Assembly: GCA_045545975.1 (NCBI GenBank)
Contig: JAZQCA010000022.1
Location: forward strand, 571-64,570
Source of the DNA: Akkermansia sp.
GTDB lineage: Bacteria; Verrucomicrobiota; Verrucomicrobiia; Verrucomicrobiales; Akkermansiaceae
Length of the DNA stretch: 64,000 bases
Direction of reading: 5' to 3'
This document shows positions 1-64,000 of this stretch, piece by piece. A program made the translations under genes and the position numbers. The number at the start of each line of letters is the position of its first letter. Position 1 is the stretch's first letter. The notes beneath the pieces are model-generated. The model worked only from the letters and a program-made list of their open reading frames with translations, was not told where the DNA came from and ran no database searches.

Positions 1-3000
1 CAGGTTGGTCTTGTTGTAGGTGATAAGTTTGTAGCTTGTCCCCTTAGTGAGATTACAGGCGAGGTTCAGATCAATAGCCTTGGACAGCGTGAAGGTGTAG
101 GTCACATTGATGGGCTTAAGCGTGGTGGAAGTCAGGTTCACCGTACCGCCGCTGATGGTGAGGCTGTTGGTAGTGAGTCCGACATTAGAATTGAACGTGG
201 CACCATTGTTGATAGTCAGCTTGCTGGTCGTGATGGCACCCCCGCTGAGATTCACCTTTCCTACGACAGTCGCTGTACCACTGCCGGTAATGGTACCGCT
301 GACAGTACCATTATTGAGCGTGGCGGACTTGCCGGAGGCAATGTTGAGGTAGGAACCGCTCTTGAGCGTACCGCCATTCAGGGCATAGTAGCCACCAAAG
401 GCGCTACCATGAATAATCGCGGAGCCGGTCTGAACAATGGTATTATTCACAGCCTTCTTGTTCAGATGCAGCGTACCGCCGCGCAACATGATCTTACCGG
501 TACCCAGAGCAGAAGCCACACCAGTCATGAGCGTACCCTCATAAAGCTCCGTTCCTCCGGTGAAGGTATTGGACGTGTTGATGGTAAGTTTGCCTGCCCC
601 CTTCTTTGTCAGTTTAGCGGAACCGACCAGACGCCCCAGACCATTCCAGGTGTAGTCCTTGCCGGAAGCATTGTGAACGAGCACCGAGGAAGGAGTAAGC
701 GAACCGACCAGACGAACAGCCCCTGCTCCCGTGTTGTAGAAACAGACGGGCAGACCATTCTTGAAGGCGTAGGCGATGTTGTGCTGGGTCCAGTTGACAT
801 CGGAGGCACTCCAGATCCGGGTGCCGGACCAGTTATTCCAGACCGGAGCAGTCAGCGCGGGGATATTCAGATAGAGCCAGAGCGTATTGTCCGAGTATGA
901 AAGCGAACCGGTACCCCCCTTCCAAGCAGCAGGCATGCTCAGATTGAATTTGCTGAGCCAGTCGCTCGGCAGAGTCACACCGGAGAGCAGCTTGTAGGTA
1001 CCGGTGGTCAGAGCACCGCCCTGGGCAAGAGTCAGATTGATCTTGCCGCCCAAGGTGAACGAGCCTCCGGCAAGCTTCATGTTGGCATTTGCCTTGTTGG
1101 CCGTGCTGACATTGAGCTTAAGGGTACTGGAGGGCTCCATGAGTACCTTACCCCATACTGTGTTCGGTCCGGTCATCTCGAACGTGGTACCGCTGTTGAA
1201 GTGAATTCGGGCTCCGGCCTGATCCAGCGTGGCATGCTTGAGCAGAACCGTTGAGGTCGATCCTGCGGCAGCCGTCAGTCCACCGCCTTCCAGAATGGCG
1301 CCATCCACGATGCAGAGACGACCGCGATAAAGAGTTGCCTTATCGATCACGCTGGTACGAGAGCGGACAAGCTCAGACTCTGTACCATCCTTCCCTTTCA
1401 TCTCACTGAGATGCTGAGCTGTGTAAGCACCGGTCAGAATGATGTCACCGGCCTGCTTGTGCGGTACCCCCAGAGCGTCTGTATAGTTAGCATTCAGCGA
1501 GACGGTGTAGCCATCCGCGGCATACAGGCTGTCACGGAACTCGATAGAGTTCCCGGCGCGCGTCGACAGCGAAAGCAAACCACCCCCCTTGGCATCTATA
1601 CTGCGAAGAATGCCAATACCGGCCTTGCGGTAGTTCTTCTCGAAGATGACGTTACCATTGTCGCAGATGCTGATATTACCACCGCTGCCATAGATGGCGG
1701 CACCCTGAGCATCCTCGTTGGCAGTAGCGGAGTTACCACGGAAGGTGACTTGTCCGTTCTCGCAGATGGAAATGGTGTTTCCGTAAATGGCACCGCCGCG
1801 GGCGTGAGTAAGCCCGGAATAGACGCTGTTGGAGCTGAAGGTCACGTTGTCATTACCACGGATAAGAATGGACGAAGAGATGTCACCGAAAATGGCACCA
1901 CCACAGGCACCGTAATTCTTGTAATTGGCCTGACTCCTCGAGTAGTTGCCGCTGAAGACAACATCTCCGTTGTCTACGATTTCAACAGAACCATTCGTCC
2001 CACCGGCACTAACGGCATAGATAGCGCCGCCGTAGGCATTAGCCAAAGATTTTTTGCTATCTGCAATTACACTATTCCCGGTCATGCTCAGACTGACATT
2101 TCTGTCCATCAGGATGGAATTGGCATAGAGAGCGCCACCATGAACAGTTATGGCTCCGCTTCCGTTCTTGGCCTTCGCTGCATTGGCATCGAACTGAACG
2201 TTCCTGTTCTTGGACAGGGTGATGGCGCGTGCATAAACAGCACCGCCTCTAACCGATTCAACACCGATGCCGGCGTTGTTGGCAAAACGAACATCCCCGT
2301 TACCACTCAGCAGAACGGAAGCCCCCGAACCGGTAGAGGTATCGAACATCGCACCGATAGCGCCACCCCTCACGATCGCAGCAGACCAAGTAGTAGCGCT
2401 GATCGTTGCCTGATTGCCCTCGAAGTTCACATTCCGATTCTCTGCCACAGAGAGCCGACCTGATTCACTCGATATGTATATTGCTCCACCCCATGCATGA
2501 GGAGTATACGAGCCACTGCAGGAGGCAGAAACCGCATTGCCGGAGAACGTCACGTTGTCATTGAAATCAATGGTAAGATCAGGGGCGTGAATAACTCCGC
2601 CATAAGAAATGGAATAGGAAGAACTTGTATCGCCATTTACAGCATTGTTGCACACAGAAACGGCATCATTCCAGTCGATATGCACCCCCGTTGCAGCATA
2701 GATTACACCACCTTTTCCTGCATAAGCTCCATTCATTTCATTACCGCTGATGTTGAGAAACTCGTTCCCCACCAGATGAACTTCATCGGCATACATCACC
2801 CCTCCATTATTTTCAGAACCTGAACTAAGAGTCAACGTATTATCAAGAATCCTGACAGTTCCGTTACCACTCATCGTTACAACTGCTGATACATTTCTCA
2901 TCATAGTAGCGGAGTTGGAATTATTCGAGCTGAACTCAATTTCCTCAATATCCCTGAACGCAAGAACATAGGAATTAAAGAAACCATACTTCGTCGCACC

Positions 3001-3357
3001 GGAAACAGTAAAAGACTTCAGATATTCCGCGACATACGAATTGGCATGGAAGAAATCGTAAACAGAACTATCATTGATTGTGATGGAATAGAGAGGAGCC
3101 GTCTCCCCATCCACAGTCCCCGATTGGCTCGTAAAGTACAGATAATTTGACTCGCTGGTCAATATCTGCGAGGAAGGAGCATTCCAGGTCAGGTTCCCAT
3201 GGAGCGTGTAGTTGATGGTACCGCTCTGAGTGACATCCGATGTATCGTATACCGTGACGTTGGTATACCGATCGTGGGCTTCGGCTTGCACAACCGGAGA
3301 CAACGCTGCAACAGCAACCAGCGCGCGGAAAAGAAGGAGAGGCAAGTGGAGTTTCAT
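1..3357 (-). CDS. Large autotransporter/adhesin passenger protein (Pmp-like GGAIY repeats plus passenger-associated repeat); runs off the window, 3' end missing
   Basis: Absent from the ORF track because there is no stop in the window. I translated the segments at both ends and they are in the same frame: ATG at 3357 gives MKLHLPLLLFRALVAVAALSPVVQA (signal peptide); the middle has repeated GGVIY/GGAIY/GGALY and FxxN motifs; later comes LTKKGAGKLTINTSNTFTGGTELYEGTL; it reads ...YKLITYNKTNL at base 1. Confidence 0.85.
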   Translation of the reverse strand, partial: MKLHLPLLLFRALVAVAALSPVVQAEAHDRYTNVTVYDTSDVTQSGTINYTLHGNLTWNAPSSQILTSESNYLYFTSQSGTVDGETAPLYSITINDSSVYDFFHANSYVAEYLKSFTVSGATKYGFFNSYVLAFRDIEEIEFSSNNSNSATMMRNVSAVVTMSGNGTVRILDNTLTLSSGSENNGGVMYADEVHLVGNEFLNISGNEMNGAYAGKGGVIYAATGVHIDWNDAVSVCNNAVNGDTSSSYSISYGGVIHAPDLTIDFNDNVTFSGNAVSASCSGSYTPHAWGGAIYISSESGRLSVAENRNVNFEGNQATISATTWSAAIVRGGAIGAMFDTSTGSGASVLLSGNGDVRFANNAGIGVESVRGGAVYARAITLSKNRNVQFDANAAKAKNGSGAITVHGGALYANSILMDRNVSLSMTGNSVIADSKKSLANAYGGAIYAVSAGGTNGSVEIVDNGDVVFSGNYSRSQANYKNYGACGGAIFGDISSSILIRGNDNVTFSSNSVYSGLTHARGGAIYGNTISICENGQVTFRGNSATANEDAQGAAIYGSGGNISICDNGNVIFEKNYRKAGIGILRSIDAKGGGLLSLSTRAGNSIEFRDSLYAADGYTVSLNANYTDALGVPHKQAGDIILTGAYTAQHLSEMKGKDGTESELVRSRTSVIDKATLYRGRLCIVDGAILEGGGLTAAAGSTSTVLLKHATLDQAGARIHFNSGTTFEMTGPNTVWGKVLMEPSSTLKLNVSTANKANANMKLAGGSFTLGGKINLTLAQGGALTTGTYKLLSGVTLPSDWLSKFNLSMPAAWKGGTGSLSYSDNTLWLYLNIPALTAPVWNNWSGTRIWSASDVNWTQHNIAYAFKNGLPVCFYNTGAGAVRLVGSLTPSSVLVHNASGKDYTWNGLGRLVGSAKLTKKGAGKLTINTSNTFTGGTELYEGTLMTGVASALGTGKIMLRGGTLHLNKKAVNNTIVQTGSAIIHGSAFGGYYALNGGTLKSGSYLNIASGKSATLNNGTVSGTITGSGTATVVGKVNLSGGAITTSKLTINNGATFNSNVGLTTNSLTISGGTVNLTSTTLKPINVTYTFTLSKAIDLNLACNLTKGTSYKLITYNKTNL

Positions 3358-3366
3358 GACTCCTCC

Positions 3367-3395
3367 ACTATACCCCTCCCTCCCCTACCTGTCAA
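3367..3395 (-). promoter_or_regulatory. sigma70-type promoter of the autotransporter
   Basis: Minus strand TTGACA (3395-3390), 17-nt spacer, TATAGT (3372-3367), 9 nt before the ATG. Confidence 0.75.
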
Positions 3396-3530
3396 ACAAA
3401 ATATGAATTCGTATGACTAACAGGAACTCAAAACTAACATCAATTACCTGCACAGGAAAACCGACCGGGAGAAGGACTCCGAACGAATGCACCCCCCATT
3501 GCCCGCCGCACGATCGAAGGTCCGGGAATC

Positions 3531-5372
<1,842 letters not shown>

Positions 5373-5489
5373 TTAACACGCGCACCGACACCTCAAAAGG
5401 CAAAATAAAGTCAGGCTGATATTTCTTATGTCATGCTATGGCAATTTTGGAGCTTGCCATGGAGGGGCTCTATATGCTATGCTGCCGAC

Positions 5490-6173
5490 ATGGTACGTCT
5501 ATACCGCCAGATCTTTCTCGTAGTATTTGCATTTGTGTTCATGCTTGGCAGTACGTCATGTGGAGTAACCATGGCCCAGAAGACCGCTGATGGCAAGTGG
5601 GCACTTGTTCCCCTGGCAGATGGGTTCGATTACCCGGTAGGCAAGCCCAATGGAGATGGTTACTACAAGGCGCGCGGACTGAGGCTCAAGACACCCCGAC
5701 ATCTTGGAGAAGACTGGAACGGCGTGGGAGGGGGCAACTCTGACCTGGGAGACCCGGTCTACACCATTGGACACGGGCTAGTGACCTATGCAGCCGATGC
5801 TCGTGGTCGGTGGGGAAAGGTGGTTATCGTGCGCCATGCATTCCGCGAGCCCAAGAGCGGTCGGGTGCTCTGCTGCCAAACACTCTACGCACATCTTGAC
5901 CGCATCGATGTACAACTGGGACAGCTGGTTCAACGAGGAGACCAGGTGGGAACCATCGGGACCAATCGCGGCATGTTCCCGGCGCACCTCCATGCAGAGC
6001 TGCACTTCAATATCCTTGTCAACTGCGGCCAACAGGGTATACCCAAGACAGCCCGCAACTACGGCAACCTCTCATCCTTCATCAACCACTATCGCCGCCT
6101 CCGCCCCGAGGAGAAGTACGTCAAGTTGCCCATCGGCTGCTTCCTGCCCTACAAGGATACTGAGGGATTGTGA
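5490..6173 (+). CDS. M23 family metallopeptidase, probable lipoprotein
   Basis: HLGED (HxxxD) and HLHAE (HxH) motifs; lipobox-like STSC; start moved to ATG 5490, just downstream of the promoter. Confidence 0.8.
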   Translation: MVRLYRQIFLVVFAFVFMLGSTSCGVTMAQKTADGKWALVPLADGFDYPVGKPNGDGYYKARGLRLKTPRHLGEDWNGVGGGNSDLGDPVYTIGHGLVTYAADARGRWGKVVIVRHAFREPKSGRVLCCQTLYAHLDRIDVQLGQLVQRGDQVGTIGTNRGMFPAHLHAELHFNILVNCGQQGIPKTARNYGNLSSFINHYRRLRPEEKYVKLPIGCFLPYKDTEGL

Positions 6174-6733
6174 TGAATATCTGTCTCTTCGGCGGCTCAT
6201 TTGACCCGGTACACAATGGTCATCTGGCCATTGCTCAGGCTGCCATCGAGGCTGCTGAGCTGGCTCGGATCATCTTCCTGCCCGCGGCATGCTCTCCCTT
6301 CAAAACCGGGCGCCAACACTATTTTTCCGATGAAGATCGGCTCGCTATGCTGCGCTCAGCCACAGCACACATCTCGCAAGCCGAAGTCAGTACGCTCGAT
6401 CTGGAGCTGCCGCCGCCCAGTTACAGCTGGAGAGTCGTTGAAGAATGTCGCCAACGCTATCCCGAAGATACGCTCTACTGGCTCATGGGGACAGATCAGT
6501 GGGAGCAGTTACACCGCTGGGCTCGTTACGATTATCTCTGTACCAATCTGAGCTTCATCGTCTACCACAGAGGGACGTCGCCAACCCCGCGTGAGGGCAC
6601 GCGTGCCATCTTCATCGAGGGAGCCCATCCGGCCTCGTCCTCAGCCATCAGAGAGTCCATCCGTCAGGGAGCCATGCCCCCCGCAGACTGGATTCCGCAG
6701 GCAATCATTCCCTATCTGCTGAAGAAAGCGTGA
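6173..6733 (+). CDS. nadD: Nicotinate-nucleotide adenylyltransferase
   Basis: LFGGSFDPVHNGHL (HxGH), SYS, WLMGTD, ASSSAIR; TGATG overlap with the upstream stop. Confidence 0.92.
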   Translation: MNICLFGGSFDPVHNGHLAIAQAAIEAAELARIIFLPAACSPFKTGRQHYFSDEDRLAMLRSATAHISQAEVSTLDLELPPPSYSWRVVEECRQRYPEDTLYWLMGTDQWEQLHRWARYDYLCTNLSFIVYHRGTSPTPREGTRAIFIEGAHPASSSAIRESIRQGAMPPADWIPQAIIPYLLKKA

Positions 6734-6787
6734 TTCATAGCATTTCTTGCTTGCAAAACAAGGTGTAGCCATGCTAGACTTGCGGGC

Positions 6788-9700
6788 ATGAACGTTGTAC
6801 GATTTCTGTCAATGGCGGCTGCTCTTCTCGGCGGTGTGGTACATGCTCAGACGGAGAGCCTGCCCTTCGGCTTCGGTGCAGGTAGCCAACAAGCTCCGTC
6901 CATGAGCGTGAGCATGGGTGCCAGCGTAAGCAGCTACAAGCCGGGGGAAACTTTCTATGTGGCTCTCAGAGCTGACATTCCCTCGCCTTGGCACGCCTAT
7001 TTCCGCAATCCGGCTACTGTGGGTGAGCCCATGGAGGCAGCTCTGACCGCGCCGGAAGGATTTACCGTAGAAGGACCGTTCTGGCAAGCACCCGATCGCC
7101 ATGAGGGCATGCTCGGTGTGGCATATACCTACAATACCCCCACGATTGTCTGGAAGGTGACGCCCGGAGAAAATGCCCCGCAGCAGGCAGAGTTCACAGC
7201 ATCGGCAACAGCACAGACCTGTTGCGACAGCGGCTGTAACGCCCCGGAAACCCATTCCGCAACGCTCTCACTCCATAGTGGCGATGGCGCAGCTGCGGCT
7301 GATTGGACGGCAGATGAAAGTAAAGTAGAGATTCTGGGCGACACGCCAACCACCATTACGGCTGACCAGTCTCCGGATAGTGTGGTGCTCTCATTCACGG
7401 CAGATGGCGAGATCAAGAGTGCCTATTTCTTCTCCGATGACAATTCCATTTCTCCCACAGCTCAGCAGGTACTGACCAAAACAGATCAAGGTTATTCCCT
7501 CACCCTGACCCGCAATGACAACTCGGATAGCATGGCTCCGGTCAAGGATGAAACCCTGGTCGGCAAACCGCTGCTCGCGCTCAGAGGAATCCTGACTTTT
7601 GACGGGCGTCACAGTACGGTAAACATCAGCTTCGACAACGTTGCCCCCGCGGTCAGCCCTGCACCGGCAGCCGATATCCCTGAGGGTGATACGGAAGAGG
7701 ACGCGGCTGATGAGGATGAGGCTGACGAGGAAAGCTCCGAAGATGATGAGGAAGAAGAAGGGGACGGAGAAGAAGAAGAAACGGACGAATCTGCCGATGA
7801 TTCGGACGCAACACCCCTGCCCTCCGATTCTCCCTTCGGTGGGATCTTCAACACTCCCGGCAATGAACCGGACGCCTCGATGACAGTCCGCGCCAAGGCA
7901 AGCGTGAGCAGTTACAAGGTCGGCACCGCCTTCTACGTGGCGCTCAAGGCAGAAATTCCGGAGCCCTGGCATGCATACTATCGCAATCCCGCCACAATCG
8001 GGGAGCCCATGACGGCCAACCTGACGGCTCCGACCGGATTCTCCGTGGAAGGTCCGTACTGGCAGGCTCCCGAACGTCACGAAAGCATGCTCGGTGTGGC
8101 TTATACCTACAATACTCCCACCATCGTATGGAAATTGACGCCGCAGGAAAATGCACCCCAGCAAGCTGACATAACCATGAGCACCACGGCTCAGACATGC
8201 AGCGACACCGGTTGCAATCCTCCCGAAACCCGCTCGGTCACTATTTCCTTGAATGCAGGAGATGGTGCGGGTGCAGCAGATTGGGAAGCCGAGGAAAGCA
8301 AGGTTGAAGTTCTGGGCGATACCCCGACAAATGTCACCATGACGCAGAGCCCCGGCAGCGTGGTACTCAACATCACGACCGACGCCGAGGTGAAAAGTGC
8401 CTACTTCTTCTCCGATGACAACTCCATTTCTCCCGATGCCGTGCAGACGCTGACCAAAACAGAAAAGGGCTACAGCCTCACCCTGCCCCGCAACGATAAC
8501 AGAAACAGCATGGCACCGGTCAAGGATGAGAGCTTGGTCGGTAAAGAGCTGCCGGTGCTCAGCGGTATACTCGTCTACGATGACAAGCACGCTAAACTGA
8601 ACCTCAGCAACACATCGGTTGCCCCGGTCCCCTCCACAGCCCCTGCCGCAACCATGCAAACAGAGGCCCCGACTGCTCCGCTCGTCGGTCTGCCGGCCAT
8701 GCCCGAGGGAATATGGGGCATCTTCGGCTCGCTCTTCCTGGGCGGTCTCATCCTCAACCTCATGCCCTGCGTGTTCCCGGTAATCGGCCTCAAGATCATG
8801 AGTTTCGTTGAGCTGGGAGGAGGCGAGCGCCGCAAGGTGTTCCTGCATTCACTGGTATTTGTCATGGGCATTCTCGTATCCTTCTGGCTGCTGGCCATTG
8901 CCCTCATAGCGGTGTCGAACATCGAAGTTCTGGCAAACACGCCGTGGACGCAATGGGCTCAGACGCTGTGGAACGACAGCGGTTCCGACACACGCAGTTG
9001 GGCTGTATGGATGCAGAATGAATGGATTGTCTACGCAATCATGCTGCTGCTGCTCGTTCTGGGACTGAGTATGTATGGACTGTTTGAGATCGGGGTGAGT
9101 GCCACCGGTGCCGGTCAGGGGCTGCAGCAGAAAAAAGGACTGATGGGCTCATTCTTCCAGGGGCTTCTGGTGACGATCGTAGCCACACCGTGCAGCGCCC
9201 CCTTCCTGGGTGCAGCCATGCCTGCTGCCATGTCGCTGCCCGGTGTATGGATGATTCTCGCGCTTACCTTCATGGCGCTCGGACTTTCCTTCCCCTACAT
9301 TGTGATGGGCGCCTTCCCCTCGCTCGTGAATATCCTGCCCCGTCCCGGAGCCTGGATGGAATCCCTCAAGCAGGGGCTTTCCTTCCTGCTCTTCGCAGCC
9401 GCAGCCTGGATGTTGGATGTCTACCTGGCCTTCCTGCCGGAAGAGTACAGCGTGGATCAGCCGTGGATCCTCATGTCGCTGGTTGTGTTCTGCTCCGCCT
9501 TCTGGGTATATGGTCGCTGGTGCCCGATCTACCAGAGCAAGCGCACACGCTGGATCGGCGGGATCATCGCCATTCTTCTGATCGCTATCGGCGTATGGGG
9601 CTCCAAGCCTCGTCCTGCAAGTGACACACCTGCCACATCATCTGTCACAACTGAGGCGGCAGGGTACGAAACAGCACGCGGGGAGCACCCCACTTGGAAC

Positions 9701-10039
9701 ACTTGGAGCAAGGCTCTCATGGATAAGGCTCTCGCCGATGGACACCCTGTATATGTGGACTTTACTGCCAAGTGGTGCGCCACCTGCCAGATGAATAAGA
9801 AAACAGCCTACACCGCCGATGTCTGTGCCCTTTTCGAGCAGGGAAAGGTCGTTCTCATGCGGGCAGATAAAACCCGACCGAATGCCGAAATTGATACAGA
9901 GATGCGACGGCTCAATCGTTCTTCAGTTCCCGTAAACGTACTCTACATCCCCGGACAGGAGCCGTCCATCACCACAGAGCTGCTTACCCCCATCTATATG
10001 GACAATTTCCTCAGTGAAAAACTCAATCTGAAGAAGTAA
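6788..10039 (+). CDS. dsbD: Protein-disulfide reductase DsbD-like with duplicated N-terminal periplasmic domain and acidic linker
   Basis: Signal peptide; two homologous N-terminal repeats (WHAYFRNP..QTCCDSGC and WHAYYRNP..QTCSDTGC); TM domain LNLMPCVFPV and ATPCSAPFL; thioredoxin domain VDFTAKWCATC. Confidence 0.88.
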   Translation: MNVVRFLSMAAALLGGVVHAQTESLPFGFGAGSQQAPSMSVSMGASVSSYKPGETFYVALRADIPSPWHAYFRNPATVGEPMEAALTAPEGFTVEGPFWQAPDRHEGMLGVAYTYNTPTIVWKVTPGENAPQQAEFTASATAQTCCDSGCNAPETHSATLSLHSGDGAAAADWTADESKVEILGDTPTTITADQSPDSVVLSFTADGEIKSAYFFSDDNSISPTAQQVLTKTDQGYSLTLTRNDNSDSMAPVKDETLVGKPLLALRGILTFDGRHSTVNISFDNVAPAVSPAPAADIPEGDTEEDAADEDEADEESSEDDEEEEGDGEEEETDESADDSDATPLPSDSPFGGIFNTPGNEPDASMTVRAKASVSSYKVGTAFYVALKAEIPEPWHAYYRNPATIGEPMTANLTAPTGFSVEGPYWQAPERHESMLGVAYTYNTPTIVWKLTPQENAPQQADITMSTTAQTCSDTGCNPPETRSVTISLNAGDGAGAADWEAEESKVEVLGDTPTNVTMTQSPGSVVLNITTDAEVKSAYFFSDDNSISPDAVQTLTKTEKGYSLTLPRNDNRNSMAPVKDESLVGKELPVLSGILVYDDKHAKLNLSNTSVAPVPSTAPAATMQTEAPTAPLVGLPAMPEGIWGIFGSLFLGGLILNLMPCVFPVIGLKIMSFVELGGGERRKVFLHSLVFVMGILVSFWLLAIALIAVSNIEVLANTPWTQWAQTLWNDSGSDTRSWAVWMQNEWIVYAIMLLLLVLGLSMYGLFEIGVSATGAGQGLQQKKGLMGSFFQGLLVTIVATPCSAPFLGAAMPAAMSLPGVWMILALTFMALGLSFPYIVMGAFPSLVNILPRPGAWMESLKQGLSFLLFAAAAWMLDVYLAFLPEEYSVDQPWILMSLVVFCSAFWVYGRWCPIYQSKRTRWIGGIIAILLIAIGVWGSKPRPASDTPATSSVTTEAAGYETARGEHPTWNTWSKALMDKALADGHPVYVDFTAKWCATCQMNKKTAYTADVCALFEQGKVVLMRADKTRPNAEIDTEMRRLNRSSVPVNVLYIPGQEPSITTELLTPIYMDNFLSEKLNLKK

Positions 10040-10054
10040 CGCATTCACTCAAGC

Positions 10055-10098
10055 GAAGAGCCTGCGCGCCCTATGAGGGAGAGCCGCAGGCTCTTTTC
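10055..10098 (+). terminator. Intrinsic terminator-like hairpin after dsbD
   Basis: AAGAGCCTGCG ... CGCAGGCTCTT stem followed by TT. Confidence 0.6.
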
Positions 10099-10115
10099 AT
10101 TCCGTAGTAATTCCC

Positions 10116-10631
10116 ATGGCTAAACTCGACTGGCTTAATGAAAACAACTATCTGGAAGAAGAAATCGGTCGTGAATACAGATGGTGTGCATGGTTGCTGT
10201 GGGGCATAGCTCTGGTGATTCTGCTCATTCCTGTGCGAGGATCGGCCCTCAACCTGTACTACATTCAAACCGCAGACAACAGCCCCGCCATCATCGGTCA
10301 CGTCATTCGACTACAACCATCTTCCCACCGGGGAATACATGGTGGTAAGGGTGGACACTATGAGGCCAAGATTGACATAGAATACCGGGGCAAAGCCTAC
10401 TATGTAACCAATGTCGGGTTCAACTTTACCCAAAGCATGTACGAGGAGGCATGCAAAACCGGACTGGTGCCGGTGTACCTGAACCGAGCACAGCCGGAAA
10501 AATCAGTTCTCAGCAAAGGAGTGCCCTTCGTGCAGTACTTCTCACTAGCGCTATTTTCGGCCGTAGCCATGGGACTCATTATCGCAGGCACATGGCTCAT
10601 GCGCAGAATCCGCCTGTCTAACCGAAACTGA
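10116..10631 (+). CDS. Two-TM membrane protein (DUF3592-like layout)
   Basis: N- and C-terminal hydrophobic helices around a beta-rich segment (AKIDIEYRGKAYYV, VPVYLNRAQPEKSVL). Confidence 0.55.
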   Translation: MAKLDWLNENNYLEEEIGREYRWCAWLLWGIALVILLIPVRGSALNLYYIQTADNSPAIIGHVIRLQPSSHRGIHGGKGGHYEAKIDIEYRGKAYYVTNVGFNFTQSMYEEACKTGLVPVYLNRAQPEKSVLSKGVPFVQYFSLALFSAVAMGLIIAGTWLMRRIRLSNRN

Positions 10632-10693
10632 GCCGGCAAGCTCACCAAGAGCTTTCAAAATATCGCTGATATAGCGGAGAAAGCCTTTCACCA

Positions 10694-11350
10694 TCAGGAT
10701 AGAGCGCGAAGGCGCTCCAGAAGCTCGCGGAGGGAACGAAGTCGATACTCTGCCCGCGAGAGATCGGAGAGCTCAGTCATGCGATTGGGAATGGCCACAC
10801 AAGGTATGCCGGCGTTGCGGGCTGCTATGGTTCCATTCTCCGAGTCCTCAACGATGAGACAATCTTCCTTGGGCAGTTGCAAATTCTGCTGTGCAGCAAG
10901 GAAAAGCGCAGGGTCCGGCTTAACGGCATAACCATCCGTCCGGGTGAATACCCCTTGAAAACAATCATAAATACCCAGTCTCTCCAACCACCCTTGCACC
11001 CATCGCCGGGAGGAGGAACTGGCAACGGTCAGACCTATCCCCTGCCCGGCACACCAAGTCAGCAATTCAGCTGTGCCATCCATCAGCCCACTACGCGCCA
11101 AATCTGACTCCAGCTCAGCCTGACGCGCCGAGGTCTCCACATCCCAGTCATAGGTTCTTCCCGTGAGTTTCTCAAGATGTTCGGCGGGGTTCCAATGCGA
11201 ATACCCCGCCCCCAGACAGGGAGAATAGGTCGCGATGGATATCTGCTGCCCTTCACGGGCATACAACCGTACCCAAGACTGATAGATTGCCCACTCGGTA
11301 TCAACCAGTACCCCGTCAAAATCGAAAATAATCCCGCGGGGACACTTCAT
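10694..11350 (-). CDS. HAD-superfamily hydrolase (beta-PGM/CbbY-like)
   Basis: FDFDGVLVDTE motif I, ASSS motif II, KPDP, IVEDSENG motif IV. Confidence 0.9.
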   Translation of the reverse strand: MKCPRGIIFDFDGVLVDTEWAIYQSWVRLYAREGQQISIATYSPCLGAGYSHWNPAEHLEKLTGRTYDWDVETSARQAELESDLARSGLMDGTAELLTWCAGQGIGLTVASSSSRRWVQGWLERLGIYDCFQGVFTRTDGYAVKPDPALFLAAQQNLQLPKEDCLIVEDSENGTIAARNAGIPCVAIPNRMTELSDLSRAEYRLRSLRELLERLRALS

Positions 11351-12705
11351 GATTCACCTCTCATTCTGGCTTGGAACCACTCACGGAAGGAGCGGTGTGC
11401 CAAGTTCTTACGGAAGATATATACAGCGATGATGGTGTAGAGCACGTTAGGAATCCAAGCGCTGATCCAAGCCTGTATCAATCCGGCCTCTCCGAGAGAA
11501 GGGAACACACGATAGAGAAACAGCATGAAGGCGGCCAAAATAACGGCTATACCTATACCCTTCATCGTGCCACGGCGCTGGAAGGTAACGGAGCTGGGGA
11601 TGGCCAGGAGCACCAATACCATACAGCTGAACACGCGGGCAATTCGCACATGCCACTCCGTGCGCTTCTTGCAGCGATCTTCACGAGAACCGGCGCCGGA
11701 CTTGATGAATTCATAAAGCATGGAGGTTCCCATGGCATCTATGCGACCGCCGGCTCCGGGACTGATGATCTGATAGGGTTTCTCACCAAAATCACAAATC
11801 ATTTCCTCAACGTACTGATCATCCTCAGGCCGAACGTAAGCAGGGGAGATGTCGCGGATGTAAACGTCAGTCAGTTTCCAGGTAGCCTCCTGCTTATTCC
11901 AGCTGGCAGACTTAACAGTATATTGACGCACAAGACGAGAGGTTTTGTCAAATTGCTCAATTACAACATTGCGGAGAGGGACGCCGGGATTGGTGAGCGA
12001 AGGCGGATTCTCCACTCGCCATATGCGGCCGAAACTCTCACTCTTGTAGATGAGCGAAGGTGCAGAGCCATCCTCCCTTTTCTCCTGTTTGAGAATGATC
12101 TGACGATAGAGAGAGCCACTGGGAGCCCAGTGAAAACCGAAGATGCCGTAGACAAGAGAGACGATGGCAGAAAAATAAAACACCGGCATGCACAAACGCA
12201 GCAGGGAACGACCGGACTGCATCATGCCCGTGATCTCACAGGTCCCCGACAACTTGCTCAGGCACCACATCGTCCCCATCATAAGAGTGTAGGGGAGAAT
12301 CTGATAAAGGAACATGGGCAATTGCGACCCATAGAAGCGAAGAGCCTGAATGACCGGATCATCAAAGCGCGAACGGAAACGCTCCATGTTCTCCGTGAAA
12401 TCAGCAAGAATGTAGATAAGCAGCAAGATCAGGGTACACATCAGGAAGTAACTGATGAAGTTACGACTCATGTACCGATCCATGGTCCCCATGAAAGAAT
12501 AGCCCAAAGCTCCTATAAAGGGCAGAAAACAGAGCAGCCCCAAGAACACCGGTCGGCACATCTGCTCAATGGGATAGGAATCCGGCATGCCCGGCACCTC
12601 CCACTGCATCTGCTCCAGTTCCGAAGGCACAAGGAAGGCCGCAAGCAAGCCCCCGAGCACAAACAACACTACAGCAGGCAGACATCTTTGAAACATCTCT
12701 TTCAC
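11347..12705 (-). CDS. LptF/LptG family LPS export permease
   Basis: MDRYMSRNFI, LYQILPYTLMMG, LSKLSGTCEITGMMQSGRSLLRL, periplasmic jellyroll region, AWISAWIPNVL. Confidence 0.85.
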   Translation of the reverse strand: MKEMFQRCLPAVVLFVLGGLLAAFLVPSELEQMQWEVPGMPDSYPIEQMCRPVFLGLLCFLPFIGALGYSFMGTMDRYMSRNFISYFLMCTLILLLIYILADFTENMERFRSRFDDPVIQALRFYGSQLPMFLYQILPYTLMMGTMWCLSKLSGTCEITGMMQSGRSLLRLCMPVFYFSAIVSLVYGIFGFHWAPSGSLYRQIILKQEKREDGSAPSLIYKSESFGRIWRVENPPSLTNPGVPLRNVVIEQFDKTSRLVRQYTVKSASWNKQEATWKLTDVYIRDISPAYVRPEDDQYVEEMICDFGEKPYQIISPGAGGRIDAMGTSMLYEFIKSGAGSREDRCKKRTEWHVRIARVFSCMVLVLLAIPSSVTFQRRGTMKGIGIAVILAAFMLFLYRVFPSLGEAGLIQAWISAWIPNVLYTIIAVYIFRKNLAHRSFREWFQARMRGES

Positions 12706-12728
12706 TATGTAAACTTTACCTTTCTATG

Positions 12729-13508
12729 TTAGCACCCGCGAGCCAGTCGTTCTGCCAGACTTTCCGGCAATTCAGCCTGGATAATCGCAGTCTGAGCAGC
12801 CGCCACATCATACTCCACACGTTTGAGAATGACTATATTGGAATCCGAATCATACACGGCATAACATGAGCGGGGATCATTGTCGCGAGGCTGCCCCACA
12901 GACCCCACGTTGATGCAGTACTTATAACCGGCAATGGGCTGCACCTCGGCATACCCATTCATGATCAATTCATGCTGGGCATCGTAATCTTCCCCGGCAG
13001 AACGACCATTCCACATGTAGACTTTGGGGACATGAGTATGACCATTGAAACAGAACTGAGTGACCTGCCGATTGAAACTACCGGCGGCATCGTTGGCATT
13101 GATGATGTAACTCCAAGCCTTGGGGTTATCCAGCGTGGAATGTACAATGGTAAAGGACGACTGACAGGTGCCGCTGTTACGCACAATGCGCAGATGTTGC
13201 AGGCGGGAGAGCCACGCAAGCTGGTCGGCATCCAGCTGCTGTCGGGTCCACTCCATCGCAGCTCTCGCCATGGGATTCATCTTGGCGTACGAAGGATCGA
13301 CCACTTCTTCATCATGATTACCCTTCACTACCGGGCAGTTGAGCATGCGGATATAGTCCAGACATTCACGAGGATAAGCGTTGTAGCCCACAATATCCCC
13401 CACACAGACCACATTCGTGCAATGCTCGACATCGAAGGCATCCCCCATCACGGCGCATAGCGCATGATAGTTTGCATGAATATCGCTGATAACCGCTGTT
13501 CTGGACAT
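12729..13508 (-). CDS. Calcineurin-like metallophosphoesterase (YfcE/ApaH-like)
   Basis: ISDIHAN, VGDIVGY, KGNHD, IVHST, NGHTH, NVGSVGQPRD. Confidence 0.88.
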   Translation of the reverse strand: MSRTAVISDIHANYHALCAVMGDAFDVEHCTNVVCVGDIVGYNAYPRECLDYIRMLNCPVVKGNHDEEVVDPSYAKMNPMARAAMEWTRQQLDADQLAWLSRLQHLRIVRNSGTCQSSFTIVHSTLDNPKAWSYIINANDAAGSFNRQVTQFCFNGHTHVPKVYMWNGRSAGEDYDAQHELIMNGYAEVQPIAGYKYCINVGSVGQPRDNDPRSCYAVYDSDSNIVILKRVEYDVAAAQTAIIQAELPESLAERLARGC

Positions 13509-13631
13509 CTTTACTGGAACGAATATAGCATGATCAACTCTGCATTGCAAGGTTATTTTAACATACCGACAAGCTCAGATGCAAAAAAATCGCAGCATGT
13601 ACCTGCTGCGATCGGGATAAGCAAGGAACAA

Positions 13632-13660
13632 GCCCGCAGGACGGCTGGCATCCTGCGGGC
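13632..13660 (-). terminator. Hairpin downstream of argJ
   Basis: GCCCGCAGGA-9 nt-TCCTGCGGGC perfect 10-bp stem, followed on the minus strand by TTGTTCCTT. Confidence 0.6.
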
Positions 13661-13674
13661 AGAGAGGAGGAGAC

Positions 13675-14931
13675 TCACTTGGTCAAACCATCTTGCTTTG
13701 CCTGGTTCCAGTAAGCATATTCCGAACGATTGAAATCGACATACTCAGGAGAGAGATCAGTCGTGTAAACGACGTACTCTTCACTTCCGAGGTTGAGGTT
13801 GATGAGGACCTCGAACTCACGAGCCTGCACACGAGCGCGGAGATCATCGCTGGGGGTGTCCGTCTGTTCACCACCTCGACAGGCGGGAAGCCCTGCAATG
13901 TCGATGTCAACTTTATCTTCCTTCACTCGAGTACCGCTGTAGCCAACGGCGTGGATGATACGCCCCCAGTTCGGATCGCCACCATTCCAGGAGCTCTTGA
14001 CCAGTGAGGACTTGGCCACACCCTCTGCCACCCGGCGAGCCTCGGTCTGCGACGGAGCACCCACCACGCGAACAGTAACATACTTGGTCACGCGCTCACC
14101 ATCCTGGACGATTTTCTTGGCCTGTTCCATCATGACATAATGAAGAGCCTTCACAAAAACATCCCACCCCTCTACACCGGGTGCAAGATCAACCCCGGAA
14201 GCACCATTGGCCATAACGAGGCAGGTATCATTCGTGCTCATATCACCATCGATGGTGATGCGATTAAAGGTCTCGGAAACTCCTTTTTTCACAATCGCCT
14301 CGAGATCAGAGCGGCTCACACCGGCATCCGTACAAATCAGGCAGATCATTGTGGCCATGCAGGGAGCAATCATGCCGGCGCCCTTGCAGCAGGAACCGAT
14401 ACGAACGATCCGCCCCCCGAGGTTCACTTCAACAGCGACTTCCTTCTCCCGCGTGTCGCTAGTGATGATAGCAGAGGCAACGTCATGCCCCTTATCTGCC
14501 GAAAGATTCTGACAAAGTTCAGGCAGACGAGGCTCTATACGCACCATGGGCATGGGCAACCCGATCACGCCTGTTGAGCATACTGCAACCTCTGAGGGCT
14601 TAAGACCAAGAGATTTTGCAACAATGGAGCACTCCTTGCGAGCCACGGCCACGCCGGCAGCTCCTGTACAGGCGTTCGCGTTGCCGCTGTTGGCAACAAC
14701 AGCCCGAACATTTCCGCGCCTCAGATGGTTTTGGCTCACGCGCACGCATGCAGCCCGTACGCGATTCGTTGTGAAGGTACCCGCCGATGTGGCAGGTAAC
14801 GTCGAATAGACAAGCGCAAGGTCCAGTCGCGTGGCAGTGGGTTTCTTAATGCCGCAACTGAGCGCATTCGCCACATATCCCCGGGCGGCTGTCACTCCGC
14901 CTTCAATCTCCTTATATGAGTATTCGGACAT
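13675..14931 (-). CDS. argJ: Bifunctional ornithine acetyltransferase/N-acetylglutamate synthase ArgJ
   Basis: NSGNANACTG, STGVIG, KGAGMIAPCMATM autocleavage site, IDGDMSTND, DGE, DPNWGRI. Confidence 0.95.
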   Translation of the reverse strand: MSEYSYKEIEGGVTAARGYVANALSCGIKKPTATRLDLALVYSTLPATSAGTFTTNRVRAACVRVSQNHLRRGNVRAVVANSGNANACTGAAGVAVARKECSIVAKSLGLKPSEVAVCSTGVIGLPMPMVRIEPRLPELCQNLSADKGHDVASAIITSDTREKEVAVEVNLGGRIVRIGSCCKGAGMIAPCMATMICLICTDAGVSRSDLEAIVKKGVSETFNRITIDGDMSTNDTCLVMANGASGVDLAPGVEGWDVFVKALHYVMMEQAKKIVQDGERVTKYVTVRVVGAPSQTEARRVAEGVAKSSLVKSSWNGGDPNWGRIIHAVGYSGTRVKEDKVDIDIAGLPACRGGEQTDTPSDDLRARVQAREFEVLINLNLGSEEYVVYTTDLSPEYVDFNRSEYAYWNQAKQDGLTK

Positions 14932-15049
14932 AATTCTTAAGTATGAGTTTTCTACTCTGTACGCCTTCAATTTGCCACACTCTCCCTCATTCTGCAAGCC
15001 AAAAAACACGAGAAGTTGACATCAGTCATGAATGAGACGTGATTTTGCC

Positions 15050-15078
15050 TTGCTATGCGTGCTTAGAATCGCTATAAT
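15050..15078 (+). promoter_or_regulatory. sigma70-type promoter of the fur-suf operon
   Basis: TTGCTA (15050-55), 17 nt, TATAAT (15073-78). Confidence 0.65.
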
Positions 15079-15114
15079 GTCCGCGCGGCAAAGAAGAAGC
15101 CCCACCAAAACAGT

Positions 15115-15579
15115 ATGCAAACAGACTCCACCGGCAAAGAAGTCACCAGGCGCACCGCCACTCCGGCCTTTATAGTACGCCGGGCCGGCGTGCGGATGAC
15201 TCGCCAGCGTCGCGCTGTCATCGAAGTCCTGCTGCAATCCTATGACCACCCTACAGCAGCTCAGATTTTCGAACGGGCAAAGGCAATTCTGCCGGGAATA
15301 TCATTGGCAACGGTCTACAACTGTATCGAATCGCTGGCGGCACAGAGGCTCATTAACCAGCTACATTTTGACAATGGTCCTTGCCGCTTCTGCCCCAATG
15401 TGGAACCCCATGTACACGTCATGGATGATTCCACGAACCGGGTCATAGACGTCCAACTGAAGGAAGGACTGACCCCGGAGGATGTTTTCGAACTGCCACA
15501 AGGCGTTCACATTAAGAGCATGGAGGCTTACCTTCGTGGTGAGATTCCGGATAACTGCATGTCAGAAAACGAACAATGA
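15115..15579 (+). CDS. Fur-family transcriptional regulator (PerR/Irr-like)
   Basis: [26 protein letters not shown] winged helix, HVH; lacks the CxxC zinc motifs. Confidence 0.85.
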
Positions 15580-16322
15580 GTCTGATCATCAAAGACCTGA
15601 GAGCGCGCGTGAAAGACGGAGCGCAGATATTGAATGGTATCCATCTCGAAATTCCTAAAGGAGAGGTGCATGCCATCATGGGACCGAACGGATCCGGCAA
15701 GAGCACCCTTTCCAAAGTTCTCTGCGGACACCCCGATTATGAGCTTATCTCCGGCAGCGCTGAGCTGGACGGACAGGATCTCTTCGCCATGAGTGTGGAC
15801 GAACGCAGCCGAGCAGGACTTTTTCTCGCCTTCCAATACCCGGTGGAAGTCCCCGGCGTGACCAATGCAAACTTCATGCGAGCTGCTCTTCAGGCCCGTC
15901 TGCCCAAAGGTGAGGAGATCGATGCCGTCAGCTTCTACAAGACAATGCGCAGTAAAATGGCAGCCCTCGGTATGGATGCAAAGTTCACGGCGCGAGCCGT
16001 AAACGAGGGATTCTCCGGAGGAGAGAAAAAACGTAATGACATCCTGCAAATGATGATGCTGGAGCCCAGCTACGCCATTCTGGACGAGACTGATAGCGGA
16101 TTGGATGTCGATGCGCTGAGAATCGTTTCCGATGGAGTAAATGCCATGCGAGCCCCTTACCGCAGCTTTCTGGTCATCACACATTACAAGCGCCTGCTCG
16201 ACTACATCAAGCCGGATGTCGTACACATTCTCCATAAAGGCCAGATTGTTCGTACTGCCGGGTACGAACTAGTCGAGCACATCGAACAGAACGGCTTTGA
16301 CTTCCTGAAATCTGAAGAGTGA
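15576..16322 (+). CDS. sufC: Fe-S assembly ATPase SufC
   Basis: [50 protein letters not shown]. Confidence 0.96.
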
Positions 16323-17722
16323 TGGACGAGTCCCCTTTCCAGATTGATACACGCGGTGAGTTCTCCTTCCCCGAGAACCATAAATTCGATGCCGGATTCG
16401 GACTAACCGAAGCAACAATCGACTACATCTGCGATGCCAAGGGCGAGCCTGACTGGGTACGCAGCTTCCGCAAAGAAGCCCTGCGTAAGTTCAACGAAAT
16501 GCCCATGCCCACACACTGGGCCCCGGAAGGTATAAATGAGCTTGATTTTGACAAAATCCGCTACTACCTCTCCCACGGCACCATGCCCTACAAAAATTGG
16601 GACGAGGTACCGGATGACGTCAAGCTCACCTTTGAACGCCTGGGCGTCCCCGAGCAGGAACGAGCCTTCCTTGCCGGCGTGGATGCCCAATACGACTCCG
16701 AAACCGCGTACAACAACATGCGCGAGGAGCTCAGCAAACAAGGGGTGATCTTCGTGAACTCCACAGAGGGTCTGAAGGAGTACGAACACATCTTCCGACC
16801 TTGGTTCGGCAAGGTCATTCCGGTTGGCGACAACAAGTTCTCCGCACTGAATCACGCAGCATTCTCCGGCGGGTCATTCATCTACGTTCCCAAGGGGGTG
16901 AAAGTAGCACAGCCTCTGCAAGCCTACTTCCGCATCAACTCCGAAAGCATGGGCCAGTTCGAGCGCACCCTCATCATAGCCGATGAAGGCGCCGAGCTCA
17001 TGTACATGGAGGGCTGCACCGCCCCCAAATACGACAGCGCCACCCTGCACTCCGGCGTGGTGGAGCTCGTGGCGCTCAAAGGCGCAAAGATCCAGTATGT
17101 CACCGTACAGAACTGGGCTACTAATGTGTACAACCTCGTTATTCAGCGAGGGCTGGCCATGGAGGATGCAGAAATCCGCTGGATTGACTGCAACATCGGC
17201 TCCGGTCTGACCATGAAATACCCCGCCGTTGTTCTTCAGGGACGGCGCGCCCGAGGTGAAGTGGTGAGCATATCGCTCGCTCACAGCGGACAACTGCAAG
17301 ACACCGGCGCCCGCATGATTCACGCTGCGCCGGAGACGACCTCCAACATCGTTGCAAAGTCTATCTCCATCGGCGAGGGACGTTCCAGCTATCGCGGCGA
17401 AGTCAACGTACTCAAGGGCATGAAGGGCTGCAAGAACAACACGGAATGCGATGCCCTGCTCATCAACCCTGCCAGCCGTACGGACACCTACCCGGCCATC
17501 ACCGTGAACGGCAACGCCAGTGCGGTACAGCACGAAGCCTCTGTCTCGCAGGTAGATGAAGAAATGCTCTTCTACATGCAGCAGCGCGGTCTTACCCGAG
17601 CTCAGGCAATGAGCTTAGCTGTCAATGGCTTTATTAACGACTTGGTCAAGGAATTTCCCATGGAGTACTCCGTGGAACTGCGCCGACTCATTGACCTGGA
17701 AATGGAAAATTCCATCGGCTAA
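16322..17722 (+). CDS. sufB: Fe-S assembly protein SufB
   Basis: [53 protein letters not shown]. Confidence 0.95.
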
Positions 17723-17746
17723 CCCCCCCCTGCACTGCATTACATT

Positions 17747-18859
17747 ATGGATTTCCCGCAGAATATGAGCATGGAAGAAGCCTTTGCCCTGGCAGAAGCC
17801 GAAGCCAAGCTGAAGCAAGCCCTCAGCGAAAGCAAAGCCCGCTTCGAGAACGCCGTACTTCCCAACCGACTGAACGAAGACTGGCGCTTCGGGCGCCCGC
17901 ACAAATATGCCACCGCGCTGGCCAAACAGCTCCAAAACGATACCCCGTCGCGGGGCGAGGCTGAAGTCATGCATGCAGGAAAGGCTGCTGTACCCGTCAG
18001 CGCCGAAGATGAAGACCTGCGCCAAACCGAACTACTCATGCCCACCATCGGCTCCGATGCTCTGCTCGGCATGCACCTTGAGCGCTTCGGCTGCGGCTAC
18101 GCACTCTATATTGAGGAAGACACCAAAGAGCCCATCTTCATCAGCTACAAAACGGACAGTCTATACACCCCCTCCACCTACATCATGGTCGCCCCGGGGG
18201 TCAAGGCACACGTCATCGAGCAGCATTACGGCTGCGAAAAAGGCACCATCTTCGCCACGCGCAACATTCAGGTGGCAGAAGGCGCAGAACTGAAGGTAGA
18301 ACTTCACCCCTACGGCTGTGCCCGAAGTATGGTCATCACCAACATCCAGAACATGGGTGGCAAGGTTGCACACTATACCCACTACTTTGCTTGCGACTGG
18401 GCACGCGAGGAAATGGTAGCTGAGATATACAGCCCCGGCGCGGACATTAAGCTTTTCTCTGCCAATAATCCATTTCTCAATCAGGTTGTCGACCAACATA
18501 CCCGACAGGTACACCATGTCGGAGGAGCCACCAGCAACCTGCTGTACAAAAATGTAGTGGACGACAACTCCACTGCCATCTTCGCAGGGAACATCTATGT
18601 GGCCCCCGGCGCTCACAATACGGATGCCTACCAGAGCAACCGTAATATGCTGTTGAGCGAGAAAGCCACCATTCATTCCCTGCCCGGTCTGGAAATTCTG
18701 GCAGACAAGGTACGCTGCTCCCACGGCAGCGCCAGTGCCCCCATGGATGAAGAGCAGCTCTTCTACCTTCTCAGTCGAGGCATACCCCGCGATGAAGCGC
18801 TGCACCTCGTTGCTGCCGGTTTCATGCAAGATGTCGTAGATAAGTTTAAACACTTATGA
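17747..18859 (+). CDS. sufD: Fe-S assembly protein SufD
   Basis: EDWRF, TDAYQSNRNMLLS, PGLEILADKVRCSHG, QLFYLLSRGI. Confidence 0.9.
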   Translation: MDFPQNMSMEEAFALAEAEAKLKQALSESKARFENAVLPNRLNEDWRFGRPHKYATALAKQLQNDTPSRGEAEVMHAGKAAVPVSAEDEDLRQTELLMPTIGSDALLGMHLERFGCGYALYIEEDTKEPIFISYKTDSLYTPSTYIMVAPGVKAHVIEQHYGCEKGTIFATRNIQVAEGAELKVELHPYGCARSMVITNIQNMGGKVAHYTHYFACDWAREEMVAEIYSPGADIKLFSANNPFLNQVVDQHTRQVHHVGGATSNLLYKNVVDDNSTAIFAGNIYVAPGAHNTDAYQSNRNMLLSEKATIHSLPGLEILADKVRCSHGSASAPMDEEQLFYLLSRGIPRDEALHLVAAGFMQDVVDKFKHL

Positions 18860-19617
18860 CCCGCTTTCGCCCATGTATCGACCTGCACAACGGCAGAGTG
18901 AAACAAATCGTCGGCGGCACCCTCACCGATGATGGTGCCGGGCTGTGCACCAACTTCGTGGCTGAGCACCCTGCTGAATGGTTTGCAGAAAAATACAGAC
19001 AGGATGGTCTGCGCGGTGGTCATGTCATCAAGCTCGGTCCGGGCAATGACGCTGCAGCCCGTGCTGCTCTCGCCGCCTACCCCGGAGGTTTGCAGATAGG
19101 AGGCGGCATCACTTCTGACAATGCTGCAGAATGGATCTCAGCCGGAGCTTCCCACATCATCGTCACCAGCGTACTCTTCGACAAAATAGGCCGCTTTCGT
19201 TGGAACGTACTGAGTGAAATCATTGAAAAAACGGGCAGAAAGCATCTGGTTATCGATCTCAGTTGCCGACGTACTCGCAATGGATGGACCGTTGCAATGA
19301 ACCGCTGGCAGACTCTTACGGAGCTGAATATCACCCCGGCTACGCTATCTGCCTTGGCTGACAGCTGTGACGAGTTCCTCATCCATGCCGCAGATGTTGA
19401 GGGACGCTGTGGCGGCATAGACCGCGAGCTGGTTTCTCTGCTCGGTTCTTGGCGCGGATGCCCCATGACCTACGCCGGCGGCATTTCCTCCATGGACGAT
19501 TTTGACCTAATCGATTCTCTATCTGGTGGTTATATCGATGCCACCGTTGGCAGTGCCCTGGATATTTTCGGTGGCAGCGGTGTTCGGTACCAGGAACTTG
19601 TAACAGCTCGCGGATAA
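18856..19617 (+). CDS. hisA: ProFAR isomerase HisA (His6/eukaryote-like subtype)
   Basis: FRPCIDLHNGRVKQIVGGTL, LQIGGGI, EFLIHAADVEG, TYAGG, TVGSALDIFGG. Confidence 0.88.
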   Translation: MTRFRPCIDLHNGRVKQIVGGTLTDDGAGLCTNFVAEHPAEWFAEKYRQDGLRGGHVIKLGPGNDAAARAALAAYPGGLQIGGGITSDNAAEWISAGASHIIVTSVLFDKIGRFRWNVLSEIIEKTGRKHLVIDLSCRRTRNGWTVAMNRWQTLTELNITPATLSALADSCDEFLIHAADVEGRCGGIDRELVSLLGSWRGCPMTYAGGISSMDDFDLIDSLSGGYIDATVGSALDIFGGSGVRYQELVTARG

Positions 19618-19667
19618 CTGCACCTCCGTAAAACTTAAAAAAATTACACTCATTTGTAATTTTAGGC

Positions 19668-19696
19668 TTGCAAAGCGCGTCAAATTAGCGTATAGT
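19668..19696 (+). promoter_or_regulatory. Promoter of tRNA-Ser(GGA)
   Basis: TTGCAA (19668-73), 17 nt, TATAGT (19691-96). Confidence 0.7.
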
Positions 19697-19739
19697 CTCC
19701 CTGCGCTCTTTTAGAGAACGCACAGAACAAAGTTCGACT

Positions 19740-19827
19740 GGGCAGGTGTCTGAGTGGTCGAAAGAGCACGATTGGAAATCGTGTGTACGTCAAAAGCGTA
19801 CCGAGGGTTCGAATCCCTCCCTGTCCG
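19740..19827 (+). tRNA. tRNA-Ser(GGA), long variable arm, CCA not encoded
   Basis: Acceptor GGGCAGG/CCTGTCC, discriminator G; D arm TCT/AGA; anticodon arm CACGA-TTGGAAA-TCGTG; variable arm GTACG/CGTAC; T arm GAGGG-TTCGAAT-CCCTC. Confidence 0.96.
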
Positions 19828-19829
19828 TT

Positions 19830-19866
19830 AAAAGGCTTGCACCTTAAATGGTTGCAAGCCTTTTTT
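19830..19866 (+). terminator. Intrinsic terminator after tRNA-Ser(GGA)
   Basis: AAAAGGCTTGCA ... TGCAAGCC followed by T6. Confidence 0.8.
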
Positions 19867-19880
19867 GTATTGCATGGGAC

Positions 19881-19922
19881 AAGAAAAAATAAAAGTCTGC
19901 CTCTCATTGTCGAGGGACAGAC
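19881..19922 (-). terminator. Intrinsic terminator after tRNA-Ser(TGA)
   Basis: Minus strand GTCTG-TC-CCTC ... GAGG-CAGAC then TTTTATTTTTT. Confidence 0.65.
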
Positions 19923-19928
19923 CATGTA

Positions 19929-20015
19929 CGGATGGGGTGAGATTCGAACTCACGGAAGGGATAAACCTTCGGCGGTTTTCAAGACCGCTGCATTAAACCA
20001 CTCTGCCACCCATCC
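19929..20015 (-). tRNA. tRNA-Ser(TGA), long variable arm, CCA not encoded
   Basis: Acceptor GGATGGG/CCCATCC, discriminator G; anticodon arm GCGGT-CTTGAAA-ACCGC; T arm GTGAG-TTCGAAT-CTCAC. Confidence 0.96.
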
Positions 20016-20153
20016 TAATATAGCAGCACAGCTCAGTGCATGCGGGTATACTAGCCCAGCAAAAGTAAGGATGCAAGACTTTTCTGCGGCATGACACAAA
20101 AGTGAGAGGAAGCCACCTCAACTAACCGCCGAGAATAGTTGGCACGTCTGACC

Positions 20154-20393
20154 TCATGAGTCCCCGAAACTGGCGAAATCCGGGAATCCATCCGGGGCAT
20201 GACGTTCGAGAGTTTCAACCAGTTGACCGAGTGTGAGCAATTTACTCTCCTCTTTGCTCATATAGGCAGAGAACTGGTAGAGGGCAAGTTTGAGCACAGA
20301 GGTCCGATCGAGCTGGCGTTCATTCATGATGTCAGAGATAAAACGATGCATTTCTTTTGTGAAACGGAAGGAGCAGATTATTCGTGATGCCAT
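20154..20393 (-). CDS. Small ribbon-helix-helix (CopG/Arc-like) DNA-binding protein, putative
   Basis: Alternating strand IICSFRF followed by two amphipathic helices (TKEMHRFISDIMNERQ, DRTSVLKLALYQF); ATG at 20393 preferred over the TTG at 20438. Confidence 0.6.
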   Translation of the reverse strand: MASRIICSFRFTKEMHRFISDIMNERQLDRTSVLKLALYQFSAYMSKEESKLLTLGQLVETLERHAPDGFPDFASFGDS

Positions 20394-20445
20394 AGCGATT
20401 TTGGGGGTGTGAGGTTGTGTATGATATTTTATAGACAAATCATAG

Positions 20446-20463
20446 CGGACTACTAATCCGCTG
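20446..20463. repeat. Left copy of an 18-bp perfect inverted repeat (CGGACTACTAATCCGCTG)
   Basis: Exact reverse complement of 20609-20626; the site 20444-20462 reads AGCGGA-CTACTAA-TCCGCT (6-bp arms, 7-nt asymmetric spacer). Confidence 0.95.
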
Positions 20464-20608
20464 CACTCCGATTACCTCGCAAAGTATTCATATAAGAGGA
20501 CTTGCAACTTTTCCAAGGGAGTGTATTCGCATACAAATAAGACAAAGCGAAGCCTATTATTGTTCATAAGTTACGCCAATTCAGAGCTATTACGCATTTT
20601 TTTCTTTA

Positions 20609-20626
20609 CAGCGGATTAGTAGTCCG
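20609..20626. repeat. Right copy of an 18-bp perfect inverted repeat (CAGCGGATTAGTAGTCCG)
   Basis: Exact reverse complement of 20446-20463; reads AGCGGA-TTAGTAG-TCCGGT. Confidence 0.95.
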
Positions 20627-20656
20627 GTTCAGAATTCAAATATAACGTCATACAAT

Positions 20657-21568
20657 ATGAGAGCCCCGTTTCTTACAAATTTCAGCATCTGTCACCTGTG
20701 GAATACTCTACACCGCATCTTCCCCCGGCATATAGCTGGGCAAAGCTTTGCAGAAGCTGTGGAAATAGCGCTACAGGAAAAAGCAATGCGCAGACCTCGC
20801 ACACGAGCAGAGTTCCGAAACGTATGCGACAGGATTCTTCGACATACTCCAAGCCTGGCAGATCGAAAAATCTCACGCATATCCCGGGAAGAATGCGGCG
20901 AAATCATCCGCAGAGTTTTCCCTACGGCGCGGCAACAAGAGAAGGCCCGGCGTATTCTCCACAGTCTGTTTGAGATTAGTATACGGTACGGAAAATGCGT
21001 AAGTAATCCCATTGTCGGTATGGCGCGACCACAGCTCTGTGAAAACGAGGTTCGCCCATTGTCGTGGGAGCACTTACGAGCGCTGCTGAGAACAGCGAGA
21101 AAAAGAGAATTTCAATCTTGTATGCCTCCGCTCGGACTCATGCTTTGGGCGGGAATCCGACCGGCAGAGGTGTGCAGACTCCGCTGGAGCGACATCGACT
21201 GGGAGGAGAATGTCATAACTCTACGCCCCCAGCATAGTAAAACAGGAGGAGCTCGCCATGTTACACTCCAACCGGTTCTGGCTCGATGGCTGCAGGAGTC
21301 AGGAATGACGAGAGAGGGAAAAATCTGCCCTCCGAACTGGGAACGACGATGGAAGCGTTTGCGGACAATCGCCGGTGTGCTGCCCTGGCAGCAAGATGTG
21401 CTACGCCACACCTTCGCAAGCTATCATGCTAAGTTTTGGCGAAACTTCCCTCTGCTGCAAACGGAGATGGGGCACCGTTCAGCCGAATTGCTGAGGACGC
21501 GCTATCTGAGTATGTATGGTGTAACCAGAGAACACGCGATCATTTTCTGGCGCCCCGGAGGGTTGTGA
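20657..21568 (+). CDS. Tyrosine recombinase (core-binding plus catalytic domain, no arm-binding domain)
   Basis: GIRPAEV (R), SKTG (K), QDVLRHTFASY (xxLRH), MGH, RTRY (Y); N-terminal helical core-binding region ending in CVSNP; 303 aa. Confidence 0.92.
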   Translation: MRAPFLTNFSICHLWNTLHRIFPRHIAGQSFAEAVEIALQEKAMRRPRTRAEFRNVCDRILRHTPSLADRKISRISREECGEIIRRVFPTARQQEKARRILHSLFEISIRYGKCVSNPIVGMARPQLCENEVRPLSWEHLRALLRTARKREFQSCMPPLGLMLWAGIRPAEVCRLRWSDIDWEENVITLRPQHSKTGGARHVTLQPVLARWLQESGMTREGKICPPNWERRWKRLRTIAGVLPWQQDVLRHTFASYHAKFWRNFPLLQTEMGHRSAELLRTRYLSMYGVTREHAIIFWRPGGL

Positions 21569-21575
21569 CAATGTC

Positions 21576-22508
21576 TCAGGTATCGGTTCTCCAGAGCCCC
21601 ACCCCAGCCGCGCGCGCAGCTTTCTCAGCGGCTTCCAGCTCAAGAGCTTGGGGGTCCTTACCCAACCGCTTATAAAAGCGAGCCAATCCTTCCTTCAATA
21701 GTACAAGATTCACGCATACTCGTCCCACATACACCTTCCCCAGCAAGCGCCCATACCGATCTTTTTCCAGAGCTTCCACCCGAACAGATTTTTTCTCAAT
21801 CAACGCTTTCAGACGTGCGCGAGCCTCTAGCGAAAAAGGCTTCCCCTTTTCCGGAGCATCCACTCCATAGAGCTGTACCACTATGGGCTCATCATCCTCG
21901 ACGGAACAGCGAACTTTAATCGTATCGCCATCCATGACATACTCGCAGGTTCCCATCAACATACCCCCATTCTCTACAGATACATCCCCGGCAGAACCGA
22001 GATCGCTATCATCATCGGCAGCCGGACCCTCATGCACCGTACCATTCCGTTGGCGGAACGAGCGAGGGTTCTCAGCATTGTCATCCTTCCACACCCCCTT
22101 ACGGGTCTTACGAGCCAATTCCTGAGCCTCTGCAAGCTCAGCATCCGTGGAATGGAAGTCATAGAACCAGGCCAGTCCGGCCTTCACCATTTCCAGGTTC
22201 ACATATTTATTGCCGGCATAGACTTTAGCCACATAACGCCCGTACTGATCGACCTCCACAACCTCAATACGGACTATTTTTCCACGAGCCCATTTCTCGA
22301 GAAACTTTCTTGACTGGGCGGCATACGCCTGACCTTTCTCCGGAGCATCTATCCCATACAATCGCACTCGCTCCTCCTTCGTTTGTCCTTTCTGAATGAA
22401 CTTGAAGGAGTCACCATCCTGTACATAACTGCACCGCCCATGCAAGACCTCAGCAGAAGTCTCAGCGATCCCCATAAGTGCCAGAAAAAACGAAAAGAGA
22501 CGTTTCAT
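21576..22508 (-). CDS. Secreted thermonuclease (SNase) with two tandem nuclease domains
   Basis: Signal peptide; DGDSF/VRLYGIDAPE/DQYGRYVA and DGDTI/VQLYGVDAPE/DRYGRLLG. Confidence 0.88.
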   Translation of the reverse strand: MKRLFSFFLALMGIAETSAEVLHGRCSYVQDGDSFKFIQKGQTKEERVRLYGIDAPEKGQAYAAQSRKFLEKWARGKIVRIEVVEVDQYGRYVAKVYAGNKYVNLEMVKAGLAWFYDFHSTDAELAEAQELARKTRKGVWKDDNAENPRSFRQRNGTVHEGPAADDDSDLGSAGDVSVENGGMLMGTCEYVMDGDTIKVRCSVEDDEPIVVQLYGVDAPEKGKPFSLEARARLKALIEKKSVRVEALEKDRYGRLLGKVYVGRVCVNLVLLKEGLARFYKRLGKDPQALELEAAEKAARAAGVGLWRTDT

Positions 22509-22634
22509 GATGTAAGAAAGAGATTCCATACAATGAAGTAGTTTATCAGCAACGGGGTTCAGTATAAACAAACGGGAGCTTGTACGCAAGTTTTTTCTTG
22601 CTCCCGGATTTTTTATGTGCTAAGCTCAGCGCTC

Positions 22635-23249
22635 ATGAAAGCACTCCTCATAAACGGCAGTCCGAACCCCAAAGGCAACACCTTTCACGCCCTCAATATG
22701 GTCGCAGAAGGGCTCCGTGCAGGCGGAGTCGAATCGACACTTATCCAGATCGGATCCCAAGCTGTACAGGGTTGCATAGGTTGCCGCCGGTGCCTGAAAA
22801 CCGGGCGCTGCGGTATCAATGATGAACTCTACAACAGCATATGCGACATGCTTGATGAGGTAGGAGCCATCGTCATCGGTAGCCCTACCTATTTTGCCGG
22901 TCCCAATGGTTCTCTCTGCGCCCTGCTTGATCGCCTGTACTACTCTGCAGGCAGCAAACTGGCATACAAACCGGGAGCCACCATTGCAGTAGCTCGTCGC
23001 GGAGGAGCATCCACCACACTCGACCGCCTTAACAAATATATAACATACAATAATCAACCTCTCGTCAGTTCCTTCTACTGGAACATGATCTACGGCATGC
23101 GCCCCGGTGAGGTCCAGCACGATCCGGAAGGGTGCCAGACCATGCGGAATCTCGGTCGCAACCTAGCATGGCTCATGCAATGTATAGCGGGAGGTCCGGC
23201 TCATCCCACCCTCGATGAGCCCCGGGCTTGGACTCACTTCGTCCGGTGA
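22635..23249 (+). CDS. Iron-sulfur flavoprotein / NADPH-dependent FMN reductase family
   Basis: INGSPNPKGNT, CIGCRRCLKTGRC, GSPTYF, RRGGA, DPEG. Confidence 0.88.
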   Translation: MKALLINGSPNPKGNTFHALNMVAEGLRAGGVESTLIQIGSQAVQGCIGCRRCLKTGRCGINDELYNSICDMLDEVGAIVIGSPTYFAGPNGSLCALLDRLYYSAGSKLAYKPGATIAVARRGGASTTLDRLNKYITYNNQPLVSSFYWNMIYGMRPGEVQHDPEGCQTMRNLGRNLAWLMQCIAGGPAHPTLDEPRAWTHFVR

Positions 23250-23461
23250 GGAAGTGAGCCCATCGGAAAGCTCAATACTCCGCATCGGAATATGTTTTCT
23301 CTCTCTTTTTCCATCATATTTTTGAACATCCTCCCCACATCGGTGGTATTATACCATAACAGCCATTGAGCTACTATGAACTTTCACAATCAGAATACAC
23401 TACGGGCAGTCGTAGGGCGTGCATGGCATTATTTGTGAGAAATCACAACTAATGCATCACT

Positions 23462-23791
23462 ATGTCACGTTCCTGGTATAAACATCCCGCAAAAACGACC
23501 TACATTCCGTACAAAGAGCGCATCGCGCACTCCTTCTGGAAATGCCGTTGGAATTTCCGCCACATAGGTCAGATGAGAGCGGCTAGTGCCGCTCGTGCTG
23601 AAAAGACCATCCCCATACGCCCTCGTACCATTCCGCCTCATCCTTGGATTATCGAGTATCGTATGAGCGGACTGACCTCTCCCGGCAACAAACAGCGCTT
23701 TCTTCGCAAACAACGCCGTGCCGCGCGTAAACTGCTTCAGCGCCGTCTGGATGCTGAATATTTCAACGCCTTCTACTCTACAGAACCCTGA
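23462..23791 (+). CDS. Small, highly basic hypothetical protein
   Basis: 109-aa Arg/Lys-rich ORF fills an otherwise empty interval, with hairpins on both sides. Confidence 0.55.
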   Translation: MSRSWYKHPAKTTYIPYKERIAHSFWKCRWNFRHIGQMRAASAARAEKTIPIRPRTIPPHPWIIEYRMSGLTSPGNKQRFLRKQRRAARKLLQRRLDAEYFNAFYSTEP

Positions 23792-23890
23792 ACCCACCCC
23801 ATCGCCATGCCGCATCAACTTGTTGCGACATGGCGTTTCGGTAGGTGGTAACGTTCAGGATGAGACGACAATGGAGCTCTCTCCGAAACC

Positions 23891-24661
23891 TCAATAGGTA
23901 CACGCCTCGAATCCGTTGGCTCGAAAGATGGAGCGTACAGATTCGGTAAGCTCCTGCTCGGGAGGTTCGACATCAGCCAAGGTGTAGTCCAACCCCAGCT
24001 CCTCCCACTTATAACGACCTATCTGGTGAAATGGCAACACATCCACACGCTGCACATTACCCAGTCCGGCAGCATAGCGAGCTAATTTCTCAACATCTTC
24101 AGGCTTGTCCGTTATGCCGGGGACAAGCACATAACGCAACCAGACGTTTTTCCTCACAGCGGCCAGCCGCTCGGCAAAATCAAGGGTAGGCTGCAAAGGT
24201 TGCCTGACAAGAGATTGATATACAGCAGGATTCCAAGCCTTTATATCCAGCAGAACAAGATCAATGTCAGCCAGCATGGCTTCATCTGCATTCACCCCAA
24301 GATGACCGGAAGTATCGATGCAGGTATGAAGCCCCTGCTCCTTGCAGCCTCGTAGCAACGCGCGGGTGAAGTCAGGCTGAAAAAGCGGATCTCCGCCGCT
24401 GATGGTCACCCCGCCGCCGGCTGCCTTCATAAAGGCTGCATAGCGACTGATTTCTTCCAGCACATCAGCCGCACTGCGTTCCCGGCCTCGCCGTACAAAA
24501 GAAGTATCGGGGTTGTGGCAATAGCGGCAGCGCAGACTACAGCCGCTCAGGAACAAAACAAAACGCACCCCGGGACCATCCACGGTGCCGCATGATTCCA
24601 CCGAATGAACCAGTCCGACAGGAGATTGCTCTTCGGTGGCAGGGTGCTTAAAAGTGTGCAT
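23891..24661 (-). CDS. pflA: Pyruvate formate-lyase activating enzyme (radical SAM)
   Basis: VDGPGVRFVLFLSGCSLRCRYCHNPDT, GGGVTISGGDP, CIDTSG, LPFHQIG. Confidence 0.96.
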   Translation of the reverse strand: MHTFKHPATEEQSPVGLVHSVESCGTVDGPGVRFVLFLSGCSLRCRYCHNPDTSFVRRGRERSAADVLEEISRYAAFMKAAGGGVTISGGDPLFQPDFTRALLRGCKEQGLHTCIDTSGHLGVNADEAMLADIDLVLLDIKAWNPAVYQSLVRQPLQPTLDFAERLAAVRKNVWLRYVLVPGITDKPEDVEKLARYAAGLGNVQRVDVLPFHQIGRYKWEELGLDYTLADVEPPEQELTESVRSIFRANGFEACTY

Positions 24662-24818
24662 GCTGATTCTTGGTTACTGTTGACGAAGAACAAGTCAGAC
24701 TCGCTCTGCTCGCTTGTGTCATGAAGGAGAACCTTCATCCACCTATGGTGACTTCTTTCTGCCGGAAAGACCACCAGCAAGCATCACGAGCCTGACTTAT
24801 ATGTTGAAGTCAGTTACC

Positions 24819-27068
<2,250 letters not shown>

Positions 27069-27116
27069 AAATCGTTACGGTGTGAGTTAAATTGTCGGAT
27101 TCTTTTCCGTATACAC

Positions 27117-27145
27117 ATAATAACTGTTTCCACTTCTCAAGTCAA
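27117..27145 (-). promoter_or_regulatory. sigma70-type promoter of pflBA
   Basis: Minus strand TTGACT (27145-40), 17 nt, TATTAT (27122-17). Confidence 0.7.
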
Positions 27146-27345
27146 GACGAAAGCCACATTTTTTATAAAGATTCCAAAAATAGATTGAGTAAGTCGAACA
27201 AGAAACGTTCGTGTTCTCAATATACGGAGATAACCAGACTCGGCTATTTGTCTATCGACGCTATACAGAACCTTCATCGCAGAGCAAAAAAAAATGCTGC
27301 GGATCCGAAGATCCGCAGCGAAAAATGGCAACTGAAAAGCAGCTA

Positions 27346-28980
27346 TCAGTTGTTGTAGATGGAACGAGCCTTGGCGCGAGCCTCCTCGTAGGCCTTCACG
27401 GCAGCAGCCTTGGCATCGCCGGAGGCAGCCTGAGCCGCATCATAGAGCCCCCAGAGGTCGAACATCTGCACAGCAGCCTTCTGACCTACGGTGTAAGCTT
27501 CGGAAGCAGCATTCACAGCTTCTTCCTGCTCAGGAGTGGCCCAAGCATGGCTGTAGCCCTGCACATCATTCCAGTGACCACGGGTAAAGTCAGGGAATGC
27601 CACGGCGCAGTTACCATTGTCCATGGAGAGGGAACCGAGCTCAGCCAGACAGCACCACTCAGCCAAGTCATACACATCCATGTCGAGGGGCAGACCATGC
27701 TGCAGGCAGTAGACCATACGGACATCCATGAAGAAGTCCATACCGCCATGACCACCAACCTTTGCGGCCATGTCGCCGAACTTCTTGATGATGGGATGAC
27801 GATAGCGCTCACGCAAAGCCTCCATCTCCTCTTCGGGCATGAAGCTGTGAGAGCTCAGATCGTCAATCTTGGGAGCAGCCCCCTTAGCAGTGAGCTGAGC
27901 TGCATCAATAGCGAAGCCCTCGATGGGGTACTTGTTGGCGAAACCACGGGTACCAACAAGCTGGAAGAGACGATTGTAGGGCTGGGGATTCATGACATTA
28001 TGCTGAATCTCCACAACCTTACCATTCTCCGTACGCATGAGAGTGGTGGTATGGTCACCATTGCGGAAGTTCGGACAGGGACGACCTGTCTTCTTCTCTA
28101 CATATTCACGACCATGCACCGAAATAGTGTCCATAGCAACGAGAGTCTTGAACCGATCACCACGATGGATATTCATCACCTGAGCCACGGGACCGAGACC
28201 ATGTGTGGCATAGACATCACCGCGATTCTCCATATTGTACTTCATGCGCCATCCGAGCTTGTCGGGATCGTTCTCCGGGTTTACCCAGTACTCATCCCAG
28301 AACTCATCAAGATTGTGGATGTAAGCCCCCTTGGCATAGAGGACTTCACCGAGCACGCCCTGCTGAGCCATATTGAGCGAATCAAGCTCAAACCAGTCAT
28401 AGCAGCAGTTCTCGAGGATCATGCAGTGCTTGCGGAACTTCTCCGAGAGGTTCACAAGCTCCCAGCACTGCTGAAGATTCATGGCGCTGGGAACCTCGAT
28501 GGCAGCGTGCTTACCATTCTCAAGGGCGCACTTAGCCACGGGGAAATGGTGGTCCCAGTCTGTAGCGATGTATACAAGATCAATATCGGAACGCTTGCAG
28601 AGCTCCTCGTAACCCTTGGCTCCATAATAGATGTCAGCGGGAGCCAGCCCGGCCTGACGAAGAAACTTCTGGCATTTCTCAGCCCGCTCCTTCACATAGT
28701 CGCAGAGGGCCACGACCTCCACACCGGGGATGTGGGTGAAGCGGGGAATGGCGCTCGTACCACGCATGCCCAGACCAACGAAAGCAACACGGACGGTTTT
28801 GAGAGCGGGTGTCTTCAGTCCGATGACATGCTCCTGCCCCTCAGGACGAGCGGGAGATTCAACGATGAGAGTGCCCTTGTCCCAATGAGTTCTGGTATCG
28901 GGCGACAGCGACTGAGCATTCAGGCCACCTGCGGCAAAGAGAACCGCACAAGCCAACGCCATTAATTTGTTCAGTTTCAT
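27346..28980 (-). CDS. GH109-type NAD-dependent glycosidase (alpha-N-acetylgalactosaminidase-like; Gfo/Idh/MocA fold)
   Basis: Signal peptide; VAFVGLGMRG, IATDWDHH, AAIEVP, LENCCYD, YATHGLGP, GGHGGMD. Confidence 0.88.
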   Translation of the reverse strand: MKLNKLMALACAVLFAAGGLNAQSLSPDTRTHWDKGTLIVESPARPEGQEHVIGLKTPALKTVRVAFVGLGMRGTSAIPRFTHIPGVEVVALCDYVKERAEKCQKFLRQAGLAPADIYYGAKGYEELCKRSDIDLVYIATDWDHHFPVAKCALENGKHAAIEVPSAMNLQQCWELVNLSEKFRKHCMILENCCYDWFELDSLNMAQQGVLGEVLYAKGAYIHNLDEFWDEYWVNPENDPDKLGWRMKYNMENRGDVYATHGLGPVAQVMNIHRGDRFKTLVAMDTISVHGREYVEKKTGRPCPNFRNGDHTTTLMRTENGKVVEIQHNVMNPQPYNRLFQLVGTRGFANKYPIEGFAIDAAQLTAKGAAPKIDDLSSHSFMPEEEMEALRERYRHPIIKKFGDMAAKVGGHGGMDFFMDVRMVYCLQHGLPLDMDVYDLAEWCCLAELGSLSMDNGNCAVAFPDFTRGHWNDVQGYSHAWATPEQEEAVNAASEAYTVGQKAAVQMFDLWGLYDAAQAASGDAKAAAVKAYEEARAKARSIYNN

Positions 28981-29226
28981 ATTTTTTGTTTCTGGGTTGA
29001 ATGTTGACTGCTATACGACAGACACTTTCAGCTCGCAGCATTCTAGTAATTTATCGCTGAGGAGTCAAGCATATTCTGTGCCAGAGAACACCTATCCCAT
29101 CGGCATGAACGCTGACAGAAATCTGCTAAACTCGGATTTTCAACAAACTAGCCAAGTCCCCAACCTATCTGTCAGAAAATTGGCTACAAACATCTCCGTC
29201 ATGAGCCCTTCCCCCGGAAAGGCGCA

Positions 29227-29254
29227 GCACCGCAGACCGAGAGAACTGCGGTGC
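29227..29254 (-). terminator. Hairpin downstream of the large secreted protein
   Basis: GCACCGCAG-10 nt-CTGCGGTGC perfect 9-bp stem; no clear U-tract. Confidence 0.45.
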
Positions 29255-29280
29255 AGACAACGCAAAGCGGCGATAATCAA

Positions 29281-32200
29281 TTAACGCGCAGCTGCGGCCT
29301 TAATCTTATCCGCAAAGGGATAGGCACGCAGACCGATCACTCTACCTCCCTCATTCACAATGAATCCATAGTGACGATCACCTATATGAATATCGGTGAT
29401 ATGACCACGATCATTGCGAGTCAGCCAAGCGTACTCCACATTGAAGTTCACCATAGGGGGATTACCCGCACCCCAGGGGTGGAACATCGGCAGCTTATTC
29501 TGACCGGCAGAAAGCACATCCAGGAAGAACACCACTTCGTTGATATTCGACTTGTAGCCCTGAAGATAGCGCAGGATAGCTCCGATGAGTCGCGATTCGG
29601 AGCGAGCCCAATGGTGATTTGCCTGAGTGGCAAAGGTCTCCTGTTGACTACCGAGGAACCAGTCAATATCACCGCGCATGAACACCTTGTTGCGGAAAGG
29701 ACTCTTCTGCCAGTAGGCCTTCCAGGCATCACCCCAGGTAGCATTGTCACCATCCCAGAGTCCACGCTGGCGGAAGCGCTCACGGGTCAGGTTCAGATCC
29801 CACCATCCGGTTTCGTTGGCAACGACATCATCACACTCACCACCATTGGTGGCAGCATAGTAGTTCTGATCGCCCCAACGGCGCGTGAGATCCTTGTTTG
29901 TCCGGCTTCGCACATAGGCATCCAGAGAATGGCAAACTTCGTGAGCCAGGACAAACGTGAAATAGTCACCATCAGCAGCTCCTTTCTGTCCGAAACATTC
30001 TTCTGTCAGCCGAACCATGTCGCCGTGCATTTCGGCCAGGTTGTTGCCAACCTCCATGCTGAAGGTGTTTTTATTGGAGTTGAAGATATAACACATGGCA
30101 TCACGCCCATCACCGAAGTTCTGCCCAATGGATATGTGATCATCAGGGAACAAGATGGGAGCATGGTGCTTCAGCAAATCGCGCACAGCGTAAAGCTGCC
30201 CCACTGAGCTACGATTATTATCTGCCAACGGCATCCCCTTCTCAAGATACACCTGACGATCCACCCCTTTCAGCCCCAGGGCATCGGCCACATCGGCTCG
30301 ATGTTCAGCAGAATCGGGCAACAATCGGTGCAGCACCACCCAGTTCATCACGAAAATTCCCGGTACATGGTGCATGGAACCATAGTCGATGACCTTACCT
30401 TTCTCCTGCTTGCACCAAGCATCTGCAAGAGCCCCTCGCTGAAGGAACGGATACTTTTTCACATGCTCCTTCAGCATATTGTAGGCAGCCTGTCGCCCGG
30501 AGGGTGTATTCTGAGCAACAGCCCAGCGAATCCAGCAGGACATCAAATAGCGGTAACGCTTCAATCCTTTCTGACCATCGTCCTCAAGCACTCTGCCAAG
30601 ATCTTTCTCATGCCCTCGGTAGAGTTCATTCTCAATGATAGTCAGATTTCCAGACCAACTCTCAGGATTTACACCTCGAGCACTCACGAGCTGTGAGCCT
30701 GCACTACCGCCCAGCACCATGTCTGCACAGCCATCGCCATCGAAATCTGCCACAGCCATATGGGCACCATTGAGCTCACGAACGAACCTGTCTTTGGGTT
30801 GATTTTCCAAAGTCAGCTCGATGTACTCACCATCGGTGAGAGTCGTCTTGGTCGGATCATTCATCCACACATGCAGAGTTCCCCAGTTAATGCCGTATAG
30901 CAACTCGGTTCTGCCATCGTTATTGAGATCCCCCACTCCCGGCGTGATATTGTAAGAACGCTGAAAAGCCACCTGTTTGTCGGGAGCAAAGCTGATATGA
31001 CGAATCTTCTTCTGCCCCCCCTCAATGGTGTAGGTACTTGCCTGCCCCTTGTGGTAGTACAGACCATCATTGAAGCCGCCTACCAAGTCAGGGGTGCCAT
31101 CATGATCGTAATCCACGATGACAAATCGGTTCGTGGCCAGTTTCATGTCAGCACCGGTGGTGTCTTTGATTGCAGCTCCGATTTCAAGGTGCGGTACATC
31201 CAGCCCAGTCACATAGGCCAGCACCAGAGAACCATCGGGACGGCGCAACACAAGTTTGTTATCCTCGATCACGGCAGCACCATCGGTCTCGCAAGGCGAG
31301 CCATCTGCCATGGTGAGAACCTGAGGTTCGGAGAAAAGCACCTTACCACGTCGAGACTCATTGATGAAGAACCACAAGCGAGAATCAGCCTGCACAATCA
31401 GATCAGGGCGCGCGCCCCCCATACTGATTGCCATAGGCCTACGGTACTTCTGTAATTTTCCGGCACCAACGGTAAATTCCGGCAGGGCGCCGAAATAACA
31501 GAACTCTCGCACAGGTTGTCCCACTTGGTGTCGGCTGTCGCAGAGGTGCATGGTAGTCTTGGTAAAACCACCGCGATCATCTGTCACTACTATATCAAAA
31601 CAGGTCTTGCCGGTACAGGCAAAGTTCTCGTTGGGAATAAAGGTGAATGTACCATCACCTCTGCTGACGACCTTACCTCCCTCGGGCTGGGTAAAAGAAG
31701 CCACTCGCAGCGAGTCCTGATCCACATCATAAGTGAAGCCGTGAAGAATACTGCCGGTGACAGAAGGTACGGACGTTTCCACCAAATGAGTCTGTTCAAA
31801 GACCTGCGGTGCATGATTGTCGTACAGAACAGCTACGGTATCCGCACCTATTGCCTTGTCGAATATATGGATCTGATCAACAGCTGAATTATTCGTGGAT
31901 ATACAATCAAAGGTTCCGTTCAGACGACCGGCAGGAGTACTTCCTGTGGCTACATGCTTACCATCAAGGTACAGCATAACCGTTCCGGTAGCAGCATCGC
32001 GAGTGAATACCACATGGTGCCAGAGTCCATCATTGATCCCCGCCGGGCTCATCACCACCTGACGCCCCATGTAGCGCAATCCGACCTGCGACTTATCGTT
32101 CATCCCCCCCCACAGAGCGTGGTAGTTGGAGCCAATCAGACCGCGTTTGTTCGGCTTACCATCCAAGCGGGTCCAGTAGGATAATGTGGTGGAGCCATTG

Positions 32201-32532
32201 AGCCAGGAGAGATCTTTGGTGGTAGTCATACCATTGCAATTGGCTATGCCGGAATGCTGACGTCCGGCCACCCAGTCTTCATTGTTCACCGGAAGGAAAT
32301 ACCGACCATCATAATTGAGCATAAGATTCTCAGAGTTACCGGACAGCTCGCTTGCACTGACCACCTTCACCTCATAGGGATAGGGCATATTGTGCCAGTT
32401 ACGCCCCTCATCGAAGCTCCAGTGAGCCTTCAATGCCGCAAAATCATCTCTCGGGGCAGCAGCGACAGAGCCTGCGGTTACAGCGAGAGCGGCCATAGCT
32501 GCGCTAAGAGAAAAATAAACAGATTTTCTCAT
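29281..32532 (-). CDS. Large secreted multidomain protein: LamG-like, cadherin/Ig-like, FG-GAP/VCBS repeats, C-terminal HEXXH zinc-peptidase-like domain
   Basis: Signal peptide from M at 32532; WHHVVFTRD..MLYLDG (LamG); DVDQDSL..GDGTFTFIP (Ig/cadherin); DYDHDGTPDL, GDLNNDGRTEL, ADFDGDGCADM; LAHEVCHSLD. Confidence 0.78.
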   Translation of the reverse strand: MRKSVYFSLSAAMAALAVTAGSVAAAPRDDFAALKAHWSFDEGRNWHNMPYPYEVKVVSASELSGNSENLMLNYDGRYFLPVNNEDWVAGRQHSGIANCNGMTTTKDLSWLNGSTTLSYWTRLDGKPNKRGLIGSNYHALWGGMNDKSQVGLRYMGRQVVMSPAGINDGLWHHVVFTRDAATGTVMLYLDGKHVATGSTPAGRLNGTFDCISTNNSAVDQIHIFDKAIGADTVAVLYDNHAPQVFEQTHLVETSVPSVTGSILHGFTYDVDQDSLRVASFTQPEGGKVVSRGDGTFTFIPNENFACTGKTCFDIVVTDDRGGFTKTTMHLCDSRHQVGQPVREFCYFGALPEFTVGAGKLQKYRRPMAISMGGARPDLIVQADSRLWFFINESRRGKVLFSEPQVLTMADGSPCETDGAAVIEDNKLVLRRPDGSLVLAYVTGLDVPHLEIGAAIKDTTGADMKLATNRFVIVDYDHDGTPDLVGGFNDGLYYHKGQASTYTIEGGQKKIRHISFAPDKQVAFQRSYNITPGVGDLNNDGRTELLYGINWGTLHVWMNDPTKTTLTDGEYIELTLENQPKDRFVRELNGAHMAVADFDGDGCADMVLGGSAGSQLVSARGVNPESWSGNLTIIENELYRGHEKDLGRVLEDDGQKGLKRYRYLMSCWIRWAVAQNTPSGRQAAYNMLKEHVKKYPFLQRGALADAWCKQEKGKVIDYGSMHHVPGIFVMNWVVLHRLLPDSAEHRADVADALGLKGVDRQVYLEKGMPLADNNRSSVGQLYAVRDLLKHHAPILFPDDHISIGQNFGDGRDAMCYIFNSNKNTFSMEVGNNLAEMHGDMVRLTEECFGQKGAADGDYFTFVLAHEVCHSLDAYVRSRTNKDLTRRWGDQNYYAATNGGECDDVVANETGWWDLNLTRERFRQRGLWDGDNATWGDAWKAYWQKSPFRNKVFMRGDIDWFLGSQQETFATQANHHWARSESRLIGAILRYLQGYKSNINEVVFFLDVLSAGQNKLPMFHPWGAGNPPMVNFNVEYAWLTRNDRGHITDIHIGDRHYGFIVNEGGRVIGLRAYPFADKIKAAAAR

Positions 32533-32682
32533 ACTGATCCATCCTACCATATCCGAATCATCCCAGCCAGATATCGTCATGTCATATCCGTTTATTTGAG
32601 AACCGGATACCGTAAGGCAAGAAGAGGAACTGACGCGCCCGGTGTTTGCAGAGGCTGACAGAATATGCTAGAATGAACCGAC

Positions 32683-34287
32683 ATGGCACAAATCAGCAGT
32701 TCAGCAGCTATCAGGGAGCTAATCGCTCTCATGCACGCTCACGGAGTCACCAGATGCGTAGCCTGCCCCGGCAGCAGAAATTCCCCCATCGTTGCAAGCC
32801 TGAGCGCAGCAGGTACCTTTGAGCTGAGAGGAGCGACAGATGAACGCAGTGCAGGTTTTGTGGCCTGTGGCTGGGCAGCGCAGGCACAAGCCCCGGTTGC
32901 CGTATGCGTCACCTCCGGTTCTGCACTACTCAATCTGCACCCGGCCATAGCCGAGGCTTTTTACCGCCATATTCCCCTGCTTGTTATTTCAGCAGATCGC
33001 CCGGCAGCCTGGATAGGTCAGCAGGACGGACAGACCCTGCACCAACCGGACGTTTTTGCCGGACTCTGTCGAATGAGTGTACAGATTCCCGAAGCACCTC
33101 AGGAGTATTGGCACCGCAATCGTCTGCTCAACGAAGCTTTGCTGGAACTGCGTCACCGAGCAGGAGGACCCGTACACATTAACATACCGCTCAGCGAACC
33201 GCTCTTTGGTACATCGAACGAGCCCCTTCCAAGCCCCCGCATCATCCGACGCACCGAATTGGCACGGATGGATGCTGATGAAGAAACCGAACTACTGGAA
33301 ATCGTGAGCGCCTGCCCTCGGCGCCTCATCCTGCTGGGACAACTCCCGCAAGACGCCGATATTCCCCCGGTTCTTGCAGCGGAGAAAGCCTTTGCCATCA
33401 TCGGAGAGCACCTCTGCAACACTCCGATCGCCAACACCCGACCGGACTTTGTCATCGGACCTCACCCGACAGCGACACTCAGCCCCGACCTGCTCATCAC
33501 CTATGGAGGATGCACCATTTCCAAGCGCCTGAAAAACCTGCTGCGGAACAACCCACCCCGAGAACACTGGCACATCAGCACTGATGGAGAAGTGGTTGAT
33601 ACCTTTTGTGCTCTTACCCGGGTAATTGAGGGCGATCCCGCCGAACTGTGGGAACTTCTGGCAGCCTTCGCAGATGGTGGAAACGAGGTCTACGCTGAGC
33701 AATGGTACACTCCCGTTCCCGTACCGCAATTTCCATACAGCGGCATGCAGTTGGTAGGTGACTTGCTTGCAACCATGAATGGCGAAAGTGTGCTGCACCT
33801 GGCGAACAGCTGCGCCGTACGCTTTGCCCAGCTTTTTCCCCTGCTTGCCTCCGTACAGGTAGAGTGCAATCGGGGCGTAAACGGTATAGAAGGCTCGCTC
33901 TCTACTGCCATCGGCTACTCCATGAACGACCCCCGACCGCAATTTCTGATCTGCGGCGATCTTTCTTTCTTCTACGACATGAACGCACTATGGCTGCAGG
34001 GCATCCCCCCGCAGCTGCACATTCTCCTGCTCAATAACAAAGGAGGGGGAATCTTTGATCTCATCCCCACCCCGGAGCACCCTCTGGTGAATGGTGCTCA
34101 CAGCGCGACAGCCGCAGACTGGGCTCGAAGCAGAGGGTTCGAATATATAAGCGTGCAAGGGGAACAGGACTGGCCGGCTGCGCTGTCGGCCCTCACCACT
34201 CCCGGCGATCGCCCCCTGCTCGTTGAGGTCTTCACCGACAGCACGACAGATGCCAAACTCCTTCAACAATTTCACGCACAATACTGA
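32683..34287 (+). CDS. menD: SEPHCHC synthase MenD
   Basis: CPGSRNSP, DERSAGF, TSGSA, ADRP, NRGVNGIEGSLST, GDLSFFYDMNAL, NNKGGGIF. Confidence 0.94.
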   Translation: MAQISSSAAIRELIALMHAHGVTRCVACPGSRNSPIVASLSAAGTFELRGATDERSAGFVACGWAAQAQAPVAVCVTSGSALLNLHPAIAEAFYRHIPLLVISADRPAAWIGQQDGQTLHQPDVFAGLCRMSVQIPEAPQEYWHRNRLLNEALLELRHRAGGPVHINIPLSEPLFGTSNEPLPSPRIIRRTELARMDADEETELLEIVSACPRRLILLGQLPQDADIPPVLAAEKAFAIIGEHLCNTPIANTRPDFVIGPHPTATLSPDLLITYGGCTISKRLKNLLRNNPPREHWHISTDGEVVDTFCALTRVIEGDPAELWELLAAFADGGNEVYAEQWYTPVPVPQFPYSGMQLVGDLLATMNGESVLHLANSCAVRFAQLFPLLASVQVECNRGVNGIEGSLSTAIGYSMNDPRPQFLICGDLSFFYDMNALWLQGIPPQLHILLLNNKGGGIFDLIPTPEHPLVNGAHSATAADWARSRGFEYISVQGEQDWPAALSALTTPGDRPLLVEVFTDSTTDAKLLQQFHAQY

Positions 34288-34290
34288 ACC

Positions 34291-35109
34291 ATGAAACGCG
34301 AGTGGAAAACAATCAAGCAGTACGAGGAGATTCTCTTCGAACAGTACGGAGGTATCGCCCGTATCACCATCAATCGTGAGCGCTACCGCAATGCCTTCAC
34401 CCCCCTCACCACCGCCGAGATGAGCGATGCACTCTACCTCTGCCGGGAGATGCAGGACGTGGCAGTAGTTGTCCTGACCGGCGCCGGGAACGTTGCCTTC
34501 TGCGCCGGCGGCGACATGAACGTGAAAGGCTATGGAGGCTATGTGGACAAAGGCGGTGTACCTCGTCTTTCCGTGCTCGATGTGCAGAAACAGATCCGCT
34601 CATTGCCCAAACCTGTCATAGCTGCGGTGAATGGTTTTGCCATTGGCGGGGGACATGTTCTGCATGTTGTCTGCGACCTCTCCATCGCCTCGGAAAATGC
34701 AATTTTCGGCCAAACAGGTCCGCGCGTGGGGAGTTTTGATGCCGGCTTCGGCTCCTCATATATGGCCCGCTGCATAGGGCAGAAAAAGACGCGCGAGATC
34801 TGGTTCCTCTGCCGTAAGTACAATGCACAGGAGGCCCTTGAGATGGGGCTGGTGAACAAGGTTGTTCCCCTCGACGAGCTCGAGGACGAATATGTCCGTT
34901 GGGCCGAAGAAATGATGATGCACTCCCCCATTGCCCTGCGAATGATCAAGGCAGGCCTGAACGCGGAGCTCGATGGGCAAGCGGGCATTCAGGAACTGGC
35001 GGGAGATGCCACCATGCTCTTCTACATGTGCGATGAGGCACATGAAGGATCCCGCGCCTTCCTGGAGAAGCGCAAGCCGGACTTCAGCAAGTACCCCAAG
35101 ATGCCCTGA
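34291..35109 (+). CDS. menB: 1,4-dihydroxy-2-naphthoyl-CoA synthase MenB
   Basis: [46 protein letters not shown]. Confidence 0.97.
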
Positions 35110-35145
35110 TTAAGCCGCCATCAGCTGAAGAAACCGAGCCGGATA

Positions 35146-36186
35146 ATGCGCCACATAGACCGCACACCCCTACTACACTTCCCAACTCCTTTCGAGTTGC
35201 GGTGGGAGCGGCGTGTGTTGCATTTCCGACAGCCGGCAATGACGTCACGAGGAGCCCTGACAGAACGGGTAACCTTCATCATCTCGGTCCATACCACAGA
35301 AGGTATCGGTTATGGAGAATGCTGCACCATGCCCGGTCTACTGGCAGAGCCAACGGAGAGAGAGCTTACCTACTGGTGCGCCGAAGTGCAGAAACGCGGC
35401 GGCATGCAGGGCATAACAGCTCCATCGCCCATTCAGTTCGGTCTGGAGTGTGCCTTGCTGGCCGCGTTGAGCCCCGGACAACCGCGATGGGATACCCCCT
35501 TCGCACAAGGAAAAGAAGGGCTTCCCATTCACCACCTCATCTGGATGGCCGATACCGACACCATGCTGGCGGCTATGCAACGGGGAATGGATGCCGGGTT
35601 CACCTGCTTGAAAATGAAGGTAGGAGCACTACCATTTGCTCAGGAACTAGAGCTACTGAAAGTGGCGCACGCAGCTTTTCCACAAGCAGAAATCCGAGTG
35701 GATGCCAACGGAGCCTTCCCCCCACAAGAGGCCATGAACATGCTGACCGCGCTGGCTGCAAGCGGGGTGAGCTGCATAGAGCAGCCCATACGCCCCGGAC
35801 AATCTCGAGCCATGGCGGAACTCTGTCGCCATACTCCCCTGCCCATTGCTCTTGACGAAGAGCTCATTTCCTGCCCCCATCCCGGCGAACTGCTCGACCG
35901 GATCCACCCACAAGCCATCGTCATCAAACCCTCTCTGCACGGAGGGCTGGTTAAGGCAGAGAGCTGGGGTTCTCTGGCAGAAGAACGGGGGATAAACTGG
36001 TGGGTCAACTCAGCACTCGAAAGCCATATCGGCCTGACAGCCTTGGCTGAGTGGTGCGCCTACGCCACCCCCGGCACTCTGCAAGGGCTTGGTACAGGTC
36101 GACTTTTTTCAGATGATACGCCCTACCCCGTCAGTCTACATGGATCACAACTCTTTTACTCTCGAAAAAATGAACTCACCAACTGA
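35146..36186 (+). CDS. menC: o-succinylbenzoate synthase MenC (enolase superfamily)
   Basis: LKMKVG, RVDANG, IEQP, ALDEE, VIKP, SALES; follows menB. Confidence 0.88.
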   Translation: MRHIDRTPLLHFPTPFELRWERRVLHFRQPAMTSRGALTERVTFIISVHTTEGIGYGECCTMPGLLAEPTERELTYWCAEVQKRGGMQGITAPSPIQFGLECALLAALSPGQPRWDTPFAQGKEGLPIHHLIWMADTDTMLAAMQRGMDAGFTCLKMKVGALPFAQELELLKVAHAAFPQAEIRVDANGAFPPQEAMNMLTALAASGVSCIEQPIRPGQSRAMAELCRHTPLPIALDEELISCPHPGELLDRIHPQAIVIKPSLHGGLVKAESWGSLAEERGINWWVNSALESHIGLTALAEWCAYATPGTLQGLGTGRLFSDDTPYPVSLHGSQLFYSRKNELTN

Positions 36187-36309
36187 TCTCACCCAACGGC
36201 ACCTTGCAGATATAGTCATAGAACAATTTCAAGCAGCGCCTGCCCGGTAAGCCGGGGAATGGGCAAAGGATTATCCCAAAGAGAAACAAGCACATAAACC
36301 GATATTTAC

Positions 36310-36996
36310 ATGAATAACAAAACAGCCAAGCGCATACAGACGGCTCGCATCATTATACAGACCGGCTTTCTGGTCGCCGTCATTCTGGGTGTGTCCACCA
36401 AACCCTTTGCGGATTGGATGCTGCCGACAGCTCTACTGGTCGGTGTATTCTTCTGTGGTTGGGTGTGCCCGCTGGGAGCAGCCCAAGACTGGATGTGGAA
36501 ACTCGGTCGAGTGCTGCATCTGCCCGCCGTGTATGTTCCTCAACGTTTCCAGCGCTACCTGCAGTTCAGTCGCTACATTTTTTATTTTATGCTGCTAACC
36601 TGGGGAATAGCCTTTGCTCTGCTCAAGGGACCATATAACTTCAGCAAACTTCTGCATGGTGAGTTTCTGACAGTAGCCACGGGCGTCATCGTTCTTTTCC
36701 TGCTGTCCGGACTTTTCATCAAGCGCCCCTTCTGCAACTACTTCTGCACCGGCGGAGCTCGACAAGGGCTGTGGAGCGTACTTAGAATATTCAGTATACG
36801 TCGCGACACATCCCGCTGTGGCGGTTGCGGCACATGCTCCCGCGCCTGTCCCATGAACATTGACGTAGCAAAAACAGAGTTCGTACGTCATCCCAACTGC
36901 ATAGGTTGCATGTCCTGCATAGCCTCCTGCCCGAAAAAATGCCTCAGCTACGGCTCCCTGCCACCCCATACCCGGGGAAAGAAAGCAAATAGCTAA
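36310..36996 (+). CDS. Membrane-bound 4Fe-4S protein (NapH/MauN/YccM-like)
   Basis: TM helices; FCGWVCPLG, PFCNYFCTGG, CGGCGTCSRACP, CIGCMSCIASCP. Confidence 0.85.
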   Translation: MNNKTAKRIQTARIIIQTGFLVAVILGVSTKPFADWMLPTALLVGVFFCGWVCPLGAAQDWMWKLGRVLHLPAVYVPQRFQRYLQFSRYIFYFMLLTWGIAFALLKGPYNFSKLLHGEFLTVATGVIVLFLLSGLFIKRPFCNYFCTGGARQGLWSVLRIFSIRRDTSRCGGCGTCSRACPMNIDVAKTEFVRHPNCIGCMSCIASCPKKCLSYGSLPPHTRGKKANS

Positions 36997-37001
36997 CGGA
37001 C

Positions 37002-37865
37002 TCACCAAGTCCCCGGGACAATTGCGAATAAACCAAGCAACGCAGGCAAGGCCAGAAAAGTCCAGCCGATAGCATACCAATCACTCGCGGTCAATCGCTT
37101 ACGAAGCGCACTGTAAACATGCAGGCAAGCAGCGGCAGTACACAACGTGATGTACATACCTCGCATGTACTGAGGTGCAACAGCAACCTGCCGCACACAG
37201 AATAGAAACAGCAACAACAAGCAAATGCTTCGGAATACACCCGAAACAGCACCGCCGGACGGCTCTCGCTCCAGCAGAAAAAGATAGACAATCCCCACCA
37301 GCAGCCACAAGGGGGCACTCAACAGCATGCGGAGAGGAACCTGAAAGAAACTGTAGTAATATGCAGGTGCTGCACAGCAAAACACAAACGAGGCAGATGC
37401 GCACAAGACTCGATATCCCGCCACCTTCCTCAACAAGGGTACATACCCCAGCAGAACAAAAAACAGAGGCACCGAAATGAAGTTCAGCATGTACTGCCCC
37501 ACGCGGAATAGCAACATCCAGATTGTCGTCATGGCGACAGCTGCCACCAGCACCCCCATAGCCGCCAGATGAGCCCGGTAGTATCCGGCTTCTCTCACAC
37601 CATCGTCCGACACAGCCCCGCGCAGTCGACCAATCATTACCACCAGCCAAACCAACGAACTGAGCACCAAAAGAGGTTCAATCGTCAACACGGTGATCTT
37701 ATGATGAGCAGCAATCAGCAGCCCCCAGCAAAGCGCAGCCAATGCGGCATCTGCTCCCCACAGGGAAAACAACTGCCACCATGATCTGTACGCGTGAGAA
37801 CCGGCTCCTTTCACGAACACCATTTTCAACAGAATCCCTATATTTGCAAGTCTGTAACACGTCAT
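37002..37865 (-). CDS. Multi-pass membrane protein, function unknown (start uncertain)
   Basis: About 8 hydrophobic segments; converges on the upstream stop with a 5-bp gap. Confidence 0.6.
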   Translation of the reverse strand: MTCYRLANIGILLKMVFVKGAGSHAYRSWWQLFSLWGADAALAALCWGLLIAAHHKITVLTIEPLLVLSSLVWLVVMIGRLRGAVSDDGVREAGYYRAHLAAMGVLVAAVAMTTIWMLLFRVGQYMLNFISVPLFFVLLGYVPLLRKVAGYRVLCASASFVFCCAAPAYYYSFFQVPLRMLLSAPLWLLVGIVYLFLLEREPSGGAVSGVFRSICLLLLFLFCVRQVAVAPQYMRGMYITLCTAAACLHVYSALRKRLTASDWYAIGWTFLALPALLGLFAIVPGTW

Positions 37866-37947
37866 TCCCCGGATGATGTCAACTTAACATTTCTAAAGAC
37901 GTGTTTTGTACTTGCCACATGATGTAGACTTACCTATAATCGGAGAC

Positions 37948-38577
37948 ATGGAATGGAATGACGGCTTCATGACCCTGCTGCGCGATGCCGTGGCACGCTA
38001 CCACGAGCGCCCGCAAACCCCGGCGAGCAGCTTCTTTCTCCCTTCAGAGATCAAAATACTGAGCGACATCGGTTATTCCCCGGAAGAAATGCATGCCTAT
38101 GTGCAGGACTATGCCATACTGGGAGATCCCTCGCCCAGCACCATCCTGCTGATAGCCGCTGCACGCCGAACGTTCTTCCTGACGGCACAACGCGGCATAT
38201 CCGGCAATGCAAAGCCGGTCCGAGCATCGGATCTACCACCCGCAGACGATGACTTTCAGGGTATTCCCTACCTGCCTCACATCATCAGGAAGGCTGAGGC
38301 AAAGCTCCATGGTATACTGGACAGCTCGCTCATGTACTACGATGAAATGGATCGCACCTTCCTGCGAGAGCACGGGAACATCCATCCGGCTGACTTCCTC
38401 TACCTCGCCTGGCAGGCGGCCGGTGACAAGCAGAAGATGGTCAAAGCTGTGCTGAAGGCGATGAAAACCGAAAGCGGCGAAGAGGAAGCCACTCGCCAAC
38501 CCCAGCCCCGCCAGCAGGTCATGCCACACACACCCGCTGCCGGACATGCCGTCCAGAGCGAGCTCAAACTTGACTGA
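37948..38577 (+). CDS. DUF5069-like hypothetical protein
   Basis: IPYLPHIIRKAEAKLHGIL..LMYYDEMDRTFL..PADFL resembles this verrucomicrobial family as I recall it; start set by the promoter TTGCCA-17-TATAAT. Confidence 0.6.
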   Translation: MEWNDGFMTLLRDAVARYHERPQTPASSFFLPSEIKILSDIGYSPEEMHAYVQDYAILGDPSPSTILLIAAARRTFFLTAQRGISGNAKPVRASDLPPADDDFQGIPYLPHIIRKAEAKLHGILDSSLMYYDEMDRTFLREHGNIHPADFLYLAWQAAGDKQKMVKAVLKAMKTESGEEEATRQPQPRQQVMPHTPAAGHAVQSELKLD

Positions 38578-38588
38578 CTCTCCCGCCC

Positions 38589-39125
38589 ATGAACAGTCCC
38601 CGCCAGATAGAAATCCCCCACGGAGACGAAGTAACTACCGCCCCGCAGCGGCAGGCCTTGGAGACCATGTCGCAAAACCTTGTAGAAAAGCTCAATGCCA
38701 TGGTGGCCGAGCAGGAGCAGCGTGCCAGAGATTTCGCCGCACACCAACACTCCCTCTCCTCTCTTCCCTCATATACCCTTCCGGAGATAGCACAAGAAAA
38801 TCCTCCGCAAGTTCCCGGTCCCCGTCCCCCCAAGCCCGCCATTACCACATCAGCCCCGCCCGCTGATGCCTACGGAAAACAAGAGGCATCGATCGCCGGC
38901 CCAACCATCACCAATGGCCCCCGTTTACCTAAAGTACCACCGGTGGTCCGGGAATCGCGACCTAATAAAAATACGGTCAACTCACCTGTTCCCCACAGGG
39001 AATACAAAATGCCGACCATCATCCGCGATCCGGAATCGGAGGAGCAGAAAGGAACTATCGGAGCAGGCACCATATCCGTTATCATCTTCATTATATTCGT
39101 GCTTCTCATGCACGGGTGCGAATAA
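38589..39125 (+). CDS. Pro-rich hypothetical protein with a C-terminal TM helix
   Basis: Short coiled segment, Pro-rich linker, C-terminal ISVIIFIIFVLLM; lies in operon context. Confidence 0.6.
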   Translation: MNSPRQIEIPHGDEVTTAPQRQALETMSQNLVEKLNAMVAEQEQRARDFAAHQHSLSSLPSYTLPEIAQENPPQVPGPRPPKPAITTSAPPADAYGKQEASIAGPTITNGPRLPKVPPVVRESRPNKNTVNSPVPHREYKMPTIIRDPESEEQKGTIGAGTISVIIFIIFVLLMHGCE

Positions 39126-39155
39126 ATACAGAAACGTTTTTCCCCATCTCCATAT

Positions 39156-42122
39156 ATGAGCAGACACACACTCATCACTCTGGCACTGGGACTCTGCACG
39201 CTGAGCACGCTTACCTGCTGCAGCGACAGTCAGGAACAAAGTCTCCAAAGCGACAAGATCGCCATCAAGGTATTCAAAATCAAGCAGCAGAAAGTAACTG
39301 ACCATGCTGAGTGGTTCGGCTATCTGCGCGGCAAGAATGACACGAACATCCACCCTCGAGTAACCGGCTTCCTCATTTCTCAGGAGTATAAAGATGGTCA
39401 GATTGTGAAGAAGGGAGACATTCTTTTCAAAATTGATCCCGATCTCTTCGAGGCCGAACTGGAACAGGCTGAGGCAAACCTGCGCGCGGCAGAGGCTGCG
39501 CTGAACTCAGCCATTGCCACCCGCGACCAAAACAAGCTCGACCTCGCCCGCTTCGAACAACTCGTCAAGACCAGTGCAGCCTCCGAAAAACAGGTCAGCG
39601 ATGCCCAACATACGCTCCGCGCAGCTGAGGCTAGTGTGAAGGCATGCCAAGCTGCAATCGAGCAGAGTAAAGCCGCCGTCAGCAGAGCACGCATCAACCT
39701 TGACTACACTGTCATCCGAGCCCCGTATGATGGTATCGTCGGCACGGCAAACACCTCCATCGGAGCCCTCGTATCCCCCTCTACCAAGCTGGCAAACATC
39801 ACCTCGCTCAATCCCATCCGGGTAGACTTCTCCATCAATAGCGATGGACTGGTCAATTCCTTCCGCCGCTTCGGCAATGTTCAATCCGAGAAGAAAGACC
39901 CCACTCTGACTTCACCCCGCTTTGACATCATCCTGGAAGATGGCTCGACCTACCCATACAAAGGCACACTGCTTTCCATGGAGAGCAAAGTAGCCTCCAC
40001 CGGGCTGATCGATGTGGAAGGGGAAGTGGAAAACCCGGCTGCACTACTGCGCGGCGGCATGCCCATACGCGTGAAAGTTCCGTTGGGGGAGAAGGAAGCC
40101 ATGCTCGTCCCGCAGGCAGCCATCCGTACAGTACTACGCAATAACTTCATCATCGTCGTAGACAAGAACCATGTCCCCCACACGGTTCCCGTAGTCCTCG
40201 ATGGAAAGTATGACATCACCATCACGGAAGAAGACGGCTACACAACCACACAGCAACTCGTTGCCATCAAAGACTACGCACGCCCTCTCACAGATTACTT
40301 CCGTGAATACGGCTATGAGAACATCGCGGATGTTCCCGTTGTTGCCGACCCGGACAACGGGGTGCGCGCCATGAACATCTCCTCAGCCAACAGCCGACTT
40401 ACCGACTCTTCCGCACCAAAAGGAACGATAGAGACGACAGCATTCACATTCCGCCCCTCTCTGACGGCTGCCGAAAAAAGCGCCATCGACCAAGTGAGGA
40501 AAGGCGAGGCAGCCCCCCCTGCTGCTGACATTGCAGCCACCTGTCCGCCCTTCCCGGTTCAGGTCATGCCGCTCGTTCAGCAAGATGTGACTGTGCAGGA
40601 TGAATGGTTCGGCACGCTTCGCGGCGAGGAAGAGACGGACATCCGCCCCAAGGTCAGCGGCTTCATCCTCACCCAGAACTTCCGCAACGGCACACTCGTC
40701 AAAAAAGGAGACGTTCTTTACACCATCGATCCTGCACCATACCAAGCAGCTCTTGCAGAAGCAGAGGCAAATCTGCTCAGCGCGCAAGCTGCTCTGGAAC
40801 AGGCCCAGGCTCAGCTGGACCAAAGCCGAGCCAACCTCGAGCGTTACAAGAGATTGGTTGCAACTTCCCCCGGTGCCATCTCCGAAAAAACCGTGACCGA
40901 CGCCACGACATCCGTCCAGACCCACGAGGCTGCGGTCAACAAAGCGGAAGCTACCGTAGCCCAGATGACCGCAGCCCGGAATCTCGCAAAGATCAACCTG
41001 AGCTACACGACCATCACTGCCCCCTTCAATGGTCGAGTCGGCATCGGCAAGCCCTCAATCGGAGCACTTGTCAGCCCGAGTGATCCACAGCCACTCGTCA
41101 CACTCTCCTCCGTCAACCCCATACGGGTCGACTTCAGTGTGAGCGGCAAGGGCGCTCTGACCAGCATTGAAATGATGCAAAAACCCAAGGCCGAGGGAAC
41201 CGCAGCTCCCCAGTTCGACCTCGTCTTGAAGGATGGTTCCATCTACCCGGCCAAAGGTGAAATAATCTCCATGGACAATGCTCTTAACCAAAGCACCGGA
41301 ACATTCAGCATTGTCGGTCGTGTAGAAAACGTTGACCAAGGACTTCGCAGCGGCATGCCCGTGCGCGTGAGAGCCAACCTGCAGCCACTCAAGGGAGCCT
41401 TCCTCGTTCCGGCACGAGCACCCTTGAGCGCCAATGGTCGAGATCTGCTGCTACTGGTAGCTGAGGACAAAGCCCCTACCCCCCTTCCCATAACCAAGGG
41501 ACCGCTCGTTGTTGTGCCTGTAGTTGAGGATGGTGGCAACAAAGTTCTGCAACCCATGTATGTTGTGGATGTCAGCAGGGAAGACATCATCCCTCTCATG
41601 CTGATTAAGAGCGGAGCCTCCAGTCTGGATGCCATGATTCTCGAAGCCGAGCAAGTTGCCAGCTGGGATGAACTGGCGCTCAAACATGAAGGGGTGAGCG
41701 ACTTCCGGGCTCTGCTCGAAAAGCAGATCGGTCACGCCCTGGCTGACGATCTACCGGCACAGGAAGGAGCCGCAGACTGGAAGGCTCTTGCTCTGCGCCG
41801 AAATGGAGTGAAGAACAGCAAGCAACTTGTCCTGCAATCCATGGGACTAAAAGATGAGCTCGAACTCATCGCCCGCAAGCAGGGGTTCAGCTCAGCCATG
41901 GAAATGGTCCTGCATTCCATGAACTTCACCGATATCAAGAACGTACCCGTCATTGTTGAAGGCAGCATCATGGTGGCAAATTTCACCTTGGCTACCAACA
42001 CGGCAAAGAACACCAGGGCGAACAAAGTCACCCCCACCCCCTTCCATTATGTAGCCCCTCGCACAGTGGTCGACTCCGTCACAGCAGATGCCGACACCTC
42101 GATCGCACCGCAGTATAAATAA
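39156..42122 (+). CDS. RND periplasmic adaptor (MFP) lipoprotein with two fused MFP units
   Basis: Lipobox LTCC; unit 1 EWFGYLRGKNDTNIHPRVTG..KGDILFKID..LDYTVIRAPYDG; unit 2 EWFGTLRGEEETDIRPKVSG..KGDVLYTID..LSYTTITAPFNG. Confidence 0.9.
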   Translation: MSRHTLITLALGLCTLSTLTCCSDSQEQSLQSDKIAIKVFKIKQQKVTDHAEWFGYLRGKNDTNIHPRVTGFLISQEYKDGQIVKKGDILFKIDPDLFEAELEQAEANLRAAEAALNSAIATRDQNKLDLARFEQLVKTSAASEKQVSDAQHTLRAAEASVKACQAAIEQSKAAVSRARINLDYTVIRAPYDGIVGTANTSIGALVSPSTKLANITSLNPIRVDFSINSDGLVNSFRRFGNVQSEKKDPTLTSPRFDIILEDGSTYPYKGTLLSMESKVASTGLIDVEGEVENPAALLRGGMPIRVKVPLGEKEAMLVPQAAIRTVLRNNFIIVVDKNHVPHTVPVVLDGKYDITITEEDGYTTTQQLVAIKDYARPLTDYFREYGYENIADVPVVADPDNGVRAMNISSANSRLTDSSAPKGTIETTAFTFRPSLTAAEKSAIDQVRKGEAAPPAADIAATCPPFPVQVMPLVQQDVTVQDEWFGTLRGEEETDIRPKVSGFILTQNFRNGTLVKKGDVLYTIDPAPYQAALAEAEANLLSAQAALEQAQAQLDQSRANLERYKRLVATSPGAISEKTVTDATTSVQTHEAAVNKAEATVAQMTAARNLAKINLSYTTITAPFNGRVGIGKPSIGALVSPSDPQPLVTLSSVNPIRVDFSVSGKGALTSIEMMQKPKAEGTAAPQFDLVLKDGSIYPAKGEIISMDNALNQSTGTFSIVGRVENVDQGLRSGMPVRVRANLQPLKGAFLVPARAPLSANGRDLLLLVAEDKAPTPLPITKGPLVVVPVVEDGGNKVLQPMYVVDVSREDIIPLMLIKSGASSLDAMILEAEQVASWDELALKHEGVSDFRALLEKQIGHALADDLPAQEGAADWKALALRRNGVKNSKQLVLQSMGLKDELELIARKQGFSSAMEMVLHSMNFTDIKNVPVIVEGSIMVANFTLATNTAKNTRANKVTPTPFHYVAPRTVVDSVTADADTSIAPQYK

Positions 42123-42143
42123 ACCTTTCATCGCCAGCATCCC

Positions 42144-45100
42144 ATGTCCCCCTACTTCATCAAGCACCCCATCATTGCAGGCGTCATCTCCATCGTTACC
42201 ACGATGTTGGGTGTGATCTGCATGCTTGCTCTTCCCATCTCCCAATACCCGGATATCACCCCCATCACCATTCAGCTGAGTGCGAACTATCCCGGTGCGA
42301 ATGCTCAGGAAGTGGCAGATGCCGTTGCAACTCCCATCGAGCTCCAGCTCTCCGGCATTCAGAAGCTCGACTACATGAGCTCCACCTCATCCAACAATGG
42401 TTCATGCTCACTCAACGTCATCTTTGAGCCTGGTTCGGACGCCAATACCAACCAGCAACTCACTTACATGCGCTACAGTCAGGCAACTTCCCAGTTGCCC
42501 AATACAGTTGCACAGATGGGTGTGACCATCAAGCAGTCCGCAGGTCTGCCCCTCATGATCTATGCCATCGACTCCCCCGAAGGCTTCTTCAACCCCATCG
42601 ACCTCACAGGTTACGCTTACATCAACCTGGTAGATCCTGCCAAGCGAGTCAAGGGCGTGGGTGACGTGATGGTATTCGGTGGCAGATATGCCGTGAGAAT
42701 ATGGCTCGACAGCGAGAAAATGGCTCAGAAAGGCATCTCCGTTGATCAAGTGTACGATGCCATCGCCAAACAGAACGACATCAACCCCGGCGGCTCGGTC
42801 GGTGCAGAGCCTATGCCCGATGGCCAGGAATTTACTTTTACCATCCGCAACAAGGGGCGAGTGGAATCCATCGAGGAGTTCGGCGACATCATTATTCTGC
42901 AAGATCGTACCCAAGCCGTTCGACTGAAAGATATATCCAAAATCGAGCTCGGCTCCCAGAGCTACTCAATGGCAGGACGAGTAAACGGACAACCGGCAAC
43001 CTGTCTGGCCATCTATCAGGCGGCAGATGCCAATGCACTCGAAACCGTTGAGGCACTACGCAAACTCTTTGATGAAAAGCAGAAAGTCATGCCCGAAGGC
43101 ATGCGCGGCTTCGTAGCGCTGGACACCACCACCACCGTCAGCGACTCCATCAACGAGATTATCCACACACTCTTTGAGGCCTTGGTGCTGGTAGCCTTGG
43201 TCGTATTCCTCTTCCTCCAGGGCTGGCGTGCAACCCTCATTCCCCTCATTGCCGTACCGGTGTCTCTCGTCACCACCTTCTGCTTCTTCCCCATCTTGGG
43301 ATTCTCTCTCAACACCATCTGTCTGCTGGGCATGGTACTGGCCATCGGTCTGGTTGTAGACGATGCCATCGTGGTTGTAGAGGCAGTGGAATCCCACATG
43401 GAAAACGGCATGACCCCACGACAGGCCACCTTTGCAGCAATGAAGGAAGTTAGCGGTCCCGTTGTAGCCATTGCTCTGGTACTTGCGGCAGTATTCCTCC
43501 CCTCGGTACTTCTGCCCGGAATCACCGGTACTCTCTTCCAGCAATTTGCCGTCACCATTGCCGTCTCCATGCTCATATCGGCCTTCAACGCCCTCACCCT
43601 CTCACCGGCGCTCTCGGCCCTCATGCTCAAAAATAAAAAGGAGCACAAATCTCTTCTCACTCCTTTCTACAATACCTTCAACCGCTGCTATGACAAGGTA
43701 GCAGGCACTTTCGCCGGAATCTGTGGTTACCTCTGCCGCAACCTCTGGATGTCCATGCCCATACTTGCCGGATTGACCCTGCTCATCATTCCGACTGCAA
43801 AAATGGTACCGGGTGGCTTCCTGCCCTCAGAGGACCAGGGCTTCCTCATCGCAGGTGTCATCATGAAACCCGGCAGCTCCCTCCAGAGACTCACGGAAGA
43901 AACAGTCCCCGTAGAGCAAACACTCATGAGCGACAATTCCGTAGATCAGGTCGTCTCCATCATTGGCATGAACCTCATGATCGGCGTTCAGACAACAAAC
44001 GCCATGACCTACTTCGTCAAGCTTCATGATTTCGACAAGCGCCCGGTCGATATTAATGGGCAACATCCCACAGCCAAGGACGTCTACGAGCGCCTCAACG
44101 CCAAACTCGCCATGTGCGGTGCAGACGGCATGGTATTCACCGCCATGCCCCCGGCCATTCCGGGTGTAGGCACAGGCAATGACATCACCTTCGTGCTGGA
44201 AGACATGGAAGGACAGGGGGTGCCTGAGCTGTACCGGCAAGTCAAGAGACTGGAAGCAGCCCTCGAAGAGCACCCTGCCATAGCCAGTGCCACCGACATG
44301 TTGTTGCCTGCCGTACCGCAGAAAAGCATTGCCATTGACAAGGACAAATGTCTGGCACAAGGTGTGGACTACGCCGGAGCCAACAGTCTGTTGCAGTGTT
44401 TCAACGGTTCTCGCTTCATCAACTACTACACCCAGTTCGGTCAGCAATGGCAAGTCTACATGCAGGCAGCCGGCATCAACCGAACAAACACCGACCAGAT
44501 CGCCAACTTCTACGTTGCCAACAACAAGGGCGAAACCGTCCCCCTCAGCACACTCGTCACCATCAAAGACATCGCCGACACGGAATTCGTACAGCACAAC
44601 AACAATTACAACGCCGGTAAGATCAGTGTAAAACCTGCTGACGGCTACTCCTCCGCTCAAGCCATGGCTGCCATCGAAGAAGTATTCAACAGCACAATGG
44701 ACAAAACCAAGTTCAGCTACTCCTATGTAGACATGAGCTTCCAGGAGAAGAAGGTCCAAGATGGGCTGGGGCTGGGCGCCATCTTCACCCTCTCGGGTGT
44801 GTTTGCCTTCCTCATCATGGCTGCTCTGTACGAGAAATGGACCCTGCCGCTCTCCATCTTCCTGTCCGTACCGGTTGCCGTACTGGGCGCCTTCCTCGGG
44901 CTCTTGCTCTTCGATATGACGCTCGATCTTTATGCGCAGATCGGCTTGGTCATGCTGGTAGGTCTGGCGGCCAAAAACGCCATTCTCATCGTGGAATTTG
45001 CCGTTCTACAGATGGAGCGCGGTCAGGAACTGCTGGAGGCTGCCGTCACCGCGGCTCGCATGCGCTTGCGCCCCATTCTCATGACATCCTTCGCCTTCAT

Positions 45101-45335
45101 TCTCGGCTGCGTACCGCTGCTCACAGCAGAAGGCTCAGGAGCTCTCGCGCGCAATGCCATTGGCGTCGTGGTAGTCATTGGCATGAGCATTGCCACACTC
45201 GTGGGCGTATTCTTCATCCCCTGCTCCTTCGTCTTCATCATGAAACTCTTCCGCTCCAAGGTGAAGAAAGGTCACCATGGTGCAGATCCGGATGAAGAGT
45301 TTGCCTATGCCAAACTGGCCCAGGAAGAAGAATAA
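42144..45335 (+). CDS. RND efflux permease (HAE1, AcrB/MexB-like)
   Basis: FIKHPIIA, LPISQYPDI, GLVVDDAIVVVE, GLAAKNAILIVE, RLRPILMTS. Confidence 0.95.
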   Translation: MSPYFIKHPIIAGVISIVTTMLGVICMLALPISQYPDITPITIQLSANYPGANAQEVADAVATPIELQLSGIQKLDYMSSTSSNNGSCSLNVIFEPGSDANTNQQLTYMRYSQATSQLPNTVAQMGVTIKQSAGLPLMIYAIDSPEGFFNPIDLTGYAYINLVDPAKRVKGVGDVMVFGGRYAVRIWLDSEKMAQKGISVDQVYDAIAKQNDINPGGSVGAEPMPDGQEFTFTIRNKGRVESIEEFGDIIILQDRTQAVRLKDISKIELGSQSYSMAGRVNGQPATCLAIYQAADANALETVEALRKLFDEKQKVMPEGMRGFVALDTTTTVSDSINEIIHTLFEALVLVALVVFLFLQGWRATLIPLIAVPVSLVTTFCFFPILGFSLNTICLLGMVLAIGLVVDDAIVVVEAVESHMENGMTPRQATFAAMKEVSGPVVAIALVLAAVFLPSVLLPGITGTLFQQFAVTIAVSMLISAFNALTLSPALSALMLKNKKEHKSLLTPFYNTFNRCYDKVAGTFAGICGYLCRNLWMSMPILAGLTLLIIPTAKMVPGGFLPSEDQGFLIAGVIMKPGSSLQRLTEETVPVEQTLMSDNSVDQVVSIIGMNLMIGVQTTNAMTYFVKLHDFDKRPVDINGQHPTAKDVYERLNAKLAMCGADGMVFTAMPPAIPGVGTGNDITFVLEDMEGQGVPELYRQVKRLEAALEEHPAIASATDMLLPAVPQKSIAIDKDKCLAQGVDYAGANSLLQCFNGSRFINYYTQFGQQWQVYMQAAGINRTNTDQIANFYVANNKGETVPLSTLVTIKDIADTEFVQHNNNYNAGKISVKPADGYSSAQAMAAIEEVFNSTMDKTKFSYSYVDMSFQEKKVQDGLGLGAIFTLSGVFAFLIMAALYEKWTLPLSIFLSVPVAVLGAFLGLLLFDMTLDLYAQIGLVMLVGLAAKNAILIVEFAVLQMERGQELLEAAVTAARMRLRPILMTSFAFILGCVPLLTAEGSGALARNAIGVVVVIGMSIATLVGVFFIPCSFVFIMKLFRSKVKKGHHGADPDEEFAYAKLAQEEE

Positions 45336-45378
45336 ACGCCCCTCAACTTCCATCATTCAGGAGCTTCCTCTTCACTCG

Positions 45379-45408
45379 CCGCTGCATGCCATATATGGTA
45401 TGCAGCGG
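45379..45408. terminator. 30-bp near-perfect palindrome between the RND operon and tRNA-Arg
   Basis: CCGCTGCATGCCAT-AT-ATGGTATGCAGCGG (one G:T pair). Confidence 0.45.
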
Positions 45409-45608
45409 TTCCGCTTTAACAGGCAGCAGAATACCCCTCCGGCACCTTGACAGACCGCATCAACCGCTTACCATTCGTCAACGATTACTGCCCACCCAAT
45501 ACGGAGACTTGCCATCCACCGCCGGCTCAACACGCACAACATGGCCATTTTCCGCAAATCGCAAAATTAACTCAAAAGACTTGCACTAAACAGCATATAA
45601 CGAACAAA

Positions 45609-45680
45609 TAGCCTCGACGGGAATCGAACCCATATCTGCCCTTTAGGAGAGGGCCGTTCTATCCATTGAACTACGAGGCC
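45609..45680 (-). tRNA. tRNA-Arg(CCT), CCA not encoded
   Basis: GGCCTCG/CGAGGCT acceptor (G1:U72), anticodon arm GCCCT-CTCCTAA-AGGGC, T loop TTCGATT. Confidence 0.94.
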
Positions 45681-45734
45681 GCGTGGCGATATTACACACC
45701 ATTATATCGGCTTTGGCAAGCCAGAAGTGTGACT

Positions 45735-46565
45735 TCAGGCTTGAAAAGCACAGCGAAGAGCAGAAATCTGCTCGGGGGAAAGATGCTTGGAAAGCACGGG
45801 GAGCATGCGAGCAAAGTACTCAGCGGGGGTCCAACCATGGAGAGGCTGGGGTGCCGGCTTGGCGTATGCCCAAGTGGGGATGGGCAGCACCAGGTCGATG
45901 ACTACGGTAGTGGCAGCAGCCATTCTCTCCAGCAGAGCGGTTACAGCAACAGCCAGCGAGGGATGTGCTGCAAGCGCACCTTGTACCCAACTAAAACTGA
46001 GGTGGTTCCCGGAGGGAGTGATGGTGGATATGAGCTCTTCCAGACGATCAATCGGCAACTCGTAGAGGGCTTCCAGAACGGGCAGAACCCTCATATCACT
46101 CAGTCCGAGCAGCGCCTCCAGAACCGCAGCCGGAACATCTCGACGAGCGCGCAGCAACCTTCCCAGCTCGACTATGCCGGTCAACTTATCGTCGGTGCCG
46201 GGAGCAGGCTGTGCCAATGTGGCGATCTGCATGGCAGCAGTACGGCTGAGCACGGGCTCGGGCTCAGCCAGAGCATAGGGCAACAGCGCTCGCCATCCAT
46301 CTCCCTTGCGGGCTGTTACGAAACGCACCAGCTGTGCCAAGCTGCCCTTGCGCCCTTCCGGGGAAACCCGAGAGACGAAAATGGAATAGGCTGCGATGTT
46401 ATCCTGCAAGCGGTCGGGGTCATTGCTAGTGACCAGACCGCAGGCAATCATGGCCAATGGCCATTCATCGGCGCCTATTTCCTGCACACGGGCAGGATCC
46501 TGAACCATGGCAGCCAGGCGCTCCAGCTCGGAAAGCATGGAGAAGTTATCCTGAAAAAGTCCCAT
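45735..46565 (-). CDS. Hypothetical all-helical protein
   Basis: 276-aa ORF co-oriented and closely packed with upstream genes; no motif recognised. Confidence 0.65.
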   Translation of the reverse strand: MGLFQDNFSMLSELERLAAMVQDPARVQEIGADEWPLAMIACGLVTSNDPDRLQDNIAAYSIFVSRVSPEGRKGSLAQLVRFVTARKGDGWRALLPYALAEPEPVLSRTAAMQIATLAQPAPGTDDKLTGIVELGRLLRARRDVPAAVLEALLGLSDMRVLPVLEALYELPIDRLEELISTITPSGNHLSFSWVQGALAAHPSLAVAVTALLERMAAATTVVIDLVLPIPTWAYAKPAPQPLHGWTPAEYFARMLPVLSKHLSPEQISALRCAFQA

Positions 46566-46583
46566 ACCAGATCTTTTCCGATA

Positions 46584-47519
46584 TCAGTTTGTTCCACCCG
46601 GAAGCGTGGAGACGCCGAAAGGATCCTCGCTGCCGGTTGAAGGTGCTGCCGGTACACCGGGAGTGGAGCCGAAGGGATTGGCAGGGTCTATACCAAAGGG
46701 ATTAGCTCCGGGGATGGCAGAAGGGGCAGGTGCAGGAGTGGCAGGAGCCGGAGTAGCAGTCGGCTGCGGCTCAGGCTCTGGGGTGGCTGTGGGTACGGGT
46801 GCATCCACCTCCAGAAGTGCCTCACGAAGCCCCACGATGTTCTCGCGAACGATGGGGCTGTAGGGACAGGCAGAATGCAGTTTCTCGTACCAGGTTCGAG
46901 CACCTTCGATGTCGCCGCTCTGCTTAGCAAGGTCGCCCAAGGAGAGGTAGGCAATGGCTGTGTAGGGGTTAGCGGGTTCTGCAATGAGCTCTTTCCAGTA
47001 GTTGACAGCCTTTTCCGTCTGTTCCTCGCTCATGTAATAGGTTGCGATGGAGGCAAGAGCGCGGGCTTTCAGCAGAGGATGGGTGGTAGAAGCAGCCAGA
47101 GTGTCGAGCTGTGCGATTCCGCTTTCTGCCTTGGCGGAGTCGGTAAGCATGGCCAGAGCTTCGAGCAGCTGAGCCAGTTCAGCAGAGTTAGTATCCCCGA
47201 ATTCAGCTTTCACCTGATTGAGGATGGCGGTGTCGTACTTTACGGGGTCAACGGATCCTTCGGGGGCGTGAGCGCTCATGGACTGTACGATAAGTGAACC
47301 GGCCTGTTCCTGCTGCTCAGCCTTGTAGGAATAGTAACCGATACCGGCACTGGCTACCACCATGAAGGCGATACCGCCGATGATGAGTTTCTTGTAATGT
47401 TTGTTGAGAAAGATCTCGTGCTTAGCCGGTCCGAGTTCGATCTCACCGATGGCTTTGATCTCCTCGGGGGAGAGAGGCATTTCGTCCGGATTGGTGGGGG
47501 TGGGGGTGTGCTTGTCCAT
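46584..47519 (-). CDS. Membrane-anchored TPR protein (YfgM/TPR_21-like) with a Pro-rich tail
   Basis: Single TM after YKK, helical repeats (YLSLGDLAKQSGDIEGARTWYE), PAPA/GANPFG tail. Confidence 0.7.
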   Translation of the reverse strand: MDKHTPTPTNPDEMPLSPEEIKAIGEIELGPAKHEIFLNKHYKKLIIGGIAFMVVASAGIGYYSYKAEQQEQAGSLIVQSMSAHAPEGSVDPVKYDTAILNQVKAEFGDTNSAELAQLLEALAMLTDSAKAESGIAQLDTLAASTTHPLLKARALASIATYYMSEEQTEKAVNYWKELIAEPANPYTAIAYLSLGDLAKQSGDIEGARTWYEKLHSACPYSPIVRENIVGLREALLEVDAPVPTATPEPEPQPTATPAPATPAPAPSAIPGANPFGIDPANPFGSTPGVPAAPSTGSEDPFGVSTLPGGTN

Positions 47520-47522
47520 GGT

Positions 47523-48464
47523 TCAGGATTTGTAAAGGTTGCTGAGCATGTGGATTCGATCCACGTCAAAGTAATTGTTGATGCCGAGGTTGTGGTAAAT
47601 TTCCAGCGTTGCCTTGGAACGATTGAGGGTGTAGAAATGTATGCCGTCCACGTCAGCATCCAGCAGTTCTGAACACTGATTACTGGCGTAGTTTATACCA
47701 ATGCGCTCAATGCTCTTCTTATCACCGCCGGCGCGGAGCATGGCTTTGAGAAGGCGAGCGGGGAAATTGGTTCCTGCGGAAAGTTCGGCCATGCGGTTCA
47801 TGCTGGAGATGGAGGTAACGGGCATAATCCCGGCAATAATCGGCACATCGATTCCCAGCAATCGGCAGCGATCCCTGTAATCGAAAAAGGCATGATTATC
47901 GAAGAAAAGCTGGGTGCAGATGTAGTCGGCCCCCTCATCGAGCTTAGCCTTCAGATAATCCATCTCGCGTATGCGATTACGGGTATCGGGATGCCCTTCA
48001 CAAAATCCGGCCACTCCAATGGTCAGGCGATTAGGCAGTCGATTACGATCTTCCCAATCTCGGATGAAACGCACAAGCTCGGAGGCGTGCCGGAAATCAT
48101 CCTTCGAAGCATCGTAATCAAAATTGCGAGGGGGATCTCCCCGGAGTGCCAGAATGGCACGGGCTCCGGCATTCGCGTACCCCTCCAGAATTTCCTCAAT
48201 CTGAGCAGCGGTATGCCCCACACATGTCAGATGGGGTACAGTGGGTATGCCCCGCTGTTGGATGTCATGCACCACGGAACGGGTAAGCTCACGGGAACTG
48301 CCCCCTGCTCCGTAGGTTACACTCACAAAGCTGGGACGAAACTCCTGAAGACGTACAATGGTATCGAGCAAAGAGCGAGCGCCTTCCGCCGTCTTGGGAG
48401 GAAAGAACTCGAAGGAAAAAGTCGGAGTATTGTCGAATAGTGCAGACTTCGTGCGAGTGGTCAT
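47523..48464 (-). CDS. metF: 5,10-methylenetetrahydrofolate reductase
   Basis: FSFEFFPPKT, FVSVTYGAGG, PHLTC, LALRGDPP, TQLFFD, GIMP, GIHFYTLNR. Confidence 0.96.
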   Translation of the reverse strand: MTTRTKSALFDNTPTFSFEFFPPKTAEGARSLLDTIVRLQEFRPSFVSVTYGAGGSSRELTRSVVHDIQQRGIPTVPHLTCVGHTAAQIEEILEGYANAGARAILALRGDPPRNFDYDASKDDFRHASELVRFIRDWEDRNRLPNRLTIGVAGFCEGHPDTRNRIREMDYLKAKLDEGADYICTQLFFDNHAFFDYRDRCRLLGIDVPIIAGIMPVTSISSMNRMAELSAGTNFPARLLKAMLRAGGDKKSIERIGINYASNQCSELLDADVDGIHFYTLNRSKATLEIYHNLGINNYFDVDRIHMLSNLYKS

Positions 48465-48475
48465 GGGAGTATAGC

Positions 48476-49222
48476 TCAGGGCTGGGGGATGGCCTCAACC
48501 GGAGCAGCGGCCGAATCTTCCGAAGCGGGAACACTGAGAGGCTGGGGCGTGAGGAAGGTGTTGTCGCGGCGCAATTCCCGAGCGGAAGCAAAGGGAGAAA
48601 AGATGACTTCGTCTCCCGGGCTGGGAAGAAGGGTTTGGCTGTCGACATCTACTTGCGTCTTGCCGAATTCCTGCGGGCGTAGGGTGGCCCCTATCTGCCC
48701 GGATTCATCGTCGCGGTAGTCGATTGTGGCCTCACACAGCACGACTCCCTGGCGCCGCACGGCTACAACCAAGCCATCATTGAGCACATCGTCAATAGCC
48801 GGCTTGAACATGATGGAAACCCACTCCTTGTTGAAAGACGTCACCAAACCGATGGCTCCATCAGTTCGTTGAGCATCGGCAGCTGCCTTTTCCTCTGCCG
48901 CCCGAGCAGCAGCTGCCTTGCGCTTGGCCTCTTCGATGACGGCCTGCTCCTCAGCCTCGTACACCTCCTCCTCTGCTTGGCGATCAGCCTCGGCGGCATC
49001 AGAATATGCACCGGCCAGCTCCGGATCATCAGTGCCCTCTTCATAGGCACCTACGCGCTCACGATGACCTGCAGTTTGGCGATCATTCTGCTCAGAGCGA
49101 CGAGAAATATCATAAATATGACGATCAGCCTGCATGCCGGGCAAAGTTACAAACACTACATAGACCATCAGTCCAACGGTCACGGTAAGTAGCGCAAGTA
49201 TAGTGATGCGAAAACCATTCAT
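48476..49222 (-). CDS. Membrane-anchored hypothetical protein with a charged coiled coil
   Basis: N-terminal TM, EEQAVIEEAKRKAAAARAAEEKA coil, beta-rich C-terminus; start at ATG 49222 after TTGCAA-16-TATACT. Confidence 0.65.
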   Translation of the reverse strand: MNGFRITILALLTVTVGLMVYVVFVTLPGMQADRHIYDISRRSEQNDRQTAGHRERVGAYEEGTDDPELAGAYSDAAEADRQAEEEVYEAEEQAVIEEAKRKAAAARAAEEKAAADAQRTDGAIGLVTSFNKEWVSIMFKPAIDDVLNDGLVVAVRRQGVVLCEATIDYRDDESGQIGATLRPQEFGKTQVDVDSQTLLPSPGDEVIFSPFASARELRRDNTFLTPQPLSVPASEDSAAAPVEAIPQP

Positions 49223-49412
49223 GCGGGTCAGTATAGCACATCGCGACAGGCTTGCAAGCTCATTGTATGTCAGAAATGGGCGTGTTGACAGCATTTATAA
49301 TGCCCAGCAGAAAAAAACGCCTCGTTCTCAGGAGAAATCGCGTGTTAATGCCGGTGCGGGCAATATTTGGGCTTGCAAGACGCATCATTCGAGAGTATAA
49401 GAAAGAACGACC

Positions 49413-50057
49413 ATGTTAAATCTGCCGAACTCAATCACACTCGCCCGTATAGCTCTTGTCATCATCTTCGCCATTGCTCTGGCAGCAGATGGAGTGGCGC
49501 CGTTTCCCGGCGGAGTCAGTCCGATGGAGCAAATGAGCGTGACGGGCTGGTTCGTCCCCGTTACGATCGGCAGCTGTATTGCCCTGTGGGCTTTTGTGCT
49601 GGGTGCCATCAGTGATTTTCTGGATGGTTACCTGGCTCGGAAGTACAACCTCGTAACAAACTTCGGCAAACTGATTGATCCACTGGCCGACAAGATCCTC
49701 GTAAGCGCAGCTTTCGTCTACCTTACCTATGTGGGGATGTGCCCGTTCTGGGTAACGATCCTGATCATCTTCCGAGAGTTTCTGGTAACCGGGCTGCGCC
49801 AGCTGGCGGTGGAAAAAGGAGTGGTCATGGCTGCAGACAAGAGCGGCAAGTGGAAGACCGGCATGCAACTGGGTTATTGCATAGCATGTCTCGTTCACAT
49901 TGCCTATGCCGGCAACCTGCCGGAACCCCTGCACAGCCTTTCGGTAGGAATATACGGCGAGTGGCTTCGGGCTATTTTCCTGTGGTCGAGTGTTGTGCTG
50001 ACAGTATGGAGTGGTGTACACTACTGCATTTCGGGGCGCAGTTTCCTTCGTGGCTGA
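49413..50057 (+). CDS. pgsA: CDP-diacylglycerol--glycerol-3-phosphate 3-phosphatidyltransferase
   Basis: NLPNSITLARI, SDFLDGYLARKYNLVTNFGKLIDPLADK, REFLVTGLR, GKWKT. Confidence 0.92.
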   Translation: MLNLPNSITLARIALVIIFAIALAADGVAPFPGGVSPMEQMSVTGWFVPVTIGSCIALWAFVLGAISDFLDGYLARKYNLVTNFGKLIDPLADKILVSAAFVYLTYVGMCPFWVTILIIFREFLVTGLRQLAVEKGVVMAADKSGKWKTGMQLGYCIACLVHIAYAGNLPEPLHSLSVGIYGEWLRAIFLWSSVVLTVWSGVHYCISGRSFLRG

Positions 50058-50121
50058 TTTTTGACTCGCCATGTGGCTGAGAATATGCTAGGATAGCGTG
50101 CGCTATCACAGCCATTCGTGT

Positions 50122-50700
50122 ATGAAAATACTCCAGACCATCACAGCCACACTTGCTTTTGCCGCTGCTCTGAGTTCCTGCCAGTCCCAGAGGGCCTATC
50201 CTGTATTCTTCCTGGTGCAGGATTCCAATACTGTCAGCGATGCTGCAGACAGTACAAGCGCCCGCATGATTGTTAAGTTCAATGGGGTGACGTACACCCG
50301 CATGCCGATCATGTCGCTGGATCACTTCGAGAAGTTCAAGTCGCATCTCAATCCCGATGGCTCCTATGGGGTAACCCTCTTCGCCAAGAAGGAATGGCGC
50401 AACAGGCTTTACTACAACACCGTTGAGAAAAGCGGCATGCTGATGCTGCCTGTTGTGAACGGATTGGCCATGGAACCCATGCGGATAACGCCGGTGAATG
50501 ATGGAGTACTGGTCATCTGGAATGGTCTGAATGGCTATGATCTCAAGATGATTGCCGACACGGTAGATCCCATCAACCCCGAGCTCGAGAAGAAGAGATT
50601 CAAGAAGAAGAACCCCCGCCCCCTGCCCCAGAAACCGCAAAATGCCTCCCCGCAGACACGCGACTTCACCGGACGTACCGTAGGTGAGATCTACCAGTAA
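50122..50700 (+). CDS. Hypothetical lipoprotein (weak SecDF periplasmic head-like resemblance)
   Basis: Lipobox LSSC; DGSYGVTLF..MLPVVNG..ITPVNDGVLVI. Confidence 0.6.
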   Translation: MKILQTITATLAFAAALSSCQSQRAYPVFFLVQDSNTVSDAADSTSARMIVKFNGVTYTRMPIMSLDHFEKFKSHLNPDGSYGVTLFAKKEWRNRLYYNTVEKSGMLMLPVVNGLAMEPMRITPVNDGVLVIWNGLNGYDLKMIADTVDPINPELEKKRFKKKNPRPLPQKPQNASPQTRDFTGRTVGEIYQ

Positions 50701-50705
50701 TAAGC

Positions 50706-51776
50706 ATGAACAGGCACCCCCTCTTTCATCTGCTGCTGAGCATCATTCCGGCTGGTCTGTCACTGGCTGCACAAGACCTTGTGTTCCATTTACCGACAGA
50801 CAATCGGGCTTTATTCGGCAAAGGAGGGGATGCTTACTTCATGTATGTGGATCGCGACTTCGAGGGAGTAAAGAGCACCCCTTGGCAAGGCGGAACCTGG
50901 GGACTCGTCCGCAACCCCTTCCGGGCCGGCAACGGGCAACTCATGTTCAGCCGCATGCACGAAGGGATAGACGTAAAACCGATCCGGCGCAACGCCGGCG
51001 GTGAACCGCTTGATATCGTCAGGCCGGTGGCTCCCGGCATTGTCGCATACGTTTGTGACTCACCGGGGAAAAGTAACTATGGACGATACGTTGTCGTAGC
51101 TCATCACATCACAGAGGGAACGATCTATTCGTTGTATGCCCACCTGGCCTCCGTAAGTTGCAGAGAGGGACAGAAAATCACCCCCCGCGATGGGATAGGA
51201 GTACTGGGTTACAGCGGAGTTGGACTGAACAAGGAGCGTGCGCACTGTCACTTGGAGATCTGCCTGATGATCAATTCCTCGTATGATCTAATCGTCACGC
51301 CGCCAACGAACAAGCATGGTCTTTTCAATGGGCTGAACCTCATCGGTTTCAACCCGGCAGATGTCCTGCTGGCGTGCCGGGACGGAAAGCCCTTTTCGCT
51401 GAGCAACTATTTTTCCACCTTGGAAGAACATTACCGCGTACGTGTACCCAGAGTGGGCACCATGGACCTCCTGAGGCGCTATCCCTTCCTGTACAAAGGC
51501 AATTGGAATTCCCAACCGCCGGCACTGGAAATAGCCTTTACCTGCGAGGGGATCCCGATTGCCGTTTATCCCAGCTCCAAGCCCACCAGCACTCCCACCA
51601 TCGTCAAGTGCCGACCGAAAGCCACACTGCAACAAAACTGCACAGTCAATCGGGTGAAGGGTAGCAGCAAAACGGCCACCCTCACCGCCTCCGGGCTCCG
51701 ATATATAAACTTATTCCTGTGGACGGAAGGTCTCTATCCCCCAGCAGAGCAAACTCCGACATCCACCGCTCCATAA
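50706..51776 (+). CDS. M23 family metallopeptidase, secreted
   Basis: Signal peptide; MHEGIDV (HxxxD), YGRYVVVAH, YSLYAHL, HCHLEI (HxH). Confidence 0.85.
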   Translation: MNRHPLFHLLLSIIPAGLSLAAQDLVFHLPTDNRALFGKGGDAYFMYVDRDFEGVKSTPWQGGTWGLVRNPFRAGNGQLMFSRMHEGIDVKPIRRNAGGEPLDIVRPVAPGIVAYVCDSPGKSNYGRYVVVAHHITEGTIYSLYAHLASVSCREGQKITPRDGIGVLGYSGVGLNKERAHCHLEICLMINSSYDLIVTPPTNKHGLFNGLNLIGFNPADVLLACRDGKPFSLSNYFSTLEEHYRVRVPRVGTMDLLRRYPFLYKGNWNSQPPALEIAFTCEGIPIAVYPSSKPTSTPTIVKCRPKATLQQNCTVNRVKGSSKTATLTASGLRYINLFLWTEGLYPPAEQTPTSTAP

Positions 51777-51784
51777 GCACAGCC

Positions 51785-54217
51785 ATGAACATACTCAGAT
51801 TTCTTCCCGCTCTGTTGTACCTGTGTAGCTCCGGACTGCTCGTAGCAGATCTGGCAACGGCTGAGCGTCTATTGCGCGATGGCAAGGCAGCGGCCGCGTT
51901 GGAGGAATTGCAGCTTATCCCTCATTCGCCGGCAGTTCAATTCTGGAAAGGTAGGGCTCTGGTCGAGCTCAACCGCCTTCATCAGGCGGTCCAGTGCTTC
52001 CGCGAAGTCCCCCCCGATAGCGTTTTTTTTCCGTATGCGGGCAAGGCGCTCATTTACTGCGCCTGGCAAAGTCCGCAGCTTGACTTTGTCGAGTATGTGG
52101 CACCACTGACGGCCAGTACCAATCGAGAACTTGCCACCCTTGCCCAAGCGGCACTCGCTGAGCACCAGCTTAAATATACGACCAGGGGCGATGTCTCGAC
52201 TCTCACACCACTGAGAGAACTGGCAGAGGAAGATCCCTCTCTACAACCCATGGTGACGCTCCTCAACATCGAGGAGATGCGCCGCCAGCACCGATTTGAC
52301 CACGCAATTCAGGCATGTCGTGCTATGGAGGCAGCTGCTGATGTACCTCTGATCACGAAACAGCGCGTACGCCTGACCTTGGCGGAAATTTACTATGACA
52401 AAGCGGCAGCAGAATCGGCTGCCACGCAACCTCAGCAAGCCGATGAGGATCTGGAGGACAATGATGAAGGTAAGGGGGAAGAGACCCTCCTGCACTTTAT
52501 CTCAGCTAACCCGGATTCCCCGCTGCTGGAGGAAGCCTTCCGTCGGCTAGACCACCACAAAGCCTTCGATGAGAGTGAATATGCCCGCCGCAAGCTGATA
52601 GAGTGGAGCCACGAGCTGAGCAAACCCCGCCGGGCAGCCCTCGCTCTGGCTGTCCTGCAAAGCCTTCAGCTCAAAAGGCCGGGCCATGAGAGCGAGGATG
52701 CCACGCTGACTAATACAGCAGCGAACGAACTACCGAATGAACCGGTCTCCCAGCTCATCATCCGGGAACAAATCCGAAGACTCATCCACAAGGGCCGCTT
52801 CGAGCAGGCCTCGCTCTATCTGAATTTATTGAACAGTAGCCCGACTGATCCTCGCTACCTGTTCTATAAAGCTTGTTGTATGCCGCATACTGATCCGGCC
52901 ACAGTGGACATGTTCCTCAAAAGTGCCGAACTGGCTCCCGCGGATCTGCAACCGGTGGCTCTGTGCAATGCCATGTTCTGCGCCGTGAAGAGCGGTAGTC
53001 AGTCCAGCATCGACTATCTTCTCACCAAGGAACTTCCCACGCGAGCAAGGAGAGCTCTTTTACTCACACACGCCGGACTTATCCTGAAAACAAATCCGGC
53101 TCAGGCCAGAGCGGAAATCGAATCTGCCGCCCTGCTCTCGCCCACCGAAGCGGAGAAGATAGAGATTACGCTCCAATTGGCAGAACTGGATATCGAGATC
53201 GCTCCCGCGGTCACACTGGAACGACTTTCAGCCTGCACCCCTGAGGAGCAAGCCCAATGGACCGAAGAGCAGGCTCTCCGCCGTCATTCTCTCATGCTCC
53301 AAGCCGCTGAAAGTTTACGGGAGATGGGAGAAGCAACCATCCAACCAATCGAGCTGCTGGAGCAGGCGGTTGCCACTGCACCCAGCCCGGAAGTAAAGGC
53401 TGTACTAACAATCTATCTGGCTCATCGTCTGTCGGAAGCCCGCCAGCATACACAGGCTATGGAGCTCCTTCTCGCTCTCGCAGAACGGGCTACGGACAAG
53501 AATCTTCGCGCAAGAGCTCAGCTACTGGCTGCACGTCAGGCGGAAAAGCATGATTCACTAGAGCAACTTTCTCGCGCAGCGGAACTTTTTGCGGCGGCTG
53601 CGGAGTTCGATCCCCCTTACCGCAACCGCGCGCTTATGCTCCGAGCTCGCGTTCTTGCTTGGATCAATCGAGGGGAAGAGGCCAGGCAGATTCTCACCCC
53701 CTTGCTGAAATCGCCTGATCTCCCACCCACGGAACTGGCACTGGCTCTGAGCATAGAGGCGCATTGCCTGAACCTAGAAGGCACTCCGGAAGGCTTACAA
53801 AGCGCCATCGAGAGCAACCAGAAAATTTTTGATATAAAAGAACTTCCAAATGCTTGGCTCACGAGAGCACGTATTCAGAAGGCAACCCTTCTGGCGCGTA
53901 GTGGGCAACGAGAGAATGCGCTCGCGGAGTACTATACTCTTCTGGATGAGGTCGTACCGCCTCAGAATGCGCTCCCCTCGGAGTCTCAGTGGTTCATTCT
54001 CTACTTCTCTGCTGCCGGCGCTATTGCTCAGCACTTGGAACTGGGGCAGCACCGCGAGGCTGCCGACTTGGCAGATCGGGTAGCGGCCTGGCCGAAGCTC
54101 ATCAAACCGGGCGAGAAACACATTGGGATCGGCGCAAGGGCTCAGCAATTCGCAAACTGGGCAGAAAATATCCGCAAGTTCAATTTCGTGCCATCAGGCG
54201 CAACATCTTCAGACTGA
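51785..54217 (+). CDS. Large secreted TPR/alpha-solenoid protein
   Basis: Signal peptide; recurrent TPR-like helices across about 810 aa. Confidence 0.7.
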   Translation: MNILRFLPALLYLCSSGLLVADLATAERLLRDGKAAAALEELQLIPHSPAVQFWKGRALVELNRLHQAVQCFREVPPDSVFFPYAGKALIYCAWQSPQLDFVEYVAPLTASTNRELATLAQAALAEHQLKYTTRGDVSTLTPLRELAEEDPSLQPMVTLLNIEEMRRQHRFDHAIQACRAMEAAADVPLITKQRVRLTLAEIYYDKAAAESAATQPQQADEDLEDNDEGKGEETLLHFISANPDSPLLEEAFRRLDHHKAFDESEYARRKLIEWSHELSKPRRAALALAVLQSLQLKRPGHESEDATLTNTAANELPNEPVSQLIIREQIRRLIHKGRFEQASLYLNLLNSSPTDPRYLFYKACCMPHTDPATVDMFLKSAELAPADLQPVALCNAMFCAVKSGSQSSIDYLLTKELPTRARRALLLTHAGLILKTNPAQARAEIESAALLSPTEAEKIEITLQLAELDIEIAPAVTLERLSACTPEEQAQWTEEQALRRHSLMLQAAESLREMGEATIQPIELLEQAVATAPSPEVKAVLTIYLAHRLSEARQHTQAMELLLALAERATDKNLRARAQLLAARQAEKHDSLEQLSRAAELFAAAAEFDPPYRNRALMLRARVLAWINRGEEARQILTPLLKSPDLPPTELALALSIEAHCLNLEGTPEGLQSAIESNQKIFDIKELPNAWLTRARIQKATLLARSGQRENALAEYYTLLDEVVPPQNALPSESQWFILYFSAAGAIAQHLELGQHREAADLADRVAAWPKLIKPGEKHIGIGARAQQFANWAENIRKFNFVPSGATSSD

Positions 54218-54225
54218 CAACGGGC

Positions 54226-55272
54226 TCAGCGCAGCTCACACCATACAGCGCGGTGATCGCTGGCCTTCTGAGCAGCCGGAGTATCGACGATTCCGCATTT
54301 GATTTTCCTGCCACAGCGCTTGTGAAGAGCGCGATTGAGGAAAATCTGGTCGAAAACAGAGTACTCCTGCTCGTCCTCGTAATAAATTGTCCAGCCATGA
54401 CCGCGGGAATCAAGAGCGGGTACTCTGTAAAGATTCGAGCCCTTTCCCACCCCTCGCACGAGCACGCCCAGAGAGTCATCCCCGGGACCATCGTTCCAAT
54501 CTCCGTACACGAGCACGGGAAGCTCCGGGAAACGTGAGATCAGTTCGTAGAGATGGAAAGCCAAGGTACGAGCCTCTTGTGAGCGTAAATGCCGCGCAGC
54601 CGCGGCATCATTCCCCATGCGGGATTTCAGGTGAGCTCCCACTATCCTGAAGCAGCGACCATCCTCCAGCCCGATGGTGATATCCAGTATTCCTCGTAAC
54701 ATCTTGCGGCGCTTCTGACCGTACAAATTCTGATTGGGTACAGAATCATTACTCACAAAGGCGAACTTAGACAGCAGAGCCAGAGCCCGATCCTCCCCCT
54801 GCCGTTCCAGAACATAAGCATGCGGATAATCCAACCCTCGTTCCGACAACCGCTTGCGAAGATCCTCCAGTGCGCGTTTGCCTCCGATCTCAATCAGGCC
54901 AATTATATCCGGAGCAACCGCAGCAATAACTTCCGCCACAGCTTCCCGCGACTTTACCGGTTTGGCTCGACAGACAAAACGGGAGCGGCTCACTTCGCCG
55001 GGGACAAAATAGTTCTGCACATTGAGCATGAGAAAACGCAGCGGCTCCCCATCAGACGGCATATCCGATAGCCCGTCATCAGGGCTATCCGGGAAATCCG
55101 CAATGATTTCCGGAGCCGGAGCCCCCTTCTCTACCATCACCATGGGAGCACAATCTCCATAGCGCCACATCAACACGACACCCAGCACTACCACCAGCAG
55201 GAAGAGCAGCATGTCAGCCCTTCCCCATACGGATGACCAACCGGATTTCTGCTGGGATGGCTTTCTACTCAT
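54226..55272 (-). CDS. Endonuclease/exonuclease/phosphatase family protein, membrane-anchored
   Basis: TM anchor; LMLNVQNY, GLIEI, GAHLKS, GDWND, FDQIF, SDHRAV. Confidence 0.85.
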   Translation of the reverse strand: MSRKPSQQKSGWSSVWGRADMLLFLLVVVLGVVLMWRYGDCAPMVMVEKGAPAPEIIADFPDSPDDGLSDMPSDGEPLRFLMLNVQNYFVPGEVSRSRFVCRAKPVKSREAVAEVIAAVAPDIIGLIEIGGKRALEDLRKRLSERGLDYPHAYVLERQGEDRALALLSKFAFVSNDSVPNQNLYGQKRRKMLRGILDITIGLEDGRCFRIVGAHLKSRMGNDAAAARHLRSQEARTLAFHLYELISRFPELPVLVYGDWNDGPGDDSLGVLVRGVGKGSNLYRVPALDSRGHGWTIYYEDEQEYSVFDQIFLNRALHKRCGRKIKCGIVDTPAAQKASDHRAVWCELR

Positions 55273-55307
55273 GGATAGTCACATCAGAGACGGCTCGGGC
55301 CGCAGGT

Positions 55308-56303
55308 TCATTCTTCACTCAGCCAAGCGGCCACCTGCGGAGCTGCGTAGGTGAGAATCATATCCGCACCGGCGCGACGAATGGACATCAGAGCCTCCAG
55401 CATACACTGGCGCTCATCGAGCCAACCGGAGGCAGCGGCAGCCTTCACCATCAGATATTCTCCACTTACATGATAGGCCGCTATGGGAAGATTGGTATGG
55501 CGCCGCATCTCGCGGATGACGTCCAGATATAGCGTGGCAGGCTTCACCATGAGCATGTCAGCCCCCTCTGCGACATCGAGCTGAGCCTCGCGCATGGCTT
55601 CTCGCACATTGGCAGGATCCATCTGGTAGGTTTTCTTATCACCGAACTTGGGAGCACTACCGAGCGCACCACGGAAGGGACCATAGTACGCCGAGGCATA
55701 CTTTGCCGTGTAACTGAGCAGAGATACACCGGTGAAGCCCTCGGCATCGAGCGCGGCACGCAGAGCTCCTATACGACCATCCATCATGTCACTCGGAGAA
55801 ATGATATCCGCGCCGGCCCGAGCATGACACAAAGCCTGGCGGCACAACGCCTCAACAGTCTCGTCATTGAGGATTTCGTATGCACCATTGTCATATTCGC
55901 GCACCAATCCATCCTGTCCATAGGTATTGAACGGATCGAGAGCTACGTCAGTCATCACAAGCATATCAGGTACTTCTGCTTTGATCGCTGCAATCGCGCG
56001 GGGAACAACCCCCTGTGGGTTCCAAGCCTCGGTCCCCGCGGCATCTTTCTTCTCCTCGGGTACCACTGCGAACAGATCCACACATGGAATCCCCATGCCA
56101 TACAGACGTCGACACTCGACCGCAATATCGCCAACGCACCAACGCGTACACCCCGGCAGAGACTCGATGGGTGTGTTCTCCTCACCCTCCTGCACAAACA
56201 TGGGATAGATGAGATTGGCGGCACTGAGAGAAGTCTCGCGCATGAGACCCCGCATGGCAGCACTCTTGCGGTTCCGGCGTGGGCGTACGGCTATATCCAA
56301 CAT
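55308..56303 (-). CDS. hemB: Porphobilinogen synthase (non-zinc type)
   Basis: RPRRNR, SPSDMMDGRI, KYASAYYGPFR, YQMD, MVKPA, AYHVSGEY; metal site DVALDPFNTYGQDG has Asp instead of Cys. Confidence 0.96.
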   Translation of the reverse strand: MLDIAVRPRRNRKSAAMRGLMRETSLSAANLIYPMFVQEGEENTPIESLPGCTRWCVGDIAVECRRLYGMGIPCVDLFAVVPEEKKDAAGTEAWNPQGVVPRAIAAIKAEVPDMLVMTDVALDPFNTYGQDGLVREYDNGAYEILNDETVEALCRQALCHARAGADIISPSDMMDGRIGALRAALDAEGFTGVSLLSYTAKYASAYYGPFRGALGSAPKFGDKKTYQMDPANVREAMREAQLDVAEGADMLMVKPATLYLDVIREMRRHTNLPIAAYHVSGEYLMVKAAAASGWLDERQCMLEALMSIRRAGADMILTYAAPQVAAWLSEE

Positions 56304-56403
56304 GACGGGTGAGAGCATACCACCTTTCGCCTGTTTTGTAAAGCGGCATTTTAAGCGAATAATCGCTTGCTTTTCAGCAAAAGGCAAGCTACAATACCCC
56401 GCC

Positions 56404-57747
56404 ATGAATGCCACTCAAATCCATCAGGTGCTCAGTAACTTCAATGTCTCACCCTCCAAATCACTCGGTCAGAATTTTCTGACGGATGAGAATATAGCCC
56501 GCTGGATCGTTGCTCAACTGGACATTCAGCCGGAAGACTGTGTGGTGGAAGTAGGCCCCGGTACGGGTGCTCTCACCGAACATATTGCCCCTCTGTGCCG
56601 CAAACTCATCCTCGTGGAGTTCGACTCGCGACTTGCAGAGTACCAGAAAAATCGATGGGCAGATGATGACCATGTGGAAGTACACCATGCTGATGGAGCC
56701 TCTTGGGATCCCCGGCGCCTCTTTGCGGAGCAACCCGTGAAGTTCATGGGGAACCTCCCGTACTCAGCAGGCGGCGCCATCCTGGCCAATTTTCTGACGT
56801 CCCCCTGTGCCTGTAGTCGAGCCGTTGTCATGCTGCAAAAAGAGTTTATAGACCGCATATTAGCCAAGCCCGGGGATGAGGCATACGGTCTGCTCTCTCT
56901 GCGCATTCAGATGGACTGGGTACCTCGTGCGCTCAAAACAGTTCCGCCGGAGGCCTTCTCACCCCGTCCCAAAATCGATTCCACGGTCATGCTGCTCACA
57001 CCGCGCCCGGAAAGAGAGCTACCGCCCTACGATCACCGCCTGATGGATGAACTCATGCGCCGCTGTTTCGCCCAACGCCGTAAACAGATGCACAAACAAC
57101 TCCCCTCCACCCCGCCTTGGGCTCTGGTAGCAAAACAGGTAGGAATTTCTCCCACTGCCCGCCCCGAAGAACTCGGGCTTGAACAATGGGTCAATCTCAC
57201 CAATGCATACGATCAACACCCTCTGGCTGCCATCGCTCAGAATGATGATGAACTTTTCGATGTAGTCGATGCCCGGGACTGTGTGATCGGGCAGGCCACT
57301 CGTAAAGAAGTACACGACAGAGAGCTCATACACCGAGCCGTTCACATTCTGGTGTTCAACAAAAATCACGATTGCCTGTTGCAGAAGCGCTCACACCTCA
57401 AAGATCGTCACCCCGGGGTATGGGACTCCTCCGCAGCCGGACATCTCGATGCCGGGGAAGATTACGAAAGCGCAGCCAGGCGTGAATTACAGGAAGAGCT
57501 GGGAATAACCAATACGCCTCTTATCCGCGTGGGATCCCTTCTGCCCTCGCCCGAGACCGGCTTCGAGCATGTCGCTATCTTTGCTGCTGTGCAGGATGGC
57601 AAAGTCTCCTTCCCTTCAGCAGAAATAGAAGGAGTGCTCCCCTTCCCACCTGCACTCATTGACTTCTGGCTCTCTCGTCGACCTCAGGACTTCGCCTCCT
57701 CTTTTGCCCTTTGTTGGAATGCCGTCCGCAGCCTGATTCCGGAGTAG
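56404..57747 (+). CDS. rsmA: 16S rRNA m6,2A dimethyltransferase RsmA fused to a C-terminal NUDIX (Idi/YfcD-like) domain
   Basis: KSLGQNFL, VEVGPGTGALT, GNLPY, FSPRPKIDS; then HRAVHILVFN..LQKRS..GHLDAGEDYESAARRELQEELG. Confidence 0.93.
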   Translation: MNATQIHQVLSNFNVSPSKSLGQNFLTDENIARWIVAQLDIQPEDCVVEVGPGTGALTEHIAPLCRKLILVEFDSRLAEYQKNRWADDDHVEVHHADGASWDPRRLFAEQPVKFMGNLPYSAGGAILANFLTSPCACSRAVVMLQKEFIDRILAKPGDEAYGLLSLRIQMDWVPRALKTVPPEAFSPRPKIDSTVMLLTPRPERELPPYDHRLMDELMRRCFAQRRKQMHKQLPSTPPWALVAKQVGISPTARPEELGLEQWVNLTNAYDQHPLAAIAQNDDELFDVVDARDCVIGQATRKEVHDRELIHRAVHILVFNKNHDCLLQKRSHLKDRHPGVWDSSAAGHLDAGEDYESAARRELQEELGITNTPLIRVGSLLPSPETGFEHVAIFAAVQDGKVSFPSAEIEGVLPFPPALIDFWLSRRPQDFASSFALCWNAVRSLIPE

Positions 57748-57777
57748 TATTTTTTGTTATTTTTTACAAAATTTGAC

Positions 57778-57806
57778 TTGCAACAATGTAAAATTCTTGT
57801 TATAAT
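57778..57806 (+). promoter_or_regulatory. Strong sigma70-type promoter of the AP2-like gene
   Basis: TTGCAA (57778-83), 17 nt, TATAAT (57801-06) with an upstream TG. Confidence 0.7.
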
Positions 57807-57836
57807 CGTGCGAGAGCAAGTTTCCATTGAGTCATC

Positions 57837-58091
57837 ATGAGAGCGAAAAACATCTCACGCTACACGTACAAGAAGACGGCATTTCAAGGGTGGCGTCTGG
57901 CGTTGAGGCGACAAGGCGTTCAATTTGTGAAATATTTTGCGGATCGTCAGTACGAGAACAGTACGGCCGCATTCAAGGCAGCAGTAGAGTTGCGAAACGC
58001 AATCCTGAAAGAACTCAAGAAAAAGGGGGCAGATCCCAAGCTGGTTTTTGAATCTGCCCAAGAGTTATTTCAGTGCAAGTCGGCCGAGTAA
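57837..58091 (+). CDS. Stand-alone AP2-like DNA-binding domain protein, putative
   Basis: GWRLALRRQGVQFVKYFADRQY..AAFKAAVELRN fits the three-strand-plus-helix AP2-like pattern. Confidence 0.6.
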   Translation: MRAKNISRYTYKKTAFQGWRLALRRQGVQFVKYFADRQYENSTAAFKAAVELRNAILKELKKKGADPKLVFESAQELFQCKSAE

Positions 58092-58110
58092 GAAGAAAAA
58101 GCAGGCTCTT

Positions 58111-59640
58111 TCATTTTTTCGCAGGAGCGGGCTTTCCCTGAGTCGAAGAGGGCGGATTGGTCGGTTTTGGCTTGATGGCGTCAGCGGCCTTCCGAATGGC
58201 GGGAAGGTATGGAGAGTTGGCGTAATCCCGAAGTAAACCGGCAAACAACGCCTCTGCTGCATTGAGATTACCGGTAGCAGCAGCCGTGGCAGCCTGCATG
58301 ATCCCGGTTCTCGCCTTGTCCCGAGCAGAATAATAGCGACCGAAGGCAAGCTCAAAGTAAGCAGACGCCTGCGCGTACATCTTCTTTTCGGTACACAGCC
58401 AGGCGAACATCTCAGCAAAGAGTCCGGCATTGGGAGAGGTCATCTTCTGCTCAATGGTCAGCTGCATGCGATTGGGGAGACCTCCCCCCGTCTTGCAGAG
58501 ATTGCGCCAGATGACAAAGGGATTCTGAGCGTTGGGACGAGCCTTCTGAGGAAAGGGGCGGTACAAGGGATCGCCCAGGATAATCCCCTGCCAGCTGACA
58601 GTCGGAGTAGCCCGAAGAGCCGCTACACCCACCTGAGAACCATTGAGAAGATTCTCGTAGAAAATGCCATAATCAAGGCAGGCTCCAAGGTATGGTTCAG
58701 CGACATTGCCGGCCGTCACACAGGCCCCACGCTTGAGCAAAGCAGAAACCCAGGTCTTGCCATCGTAGAGATTCGTTGCATTGAAAGAATGAAGGTGGCA
58801 GGCAATAGCCCCACGAGCAAAACGGAAATCGGGTGGAGCAGTACTGCTGAATGGCCCATTTGCAGAACGAGTGTACCAGCCGAAATAAGCCACTACCTGC
58901 TGCATGAGAGGGAATGAATCTGCCAAAGTGGCACGAGATGTCTCATAAAAAAGAGGTTGGCATTGTTCACGCGCAAGTTCAGCCACACGAGTAAATAACT
59001 TATCACCTTCCGCAAATGGTCCACCCTGATCAACGACAACCCAGCCCCAGAGCCCGTTTTTCTCCACCTCAATCGGTTCATTGATCATGCGATATATACA
59101 CTCTTCATTCGGACCATCTATTCGAGTCACGATGAGAACCTTCTGCTCTTTCGGCGCTGTCGGAAGGTCTTTACCGAAGTGAGGGTTACGCCCCATCCCC
59201 ATCAGGGGATATCGGGCGCCAAGCAGCATGAGCTCCGAGTCAACGGAAGCCTCCGTCCGCTTCTGCCCCTGATGTGCCGGTTTGCCGTCTACCATCTCTT
59301 CCCGGATAAGCAGAGGCAGCTCGGGCATAAGCACCATGGCCCGTATGAATTGACTACCACGGCGGGGACCGCTCGGCCACATCAATCCTCGCTGATGACC
59401 CTGTGAGAGCAAAGAACTGAGAATCGATCCATCAAAATCCTCGCGATTGATATTGCCACGCTTCACACCGAAAAGCGGCAGCATGTGCGTGTGAGGTATG
59501 CCGCGACATTCGCAGTAGCGCTGTGCCACCGACTTGCTGAAAGAGGACTCCGCATTGTACACCACCACCACCTCTGTCGGTTTAATATCCAGAGCCAGAA
59601 TCGTCAGACTGAGAAAAAGGAAGGCCAGAATGTATTTCAT
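58111..59640 (-). CDS. TIGR03790-like exported protein
   Basis: Signal peptide; VVVVYN..SVAQRYCECRGIP, ASVDSEL, TRIDGP, YFGWY, HLHSF, TAGNVAEPYL, GDPLYRPF. Confidence 0.75.
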   Translation of the reverse strand: MKYILAFLFLSLTILALDIKPTEVVVVYNAESSFSKSVAQRYCECRGIPHTHMLPLFGVKRGNINREDFDGSILSSLLSQGHQRGLMWPSGPRRGSQFIRAMVLMPELPLLIREEMVDGKPAHQGQKRTEASVDSELMLLGARYPLMGMGRNPHFGKDLPTAPKEQKVLIVTRIDGPNEECIYRMINEPIEVEKNGLWGWVVVDQGGPFAEGDKLFTRVAELAREQCQPLFYETSRATLADSFPLMQQVVAYFGWYTRSANGPFSSTAPPDFRFARGAIACHLHSFNATNLYDGKTWVSALLKRGACVTAGNVAEPYLGACLDYGIFYENLLNGSQVGVAALRATPTVSWQGIILGDPLYRPFPQKARPNAQNPFVIWRNLCKTGGGLPNRMQLTIEQKMTSPNAGLFAEMFAWLCTEKKMYAQASAYFELAFGRYYSARDKARTGIMQAATAAATGNLNAAEALFAGLLRDYANSPYLPAIRKAADAIKPKPTNPPSSTQGKPAPAKK

Positions 59641-59747
59641 GCCGCGGTTATACTATTTCAATGAGCCTACTGTAGCACATTCTGCAGCCTCTCACAAGTG
59701 GAAATCAAGTCTCCATACAACAACTCGGTCCATCCGAGAATAAAGCA

Positions 59748-59784
59748 GAAACAGATCGTACCGCAACCGGGAACGATCTGTTTC
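59748..59784 (-). terminator. Hairpin downstream of rpiB-glyA
   Basis: GAAACAGATCGT-13 nt-ACGATCTGTTTC perfect 12-bp stem, followed on the minus strand by TGCTTTATT. Confidence 0.65.
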
Positions 59785-59819
59785 CGAAAAAAGGGGGGAG
59801 CTCTTCCCGGCAAGCCCAA

Positions 59820-61505
59820 TCAGGGCATGGGGAAGGACTTGTTGAAGGCGCTGACTTCAGCACGAAGGGTATCGTAGGCTCCCTCCGTCTCGTGTACCTT
59901 CTGACCGGCCAGAATGGCCAGACAGCGGGCGATGTATTCAGCAACCTTGCGAACGTCCTCCTCCTTCATGCCACGAGTGGTCACAGCAGGCGTACCGATG
60001 CGGATGCCGGAGGGCTTAGCCGTGGTACCCTTGTCGTAGGGGATGGCGTTCTTGTTGACAGTTATGCCAACCTTGTCCAGCGCGATCTGTGCCTCTGCAC
60101 CATTGAGCCCCTTCACACTGAGGTCTACGAGGAAGCAGTGGTTATCCGTACCACCGGCAACAATGCGGAACCCTCGCTTGGTCAGCTCGGCGGCCATTGC
60201 CTTGGAGTTCTTGACCACCTGTGCTGCATACTCTCGGAACTCAGGCTTGAGAGCCTCACCCAGACAGGCAGCCTTGGCGGCGATCACATGCATGAGCGGT
60301 CCACCCTGCAATCCCGGGAAGGTGGCACTGTTGAGCTTCTTGGCCCACTTTTCCTTGCAGAGTACCATACCGCCACGCGGTCCACGCAGGCTCTTGTGAG
60401 TCGTGGTGGAAACAAAGTCAGCATAGGGAACAGGAGAGGGATGGGCTCCACCGGCTACCAGACCGGCAATGTGTGCCATGTCCACGAACATGATGGCTCC
60501 CACTTCGTCACATATCTCACGAATGCGCTTGAAGTCAATGGTACGGGAATAAGCAGAGGCGCCGGCCAGAATAAGTGCAGGTTTGCACTCTCGAGCCTTG
60601 GCGGCCATATCCTCGTAGTCAATGCACTCTGTCTCGGGGTTCACTCCGTAGTGTACTACATTGTACTGCTTACCGGAGAAGTTGGCAAAGAAACCATGGG
60701 AAAGGTGACCGCCACAGGCAAGATCCATGGTGAGGATCGTATCGCCGGGGTTGATGCATGCGTGGTACACGCTCATGTTGGCCTGAGAACCGGAATGAGC
60801 CTGAACATTTGCGAAATCACAGCCGAAGAGCGCACAGGCGCGGTCAATGGCGAGCTGCTCCACTTTATCAACGACCTCGCAACCACCATACCAGCGCTTG
60901 GAGGGATAACCCTCAGCATATTTATTGGTGAGGACGGAGCCCTGAGCCTCCATCACGGCAGGAGAGGCAAAGTTTTCGGAGGCAATCAGCTCGATGTTGT
61001 TGCGCTGACGATTATGCTCTTCCTCGATATAGGAGGCAAGCTCGGGATCGGAAGAAGCGAGCAAGGAGCCGGAGGCCTTTGCCAAACGTCGGCAATGACG
61101 GCCCCCCTCGAACTCGGCATCAAGCCAGGCATGAAGAAGATCATCCAAGTCATCGGGAGTGACGAAAGCGGAGGCTATGCACATGACATTTGAGTCATTG
61201 TGCTGACGGGAGAGCGCAGCCACTTGCGGAGTGCGGGTGAGTGTGGCGCGTATGCCGCGCCAGCGGTTGGCGGCAATGCTCATTCCCAGTCCGGAGAAAC
61301 AGATGAGAATACCTCGATCAACCCGACCATCTGTCACCAGCTTGCATACTGCATTGGCATAGTCCGAATAGTCGCAGGCCTCCTTGGTCTCGGGGCCTAC
61401 GTCCACTACCGTATATCCCCAGTTCTTAAGGATTTCTACGGCAACTTCCTTCAGATCCACACCCTTGTGGTCCGAACCGATTGCGATGCGAAGATTGGTG
61501 TTCAT
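59820..61505 (-). CDS. glyA: RpiB/LacAB sugar-phosphate isomerase domain fused to serine hydroxymethyltransferase
   Basis: N-terminal [43 protein letters not shown]; then [39 protein letters not shown]. Confidence 0.95.
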
Positions 61506-61562
61506 ACTGGTGTACGCCTGTTGCGCGAGCATTCTACCACAAAGGGGCTGCAATGGCAAGCA

Positions 61563-63353
61563 TTATTTCTCCGCGGCGGGCATAGGACCGACATAGGGTT
61601 GAGCATGCGGAGAGCTCAGATCAAGCGAGGGATCATAATACTCAGTCTGTATGCCGAAAAGGCCCAGCAAAGTGTGGAAGATGTGCTCATGGGCCACAGT
61701 CATATCCACATAGCGGCGCAACTGCTCCAGCCCTGCTGATATATGAGGGTGCAGAGAGTTGAACTCCGGCGAGGTCAGCACGAACATTCCCACGCGGCAG
61801 CCATCCGTGTCGTGATATGAGAAACGGCTTTCCCCCAAGGCTGCCCGCCCCCATATTCCGTCATGTCCCAGGAACTCCCCATGATCACTAACGTAGAGGT
61901 AGATATATGGGCGTCCCTCCAGGGCGACACATACACGGCGTATGAATTCATCCGTATAGTGAATGGTATTATCGTATGCATTGTTGACCTCCTCAGCATG
62001 AGCTGCCGGATTATCAAAACTCTGCACACTTGGAGAGAATGGCGGATTATCCGTGTCGTAATGATTAAAGGGAGTATGGCTACCTTCGTTATTAATGAAG
62101 AAGAGAAGATTATGATTGCGCGGGACACGTTGCAGCACATCCAGCATCTGGGGAACGGAGGTCCAAGGGCTGCCGGGAGCATTGAAGCGCTCCTCCGAAC
62201 AGGCCGTCAGCAGCCTGACTACCCGATCGTACTTCAACTGCTGACCTATCCTCCGACCAAAGAATGAATACACGCGGAACCCATGTTCCCGGAACAGATC
62301 CAGCACCGAACCGGTAGTCGGCTGCATGACCGGATCGGAATCATAGACATTGCGCCGGGCATTCGTCATGATGGCAATCTGAGCCTGGCAGGTATCATGC
62401 GCAGCGGATATGCAGTCAGAGAAGTTGATGATGTCAGAGCGTGTGGCCAGCCAGGGTGTCGTGTTGCGCTCATACCCATTTATGCTCATTCGGTCTGTGC
62501 GCACGCTCTCGCCAATGTGAACGACAAGCACCACACCTTCCCCTCCTTTCAGCGTAGTCATGGAAGAGGGCTTCTCCGTCGGTGAGTGCAAACTCTCCGC
62601 GAGGTTCACCGTAGTCTGGTTGTGATAGAACGCCTCATAGAGAGCCTCTGTCAGCTCAGCACCGCCGCCCACCACCGGCCAGTAGTAATCGATACTGCGA
62701 TGGTGAGATGGTACGGCTCCCCCCAGCAACAGAGAGAGTAGACAGAACAACCCACCCGCATTGAAAAGAGAAAGTTTGCTGCGTACCTGCCGCATGAGCA
62801 GGCTCAGCACAAGACAAAAAACACCCACCCCGACAACGGCCGCTATGACCAGCAGCAGATTAGTCCCTGACAGGTAGGCGGCAAAATCATCGCCGGAAGC
62901 CTCCAGGGTCTCTGCCAGTACAAGAGAGTTCAGCCGTGTGCCGTACTGCACATAAGCGCCAATCTGAGCCAGCTGCAGAAAGAGAAAGGGGAACCACCAC
63001 AGCAAAGAGGCATAGCGAAGTACCGACCAGAGCACACAAAAGGCACCCAAGGTCATGAAAACGGAAAGAGGCAACTGAAAAGGAGCCGCAAAGGCTCCGA
63101 CATTGCAACAGCAATCACAGACAACAGCCAGCAAGGTCAGCCACCAGAGAACTCTGACCGGAGGCAGCAGGGGGGTTCCCCGCCGATGACTGATCAGGCA
63201 GCTTACCAGCAGCAGCAGGAGTAGCACTAGCGGCAACTCCCATTCCATGGAGAAAGGAGCCTGCCACTGGAAGAGAGACCCTGCCGCCAAGATAAGCGGC
63301 AGGGGCAGAACGAAGGAAAAATACCCTCGGTAACTCTGCAACCAGCTCTTCAC
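61563..63353 (-). CDS. Phosphoethanolamine transferase (EptA-like, sulfatase fold)
   Basis: N-terminal TMs; VHIGESVR, HDT nucleophile region, EGSH, YDNTIHYTD, YVSDHGE, HIFHTLLG. Confidence 0.85.
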   Translation of the reverse strand: MKSWLQSYRGYFSFVLPLPLILAAGSLFQWQAPFSMEWELPLVLLLLLLVSCLISHRRGTPLLPPVRVLWWLTLLAVVCDCCCNVGAFAAPFQLPLSVFMTLGAFCVLWSVLRYASLLWWFPFLFLQLAQIGAYVQYGTRLNSLVLAETLEASGDDFAAYLSGTNLLLVIAAVVGVGVFCLVLSLLMRQVRSKLSLFNAGGLFCLLSLLLGGAVPSHHRSIDYYWPVVGGGAELTEALYEAFYHNQTTVNLAESLHSPTEKPSSMTTLKGGEGVVLVVHIGESVRTDRMSINGYERNTTPWLATRSDIINFSDCISAAHDTCQAQIAIMTNARRNVYDSDPVMQPTTGSVLDLFREHGFRVYSFFGRRIGQQLKYDRVVRLLTACSEERFNAPGSPWTSVPQMLDVLQRVPRNHNLLFFINNEGSHTPFNHYDTDNPPFSPSVQSFDNPAAHAEEVNNAYDNTIHYTDEFIRRVCVALEGRPYIYLYVSDHGEFLGHDGIWGRAALGESRFSYHDTDGCRVGMFVLTSPEFNSLHPHISAGLEQLRRYVDMTVAHEHIFHTLLGLFGIQTEYYDPSLDLSSPHAQPYVGPMPAAEK

Positions 63354-63385
63354 AACAGATGTCTGCCTGTGGGATCCAATGGAAA

Positions 63386-63991
63386 TCAGTGCTTACCGCA
63401 CTTGCATTCATGGCCCTCGCCATGGCCACCGCAACATTCGCCTTCGCCGTGCCTACCGCAACATTCGCCTTCGCCGTGCCCACCGCAACATTCGCCTTCG
63501 CCATGGCCACCGCAACATTCATGGGCCGAGTTCTTCTTGCAATCGCTCTCACAATCATCACAATTACCGCTGCAACCACCACCGCAGGAGCAGCTCACCT
63601 GCTGGCTCATGGAATCGGCCACCTCCTCATCAGTCGGAGCGCAGCCCTTCTCTATGGCAATGCTCAGGTACTGATTCACCGTGGCAAGCAGCTCATCTAG
63701 TTCCTGGCGTGCCTCCAAGAACCCCTTGCAGACGGAATTGTCCAGCACATCCTGTCGCAGACGATCAAAAGCGGCGAATTCCTCCTCAGAAGGGGGCATT
63801 CCCTCCATACTCTTACTGCGAAGAGTCTCGCCGTACTCATTCACCTTGCGGAAAAGATCCGTAGCCTCGGGGTTCTGGTAAAAGAGAGCAATACGGGCAC
63901 GGGCAGACACAACCTTCTGGCTCTGAGCGAAAGCATTTGCCAGCTCAGATGTAAGTTTTACAAGTTCCGGGGAAAGTGAGGTATTTGACAT
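63386..63991 (-). CDS. YlbF/YmcA (RicF/RicA-like) family protein with a Cys/His/Gly-rich tail
   Basis: Helical N-terminal domain (LANAFAQS..NPEA..FLEARQELDELLATVNQYL) then SCSCGGGCSGNC and (CCGGHGEGE)n. Confidence 0.75.
   Translation of the reverse strand: MSNTSLSPELVKLTSELANAFAQSQKVVSARARIALFYQNPEATDLFRKVNEYGETLRSKSMEGMPPSEEEFAAFDRLRQDVLDNSVCKGFLEARQELDELLATVNQYLSIAIEKGCAPTDEEVADSMSQQVSCSCGGGCSGNCDDCESDCKKNSAHECCGGHGEGECCGGHGEGECCGRHGEGECCGGHGEGHECKCGKH
63419..63520. repeat. 27-bp tandem repeat, 3 full copies plus 1 partial
   Basis: GCC(A/G)TG(G/C)C(C/T)ACCGCAACATTCGCCTTC at 63419, 63446, 63473 and partial at 63500; encodes EGECCG(G/R)HG. Confidence 0.92.
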
Positions 63992-64000
63992 AACAGAGTT

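Follow-up and report, generated by a model that had tools for sequence, protein, structure and literature searches.

In a 64-kb stretch of DNA from an Akkermansia species (64,000 nucleotides, here called the window), a pair of inverted repeats occupies the gap between a tyrosine recombinase gene and a small divergent gene. Does the recombinase turn over the DNA between these repeats and, if so, what would the inversion switch? We put the probability at roughly 70% that this 181-bp element is an Akkermansia inverton of the GGATT-N3-AATCC type which moves half of a promoter.

The repeat pair and its flanking genes

The element is intergenic, lying between a small RHH-like gene on the minus strand and the recombinase gene on the plus strand. 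Its left repeat (IR-L, 20446-20463, CGGACTACTAATCCGCTG) and right repeat (IR-R, 20609-20626, CAGCGGATTAGTAGTCCG) form an exact 18-nt inverted repeat with 100% complementarity, the two arms being separated by a 145-bp candidate invertible segment (20464-20608), and the whole element including both repeats spans 20446-20626. IR-L, a putative recombination core site, consists of the core CGGACT-ACT-AATCCG plus CTG; the core of IR-R reads CGGATT-AGT-AGTCCG, with one half-site substituted (CGGACT, C for T). Each site is near-palindromic (AGCGGA c TA c TA a TCCGCT) around an asymmetric centre. The two centres, ACT and AGT, are mutually reverse-complementary, and the asymmetric centre together with the single C/T half-site difference is mirrored exactly between IR-L and IR-R. 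When the 19-nt site was searched for with up to three mismatches, only IR-L and IR-R were recovered from the window (0.01 expected by chance), and they make up the single CGGA-N7-TCCG pair of this type in the 2.3-Mb genome. IR-R ends at 20626, leaving a gap of 30 nt before the recombinase ATG at 20657, and the GC content of the enclosed segment is approximately 0.39 compared to 0.50-0.55 in the flanking genes. A preliminary description of this DNA had claimed exact 18-bp inverted repeats, opposed asymmetric spacers, a right copy 30 bp ahead of the recombinase ATG, an AT-rich interior of about 145 bp and an arm-less tyrosine recombinase, and all of these features were re-found here. Further out, the heptamer TGTATGA (20418-20424) lies 21 nt outside IR-L and is mirrored by TCATACA (20648-20654), 21 nt outside IR-R. 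Both copies are kept in a sister-species contig (L047), and the pair may represent a putative accessory binding site. A terminator-like call from the promoter scan (20462-20444) was discarded as being merely the palindromic core of IR-L.

The recombinase (20657-21568, plus strand, 303 aa) contains core-binding and catalytic domains only, with no arm-binding domain, and is a probable invertase. It matches PF00589 with an E-value of 3.6e-13 and 50 bits (cut-off 27). Matches to XerA, XerD and XerC are weak, the Xer-type models aligning over approximately residues 71-277, and a tyrosine-type DNA invertase model (NF007370) gives a sub-threshold 17 bits against a cut-off of 221. The genome encodes eight paralogues of this family, the window copy and seven others that are 36-43% identical to it, and across all eight the R (AGIRPAE), K (HSKTGG), R-H (LRHTF), H (GHRS) and Y (RTRY) motifs can be aligned. 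In contrast to most tyrosine recombinases, all eight carry Asp at the first-His position of H-x-x-R (PDVLRH), and this replacement is, judged from the alignment, a trait of the recombinase family. The paralogues carry an extra N-terminal helix region of about 40 aa that the window recombinase is without. Relatives of it are found in Akkermansia MAGs from goat, deer and other guts.

The divergent gene (20154-20393, minus strand) encodes a 79-aa RHH-like protein (MASRIICSFRFTKEM...) and is the probable output of the switch. A 94-aa TTG-started open reading frame was considered for this gene and rejected, because the L047 orthologue and 21 orthologues in the alignment agree on a start at 20393. 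No match to the protein was found in Pfam or NCBIfam. Its AlphaFold model (22 orthologues, pLDDT 88) displays an extended N-terminus followed by helices at residues 13-26 and 30-45 and then a third helix. The best Foldseek matches of this model in the PDB are RHH antitoxins, for example ParD/PrpA and KacA, all with E>1; against 7ycw_D (also E>1) the TM score is 0.74 with an rmsd of 2.0. Atlas features of the protein lie at 0.92 to CopG/RHH clusters, which is weak agreement, and its C-terminus carries a conserved AP..FP.F motif.

Recurrence within the genome and across the genus

An exact repeat pair of 15-20 bp, with 112-145 bp between its arms, is located directly 5' of the gene in six of the eight paralogues, and a genome-wide scan returned approximately 25 repeat pairs falling into four sequence classes. 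On these sequences the class of the repeat follows the clade of the recombinase. Class C repeats go with the recombinases on contigs C4 and C52 (69% identical) and class A repeats with those on C37, C58 and C32 (52-56% identical), and the window copy (C22) stands alone with class D repeats and has no second target repeat pair in the genome. The pairing of clade with class provides candidate invertases for classes A, C and D, these being the classes with an adjacent paralogue. Akkermansia is a much-studied gut symbiont, and the locus and its paralogues make this pairing testable.

The regions upstream of 49 homologues in other species of Akkermansia were fetched, and 48 of them entered a systematic scan together with the window. 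This identified a GGATT-type repeat pair at 42 loci, window included; some 40 further Akkermansia species show the order RHH-like gene, repeat pair, recombinase, with the divergent gene of 76-82 aa kept in approximately 35 of the 42 loci. Fifteen different central triplets occur among 40 loci, and the partner sites match one another in every locus, the centres still matching in two loci that have no long exact repeat. Since partner-matched centres are needed for recombination and not for independent operators, this favours recombination sites. The -35 block points toward the recombinase in 38 of the 42 loci and toward the RHH gene in the remaining four (L075, L080, L081 and L083), where TTGACC/TTGACA-17-TATGCT/TATACT/TAAGCT/TACGCT is completed at the RHH side. 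One of these flipped loci, L075, has the core GGATTTATAATCC in common with L088 and is colinear with it in the flanks (local scores 111 and 34), and the interiors of the two score 67 when one is reverse-complemented versus 18 in direct alignment, against a background median of 18. These alignments are evidence that the segment inverts within the window's orthologous group. The idea that the repeats are recombination sites served by the adjacent recombinase, already put forward in the preliminary description, thus draws support from the match to the genus motif, the six paralogues, the 42 loci and the occurrence of both orientations among orthologues.

The motif is also abundant in a one-contig genome of the same genus (G063; 2,664,102 bp), which contains 62 GGATT-N3-AATCC sites, many of them in mirrored pairs, versus none for the reversed control. 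Published A. muciniphila inverton coordinates (PMC11892184) had no correspondence on G063. On its contig C1, different invertons have the same triplet CCC/GGG (for example 266638/266870, 812395/812564 and 2436888/2437033); centres are therefore not unique to one pair in this genome, and recombination between distant switches is conceivable. The recombinase-adjacent invertons of G063 face secreted proteins, which suggests that an RHH output is special to the window's orthologous group.

The alternative that survives best, which we consider unlikely though worth weighing, is a fixed control region, in which the near-palindromes would serve only as operators, bound by a dimer of the RHH protein or of the recombinase in a repressor role, which would thereby autoregulate the divergent pair, and the inverted relation of the sites would be ancestral or a consequence of their palindromy. 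RHH proteins commonly autoregulate through near-palindromic sites, and each of the two sites here is near-palindromic, as operators are. The RHH-proximal site lies in a longer palindrome, ATAG..CTAT, with both sides conserved, and a single orientation is found in all of the approximately 11 assemblies of the window's own and sister species. However, independent operators would need neither the exact mirroring of the centre and the C/T difference nor centres that are always matched in pairs. The common core moreover flanks read-validated invertons with no RHH gene nearby, and orthologues of the element are found flipped.

A proposed movable half-promoter

The left and middle parts of the enclosed segment are poorly conserved and its right end is conserved, and this right end contains a T-tract (20597-20603) and a -35-like hexamer, TTTACA (20605-20610), on the plus strand, reading outward through IR-R with the last two bases of the hexamer inside the repeat; the predicted 17-nt spacer of the promoter is 20611-20627. 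All 42 homologous loci have a cTTGAC block with a T-rich run 1-3 nt inward of one repeat and of one only, and the consensus of the -35 side in these loci is tttt..CTTGaCa.CGGATTa.cAATCCg and that of the other site atAGCGGATTA.cAATCCGC-TAT.cT. On its outer flank, the RHH-proximal site has C-TAT.cT in at least 80% of the 42 loci, and no conservation was found among them in the outer flank on the recombinase side. In the window, a fixed -10-like hexamer, TATGAT (20439-20444, minus strand), lies one base outside IR-L and faces the RHH-like gene. No recognisable -10 is present on the recombinase side at the required position in the present orientation (20628-20633, plus strand), where TTCAGA has 2/6 matches to TATAAT as scored, like the other hexamers, against an E. 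coli-type consensus from which Akkermansia promoters may differ. Because the conserved -10 sits outside the segment, the movable part would be a half-promoter; only the -35 is conserved within, and a complete promoter of the kind enclosed by fimS was not found there. The TAT.CT box is also part of the palindromic extension, so that its conservation could reflect protein binding instead of promoter function.

The same layout is widespread. In the window's own genome a TTG-type -35-like block is found at one inner end of 19 out of 19 repeat pairs (read by eye from the scan output), and class A pairs have cTTGC, the 17-nt core and then TATACT or TAGTAT on one flank only. In G063 the half-promoter layout is present in 14 of 15 repeat pairs. 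The sister-species locus L047 is 76% identical overall, with both repeats 100% identical and with the -35/T-tract end, the -10 and the outer flanks kept, while the rest of the interior has diverged; the retention of the repeats, the -35/T-tract end and the -10 at this level of divergence argues for continuing selection on the parts of a switch.

The preliminary description had instead pictured inversion as pointing a whole internal promoter, TTGGCG-17-TAGGCT on the minus strand (20579-20551), at either the RHH gene or the recombinase. These hexamers are indeed present, but they are not conserved in L047, are absent from the 42-locus consensus and are uncalled by the promoter scan, and we do not retain them as the switch promoter. 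The geometry of redirection holds, with the correction that only a -35 would move, not the whole promoter. A promoter-scan match at 20628-20656 (TTCAGA-17-TACAAT) was also rejected. Its -10 ends one base before the recombinase ATG, and it cannot serve this ATG because the -10 abuts it and the N-terminus shows protein-level conservation in L047.

In the mechanism that we propose, the adjacent tyrosine recombinase would bind both near-palindromic cores, and strand exchange within the asymmetric centre (ACT/AGT) would invert the 145-bp segment, which would bring with it only the T-rich run and the -35 (TTTACA), the repeat core supplying the 17-nt spacer. In the assembled state the -35 would be directed toward the recombinase, leaving the RHH gene with TATGAT and no -35. 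With TTCAGA at the -10 position, transcription of the recombinase would be weak at best in this orientation, and the RHH gene, with a -10 and without a -35, would be OFF. In the inverted state the -35 would lie beside IR-L and complete TTTACA-17-TATGAT, turning the small RHH-like gene ON. The flipped junctions are predicted to run from IR-L into TAAAGAAAAAAATG... and from ...AATCGGAGTG into IR-R, giving ...CTAATCCGCTG joined to TAAAGAAAAAAATGCG and ...AATCGGAGTG joined to CAGCGGATTAG. The RHH protein could then be a regulator; alternatively, by acting on the extended palindrome ATAGCGGA..TCCGCTAT of the RHH-proximal site, it could provide feedback or influence the direction of inversion. We infer that the window copy flips in the present day, that the adjacent recombinase is responsible, that the hexamers work as a promoter and that the RHH protein has a role of this kind, and the element might likewise be called a 'self-referential bistable' switch, as it was in the preliminary description. 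If the RHH protein does have a feedback or regulator role, the locus would constitute a self-contained bistable memory element.

A broader proposal, to which we give somewhat less than an even chance, is that Akkermansia invertons generally, the window's included, are half-promoter switches in which an UP-like T-tract and a -35 move, the core acts as the spacer and a fixed outer -10 picks the switchable flank. As part of the same tentative proposal, the switched RHH protein would be a phase-variable regulator or a feedback/directionality factor, the invertase would be a dedicated one, and the recombinase clades would name candidate invertases for classes A, C and D. A half-promoter layout would explain how one short segment serves either flank. 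It also implies that orientation alone does not predict expression without the outer -10, a consideration that matters for data of the PhaseFinder type. A phase-variable small DNA-binding protein in approximately 35 species could constitute a hidden layer of population heterogeneity.

Orientation at the window locus itself is uniform, with no flipped copy among approximately 11 assemblies of its own and sister species. Contigs of the own species from ENA and Logan (L067/L111, L068, L112 and the partial L070) agree with the window, the sister-species contigs (L047 and L113-L116) are in the reference orientation, and so are the Logan contigs that span both repeats in runs X1, X3 and X4. Exact-protein look-ups likewise recovered the reference orientation in every contig spanning both repeats, and the Logan contigs of four runs contain no strand-changing joints. 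A scan of metagenomes with the 18-mer added one further two-site contig (L047), and the 21 single-site contigs that it also returned did not align with the locus; the runs that hold the window sequence are ruminant gut metagenomes. All of these orientation data are from consensus contigs, from which rare variants are dropped and which would hide a minority variant, so that the flipped state would be at most a minority. Comparison of orientation across related assemblies, which the preliminary description had suggested as a check, is divided in its outcome: the own and sister species are uniform, the four orthologues named above are flipped, and at the window locus no flipping was seen. In one run from a sheep metagenome (X5) the contigs break at IR-R, one ending at 20630 and the next starting at 20609, at a depth of 4-6x. 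This break could result from mixed orientations or from low depth, and with no clean k-mer branch to fit it is suggestive only.

The uniform orientation of all own and sister-species assemblies would also suit an element that is an inverton by descent and now flips rarely or on a trigger, with the RHH gene constantly OFF and the recombinase kept for some other role. We give this longer odds than the operator alternative. The half-site CGGACT, which departs from the genus consensus, and the want of any other target pair for the recombinase in the genome are in keeping with such a locked state. Against it, the repeats are 100% conserved at a locus identity of 76%, the -35/T-tract end and the -10 are conserved along with them, and the recombinase reading frame is intact with its motifs. 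Finally, a reading so improbable as to merit no more than dismissal takes the recombinase for an integrase whose mobile island entered at tRNA-Ser, the small gene for an excisionase and the repeats for residual att/core sites. Integrases often target anticodon arms, and two tRNA-Ser genes do lie upstream (19739-19828 and 19929-20015). The core site at 20445-20465 resembles an anticodon arm in its 5-7-5 geometry and, probably by chance, shares 71% identity with the tRNA-Ser(TGA) arm at 19972-19992. However, the repeats are inverted, 145 bp apart and between two genes, there are no island-flanking direct repeats, an identical layout occurs at six paralogues in the own genome and at 42 loci, neighbour genes differ among the own-genome paralogue and G063 loci that were inspected, and the genes nearby in the window (Suf genes, an SNase nuclease and an FMN reductase) are of an ordinary chromosomal kind.

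Relation to known switches and other repeat families

Inversion switches are established in this genus. PCR, restriction digestion and long reads have shown that an inverton switches the cps1 capsule locus in Akkermansia (mBio 2026, PMC13343947), and the same paper gives the genus inverton motif of Jiang et al. 2019 as CGGATT..AATCCG. For A. muciniphila, 32 read-supported invertons of one motif group, 'group 138', have been described (Microbiome 2025, PMC11892184). The window core fits CGGATT..AATCCG with one substitution, and orthologues carry the exact motif. The element and the A. muciniphila invertons share the genus, the core motif, a pair-specific centre and a TTGAC block just inside one repeat, as well as the size range (17-19-bp repeats, 120-290 bp apart). 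They differ in that the A. muciniphila invertons control capsule, PEP-CTERM proteins and autotransporters, whereas the window element faces an RHH-like gene and its own recombinase, and in that the motif of the former is CGGATT, whereas one half-site of the window element is CGGACT and no inverted copy of this element was seen. Invertases near invertons are generally not positioned for inverton-driven expression (PMC11892184), and no invertase for the known Akkermansia invertons is named in PMC11892184 or PMC13343947. The window element is very probably a new Akkermansia inverton of a kind (Akkermansia inverton, tyrosine recombinase) that is already known. In the literature covered, which leaves aside Jiang et al. 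2019, we found no description of the half-promoter layout, of a repeat pair 5' of most invertase paralogues or of a conserved RHH output, and a search for 'split promoter' invertons or Akkermansia invertases returned nothing relevant.

Further afield, the fimS element of E. coli with its recombinases FimB and FimE has in common with the window a short invertible segment, inverted repeats and small arm-less tyrosine recombinases encoded adjacent to it. In the fim system, expression of the recombinase genes depends on the orientation of fimS; they are encoded upstream of this element and receive no transcription from it. At 314 bp with 9-bp repeats, fimS contains the whole fimA promoter, whereas in the window the -35 is inside the segment and the -10 is fixed outside. 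The RecV-dependent switches of Clostridioides difficile upstream of cmrRST and pdcB (PMC9286219) put a regulator, and through it other genes, under phase-variable control; in this they resemble the window element, whose putative output is likewise a regulator and not a surface structure. In C. difficile many switches depend on a single distant recombinase and often work through promoter or 5'UTR orientation, whereas the window has a dedicated recombinase beside a single site pair and would move half a promoter. The Tsr family of Bacteroides ('cluster 3b') also comprises several paralogous invertases per genome, each near its own class of repeat. Bacteroides invertons carry a complete Bacteroidetes-type promoter, and their invertase genes are reported to be oriented such that the inverton cannot drive them, in contrast to the window's genome, in which the repeat pair is directly 5' of the invertase gene in most paralogues.

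The scan of the own genome also brought up repeat families beyond the window's own pair. Nine pairs of class CAGCATTnnGAATGCTG, with arms 125-137 bp apart, are candidate invertons on the basis of their sequence (C7:51412-51586, C1:5429-5599, C35:23338-23500, C52:33877-34039, C53:26959-27121, C33:38697-38855, C37:16279-16450, C58:17189-17349 and C32:3040-3206). In all of them cTTGC(A) lies within one end, and a TATACT/TAGTAT-like box is situated outside one flank; three of the nine adjoin recombinase paralogues, and several are assembled with the -35 toward the flank that has no -10. A second class, ATCTC(A/T)TTTGAAA...GAGAT, has arms 118-171 bp apart (C12:6928-7093, C37:4593-4809, C31:36764-36967, C57:8531-8703, C18:8183-8334, C53:2729-2880 and C69:19151-19302). 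Within one end it carries a TTGTCA/TTGACA block, and it is not adjoined by a recombinase gene. The two paralogues without a repeat pair of their own (C36:44820 and C15:14924) are candidate enzymes for this second class. Outer inverted repeats of 55 and 30 nt enclose class-B pairs at C31:36686-37050 and C37:4531-4870, respectively, and these nested arrangements could be compound or double switches. A unit of approximately 295 bp occurs in four copies (C13:20624-20920, C52:34925-35219, C55:61083-61377 and C59:533-823), bounded by the 18-nt inverted repeat CAGGGCAAACGCATTAGG with 259 bp between the arms, and resembles a small mobile or repetitive element more than it does an inverton. To the right of the window recombinase lie a gene for a secreted protein with two tandem staphylococcal-nuclease domains (21576-22589, minus strand), convergent with the recombinase gene, and a gene for an FMN reductase.

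Follow-up and report, generated by a model that had tools for sequence, protein, structure and literature searches.

A probable recombinase-linked split-promoter inversion switch, assembled in the off state, upstream of a small regulator-like gene of Akkermansia

Analysis of the intergenic region that separates a small gene from a divergently transcribed tyrosine recombinase gene in Akkermansia sp. points to a recombinase-linked invertible switch of the Akkermansia CGGATT..AATCCG class, in which the promoter of the small gene is in all likelihood split by the recombination site and which is assembled here in the off state. The locus lies in a stretch of 64,000 nucleotides, referred to below as the window, on contig C22 of a genome of 2.3 Mb and 99.9% completeness. 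The recombinase would exchange strands within the asymmetric centre of two core sites of 15-18 bp and invert positions 20446-20626. A -35 hexamer, TTTACA, and the T-rich tract that precedes it would ride on the segment, and a -10 hexamer, TATGAT, would stay fixed one base beyond the other arm. The recombination site itself would then be the 17-nt promoter spacer, filled by the right-arm sequence when the segment is flipped, and in that state only would the two halves join as TTTACA-17-TATGAT. Transcription from the flipped promoter is predicted to start near position 20432 and to lead to a 79-aa, probably ribbon-helix-helix (RHH), DNA-binding protein. In the present state the small gene should be silent because the -35 hexamer faces the recombinase side, where it meets no -10. 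The features are collected in Table 1.

Table 1. Features of the switch locus (positions in the window) and the switches of recombinase paralogues in the same genome (positions in the contig named).
Feature	Position	Strand	Remarks
tRNA-Ser(tga)	19929-20015	minus	140 nt from the small gene/recombinase pair
Cargo (small) gene	20154-20393	minus	79-aa protein starting MASR
Fixed -10, TATGAT	20439-20444	minus	one base outside the left arm
Left arm of inverted repeat	20446-20463		distal to the recombinase gene; core-type site CGGA-CTACTAA-TCCG plus CTG
AGTGCA (2/6)	20462-20467	minus	present occupant of the -35 position (off state)
Invertible core	20464-20608		145 bp, between the arms
T-rich tract	20596-20604	plus	directly upstream of the -35, moves with it
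Mobile -35, TTTACA (5/6)	20605-20610	plus	now faces the recombinase side; last two bases within the repeat
Right arm of inverted repeat	20609-20626		proximal to the recombinase gene
Tyrosine recombinase gene	20657-21568	plus	303 aa; transcription directed away from the switch
Staphylococcal-nuclease-like gene, then FMN reductase gene			beyond the recombinase gene
Paralogue switch L046	C4 3979-4135		TTGACA-17-TAACAT; off; cargo: surface protein with Chlamydia-PMP repeats
Paralogue switch L048	C52 47681-47826		TTGACT-17-TATGCT; off; cargo: two exported proteins
Paralogue switch L051	C58 17189-17349		TTGACG-17-TAAATT; off; cargo: 264-aa protein
Paralogue switch L052	C32 3040-3206		TTGACA-17-TATGGT; off; cargo: MmeI-family restriction-modification enzyme
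Paralogue switch L049	C37 16273-16456		TTGACT-17-TACCAT; on

The invertible segment, arms included, measures 181 bp and is entirely intergenic. Its two arms, 145 nt apart, are complementary at 18 of 18 positions; the pair is unique in the window, where 0.03 such pairs are expected by chance, and unique in the 2.3-Mb genome. Each arm consists of CGGA, an asymmetric centre of 7 nt and TCCG. The arms read CGGACTACTAATCCG and CGGATTAGTAGTCCG and depart from the motif CGGATT-3 nt-AATCCG by one substitution each, mirrored in both, so that the variant found here is CGGACT / AGTCCG vs. the consensus CGGATT / AATCCG and the 18-nt repeat is still perfect. The motif CGGATT..AATCCG is attributed to Jiang et al. 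2019 in PMC13343947, where it also annotates the cps1 capsule inverton of A. muciniphila, verified by experiment, and it was rediscovered as inverton group 138, together with a "promoter motif 138-2" (PMC11892184). Judged by its sequence, the repeat is this published Akkermansia inverton motif and the switch belongs to a known class. A further, outer inverted repeat of 15 nt (20418-20432 / 20640-20654, 80% complementary, core TGTATGA / TCATACA) is found about 14 nt beyond each arm, within the leaders of both divergent genes, and the flanks of an orthologous locus (L008) hold a different outer repeat, GTTATGTGTTA; these outer repeats may be operator or accessory sites.

The original prediction had proposed that inversion of this segment would assemble a near-consensus promoter from a -35 lying inside and a -10 lying outside the invertible unit. 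Upon re-reading, the three hexamers on which it was built proved base-exact, namely TATGAT and, 17 nt upstream of it, AGTGCA on the minus strand, and TTTACA on the plus strand. In its present position TTTACA is without a -10, being followed at 17 and 18 nt downstream by TTCAGA and TCAGAA, and in silico inversion of 20446-20626 indeed yields TTTACA-17-TATGAT on the minus strand. The promoter of the flipped state matches the consensus at 10 of 12 positions, compared with 7 of 12 for the best junction-spanning promoter of the present orientation, and it is in the flipped state only that two sigma-70-type hexamers stand 17 nt apart upstream of the gene. No promoter of at least 9/12 was found within 20464-20608. 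For comparison between loci a strict promoter was defined as a -35 with at least 5/6 matches, a spacer of exactly 17 nt and a -10 of the form TAnnnT. This genome has 421 such promoters among 4.59 million positions, i.e., 9.2e-5 per position per strand, and with this background a strict promoter exactly across the recombination site is not expected by chance. The T-rich tract possibly corresponds to an UP element, and T-runs resembling it also precede the -35 in two other loci (L023 and L028).

Promoters of the sigma-70 type are present elsewhere in the genome, for example TTGCAA-17-TATAGT in front of tRNA-Ser(gga). The tRNA-Ser(tga) gene of the window has TTGCAT-17-TAGTAT on the minus strand at 20048-20076, 32 nt upstream, and owing to this promoter of its own it is placed outside the output of the switch. 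On the recombinase side, no conserved -10 was found at the window, the motif-class or the small-gene loci. The idea of a toggle that in the present orientation gives the recombinase a promoter was rejected, as the only candidate there is CAGAAT (CATAAT in other strains) at an unfavourable spacing of 19 nt.

Conservation of the hexamers and of their spacing in homologous loci had been set beforehand as a test of the split-promoter reading. A search with the small protein gave matches in 102 of 151 genomes of the genus (E up to 1e-3), and the 30 loci that it returned were examined. In 25 of these, from 25 genomes of the genus, a GGAT-type inverted repeat pair lies upstream of the small-gene match, with arms 125-170 nt apart and the gene-side arm ending 20-141 nt from the match. 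The test was passed at 24 of these 25 loci, the window included, where a strict promoter directed toward the small gene forms in exactly one orientation; among them the -35 is always in the invertible part, the -10 always in the fixed flank and the spacing always 17. The comparative evidence therefore upholds the reading of a split promoter with a mobile -35 and a fixed -10. The mobile hexamer is TTGACA, TTGACG, TTGACT or TTGACC in the homologous loci, and TTGCCA once; TTTACA of the window is the weakest -35 of the family. The fixed hexamer of the other 23 promoter-forming loci is TATACT, TATGCT, TACACT, TAAGCT, TAATCT or TACGCT. As many as 23 of the 24 promoter-forming loci need flipping, and are thus off, and a single one (L069) is assembled now. 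Most of the five loci in which no repeat pair was detected have degenerate sites with the pattern retained. In a sister species whose small protein is 84% identical, the T-run, TTTACA and TATGAT are kept and the right ~60 nt of the invertible core are conserved; the left half of the core has diverged past recognition. A separate observation concerns L066 (G282:C60), the sole locus among those examined with a promoter that also points away from the small gene (TTGACA-17-TAGCGT, in the present orientation), and which may toggle between two outputs; the genome concerned, G282, carries five copies of the small gene.

The geometry also extends to switches with other repeats. The recombinase belongs to a family with eight paralogues in this genome, six of them with a switch of their own; the copy of the window has seven clear paralogues at 39-47% identity. 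Five of the paralogues have upstream their own perfect or near-perfect inverted repeat pair, with 112-137 nt between the arms, whose sequences, for example TACGGATTCCGAAAGCGTAA and AGCATTCGGAATGCT, are unrelated to CGGATT..AATCCG. In each of the five, a single configuration gives a promoter of 9-10/12, with TAnnnT at a distance of 17 nt, and this promoter is directed away from the recombinase (Table 1). For the one that is on, no clear target open reading frame was found; its promoter faces the 3' end of a convergent riboflavin-synthase-like gene and may drive an antisense or small-RNA output. Since the geometry is conserved though the repeats differ, a shared recombinase half-site cannot explain it. 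Within the CGGATT..AATCCG class itself the picture is less uniform. Among 28 motif-class switches chosen by a -35 adjoining the site, 4 are in the on state, 12 are off and have their TAnnnT in the opposite outer flank, and for the remaining 12 neither outer flank shows a strict TAnnnT at exactly 17 nt; 10 of the latter have a flank that begins with TA but reads only TAnnnn. On these sequences, the split-promoter rule appears to hold strongly in the small-gene family and more loosely in the motif class overall.

These data bear directly on another explanation, namely that the segment does invert but that TTGACA and the CTA-type flank serve the recombinase as recognition or accessory elements and are not halves of a promoter. 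The small gene would then be controlled otherwise, e.g., from a wholly internal promoter of the segment or through termination of the transcript. In favour of this, the distal site frequently takes the form of a longer palindrome (TATAG-core-CTATA), such that the TA of the -10 could belong to a binding arm, and several homologues have CTATA on the inner flank of this site too; besides, one locus (L031/L040) has TTGACA or TTTACA on both inner flanks, and the 12 of 28 motif-class switches mentioned above have no T at position 6 of the -10. On the other hand, and as the main counter-argument, the five switches of the same genome keep the exact -35, 17-nt spacing and TAnnnT with different repeats, and the -10 position reads approximately TAYRCT, with T6, in 24 of the 25 small-gene loci. 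Moreover, the assembled promoter aims at a gene start 30-60 nt away in the small-gene loci and in four of the five other switches, and TTGACA is found at one inner flank only in nearly all loci, an asymmetry for which an accessory site has no need. As no internal promoter of 9/12 was found in the core either, we regard this explanation as unlikely, and promoter halves as the better description of the two hexamers.

The neighbouring recombinase is presumed, from its sequence and position, to be the invertase of the segment. It matches PF00589 (Phage_integrase) with 50.1 bits vs. a cut-off of 27.1, and in a family alignment of ten sequences (47-64% identity to the window protein) R168, K195, R250, H273 and Y283 are invariant. 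The first histidine of the HxxR motif is replaced by an aspartate, D247 (QDVLRH, window 21395-21406), in all ten aligned sequences, which makes it a family trait and not a defect of the window copy. Its start codon, 30 nt from the repeat, was placed by means of the conserved residues F31 and A34. The closest named relatives are annotated as Akkermansia sp., and in species at 65% identity the SNase and FMN_red genes flank the recombinase as well.

Both orientations of the switch are observed among homologous loci. Comparison of the orientation between species had to be made from the -35 and the T-run, since the invertible cores are too diverged to align (local scores of 9-14 in either direction). 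The on state is found in three other species. In L069 (G288) the order is recombinase, proximal site, core, TTGACA-17-TACGCT and small gene; in L023 (= L091, G290) TTGACA-17-TAAGCT lies between homologues of the recombinase (57% identity) and of the small protein (41%); and in L094 (G381) TTGACT-17-TATGCT precedes the small gene, on a contig that begins 32 nt upstream of the -35, within the invertible segment. L023 and L094 came from other searches than the set of 25 loci. Other motif-class switches likewise occur in opposite states (L019 on vs. L020 off; L041 on vs. L021 off). Within the present species no flipped molecule was seen: nine out of nine contigs of the species or near relatives (L003, L004, L053-L058 and the window itself) are off, as are all contigs that encode the exact recombinase, the small protein or close relatives, and a scan of a metagenome collection for the on junction gave 0 matches, a result of little weight given that a control scan for the -35 plus repeat, common to both states, found a single contig with the element in that collection. 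Of two Logan contigs, one (L006) begins exactly 13 nt into a right arm of 18 nt and the other (L014) exactly 15 nt into one of 16 nt; a start at 31 nt minus the repeat length is what is expected of a branch in a k=31 assembly graph if both orientations are present. This is a weak hint of mixed populations, which we do not count as evidence of flipping. In several metagenome-assembled genomes (MAGs) the small-gene matches are located 90-350 nt from contig ends, and contigs often end in or at the switch (G304, G307, G310, G316, G324, G345, G381).

The uniform off state of the nine contigs from this and the sister species is what a fossil switch would show, one that inherited its repeats and hexamers but ceased to invert, leaving the small gene permanently silent; the drift of the -35 to TTTACA and of the arm from the consensus CGGATT to CGGACT would fit as well. 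Such decay is nevertheless improbable for a locus whose 18-nt arms remain perfect, with the C/T change compensated in both, whose recombinase gene has an undisturbed frame and retains every conserved catalytic position, and whose small protein is 84-97% conserved across strains with no stops. Furthermore, the sister species has kept TTTACA, the T-run and TATGAT even as the left half of its core diverged freely, and the two Logan contigs starting at a presumed branch point, a weak hint only, go in the same direction. Hardly credible, finally, is the idea that the two genes are what remains of the integrase and excisionase of an integrated mobile element, with the repeats as attachment-site debris: the gene pair does lie close to tRNA-Ser(tga), and a small DNA-binding gene beside a tyrosine recombinase does resemble a xis/int pair, but the repeats are inverted rather than direct and just 145 nt apart between two genes, the module recurs with the same architecture in varied neighbourhoods of many genomes of the genus, in some cases with no tRNA (e.g., beside a Glt_symporter gene or a KdsB-like open frame), the SNase and FMN_red neighbours are shared with species at 65% identity, and most members of the paralogous recombinase family have switches of their own.

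We further analyzed the small protein that the switch would control. Orthologues have the same start and are 62-97% identical. The window protein has no Pfam or NCBIfam match, and a profile search of PDB sequences found no relative; among 22 homologues the most frequent sub-threshold Pfam match is RHH_1 (PF01402), in four sequences, with a best E of 0.019. An AlphaFold2 model calculated with 22 sequences (pLDDT 87.9, compared with 58.8 when four sequences only were used) has an extended N-terminus followed by helices 13-26, 30-45 and 55-64. The Foldseek list obtained with this model is led by RHH proteins, every one with E above 0.1, and includes the TacA2, PrpA, KacA and AtaR antitoxins, the DNA-binding domain of PutA, ParG (1.6 Å over 41 columns) and the RHH domain of ParD (2.0 Å over 47 columns). 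Because these E values are all above 0.1 and the Pfam match is sub-threshold, an RHH fold is plausible for the modelled protein and is not established. The N-terminal 40-45 residues also match the starts of open frames of 290-340 aa in many genomes of the genus (e.g., G366:C10:14704-14916 and G350:C2:50344-50538), which suggests that the putative DNA-binding module is fused to larger proteins as well. No conserved downstream partner gene was found, the neighbours varying between a CD225/GYF gene, a KdsB-like open frame and, in the window, the tRNA, and its genomic context makes the small gene look like a cargo of one gene.

In Akkermansia, a gut commensal that has received much study, invertons are known regulators of capsule and surface genes. 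Here the same machinery appears to gate a small regulator-like protein, whose gene follows a switch of this type in much of the genus. Neither PMC13343947 nor PMC11892184 describes a cargo of this sort, a small and probably DNA-binding protein whose gene is almost always found off. Should the protein be a DNA-binding regulator, a single inversion could affect many genes together in a minority of the population. Tentatively, the flip-only protein might be a phase-variable transcription factor or a recombination regulator, reprogramming other genes or feeding back on the invertases, e.g., by driving the segment back to the off state, and the use of the site as spacer might represent a general principle of construction, so far undescribed, that applies to Akkermansia and related switches across unrelated repeat families; we hold this combined proposal to be possible rather than probable. 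Feedback, if true, would explain the near-universal off state of the assemblies. The position of the -10 has a practical consequence too: once it is known to lie in the fixed flank, the on/off state and the controlled gene can be called from sequence alone. A motif search that stops at the borders of the invertible segment will find the -35 alone, and this may underlie the weak score of the published promoter motif of group 138, for which only weak promoter-like enrichment was reported (PMC11892184).

Comparison with known systems places the switch closest to the Akkermansia CGGATT..AATCCG invertons, for which experimentally observed flipping in A. muciniphila has been published and whose promoter is described as embedded in the inverton (PMC13343947; PMC11892184). 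In these two papers no statement of a -10 outside the inverton was found, and text searches of the literature for a split promoter in inversion systems found none. The switch of the window shares with these invertons the repeat motif, the intergenic position, the size (130-300 bp there, 181 bp here), a conserved promoter-type motif inside the element, and homologous loci in both orientations; the promoter-type motif, TTTACA here and TTGACx in the homologues, is confined to one of the two inner flanks, at a distance of one base from the core site. It differs from them by the one arm base, by a cargo that is a small regulator-like protein instead of a capsule or surface gene, and by a recombinase gene directly beside the switch, whereas 26 of 31 motif-class loci checked have no relative of the window recombinase within 1.5 kb.

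The polysaccharide promoter invertons of Bacteroides fragilis, controlled by Mpi (PMC11892184), resemble the present switches in forming families of small invertible promoters with shared repeat motifs that serve phase variation in a gut commensal. Mpi, however, is a serine recombinase that acts globally, on Bacteroides-type promoters that are wholly internal, whereas here each switch would have its cognate tyrosine recombinase and the promoter is of the sigma-70 type and split. The division of the promoter itself recalls insertion sequences. In the junction promoters of IS911 and IS30 the -35 is situated in the end of the element and the -10 in the flank or in the other end, and a DNA rearrangement likewise brings a mobile -35 to a separate -10 at the correct spacing; these promoters nevertheless arise by transposition or circle formation and not by reversible inversion, and they are not dedicated switches of host genes. 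The fimS switch of E. coli is a 314-bp element with 9-bp repeats that contains the whole promoter and is inverted by the tyrosine recombinases FimB and FimE. Common to fimS and to the switch described here are a short invertible promoter element, short inverted repeats, an adjacent tyrosine recombinase gene and on/off control, predicted in the present case, of the adjacent gene. In fimS the -35 and the -10 are both inside the element; here the -10 is outside the left arm, the only hexamer that moves is the -35, and the recombination site provides the spacer. In its predicted working the switch resembles fimS, in its construction it does not.
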